Shown: one piece after another, positions 1 to 11,661 of the stretch
Layout of the letters: each line of letters starts with the position of its first letter
How positions within the stretch are numbered: the stretch's first letter is position 1
Assembly (NCBI GenBank): GCA_051382335.1
Contig: JBBCAX010000356.1
Coordinates: forward strand, 1 to 11,661
Direction: 5' to 3'
DNA from: Deltaproteobacteria bacterium TL4
GTDB taxonomy: Bacteria > SAR324 > NAC60-12
Length of the DNA stretch: 11,661 nucleotides
The notes under the pieces: model-generated
Told to the model about the DNA's origin: nothing
Database searches by the model: none
The model's input: only the letters and a program-made list of their open reading frames with translations
Made by a program: the position numbers and the translations under genes

Positions 1-1
1 C

Positions 2-346
2 TCTCCAAGACTCTTTCAACCAATAGGGGACTGACCCATCTCTATTAACAAGAATATCACTATAGTGATGAAAAATTTTACAGGCATAGGATTCACTGAC
101 GCCAAACTGTTTTCCCAACATGAAAAAGGTAGGGTAATGACGCAGATAAAAGAGGGTGAGCAACAGCTTATCCTCCAAAGATATTTCTGACTTGCACCCT
201 CTCTGCTGTAAAGGATTATTTTGGCGTGCCGCAGTCAGGTGATTAGTGACGGCTTTGCGCAGTTTTTTAAATTTTTTCAAAGGGATCCCGGTTTCTCGTG
301 TAAATTTCTCAGGTTTTTGGGTTCTCAATTTATTAAAGTAGCTCAT
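2..346 (-). CDS. IS5-family (ISL2/IS702-like) transposase, N-terminal HTH_Tnp_4 region; runs off the window and is possibly interrupted near position 46
   Basis: Not in the ORF track because the frame has no stop inside the window. ATG at 346 with SD AAGGAGG (+ strand cctcctt, 351-357). Manual translation: MSYFNKLRTQKPEKFTRETGIPLKKFKKLRKAVTNHLTAARQNNPLQQRGCKSEISLEDKLLLTLFYLRHYPTFFMLGKQFGVSESYACKIFHHYSDILVNRDGSVPYWLKESWR. The segments 'F.R.TG....F..L' and 'LEDKLLLTLFYLRHYPTF..LG.QFGVSES' match the helix-turn-helix of DDE superfamily transposases. Confidence 0.85.
   Translation of the reverse strand, partial: MSYFNKLRTQKPEKFTRETGIPLKKFKKLRKAVTNHLTAARQNNPLQQRGCKSEISLEDKLLLTLFYLRHYPTFFMLGKQFGVSESYACKIFHHYSDILVNRDGSVPYWLKESWR
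22..46. repeat. Short palindromic element AATAG-GGG-ACTGA-CCC-ATCT-CTATT (REP-like GGGGACTGACCC motif)
   Basis: AATAG (22-26) pairs with CTATT (42-46), enclosing GGG/CCC. It coincides with the point where the translation stops resembling a transposase (DILV|NRDGSVPY). Confidence 0.4.
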
Positions 347-447
347 AGGTCCTCCTTACAATACATTTGAAATACTGAAAATTTTGTAAAAGAGGAGGAT
401 ACCCGTGAACTCGCTAAAATCCAGGCTTTATTTTGGAAAGATGTCTA
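47..447 (-). mobile_element. Left end of an IS5-like insertion sequence, with a candidate terminal inverted repeat at about 431-447
   Basis: Contains the transposase start. The minus strand reads TAGACATCTTTCCAAAA from 447 downward, resembling the (T)AGAC..CTT termini I associate with ISL2-group elements. The partner end is not in the window. Confidence 0.55.
348..403 (-). promoter_or_regulatory. Anti-SD hairpin in the transposase leader
   Basis: On the minus strand, GGTATCCTCCTCTTTTACAA (403-384) is complementary, with bulges, to TTGTAAGGAGGACC (361-348), which contains the transposase SD. Confidence 0.6.
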
Positions 448-586
448 TTGTCAATCACTCTCAATACATGGTATAGGAGAATCAGATCGGACGTTTCTAT
501 TTCGAATTGAAGCTCTAAAAATAGCATTATCGGGGCAATTTGAGGTAGGCAATTAAAAAGGTTAAATTTTTAAATACGATTTCCCC

Positions 587-2785
587 ATGGTTAGAGTCCA
601 ACTTTCCTATTATTTTAATCGAATTTTGTTGTTGGCCAATGAACATCGCTCGCTATCCTCGTTTTGTTTTGTTCTCGCAATACTCGTTAGTGTTGATGTG
701 CTTTTTCATAATGTAATATTTCCAGCTTATCTCAACACTATGGAGAGTCTTTATCAGCCGGTTTCGTTGGAAGAGTCTAACCCTATTGGGTTAGGTTTTT
801 CGCCTCAATACTGGATTGGAATGCTTGCGATGGTGCTCGGAACCTTGGTGATTGTGATCTCCATTGCGTCTCAAAGTATCCCTAAACTGATTGATATCTA
901 TATGCAAGATCGGGTGAGTCTGTTCTTTATTTGGTTTATCATTCTTTCTGGAGCACATGTTATTTTGGTTCGGATGTATGGTGATATCACCCTTTATAGG
1001 CAATCCAGCCGCATGTTGAATACTCATGTCTTAATTCCAGTGTGTATTTTTCTAACCTTTCCTTATATCTTTTATATTCTGAAATATACGAAACCTATCA
1101 ACGTCATTAATCGTATTTCTAAAAATCAATTTCATCTCATTAAATCCTTGGCGTATTTTCGCATTTCCTCCTTGATGGATATGCCGATAATGGTTGAAAT
1201 GTATCAAAGAATGATGTTTGAAGCACTGAATCAGTTGGATGATCTGCTGGAATATGTAAATTTCAAAGAACCTAAAGCAGATATCATCCAGGATCTGAAC
1301 AGGTCATTGATAGCGTACATCCGAGGGAAATCTAAAATCAACCCCAAGTTTTTCCTGATCAGTCCTTCCATTCGCATCGATATTTCGTTCAAAACGCTCG
1401 TTGGACAATTTGAAGAGCTTGAACGGACGCGAACATTCTATGAACAGAAATGTTTTCGCTTATTAGGCAATATTTATATCAATCTAATTGAGGACAGTGA
1501 ATTTGATTTGGCCTCACTGTGTGCCTCTTGGATGACAACCATTGGACTTCATGCTATTGAAGAAAAAGATGATGACTTGATCCATGTGATCATTGTCCGC
1601 TTTAATACATACTTACGCTTTGCCATCAAACATGGGGCCAAGAATAATGAAGGGCGCAACCTTTACACCACGGCATTCCATTATGGTAATTTCATTGAAC
1701 ATCTTGTAACTCATCAGAAAATTGACCATGTAAAACGCTGTTTTATGTATCTGCGCATCTATGGAACTGAAATCTTCAAGCACGGTAAAAAGAGCCCCGC
1801 GCTGTATTTCATCGTGGATGTATTTGCCGCGGAAATGAAAAAAATTTTAATCCTGGCTGACCAGAAAAATTGGGACCTCACGGTACAGGAATCGCTCTTG
1901 AAAGAGCTTTTGTTAGTTGATAGTCCTCCTGATTCTGCACGCGAAGACCTGGCAAAAGGTCTTCTCATCAATAACGGGGTGAGAGTACTTCAAATGGGTC
2001 TTGCCTTATATTATTTAAAAAAGGGCTTAACCCATTTTGTCGATTTAATCATCGAAGATGCTCTGGATGATCTGGAAGTCTTAGGAGAAAACCTGTTTTT
2101 GAATGTTATTGCCATGACCTGTAATCGTCTTCGATTTTCAGGTCCTACGTTTTGGGAAGATACGGACCGGGGAAATTTAAATATCTACTATACCCCCGAT
2201 TCGGATCAGATTGATGAATTTCAATCCAAAATCGCAGAAAAGATGCGTCTGAGACTTTTAAAAAAAATAACTCAAATTTATGATTTATCTCCGTTGGAAG
2301 AGGACTTGATATGGAAAATTTCGCAATCCGATCCGAAAAATGAGGTAGTGGTTCTTTGTAAGAATGCGGATACTTTTGATAAAACCTTACATTTGTTGAG
2401 TTTTGAAGAAGAACCTCAGCTAAAAGCAGTGAACGCCCTAAGAAATAAACTACACTTCACCACAGAGAACATGAGCTTAATTCTTACGCACACCCGGCAG
2501 ATTGCCCTCAACACGGCAATAAATGTCAGTTTTCTGCCTCCAGAACAGGATCCTGTTATTAGTTTTAACGGCATTATCCTGAATAATGAATTGGATACCT
2601 TCTCGGTAAAAATACTTAAAGCCTCAAAAAACTTTGACAGATTTTCTGAAAATAAATCCGCTTATTTTCAGTTGATTTTGCCTCAGAATAATTTTGCTTA
2701 TCAATTTCAGTCGAAGATCGAAGATCTTTCAGCGGATTGTTTAAAAGTGGCTCATTGTACTCACTTCAAAAAAATTCTTAATTAG
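587..2785 (+). CDS. DUF2254-like membrane protein with a C-terminal PilZN/YcgR-like domain
   Basis: 732-aa ORF with four N-terminal hydrophobic segments and 'VISIASQSIPKLIDIYMQDR', similar to the DUF2254 pattern 'ASQ.SPR....F..D'. A long helical cytoplasmic region follows. The tail 'LRNKLHF...HTRQI...FAYQFQSKI...LKVAH' resembles the domain preceding PilZ in flagellar-brake-like proteins. Confidence 0.7.
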   Translation: MVRVQLSYYFNRILLLANEHRSLSSFCFVLAILVSVDVLFHNVIFPAYLNTMESLYQPVSLEESNPIGLGFSPQYWIGMLAMVLGTLVIVISIASQSIPKLIDIYMQDRVSLFFIWFIILSGAHVILVRMYGDITLYRQSSRMLNTHVLIPVCIFLTFPYIFYILKYTKPINVINRISKNQFHLIKSLAYFRISSLMDMPIMVEMYQRMMFEALNQLDDLLEYVNFKEPKADIIQDLNRSLIAYIRGKSKINPKFFLISPSIRIDISFKTLVGQFEELERTRTFYEQKCFRLLGNIYINLIEDSEFDLASLCASWMTTIGLHAIEEKDDDLIHVIIVRFNTYLRFAIKHGAKNNEGRNLYTTAFHYGNFIEHLVTHQKIDHVKRCFMYLRIYGTEIFKHGKKSPALYFIVDVFAAEMKKILILADQKNWDLTVQESLLKELLLVDSPPDSAREDLAKGLLINNGVRVLQMGLALYYLKKGLTHFVDLIIEDALDDLEVLGENLFLNVIAMTCNRLRFSGPTFWEDTDRGNLNIYYTPDSDQIDEFQSKIAEKMRLRLLKKITQIYDLSPLEEDLIWKISQSDPKNEVVVLCKNADTFDKTLHLLSFEEEPQLKAVNALRNKLHFTTENMSLILTHTRQIALNTAINVSFLPPEQDPVISFNGIILNNELDTFSVKILKASKNFDRFSENKSAYFQLILPQNNFAYQFQSKIEDLSADCLKVAHCTHFKKILN

Positions 2786-2884
2786 CCGCTGAATTTTAAA
2801 CGTTCTCAACCCAGATTTTGTAAAGGTCGAAACACCCCTTCAGACACTGATTAATCTCATATTCATGAAGAACACTCTATTGCA

Positions 2885-2960
2885 TTGACAGAAAAAGACA
2901 TTGTTTGTAATGGGAAAGAATAGATTATTCAATGCCGCTCAAATTTCCTCTCAGGAAATT
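2885..2960 (+). promoter_or_regulatory. Candidate sigma70 promoter and palindromic operator upstream of the first aldehyde dehydrogenase
   Basis: TTGACA at 2885-2890 and TGTAAT at 2906-2911 (short 15-bp spacer). Perfect inverted repeat AATTTCCT-CTC-AGGAAATT at 2942-2960, and a smaller GAATA-GAT-TATTC at 2918-2930. Confidence 0.35.
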
Positions 2961-3020
2961 ATCCTTAGAGGGCCTCACAAGGACCATAATTAATCAATGA
3001 CAACTCAACGTGGAGACTCT

Positions 3021-4730
3021 ATGAGTAAAACCGTAACAACTGACGTTGCCCAAAGTGACGCTTATCCTGATTACATCGATGCGATCAATCCTGCAACCGG
3101 TGAACATTTAGGCACCGTTCCTTTCACTCCTCTTCATGAAATCCCCACTATCTTTGAAAACGCGAGAAAAGCGCAGGTTGGGTGGTATGACATGAGTTTT
3201 GAAAAACGCAGAACCTATATCTTTCGAATCCGAGATTATCTGATTGAAAATGCGGATTCAATAGCAACTGCAATTTCACAGAGTAACGGAAAAACACGTT
3301 CTGACGCTTTAAATACAGAAGTTTTGCCCTCCATTATGGCTTGTGACTGGTATGCCAAGAAAGCAAAAAAATTCTTAAAAAGAAATCGAATCTCCTCTTC
3401 AAGTATCTTATTCGCAAACAAGCGAAGTTATGTTTTGCGTATGCCTTTGGGGGTGGTTGGCGTCATTTCTCCCTGGAACTATCCCTTTTCCATTCCATTC
3501 GGAGAAATAATAATGGGGTTGATGGCAGGAAATGCGGTTTTATATAAAACCTCTGAAGAGACGCCCCTGGTTGGTGTTGAGATTGAAAAAGCGATCAAAG
3601 CAGGATGCTTGCCGAAAGGCTTATGTACCTTTATCATGGGATATGGGCCTCAAATCTCAGACGCTTTTTTCCAAAATAAAATTGATAAGATTTTTTTCAC
3701 AGGAAGTGTCAGGGTGGGGCAAATTTTAATGAAACGTGCCGCAGAAGAGGTGATGCCTTTATCCTTAGAACTTGGAGGCAATGATGCGATGATTGTTTTG
3801 GAAGACGCTAATTTAGAAAGAGCCGCAAACGGGGCTGTCTGGGGCGGATTCCAAAATAGTGGACAAACGTGTGCTGGAATTGAAAGAGTTTACGTACAGG
3901 AAAGTGTCGCGGAGGATTTTATTGAAAGGGTTGTAGAAAAAACAATGGCCTTGCGCCAAGGCGTTGATCAGGGAAACTTTGATATTGATGTGGGCTCCAT
4001 GACGACGGCCCGTCAACTTCAAGTGGTAAAAAACCATATTGAGGATGCCTTAAAAAAAGGGGCCAAAATCGCAGCACAGGTGAAATTACAACCGTCCGCC
4101 TCACCTAAATCGTTTTATCCCGCAACCGTCCTGGTCAATGTGAATCATGAGATGGATGTTATGAAAGATGAAACTTTTGGGCCGGTCATCGGAATCATGA
4201 CTTTCAAAACACATGAGGAAGCGATCACTCTGGCAAATGATTCTGATTTGGGATTAAGTTCAAGTATTTGGTCTCAAAATACAAGTGTCGCCAGAAAAAT
4301 GGCGGAACGACTGCAAACAGGCATGACTACCATTAATGATCATATTTTTACTCATGGTGCCTCAGAATTACCATGGACTGGATGGAAAAAAAGCGGTTTG
4401 GGGGTCACTCACGCCCATCTTGGTTTGGAAGAAATGACCAAAGTGAAGTTGGTCAATTATGACATAACTCCAGGATTAAATACGAACTTATGGTGGTTTC
4501 CTGTAAATAAACTTTCTTATGAGGCCATCTTGGAAACACCCAAGTTGATTTTTGGAACCAAAATCTATGAACGCGCTGATATTTTGATAAAACGCATTCC
4601 GAAATTATTAAGAGATCCCCTCTTGAAAGATAAGGCCTTGTATATGCTGGGACGTGTACGGAAAAAAGGGAAAAAAGTGATGCAAAACCAGTTTTCTAAA
4701 GAAAAAGAAGAAGAGTCTTCACTGGACTAA
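3021..4730 (+). CDS. NAD(P)-dependent aldehyde dehydrogenase (DDALDH/succinic-semialdehyde-dehydrogenase-like subfamily)
   Basis: Motifs ISPWNYP, FTGS..VG, catalytic Glu in LELGGND, catalytic Cys in GQTCAG and ETFGP, plus a C-terminal WWFP extension. ATG 3021 has SD GGAG at 3012-3015 and is preferred over the ORF-track start at 2997. Confidence 0.93.
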   Translation: MSKTVTTDVAQSDAYPDYIDAINPATGEHLGTVPFTPLHEIPTIFENARKAQVGWYDMSFEKRRTYIFRIRDYLIENADSIATAISQSNGKTRSDALNTEVLPSIMACDWYAKKAKKFLKRNRISSSSILFANKRSYVLRMPLGVVGVISPWNYPFSIPFGEIIMGLMAGNAVLYKTSEETPLVGVEIEKAIKAGCLPKGLCTFIMGYGPQISDAFFQNKIDKIFFTGSVRVGQILMKRAAEEVMPLSLELGGNDAMIVLEDANLERAANGAVWGGFQNSGQTCAGIERVYVQESVAEDFIERVVEKTMALRQGVDQGNFDIDVGSMTTARQLQVVKNHIEDALKKGAKIAAQVKLQPSASPKSFYPATVLVNVNHEMDVMKDETFGPVIGIMTFKTHEEAITLANDSDLGLSSSIWSQNTSVARKMAERLQTGMTTINDHIFTHGASELPWTGWKKSGLGVTHAHLGLEEMTKVKLVNYDITPGLNTNLWWFPVNKLSYEAILETPKLIFGTKIYERADILIKRIPKLLRDPLLKDKALYMLGRVRKKGKKVMQNQFSKEKEEESSLD

Positions 4731-5158
4731 AAATGCTCTGCTTTTTTGATGAGATATTTCCTGCGTTTGTTGATGGCGATATACTCTCTGGCCCAAGATA
4801 AAATTTCGGAAGAATAAGTGGAAGGGAACCCCATTTTCTTACCCACATAAATAAAAAAATTGGATTCTGTATCGTCCAATTTTCCATCGGTGACCGCCAG
4901 GGTTGCCAAGTGGATGAGTATTTGGGCTCCGGTTTGCGGATCTGTTTTTAGTGTTTGCAAAATGATTTGCTCTTTAGATTTGACAAGTTTAACAATTTCA
5001 TTAATGGCATCCATATCTTCTAGAAAGCTGATGGTTTCTTTGAGAAATACCAGTTCGCTTTCTGTGACAACGCCATCAGCGGTAATCATTCCAACCATGG
5101 CCCGAGCACACCAGTTTTTAACATCAGAAGGTAAGTTTTCCAAAATAGACTTTGCCAT
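4727..5158 (-). CDS. TerB-like (tellurite resistance/co-chaperone DjlA N-terminal-like) protein
   Basis: Two 'ADG....E' type motifs (ITADGVVTESE and AVTDGKLDDTE) and 'GKKMGF'. ATG 5158 has SD AAGGAG (+ strand ctcctt, 5163-5168), giving 143 aa. Its stop overlaps the ALDH stop by 4 bp (convergent genes). Confidence 0.85.
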   Translation of the reverse strand: MAKSILENLPSDVKNWCARAMVGMITADGVVTESELVFLKETISFLEDMDAINEIVKLVKSKEQIILQTLKTDPQTGAQILIHLATLAVTDGKLDDTESNFFIYVGKKMGFPSTYSSEILSWAREYIAINKRRKYLIKKAEHF

Positions 5159-5357
5159 GTTTCTCCTTTTTGTTGATGATAGAGCCCGCAATCTTAAAAC
5201 GAAGTCCATGAGTGTTTTACGGTTGGGTCTTTTAAAACGTTAACAAATCCAAGAGATCAATGTCGAGGCTTAGCGTACTTATGCTGCATTATTTCCTATT
5301 TAATGTTTTTTGCCTGAGGAATTTTTTTTGTAATCATCGAAAATAACAAGGAGTCCT

Positions 5358-6731
5358 ATGACACTTAGAGTAATGAACCCCTATAATCAAGAACTCGTTT
5401 TTGAAACCCCTTATGATACGAATCAGCAAATTCAGAAAAAAGTGGACCAAGCTTGTCAAACATTTCAAAGTTGGCGTCACCAAAGCGTTGCTGAACGGAA
5501 AAAAGAAGTAGAAAAATGCTTGGCGTATTTCCGAACACATCGTAATGAAATCGCCCAGGATTTGACTCAGCAAATGGGAAAACCCATTACAGAAGCCCAT
5601 AATGAAATCAAGGGATTTTTTGAACGTACGGAATGGATGCTCGCCAATGCGGAAGAGGTGCTGGCTCCTGATGAATTGTCACCCAAGGAGGGATTTCATC
5701 GACGGATTGAGCATGATCCCTTAGGTGTGGTCCTGGATATCGCTGCTTGGAACTATCCCCTCTTGATTGCTGTGAACGTGGTCGTTCCCGCATTGTTGGC
5801 AGGAAACACGGTATTGATTAAGCATAGTGCCAAAACCCCTTTATGTGGAAAGCATTTTGAAAACGCTTTCGCGGAATCCTCATTTCCAGGGTTGGTCACA
5901 AATCTCTATTTAACTCATGAACAAACCACCCAGTTGATCCAGATGCCTAAAATTGCGCATGTCGTCTTTACAGGCTCTGTCCCCGGAGGTCGTAAGGTCT
6001 ATCAGGATGCGGCTCAACGCTTCATTGATGTTGGCTTGGAACTGGGAGGTAAAGACCCGGCCTATGTCGCTCAAGATGCGGATTTGGCGTTTACGGTTCC
6101 GAACGTGATTGAAGGGGCCTGTTATAATGCGGGGCAATCTTGTTGCGCGATAGAAAGAGTGTATGTGCATCATTCGGTTTACGCTGAATTTATGGAGAGA
6201 GCTCAGGAGGCGATCAAGTACTATCAGTGTGGTAATCCTTTAGACTCTTCAACTACGCTGGGCCCTCTTGCCAGTAAATCCGCCCTCAGTTTTTTAGCAC
6301 ATCAAGTCCAGGACGCTCTTGACAAGGGGGCGACTTTGCTCACAGGCGGCCGTCCCCTTGCGGATACGAAGGCCAACTTTTTTCCCGCGACCTTATTGGC
6401 TAATGTGCCCAATCATGCGGAAGTGATGCAGGAGGAAAGCTTTGGCCCCTTGGTTCCTGTGCTCAAAGTCCAGGATGATCAGGACGCCCTGCAAAAAATG
6501 AACGAGACCCAGTTTGGTCTAACCGCCTCCATTTGGACTCGCGATTTAGATCGAGCGAATTATTTTGCAAAATATCATGATGCGGGTACAATTTACCAAA
6601 ACCGCTGTGATTATTTGGATCCCGCCTTACCTTGGACTGGCGTCAAAGATAGCGGAAAAGGGTCCAGTCTTTCTCCCTATGGTTTCTATCATTTGACACG
6701 GTGTAAAAGTATCCATTTTCGTCAAATTTAG
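5358..6731 (+). CDS. NAD(P)-dependent aldehyde dehydrogenase (ELGGKDPAYV subfamily)
   Basis: Motifs AAWNYP, FTGSVPGG, LELGGKDPAYV, GQSCCAIERVYV and EESFGP. SD AAGGAG at 5349-5354. Confidence 0.94.
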   Translation: MTLRVMNPYNQELVFETPYDTNQQIQKKVDQACQTFQSWRHQSVAERKKEVEKCLAYFRTHRNEIAQDLTQQMGKPITEAHNEIKGFFERTEWMLANAEEVLAPDELSPKEGFHRRIEHDPLGVVLDIAAWNYPLLIAVNVVVPALLAGNTVLIKHSAKTPLCGKHFENAFAESSFPGLVTNLYLTHEQTTQLIQMPKIAHVVFTGSVPGGRKVYQDAAQRFIDVGLELGGKDPAYVAQDADLAFTVPNVIEGACYNAGQSCCAIERVYVHHSVYAEFMERAQEAIKYYQCGNPLDSSTTLGPLASKSALSFLAHQVQDALDKGATLLTGGRPLADTKANFFPATLLANVPNHAEVMQEESFGPLVPVLKVQDDQDALQKMNETQFGLTASIWTRDLDRANYFAKYHDAGTIYQNRCDYLDPALPWTGVKDSGKGSSLSPYGFYHLTRCKSIHFRQI

Positions 6732-6802
6732 ACCTCAAGTGCCCAGGGATGGACAACCTTTCGACATCTATTTGTCCGAACAGAAATTTTAAAGGAAACG
6801 TG

Positions 6803-6830
6803 TGGTGCGCCTGGTGTGTTGGGCGCACTA
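6803..6830 (+). other. GC-rich intergenic hairpin
   Basis: GTGCGCC (6805-6811) pairs with GGCGCAC (6822-6828), extendable by G-U pairs on the + strand. It is followed by an A-run rather than a U-run, so it is not a canonical terminator. Confidence 0.45.
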
Positions 6831-6846
6831 AAAAAGTAAGGAAGTG

Positions 6847-8184
6847 ATGTCTTATCCCAAACTTAAAAAATTCATTCTCATTGGTTTCACGTTTGTTCTG
6901 GCTGTTATTTTGCTGACCAAGTTCGGTGTTTATATTTTGCGCCTTGATCCTACCGAGGCGGTTGATGCTCAAAAAGGCATATATTTCAAAGGTTGTATTG
7001 CAGAAACACCAGAATCGCTGTCTTCAATCTTAAGCGTTGAACCGATATTCACCAAATTAAGTTTTGATCTTCCTATAGGCATGCGTCAAGTGCCTAACGA
7101 TTCTTCACACTGGTATGTGATAGAGCAGGCTGGAAGAGTTCAGAAATTTGAAAACCAGGAGGACGTTTCCACTAAGCTTGAGTGGGCCAACATCACAGAT
7201 AAAGTTTCTGATCCTCATAAAAATTGGGAACATGGTTTTTTAGGTCTTGCTTTTGATCCGAATTACCAACACAACGCTAAAATATACCTTTACTACATCA
7301 CACCAAGCGAGACCTCCCAGTCTAAAACCAAAGCTGTTCTCTCCTCATTTACGGTCAATCCCAAACTCAGCATCATCGATGGAGCTTCGGAACAACCCCT
7401 CTTAACGTTAGACCGTAATGGGATTTTTCACCATGGCGGAACGCTTCATTTTGGTCCTGATGGCTTTCTTTACCTTGGGTTGGGGGATGGTAACGGGGGC
7501 GGTGATGATTTGAGGCCTGAAGTGGCACAAGATATCAACGATCTGAATGGTTCTATTCTTAGAATGGATGTCACCACACACCCCTATAGGATCCCCAAGG
7601 ATAACCCTTTTGCACAAGGTGGGGGAGCCCCTGAAATATTTGCCTGGGGGTTTCGTAATCCATGGGGTTGGAGCTTTGATCGACAGACAGGTGAGCTTTG
7701 GGTCGGAGATGTTGGGGCGAATCTTTGGGAAGAAATCAATCGTGTCTCCAAGGGGGAAAACTATGGTTGGCCTTTATTTGAAGGGCCCAAGTGTTTTCAA
7801 AAACATAATCCCTTTTGCTTATCCAGAGGGCTGAATTTCCCTTTAGTGGCTCATCACCATCAGGGAAGTGAAGGTATGTTATCAATCACAGGAGGTTTTG
7901 TTTATAGGGGAAAGAAAATTCCTGAATTGCAAGGGCTCTATCTTTATGCCGGTTTTTTGAAGGGTACGATTTATGGACTTTCCCTCGATCCCAAGGGGCC
8001 TAGGATGCAAAGATTATTAATGACCCCCTTAAAAATCACAGCATTTTCAGAAGATCAGGAGGGTGAGATCTATCTCATTAATTATGAAGGAAACCTCCAT
8101 AAAATTGTTCCTTCTCTTCATCAAAATACCCCTGCAACGCTTTTTTCAACGTGCCCTCATTCTGAAAATTCTTCTTCTTTTTGA
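6847..8184 (+). CDS. PQQ-dependent sugar dehydrogenase (glucose/sorbosone dehydrogenase beta-propeller), membrane-anchored or exported
   Basis: N-terminal hydrophobic segment and family motifs EHGFLGLAFDP, HHGGTLHFGPDGFLYLGLGDG, GSILRMDV, IPKDNPF, EIFAWGFRNPW, GDVG...WEEIN, NYGWP and SITGGFVYRG. Start is ATG 6847 (or GTG 6844) after an AAGGA SD. Confidence 0.92.
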   Translation: MSYPKLKKFILIGFTFVLAVILLTKFGVYILRLDPTEAVDAQKGIYFKGCIAETPESLSSILSVEPIFTKLSFDLPIGMRQVPNDSSHWYVIEQAGRVQKFENQEDVSTKLEWANITDKVSDPHKNWEHGFLGLAFDPNYQHNAKIYLYYITPSETSQSKTKAVLSSFTVNPKLSIIDGASEQPLLTLDRNGIFHHGGTLHFGPDGFLYLGLGDGNGGGDDLRPEVAQDINDLNGSILRMDVTTHPYRIPKDNPFAQGGGAPEIFAWGFRNPWGWSFDRQTGELWVGDVGANLWEEINRVSKGENYGWPLFEGPKCFQKHNPFCLSRGLNFPLVAHHHQGSEGMLSITGGFVYRGKKIPELQGLYLYAGFLKGTIYGLSLDPKGPRMQRLLMTPLKITAFSEDQEGEIYLINYEGNLHKIVPSLHQNTPATLFSTCPHSENSSSF

Positions 8185-8302
8185 ATTTTTCGAATTACAT
8201 TGAAACAATGTTAAATTATTGACGAACTGTGTGCAAATAAACTTGGGCGCATGGAAAGTGTAGGGGAAAACTCAAAATACAGGTGTGAATTAAAAAGGAA
8301 TC

Positions 8303-8818
8303 ATGGGTACAGTAATCAGTTTCGCGGAGCGTCGCCAAGAACGAGATGTAAAAAAAAAAGAGGAAACCCTTCGTGGTTATATCACTTGGTTGCATTGTCC
8401 GACATGCAAAACCCTTGAGTATACCGAATTATATATGGCAGGGGGTCGTATCCATAAATGTGGAACTATGGTTGAGGAAAAAGGCGTTGAAATTGATGTA
8501 AGGGCAGAATATACCATTTGTCGAAGAAATCTGGATACTTTAAGCAGTTTTTTGGAAAAGAGTGACAAGTTGAAAAAGAAAAATAGCGTTAAAATTGTCA
8601 ATAAATTATTTGGTTCTGCCATACAAATCATCCGCCAAATGGAAGTTTCCGAAAAAGAATATATGAAACGCTTAGAGTTGATTGCGTCCACTTCAATCGA
8701 AACCTATCCCGATCAGTGGACCCCTCAGGATCACAATCTTGAAGTTAAAAAAATTGAGCCTTTTGGCGTTCTTTTAACCCCCGCAAGGCAATCCGATCTG
8801 TATTTTCCAAAACGATAA
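8303..8818 (+). CDS. Hypothetical protein with a putative zinc ribbon (CxxC...HxC)
   Basis: 171-aa ORF with SD AAGGA at 8295-8299. Contains HCPTC...IHKCG followed by a helical region. Confidence 0.75.
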   Translation: MGTVISFAERRQERDVKKKEETLRGYITWLHCPTCKTLEYTELYMAGGRIHKCGTMVEEKGVEIDVRAEYTICRRNLDTLSSFLEKSDKLKKKNSVKIVNKLFGSAIQIIRQMEVSEKEYMKRLELIASTSIETYPDQWTPQDHNLEVKKIEPFGVLLTPARQSDLYFPKR

Positions 8819-8838
8819 ATTAAGACCAGAAAGATAAC

Positions 8839-8934
8839 ATCGAGAATGAGCACTGCTCTGCTGAGCACGCTCAACGATATACGTTTTAGCGGCAAAAACT
8901 GTGTTTCTCCCCTGTACAGAGGACGTGGTTTGCC
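8839..8934 (+). other. Two tandem hairpins in the recR leader
   Basis: Hairpin 1: ATCG/CGAT (8839-8842, 8875-8878), TGAGC/GCTCA (8847-8851, 8869-8873) and TGCTC/GAGCA (8854-8858, 8863-8867). Hairpin 2: GGCAAA/TTTGCC (8891-8896, 8929-8934) with inner CTGTGT/ACGTGG G-U pairing. Confidence 0.4.
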
Positions 8935-8967
8935 ATAATTAAAACAAATTAACTTGCGGATATTGAT

Positions 8968-9570
8968 ATGGAACTCCCTGCCTCTCTGGAAAGATTAATC
9001 CAGGAATTTGCTCGCCTACCAGGAATCGGTCGAAAAACGGCTCAACGGCTTGCTTTCGGTGTTCTTCGGTATAATGATGAAGAAGCGTCTCACCTTGCAG
9101 AAGCCGTTTTAGGTGTAAAAAAACATATTCACTATTGTCAGATCTGTTATGGCTTTACCGATGTTGACCCCTGTCGCATTTGTCAAAACAGAACCCGCCA
9201 GCAAGAGGTTATTTGTATTGTAGAGCAACCGAATAATATTTTTTCTATTGAAAAAAGCCAAATATTTAAAGGTCTCTACCACGTTCTGATGGGATCCATT
9301 TCTCCGATGGATGGTGTGGGTCCAGATCAATTGAGAATACGAGAATTGAGAGAGAGGGTCTCTCAGGGAAAGATCCAAGAACTCATTATCGCGACCAATC
9401 CCACGGTACCTGGGGAAGCAACTGCCTTATTCCTGCAACATGAGTTCGAACGCTTTGTTCCTAAAATTTCACGACTAGCCAGGGGGTTACCTGCGGGTGG
9501 GGACTTGGAATACACTGACGATGTTACCATGGTTCAAGCTTTCTCAGGACGGGTACTCGTTCGCTCTTGA
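8968..9570 (+). CDS. recR: Recombination mediator RecR
   Basis: HhH motif LPGIGRKTAQRLA, C4 zinc finger CQIC...CRIC, Toprim elements ICIVE, YHVLMGSISPMDGVGP and ELIIATNPT, and C-terminal SRLARGLPAGGDLEYTD. Confidence 0.97.
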   Translation: MELPASLERLIQEFARLPGIGRKTAQRLAFGVLRYNDEEASHLAEAVLGVKKHIHYCQICYGFTDVDPCRICQNRTRQQEVICIVEQPNNIFSIEKSQIFKGLYHVLMGSISPMDGVGPDQLRIRELRERVSQGKIQELIIATNPTVPGEATALFLQHEFERFVPKISRLARGLPAGGDLEYTDDVTMVQAFSGRVLVRS

Positions 9571-9626
9571 GAATTCTGCGTTAAAATTGAGGTCGCTCAG
9601 GATGTTTGAAGCAAATTTCATAAGCC

Positions 9627-10370
9627 TTATAAGACTTTTCTTTTTTCTCCGTGACGATCGACCCACATTGGAGTTTCCAAGGGGTCTTCCTGCTGCACTT
9701 TGGACTCAGGGATAAACAAGGTGATTCCCGCGCCTTTGAGTTGCTCTATTTGAGGTTGTACCTCATAAAATTGCTTATAGCTGGGAATCACGCAGAGAAC
9801 CCGGATCAAGGTTCCTTCTTCGTAATGAAAGCGGTAAAGGTGTTCGTTCCTGGCCTGGTATAAAAAATAAAATAAAAGATCCCGACTGATTTGCTCAAAG
9901 CTTCGCCAATAGTGGATGAAGTAAAGTCGTTTTTCACCATCCGGGAATTGAATGGTTGCCAGGCCTTCAGGCTTTAATTGTTGGGATTCATGTTCAAAAC
10001 GGGTAATCAGAGGCCGTCTTCCAAAATTTCCACCTCCAATCCATTGGATCAAGTTTAGATTACGATAATGGCTGAGTTCTTTTTCTATTCCAAACCGTAA
10101 TTGATTCACCGTACAAATGCGTTGTGCCAGTTGTTCCGTAAAGCTGTATTGAGGGTGATGTTGAATTCCCAGTGTCTGGAACCCTAGTGCCGTGAGGGAG
10201 AAACATTCGAAGCCTTGGAATACATGTCGATGGATGAGTTTCGCCCTTTCCGCCTGTGTGCGCATGTCCTTAATGGCTTTGAGGGAATCTTGAGGAAAGA
10301 GACGTTTGAGTAAACTGTAGTTCACTAGAGTATAATGATTTAAAACTTGTAAAAAATGCTTGCGTTCCAT
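9627..10370 (-). CDS. Replication-relaxation (Replic_Relax/MOB-C-like) family protein, apparently catalytically degenerate
   Basis: 247 aa. The N-terminal winged-helix-like part ends in 'FSLTALG'. It is followed by 'ICTVNQLR', 'LIQW', 'LKPEG', 'RLYFIHYWRS', 'RVLCVIPS' and C-terminal 'DPLETPMW', the order and spacing I recognise for this family. No clear SD. Assignment is by pattern recognition only. Confidence 0.65.
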   Translation of the reverse strand: MERKHFLQVLNHYTLVNYSLLKRLFPQDSLKAIKDMRTQAERAKLIHRHVFQGFECFSLTALGFQTLGIQHHPQYSFTEQLAQRICTVNQLRFGIEKELSHYRNLNLIQWIGGGNFGRRPLITRFEHESQQLKPEGLATIQFPDGEKRLYFIHYWRSFEQISRDLLFYFLYQARNEHLYRFHYEEGTLIRVLCVIPSYKQFYEVQPQIEQLKGAGITLFIPESKVQQEDPLETPMWVDRHGEKRKVL

Positions 10371-10840
10371 GGCAAATTATGATTAATACTCATACAAGGT
10401 CTATTTTCATAGGCTTGTGTTCTCTATTGTTTTTCCTGTGCGAATAGTCTCATCGCATCAATGTACATCAGATCGACGTTATTTCAGAACACTTGCACCA
10501 AGGGTACTGTAAGAACGTTTTTGTGCATATCATTCAGACCTAATCCAGTTTACCTGAATTTGGTTATTACGGAGGATGACCAAAGTTCCACTCGTGGACC
10601 ATTCATTCTCAATAAAGGCCGTGTTGTTCCAACACGCTCATTGGTTGAGACATTCTTTAATGGTCGTTGAGCTCGTTCCATTGGGAAACTCCAGATTAAT
10701 AAAGATTGCGGACTGCGGGGAGGCAGCCGGGATCTTCATTAGTCTGGAGTTTCCCGGAGTCTTGGGAAAAATAGTTATTGTAAGTTATTCCTTTAAAAAT
10801 GCAAATCGGTTTTTAAAGAGTTGTCGTCGTTTAGGTCAGT

Positions 10841-10880
10841 GGGAGTAAGCAATCCCTAAATTGCTTACTCCTTTGTTCTT
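10841..10880 (+). terminator. Intrinsic-terminator-like hairpin
   Basis: Perfect 12-bp stem GGAGTAAGCAAT (10842-10853) / ATTGCTTACTCC (10860-10871) with a 6-nt loop, followed by TTTGTTCTT. Confidence 0.55.
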
Positions 10881-11254
10881 GCTCAGATCGCCAACCCGCG
10901 TCCCTTCTTCTCTTCGGCATTTCCCCCAAAAACCTTTAGTAATATTTTACGCTGTGGCAAGAATTCCATGTTACTTCCTGTTTCAGACTACTTTTCGGTC
11001 TTTCTAAAGGGGCTCAAAAAATGGATTTTAAAGAGGAGTTCACTCTAAATGAATCAAAATAGTCACTCGATCGATTCAATCCCGATAATTCGGTGGTGTC
11101 CCAGATTGACTTTCAATAATTGTATGATGATATCAATCGTTAAATAAAATAACGAAACATAGCATGTCGGCTATTGAAAACACCTTATTGAGGAACAATA
11201 AGGTCTTGCAGTCCTGCTTCAGACATATAGCCCAATACCCGTGAATGAAATCAT

Positions 11255-11319
11255 GTTCGTAGTTCCGCCTTTAGGCGGTAAGCCTTGCAGAAAAGCCGCC
11301 TAAAGGCGGAACTACGAAC
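11255..11319. repeat. REP doublet (REPIN) of the GTAG type
   Basis: Perfect 24-bp inverted repeat GTTCGTAGTTCCGCCTTTAGGCGG (11255-11278) / CCGCCTAAAGGCGGAACTACGAAC (11296-11319). Each arm has GTAG followed by the internal palindrome CCGCC-N4-GGCGG. Confidence 0.85.
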
Positions 11320-11342
11320 TTTTCTCAATGACTTCAGAAAAA

Positions 11343-11511
11343 GGCTACCCACTTAAGCCGGGACAAATTCTAGTTCCCAAGCTCCAGCTTGGGAACTCAA
11401 CAACACGGAAGCTCTGCTTCCTTGAACTGAAGCTGGAGCTTCGGTTGGAGCATTCCCAAGCTGGAGCTTGGGAACGAGTTGGAATAGCTGTCCCGCCTTA
11501 AGTGTGTAGCC
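11343..11511. mobile_element. MITE-like element with 23-bp terminal inverted repeats
   Basis: GGCTACCCACTTAAGCCGGGACA (11343-11365) versus TGTCCCGCCTTAAGTGTGTAGCC (11489-11511): 21 of 23 positions complementary. No coding capacity and no obvious target-site duplication. Confidence 0.7.
11370..11478. repeat. Four-palindrome REP-like cluster (GTTCCCAAGCTCCAGCTTGGGAAC family) inside the MITE-like element
   Basis: Outer inverted copies CTAGTTCCCAAGCTCCAGCTTGGGAAC (11370-11396) and ATTCCCAAGCTGGAGCTTGGGAACGAG (11452-11478). Inner palindromes GGAAGC-TCT-GCTTCC (11407-11421) and CTGAAGCT-GG-AGCTTCGG (11427-11444). Confidence 0.85.
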
Positions 11512-11661
11512 GGAATCAATGATTGAATCCATTTTTAAACTACTGATAATACTCGACTTTGAACAATTTGCTCAATATTACTCCTGAATAAAATCAGAGA
11601 CTTATAAAGTCGTATTAGAATTAATGATAGGTTTGGCCTGAAAAACGGGAAATAATAACCT

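Follow-up and report, generated by a model that had tools for sequence, protein, structure and literature searches.

Organization of the locus

The window analysed here is the whole of contig C356 (11,661 nt), one of 445 contigs in a 6.6-Mb SAR324 genome (G000); a close relative of one of its proteins carries a SAR324 label from its source. Its right-hand part carries an intact 247-aa ORF on the minus strand (protein P0001), convergent with recR, and the 1291 nt upstream of this gene (10371–11661) contain only ORFs of 69 and 90 aa. The features from P0001 to the contig end are as follows.

9627–10370, minus strand: 247-aa protein P0001, winged helix (residues 1–71) plus Replic_Relax-type restriction-nuclease-like domain without the acidic catalytic motif
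10376–10403, minus strand: weak promoter-like site, 9/12 matches, ending 6 nt before the ATG
10392–10420, unstranded: first helix, a weak hairpin overlapping the promoter-like site, 21 nt from the ATG
10428–10773, plus strand: predicted multi-branch domain closed by a 10-bp helix, single-copy
10683–10755, unstranded: hairpin B, single copy, 29-nt arms, 86% complementary, z −7.8/−10.1
10841–10880, plus strand: hairpin C, 13-bp stem then T-rich run, intrinsic-terminator-like, z −4.6/−5.3
11058–11091, minus strand: 34-nt scrap, 94% identical to C291:72-105
11092–11232, plus strand: left part (nt 1–142) of MITE-D, which is 225 bp long and bounded by terminal inverted repeats
11227–11342, unstranded: dispersed repeat E with a perfect 24-bp REP-like hairpin (11255–11319), 43 loci
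11343–11511, unstranded: repeat F, 23-nt terminal inverted repeats flanking a REP-like doublet (11370–11478), parts at 44 loci
11507–11552, plus strand: resumption of MITE-D, nt 138–183
11552–11661, plus strand: left part of MITE-G, a 194-bp element at 63 loci, best copies 96–100% identical

Elsewhere in the window, a DDE transposase fragment (HTH_Tnp_4) occupies the opposite contig end (2–346). Two ORFs that look by eye aldehyde dehydrogenase-like (2997–4730 and 5358–6731) lie on either side of a 160-aa TerB-like gene, and the ORF at 8303–8818, immediately upstream of recR, encodes 171 aa with two CxxC/CxxH-like motifs and matches no family.

The sequence-only reading of this DNA had described an intact 247-aa ORF beside recR and about 1.3 kb of adjoining DNA without credible ORFs, and both observations stand. 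Two candidate small protein genes (10461–10670 and 10576–10848) were rejected on negative codon scores (−0.19 and −0.04; four real genes gave +0.06 to +0.18, and the test is weak, one of three shadow frames reaching +0.06). The further claim that the region forms one very large structured element fails: the proximal 687 nt (10371–11057) are single-copy in the assembly, and from 11092 onward the DNA consists of nested multi-copy repeats. A 1291-nt ORF-free gap is itself not rare in this genome, because a crude ORF mask yields 50 such stretches of at least that length and multi-copy repeats make up 42% of bases across 1123 intergenic stretches (crude mask, ORFs of at least 110 aa). By crude mask, a repeat is present in 241 of the 274 intergenic stretches of at least 700 nt.

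A Replic_Relax-like protein without the canonical catalytic acids

P0001 received no Pfam, PHROGs or PADLOC name, and a PDB sequence search returned nothing under E 0.39. In its AlphaFold2 model (pLDDT 95), residues 1–71 resemble MarR/HxlR winged helices (Z up to 9.7, rmsd 2.1–2.4, 69–70 residues aligned); the matches listed in this wide fold search concern the N-terminal domain only, the C-terminal domain being barely probed by it. Foldseek matched XisH and restriction nucleases weakly (2okf, probability 0.99, E 4e-3), and the top Atlas match scored 0.94, with 23% of that cluster's members carrying PF13814. The family profile retrieved a true PF13814 gene in G008, aligning to its product over 239 columns at moderate strength (probability 76, E 2.3e-5), and the PF13814 cut-off was reached by none of ten family members. 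By these profile and fold comparisons, the homology of the family to Replic_Relax/MOB-C relaxases, which the sequence-only reading had recognized, extends over its whole length, and we infer that the family arose from them. In the SAR324-family genome G008, five genes score above the Pfam cut-off for Replic_Relax (L032, L035, L037, L038, L039).

The family is rare; protein searches gathered 11 cluster representatives and further relatives. Full members were found in 3/88 genomes of the phylum (G000, G009 and G075) and in one gammaproteobacterial assembly (G088); among 61 genomes sampled from the G088 phylum and 401 from its order, a full match occurred in G088 only, together with three short N-terminal matches (E 2e-5 to 6e-4). 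Plasmid protein searches and viral scans were blank for the family protein, and the sole locus to emerge from 320 metagenome-scan candidates (L008) was discarded as spurious (28% identity, no matching ORF). The family alignment holds 22 near-full-length rows, with P0009–P0014 left out. Both intact relaxases and P0011 sit on long branches in the tree, and for that reason we claim neither a donor nor an order of events.

The P-D and E-x-D acids, invariant in all seven Replic_Relax proteins, are replaced throughout this alignment. No row of the 22 has a complete acidic motif (PD...ExD). The first catalytic D column contains no D and nine residue types instead; the catalytic E column contains 20 H, 1 I and 1 D; and the last D column is F, W or C in every row. 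The canonical catalytic site is thus absent family-wide, in agreement with the earlier description of P0001 as catalytically dead. Other positions are strongly kept, among them the invariant basic and aromatic residues K22, R23, R180, R190 and Y168. An active site could in principle have been rebuilt from N89 (22 of 22 rows), H90 (19), H153 (20), D/E164 (21) and Y168 (22), in which case P0001 would not be dead; their near-invariance, and the requirement of TraX for a tyrosine as given in the sections of PMC6736028 consulted, speak for such a site. Free variation at the first catalytic D position argues against it, and we regard a rebuilt site as quite unlikely.

Folding of the single-copy stretch

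Compared with shuffled sequences, 10385–10960 folds with a z of −5.1 on the plus strand and −6.2 on the minus strand. Its folding excess ranks first among 106 single-copy non-coding stretches of at least 600 nt in the genome, a ranking based on the first 600 nt, plus strand, with 10 shuffles each, our window having been chosen for being structured. The signal derives mostly from hairpins B and C, of which B is the strongest hairpin in the same 106 stretches; the stretch without both retains z −2.5/−2.3, and the 5′ part alone (10385–10675) z −1.7/−1.9. In the predicted multi-branch fold, most helices have a pairing probability above 0.9. The proximal DNA is thus more structured than chance. The first helix, placed by the sequence-only reading about 20 nt from the ORF, is indeed predicted at 10392 but is weak, lying within windows of z above −1.3. 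Folding is about equal on both strands, which is how palindromic DNA behaves, and the stretch has no conspicuous repeated 8-mers. The promoter evidence is weak because six promoter-like sites were found where 3.7 ± 2.0 were expected; the site at 10376–10403 might, on this weak footing, give a leaderless or nearly leaderless mRNA.

Several candidate identities were rejected. A CsrB/RsmZ-type sponge RNA was dismissed on finding 11 GGA in 500 nt against a genome average of 9.1, csrA being present in the genome. Divergent tmRNA, SRP, 6S or RNase P RNA was set aside, a normal copy of each lying elsewhere in the genome, as was a target of the genome's own CRISPR array, 10371–11050 having no second match in the assembly.

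Searches for relatives of the stretch were negative within their scope. Rfam gave no match in the single-copy DNA, with sub-threshold miRNA-like hairpin scores on the repeats only; BLAST recovered the stretch in 0/60 relatives; and DNA searches of plasmids and phages, plus viral scans, returned nothing for it. Three single-sequence covariance models (10425–10590, 10590–10762 and 10800–10940) matched 0/87 other genomes of the phylum, including G009 and G075, a sample without a congeneric genome that measures rarity rather than absence and that an RNA restricted to close kin would escape. At about 450 nt, the orphan structure 10428–10880 is a modest candidate for RNA discovery.

Nested repeats and the continuation on C158

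The distal 11092–11661 is MITE-type DNA, with terminal inverted repeats, many copies and no encoded transposase. It is preceded by the 34-nt scrap, which by eye resembles an IS3-type transposase frame. MITE-D, whose intact copies are on C174 and C34, resumes after repeats E and F and has no matching flanks or target duplication at this locus. MITE-G is the youngest of the nested MITEs, with a 7-bp target duplication here and short duplications at other copies. Of its 63 loci, 37 lie near contig ends, and C356 itself ends inside it; MITE-G has spread in a recent burst and interrupts many contigs. Apart from its four-layer nesting, the stack of MITEs is nothing unusual in this genome.

Among 67 MITE-G right ends in the assembly, only one, on C158 reversed, leads into the 7-bp duplication and 225-bp MITE tail that a join requires, so that the right part of MITE-G, the duplication and the MITE-D end are all found there. 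From this sole matching right end we infer that C356 joins C158, which would place a truncated helicase beyond the window. This helicase gene lacks its 5′ end and has DrmD as its best PADLOC match; after it come a type IIG restriction-modification gene and frames of DruE-like and UvrD-like helicases. The defence-like cluster (L047:5940-19677, G000:C158), in which the DrmD-like helicase is MITE-truncated and the DruE-like helicase lies in several frames, appears to be decaying. PF13814 had no match across the genome and PF10412 a single marginal one; no coupling protein or transfer region was found at the locus or its C158 continuation.

Homologous loci

Genomic contexts are known for 4 of the 22 aligned family members, this locus included, so that three homologue loci constitute the linkage test. 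The G075 homologue is separated by a 42-nt gap from a co-directional ORF. The G009 homologue (58% identical) has 397 nt upstream, after a co-directional gene; upstream positions 7–271 match that genome's own repeats (49 matches there, self included). This G009 gap (L005:8498-8894) is likewise filled by host-genome repeats, which are unrelated to ours. In G088 (L009:4603-6750, L026, L027; C105), the homologue stands head-to-head with an intact-motif PF13814 gene across a 648-nt spacer (z −0.8/−3.0, with a 13-mer present twice). The surrounding island encodes a TrwB-like protein and two tyrosine integrases on one side and a complete Zorya I set on the other. The relaxase facing it has only a distant relationship to the family (probability 1, E 0.049).

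Our upstream DNA showed no likeness at any of the three loci by BLAST, nhmmer or RNA models. Two short likenesses were attributed to chance, one of 15 nt to the G009 upstream DNA (E 0.58, inside a coding end) and one of 11–13 nt linking MITE-G to repeats of the G088 spacer (E 2). No transfer genes were found in G009 and PF13814 had no match there, whereas G075 has one PF13814 match on a different contig. The sequence-only reading had paired a dead relaxase with a large adjacent RNA and suggested looking upstream of homologues for the same element; with ordinary or unrelated DNA at 3/3 loci, none carrying it, an outcome which that reading had named as refuting, the pairing is not supported.

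Interpretation

We consider it reasonably probable that P0001 is a relaxase derivative without the catalytic acids, likely a DNA-binding regulator, and that the composite DNA adjoining it is likely unlinked to it. Judged from its fold, P0001 would bind DNA through the winged helix and no longer cut it. In mobile islands such as that of G088, a family member would bind spacer repeats lying between its own gene and the intact relaxase gene, and so serve as an accessory protein or repressor, an arrangement that is represented by one locus. In G000 and G009, searches for a Replic_Relax gene found none, and the protein would work there as a lone regulator of chromosomal sites, its own promoter possibly among them. 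The stretch 10428–10880 would be old palindromic debris or, with odds of roughly one in three, a small RNA confined to this lineage that terminates at hairpin C, and the MITEs would have accumulated in a gene-free gap as they have genome-wide. Palindromic debris explains poorly the first rank among 106 stretches and the z that persists without hairpins B and C. The preferred reading also draws on 4 of 22 members for context and on RNA models made from one sequence.

The locus might instead be the relic of an integrated MOB-C element, its hairpins being oriT-like DNA sites bound by P0001, the facing relaxase having been deleted by MITEs and the C158 defence genes being cargo. The G088 homologue lends this some weight, since 648 nt separate it from the intact relaxase gene opposite, a distance similar to our 687-nt single-copy spacer, and defence cargo lies alongside. 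MITE-D without matching flanks and the truncation of the next gene fit an adjacent deletion, the DrmD-like helicase, type IIG restriction-modification gene and DruE-like helicases of C158 would be suitable cargo, and TraX binds repeats distant from its nick site, as stated in the parts of PMC12857230 consulted. Yet the stretch bears no likeness to the G088 spacer and lacks prominent repeated 8-mers, and a relaxase pseudogene upstream of P0001 was rejected, tblastn leaving no trace of a remnant. The closest homologues (58–60% identity) are chromosomal singletons, one of them in G009 with its lack of transfer genes, and we hold a relic to be unlikely. The earlier alternative of a mobile-element edge nonetheless holds in part, since the distal 570 nt consist of nested MITEs and lead on to a defence cluster.

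Least probable, and in our view very improbable, is a lineage-limited ribonucleoprotein in which dead P0001, after losing its nuclease and leaving its mobile element, binds an adjacent, previously undescribed multi-domain RNA of about 450 nt (about 10428–10880) transcribed away from its gene. The divergent layout, predicted multi-branch fold, terminator-like end, top folding rank and invariant K22, R23, R180, R190 and Y168 would all suit such a pair. Against it stand the three homologue loci without the element, the 87 phylum genomes without a match to the RNA models and the 60 relatives blank in BLAST, the near-equal folding of both strands expected of palindromic DNA, and MITE DNA making up 44% of the claimed element. 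A protein–RNA system is thus unlikely because the hairpin region is in part nested MITEs and in part a one-off fold that relatives lack.

Comparison with known systems

Like bacterial MITEs and REP/REPIN elements, the distal DNA is non-coding, occurs in many intergenic copies and has terminal inverted repeats and a target duplication. TldR-type proteins are dead nucleases that work with guide RNAs; a dead nuclease gene beside a candidate RNA is a shared trait, but the candidate RNA accompanies the gene at 0/3 homologue loci. The large ornate RNAs GOLLD, ROOL and OLE (PMC12286853) are comparable to 10428–10880 in size (about 450–500 nt) and in a predicted multi-branch fold, whereas our stretch has no Rfam match, does not co-occur with the family protein and, lacking any homologue in the searches, shows no covariation.

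The closest relatives of P0001 are the MOB-C/Replic_Relax proteins (PF13814), such as TraX of pAD1 and MobC of CloDF13, which it matches in size, winged helix and homologous nuclease-like domain. According to the sections of PMC6736028 and PMC12857230 consulted, MOB-C relaxases combine an N-terminal winged HTH with a restriction-nuclease-like fold and a metal-binding DEE motif, and TraX itself has this make-up (winged HTH plus a restriction-nuclease-like domain with the DEE motif). In contrast, the P0001 family has lost the acidic motif and falls below the Pfam model, and no relaxase partner or clear coupling protein was found in G000. The parts of PMC3424549 seen name inactive PD-(D/E)XK homologues such as RecC and predict Replic_Relax to be a transcriptional regulator because of its HTH fusion; these families share the regulator idea with ours, while a separate dead Replic_Relax subfamily is not described in those parts. 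Nor did we find one described in the literature searched, mostly titles and abstracts of open-access papers.

Relaxosome auxiliary proteins (NikA, PcfF, TraY and MobC-type) are, in the sections of PMC12857230 consulted, non-catalytic proteins that bind DNA and whose genes lie close to the relaxase gene and origin, a position that fits the G088 layout. They are mostly ribbon-helix-helix proteins, whereas P0001 is a full-length dead relaxase relative whose auxiliary role is putative. The lasting result is a conserved subfamily of such dead MOB-C relatives, known from 22 aligned sequences; one member was found opposite an intact relaxase on a mobile island, and elsewhere the subfamily was found as lone chromosomal genes. 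Should the G088 layout prove general, MOB-C elements would employ a dead version of their own kind of enzyme as an accessory factor or repressor, with a bearing on how non-covalent relaxases are recruited.

Follow-up and report, generated by a model that had tools for sequence, protein, structure and literature searches.

The window, an 11,661-nt stretch of DNA, is contig C356 of a 6.6-Mb genome, the sole member of its genus among 88 genomes of its phylum. We take the lineage to be SAR324, the source label ('SAR324 cluster bacterium') of a homologue of a protein encoded in the window (9627–10370). The window opens with the start of a DDE transposase gene (HTH_Tnp_4; 2–346, minus strand) truncated by the contig end, and within 8303–9570 it carries a gene whose 171-aa product contains Cys pairs, lacks a significant Pfam match and is present in 29 of 31 genomes; in 13 of the 19 loci retrieved from relatives, this gene immediately precedes recR. 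Beyond recR, which ends at 9570, lies an 851-nt single-copy gap (10371–11221, by repeat mask) bounded by a minus-strand gene for a 247-aa protein on one side and a mobile-repeat cluster on the other; in 13 relatives, synteny comparison showed recR to be followed by different genes and by no gap like this one. Within this gap, and itself single copy in the genome, is the region 10392–10880, for which an earlier note had proposed a multi-domain RNA of about 490 nt with a plus-strand G-U bias, ending in a terminator-like stem. The features of the locus are as follows.

9627–10370, minus strand: divergent gene for a 247-aa Replic_Relax (MOBC relaxase)-like protein with a winged helix and a PD-(D/E)xK fold
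10376–10403: possible overlapping divergent −10 elements, TATGAT on the plus strand (10378–10383) and CATAAT on the minus strand
10378–10394: 5-bp inverted repeat, read by eye
10392–10420, plus strand: P1, predicted 5' hairpin (pair p 0.60–0.68; local z −4.2 for a window picked post hoc)
10426–10437, plus strand: S1, putative switch strand, with either 10764–10775 (P2, the six-arm closure) or the terminator 5' arm (10841–10853) as its partner
10438–10458 and 10461–10528, plus strand: P3 and the nested arm P4 (pair p 0.72–0.99)
10532–10584, plus strand: P5, weak and rivalled by the GACCTAA arm (10537–10543), and P6, with an exposed ACGGAG loop
10591–10671, plus strand: P7, three nested 7-bp helices with internal loops (pair p 0.73–0.82; local z −2.7)
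10677–10758, plus strand: P8, a long rod with a GGGGAG apical loop, the main source of the folding signal
10791–10818, plus strand: P9, an A/U-rich hairpin
10831–10837, plus strand: TTAGGTC, pairing with 10537–10543 in an alternative fold only
10841–10880, plus strand: intrinsic-terminator-like stem of 13 pairs (10841–10872) with the tail TTTGTTCTT
11032–11091, plus strand: strong ribosome-binding site with an ATG at 11049, from which ~14 codons run before a mobile repeat interrupts them
11092–11661: nested mobile repeats, of which the outer one, MITE-like, starts at 11092; the others are REP-like palindromes and a 195-bp MITE

Of the evidence for transcription here, the terminator weighs most. 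The 3' stem of the earlier note was recovered, its U-tail lies on the plus strand only, and no plus-strand gene stands between recR and the stem, leaving it a one-way terminator with no gene to serve; when partial transcripts were folded, it formed with p 1.0 once complete. At the other end, a scan found no sigma-70 promoter on the plus strand. Of the two possible −10 elements, CATAAT came from that scan, and TATGAT was read by eye as a well-placed hexamer without a −35 match.

We assessed the region against known RNAs and related genomes. Among 4227 Rfam families, including the GOLLD, ROOL, OLE, HEARO and intron models against which the earlier note had suggested comparing it, none matched 10392–10880 at E values up to 5. 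The note's reading that the region has no signature of tmRNA, RNase P, SRP or 6S agrees with our model searches, which placed each of these genes on another contig. A group I or II intron was rejected on the lack of an Rfam intron match, a host gene and an RT or HNH ORF (a GUGCG is present at 10438, with no domain V seen by eye), and raiA RNA and a ColE1 RNA II-like primer were dropped after no match in the region to the Rfam raiA model and none to RNAI, respectively. BLAST against 41 and 88 related genomes returned only 18–37-nt chance matches outside the genome itself, and three single-sequence covariance models run over the 88 genomes (87 other than its own) gave no accepted homologue, the single outside match, in G017, being rejected as antisense within a 322-aa coding ORF. 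Models R1 and R2 found nothing in five chosen genomes at E up to 1 and nothing near two homologues of the helicase described below. Phage and plasmid records held no match, pattern scans of viral contigs were empty or led to candidates, of which 33 loci from one scan and 80 of the 104 stretches listed from another were examined with R1 and nhmmer, which found nothing, and a scan of genome contigs gave seven unrelated hairpins that shared only the searched arms. The 246 CRISPR spacers matched the region no better than a control region. Because single-sequence models are weak, we read this absence as "not found in those searched", that is, the genomes, phage and plasmid records and viral contigs. 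Among the 12 papers listed, of 591, in a search of the ncRNA literature for SAR324, none names this lineage, and the candidate tables in survey supplements could bear on novelty.

Folding energy was evaluated against shuffled sequences on both strands, as the earlier note had suggested. The region 10385–10885 folds at −164.4 kcal/mol on the plus strand (z −7.11) and at z −7.49 on the minus strand, with 0 of 100 shuffles as good in either case; because the two z values are similar, folding energy does not pick the strand. Two 300-nt windows of the candidate rank 8 and 11 among 970 single-copy intergenic windows, in the top 1% by z values estimated by regression on 305 shuffled windows, and ten other top-ranking regions are by eye REP-type palindromes, perfect inverted repeats or tRNA neighbourhoods. 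Splitting the candidate by part revealed that the rod (10676–10762, z −9.2) and the terminator (z −5.2) supply the bulk of the signal, with the 5' ~290 nt (10385–10675) at z −1.8 (8 of 100 shuffles as good) and 10763–10838 at z 0.1. This weakens the multi-domain claim without killing it, because the RNase P, tmRNA and 6S RNAs of this genome also score low (z −0.9, −1.4 and −2.5; 15 shuffles each); beside these three controls, the z of about −2 in the 5' part is ordinary for a genuine RNA. The GC content of the candidate is 41%, against 39% for the intergenic background and 46–50% for the three control RNAs, and such a near-background value counts against a structured ncRNA. The folding of single sequences is, as described in PMC3150283, insufficient to identify ncRNAs.

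These figures bear most directly on a reading in which there is no single RNA and the spacer is a composite of a decayed REP/MITE-type rod, the terminator of a lost gene and chance hairpins in T-rich DNA. We consider this the most serious competitor, with a substantial chance of being correct that nevertheless stays below even. It would explain why the rod and terminator hold most of the signal, why the rod folds equally well on either strand (z −9.2 on plus, −10.7 on minus) and why neither GC enrichment nor a homologue was found, and it suits a genome full of palindromic repeats and MITEs, several of them within 700 nt. P8 does resemble REP/REPIN and MITE palindromes, being long, nearly perfectly paired and able to fold whichever strand is taken, but it differs from them in being single copy, the genome having neither another copy nor a family of related arms, in having no target duplication that could be seen, and in standing among unrelated imperfect helices. 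Against the composite are also the hairpins that cover nearly the whole stretch, the plus-strand specificity of P4 and of the G-U helix excess, and six-frame searches against the genome itself that found no gene remnant in the region.

The strand signal was measured in several ways. At the ends of Watson-Crick stems of at least 5 bp, drawn from the folds of both strands, G-T outnumbers A-C by 12 to 4 (p 0.04 if a 50:50 split is expected, p 0.15 if the split set by base composition is), and cut-offs of 4 and 6 bp gave 14:6 and 8:3 (p 0.06 and 0.11). The strongest of ten measures tried was the number of local helices of at least 6 bp, G-U allowed, in 10385–10675: the plus strand has 23 where shuffles give 10.5, a number that 0 of 60 shuffles reach, and the minus strand has 11 where they give 9.7 (25 of 60 as many). 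P4 likewise folds on the plus strand (z −2.3) and not on the minus (z 0.1). When 207 of the 970 intergenic windows were tested, however, 8 reached the excess, 3 of them with the same asymmetry. The plus-strand G-U bias of the earlier note is modest, and its further step, to selection on the plus single strand, is not supported: about 4% of real intergenic windows reach the strand bias too, and no homologue was found in which compensatory changes could be counted.

Turning to the individual helices, we found every arm named in the earlier note, at most one base from the position given there. The predicted fold of the finished RNA consists of P1, a six-arm multiloop (P3–P8), P9 and the terminator, and it leaves out the CTTGCA/TGTAAG helix that had been proposed within P4. 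It also replaces the long-range GACCTAA/TTAGGTC helix, which had been thought to close a multibranch domain: that pairing has p 0.001 in the full plus-strand fold, forcing it costs 4.2 kcal/mol, and the multiloop is closed instead by 10426–10437/10764–10775 (p 0.79–0.99). In these models the GACCTAA/TTAGGTC closure would be at most a transient or alternative fold.

Such a fold does appear in partial transcripts. At 3' end 10859, before the terminator 3' arm exists, GACCTAA/TTAGGTC rises to p 0.76 and the strand 10426–10437 moves to the terminator 5' arm, capturing 12 of its 13 bases. At this decision point the two folds have equal energy, both −149.1 kcal/mol: fold A, with 10426–10437 in the multiloop closure, and fold B, with that strand on the terminator arm. 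Fold B is short-lived (p 0.31, 0.76 and 0.19 at 3' ends 10850, 10859 and 10866). Six of 120 shuffles capture the terminator arm as well at 10859, in tests selected after the fold had been seen, and the best duplex of the arm with upstream sequence, taken alone, is unremarkable (167 of 300 shuffles as good).

Past the terminator, the start at 11049 may be the stump of a downstream gene. Compared with 2757 long-ORF starts, its ribosome site has an energy inside the best 10% but outside the best 5%, and a site as strong occurs in 95 of 1336 intergenic pieces, a chance background of 7%. The outer MITE-like element that cuts it belongs to a terminal repeat type with 22 ends, and the 195-bp MITE, which begins at 11552 and continues past the contig end, has 48 matches with 6–8-bp target duplications. 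A matching 7-bp duplication suggests C158 as the continuation of the contig. There, within 20000–28222 (minus strand), a DrmD/BrxH-like helicase lacks its first ~225 residues right at a MITE end; next to it comes a 1523-aa ORF that looks intact and takes the position of a DNA methyltransferase on an E. coli plasmid. Because the 11049 start is cut by the MITE-like element and the helicase is truncated, we take the original downstream context to have been rearranged. As separate observations, mobile DNA lies in three nested layers at 11092–11661 and the end of G000:C158, and the helicase locus, with a GC of ~50%, is probably an acquired defence operon.

On the other side of the gap, the divergent 247-aa protein is replication-relaxation-like by Atlas and has no Pfam match of its own, and it aligns full length with the Pfam PF13814 protein of G008 in a profile match (probability 75.9, E 2.3e-5). 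Its structure model (pLDDT 95) has weak fold matches to nucleases and winged helices. PD...EID of the G008 protein aligns with PE...HYW in the 247-aa protein, and the acids are missing from the close relatives of the latter as well. MOBC relaxases are described as needing an acidic metal-binding triad (DEE motif; PMC6736028), and Replic_Relax-HTH fusions have been proposed as regulators (PMC3424549); because of this need, the replaced acids and the proposed role of the fusions, we infer that the protein is an inactive DNA-binding derivative of a MOBC relaxase. Its family profile has matches in 4 of the 88 genomes, including its own and the distant G008 protein, and a metagenome scan with the protein gave one spurious locus only. 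The G070 orthologue has a different gene 43 nt upstream, and the 400-nt upstream gap of the G009 orthologue holds a REP-type rod unrelated to P8; the G009 rod is a repeat also found in the present genome, and the alignment scores fall below the shuffled mean. Because neither orthologous locus has the RNA, the candidate is not a fixed partner of this gene.

This neighbour raises a second alternative, that the region folds as DNA and is the relic of a transfer or replication origin, either an oriT or a single-strand origin, formerly used by the neighbouring MOBC-type relaxase. An oriT adjoins relaxase genes and contains inverted repeats. The candidate lies directly upstream of the Replic_Relax-like gene and folds as single-stranded DNA at z −8.2, and the protein shares the fold of the relaxases in the MOBC–oriT systems of CloDF13 MobC and pAD1 TraX as described in PMC6736028 and PMC3424549. 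It differs from them in lacking the catalytic acids, and the upstream structure is not common to the G009 and G070 loci. Moreover, the window shows no recognisable gene for a coupling protein or for mating, and an origin leaves the one-way terminator unexplained; we judge this reading highly improbable.

Slimmer still is the chance that the region encodes a decoy RNA binding CsrA/RsmA through exposed GGA loops. The genome does encode CsrA, and the GGA motifs at 10571 (an ANGGAN hexaloop) and 10719 are fully exposed in hairpin loops. Csr decoys carry many GGA motifs, however, and just 2 of 11 are unpaired here. A csrA gene beside fliW points to control by protein, and the csrA of this genome adjoins a gene that by eye resembles fliW. 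No Rfam Csr or Rsm model matched, and no match to Hfq was found in the genome. The weakest alternative, a small protein gene or pseudogene with its own terminator (90-aa ORF, 10576–10848), would fit the position of the ORF's stop codon inside the terminator 5' arm but has the slightest chance of all given its codon score (−0.07 per codon, where three real genes score +0.05 to +0.09), a ribosome site too weak to be usable, no homologue found and low Atlas recognition (1142; best match 0.78). The codon score of a 69-aa ORF is likewise below zero. A type I toxin mRNA was also dropped, the hydrophobic 22-aa ORF at 10379 having no ribosome site.

We return to 10390–10880 as one structured non-coding RNA of ~490 nt on the plus strand. 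It is the best single reading because the terminator is one-way, no plus-strand gene precedes it, the G-U excess is on the plus strand only and no coding signal was found; our confidence in it is evenly balanced, the likelihoods given here being matters of judgement and not computed. The plus-strand transcript would run divergently from the Replic_Relax-like gene to the intrinsic terminator, and its default product would be a 5' hairpin, a six-arm wheel closed by 10426–10437/10764–10775, one further hairpin and the terminator. As its mechanism we favour a two-state RNA whose 3' end would be conditional. In fold A, with 10426–10437 held in the wheel, the terminator would form and a stable free RNA would be released. 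In fold B that strand would take the terminator 5' arm, beside the GACCUAA/UUAGGUC helix, and could permit read-through into the putative gene starting at 11049, now broken by the mobile repeat; a bound protein or an antisense RNA might set the balance between the two. Within the even chance given to the single RNA, such an attenuating leader takes the somewhat smaller share, and a free protein-binding RNA in which the alternative fold is incidental takes the larger. A bolder form, which we think quite unlikely, is a new class of large (~490-nt) two-state RNA in which one strand would alternate between closing the wheel and capturing a terminator 400 nt off, and a domesticated, catalytically dead MOBC relaxase, transcribed divergently from a shared promoter region, would read the RNA or be co-regulated with it.

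Comparison with known systems places the candidate as follows. Large structured bacterial RNAs are described in PMC12286853 as rare, several known classes being still without an assigned function. The candidate resembles ROOL, GOLLD and OLE, as presented in PMC12286853, in size class, in its many helices around multiloops and in the lack of coding signal, but it has no match to their Rfam models, it is one member where those classes have covariation across many (PMC12286853), the window holds no tRNA and no recognised phage gene, and only one 6-nt loop complement could serve for kissing loops. Like large ncRNAs in general, it is non-coding, folds beyond background and has a defined predicted 3' end. 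In its long intergenic region, and in having fewer than five representatives and no consensus model, it matches the lowest named rank of the GC-IGR screen (PMC8632094), whose candidates it differs from in its GC of 41% against a 39% background, and it would be at best low-ranking by the ranking described there.

Long-leader attenuators include T-boxes, riboswitch platforms and the antisense-controlled rep leaders of pT181 and pIP501. With them the candidate would share an intrinsic terminator set against a predicted upstream competitor for its 5' arm, plus a possible downstream gene start, but it differs in having no T-box or aptamer match, no intact downstream gene and a competing helix that spans ~410 nt. 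A terminator switch over a 400-nt range, if true, would be unusually long for an attenuator, and the RNA, if it proves to be a new large structured one, would come from a little-studied lineage and invite probing and cryo-EM. Coming from one sequence, the candidate is a lead, not a discovery.

Several further observations were made on related loci. The ~250-aa Replic_Relax/MOBC derivatives form an unnamed family of about ten relatives at 20–60% identity, without the catalytic acids, and possibly represent a domesticated relaxase working as a DNA-binding protein. In G009 (L004, 2205–2314) the final ~63 bases of the orthologous gene are tandemly duplicated right after the stop. At G000:C189 (~11040–11220) lies a perfect inverted repeat, ~45 bp and single copy, that encloses a long internal loop and has no Rfam match. 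At G008:C93 an intact Replic_Relax relaxase stands behind an 861-aa ORF, a possible coupling protein, and adjoins vWA-, phosphatase- and kinase-like genes (by eye), which points to a likely integrative mobile element.
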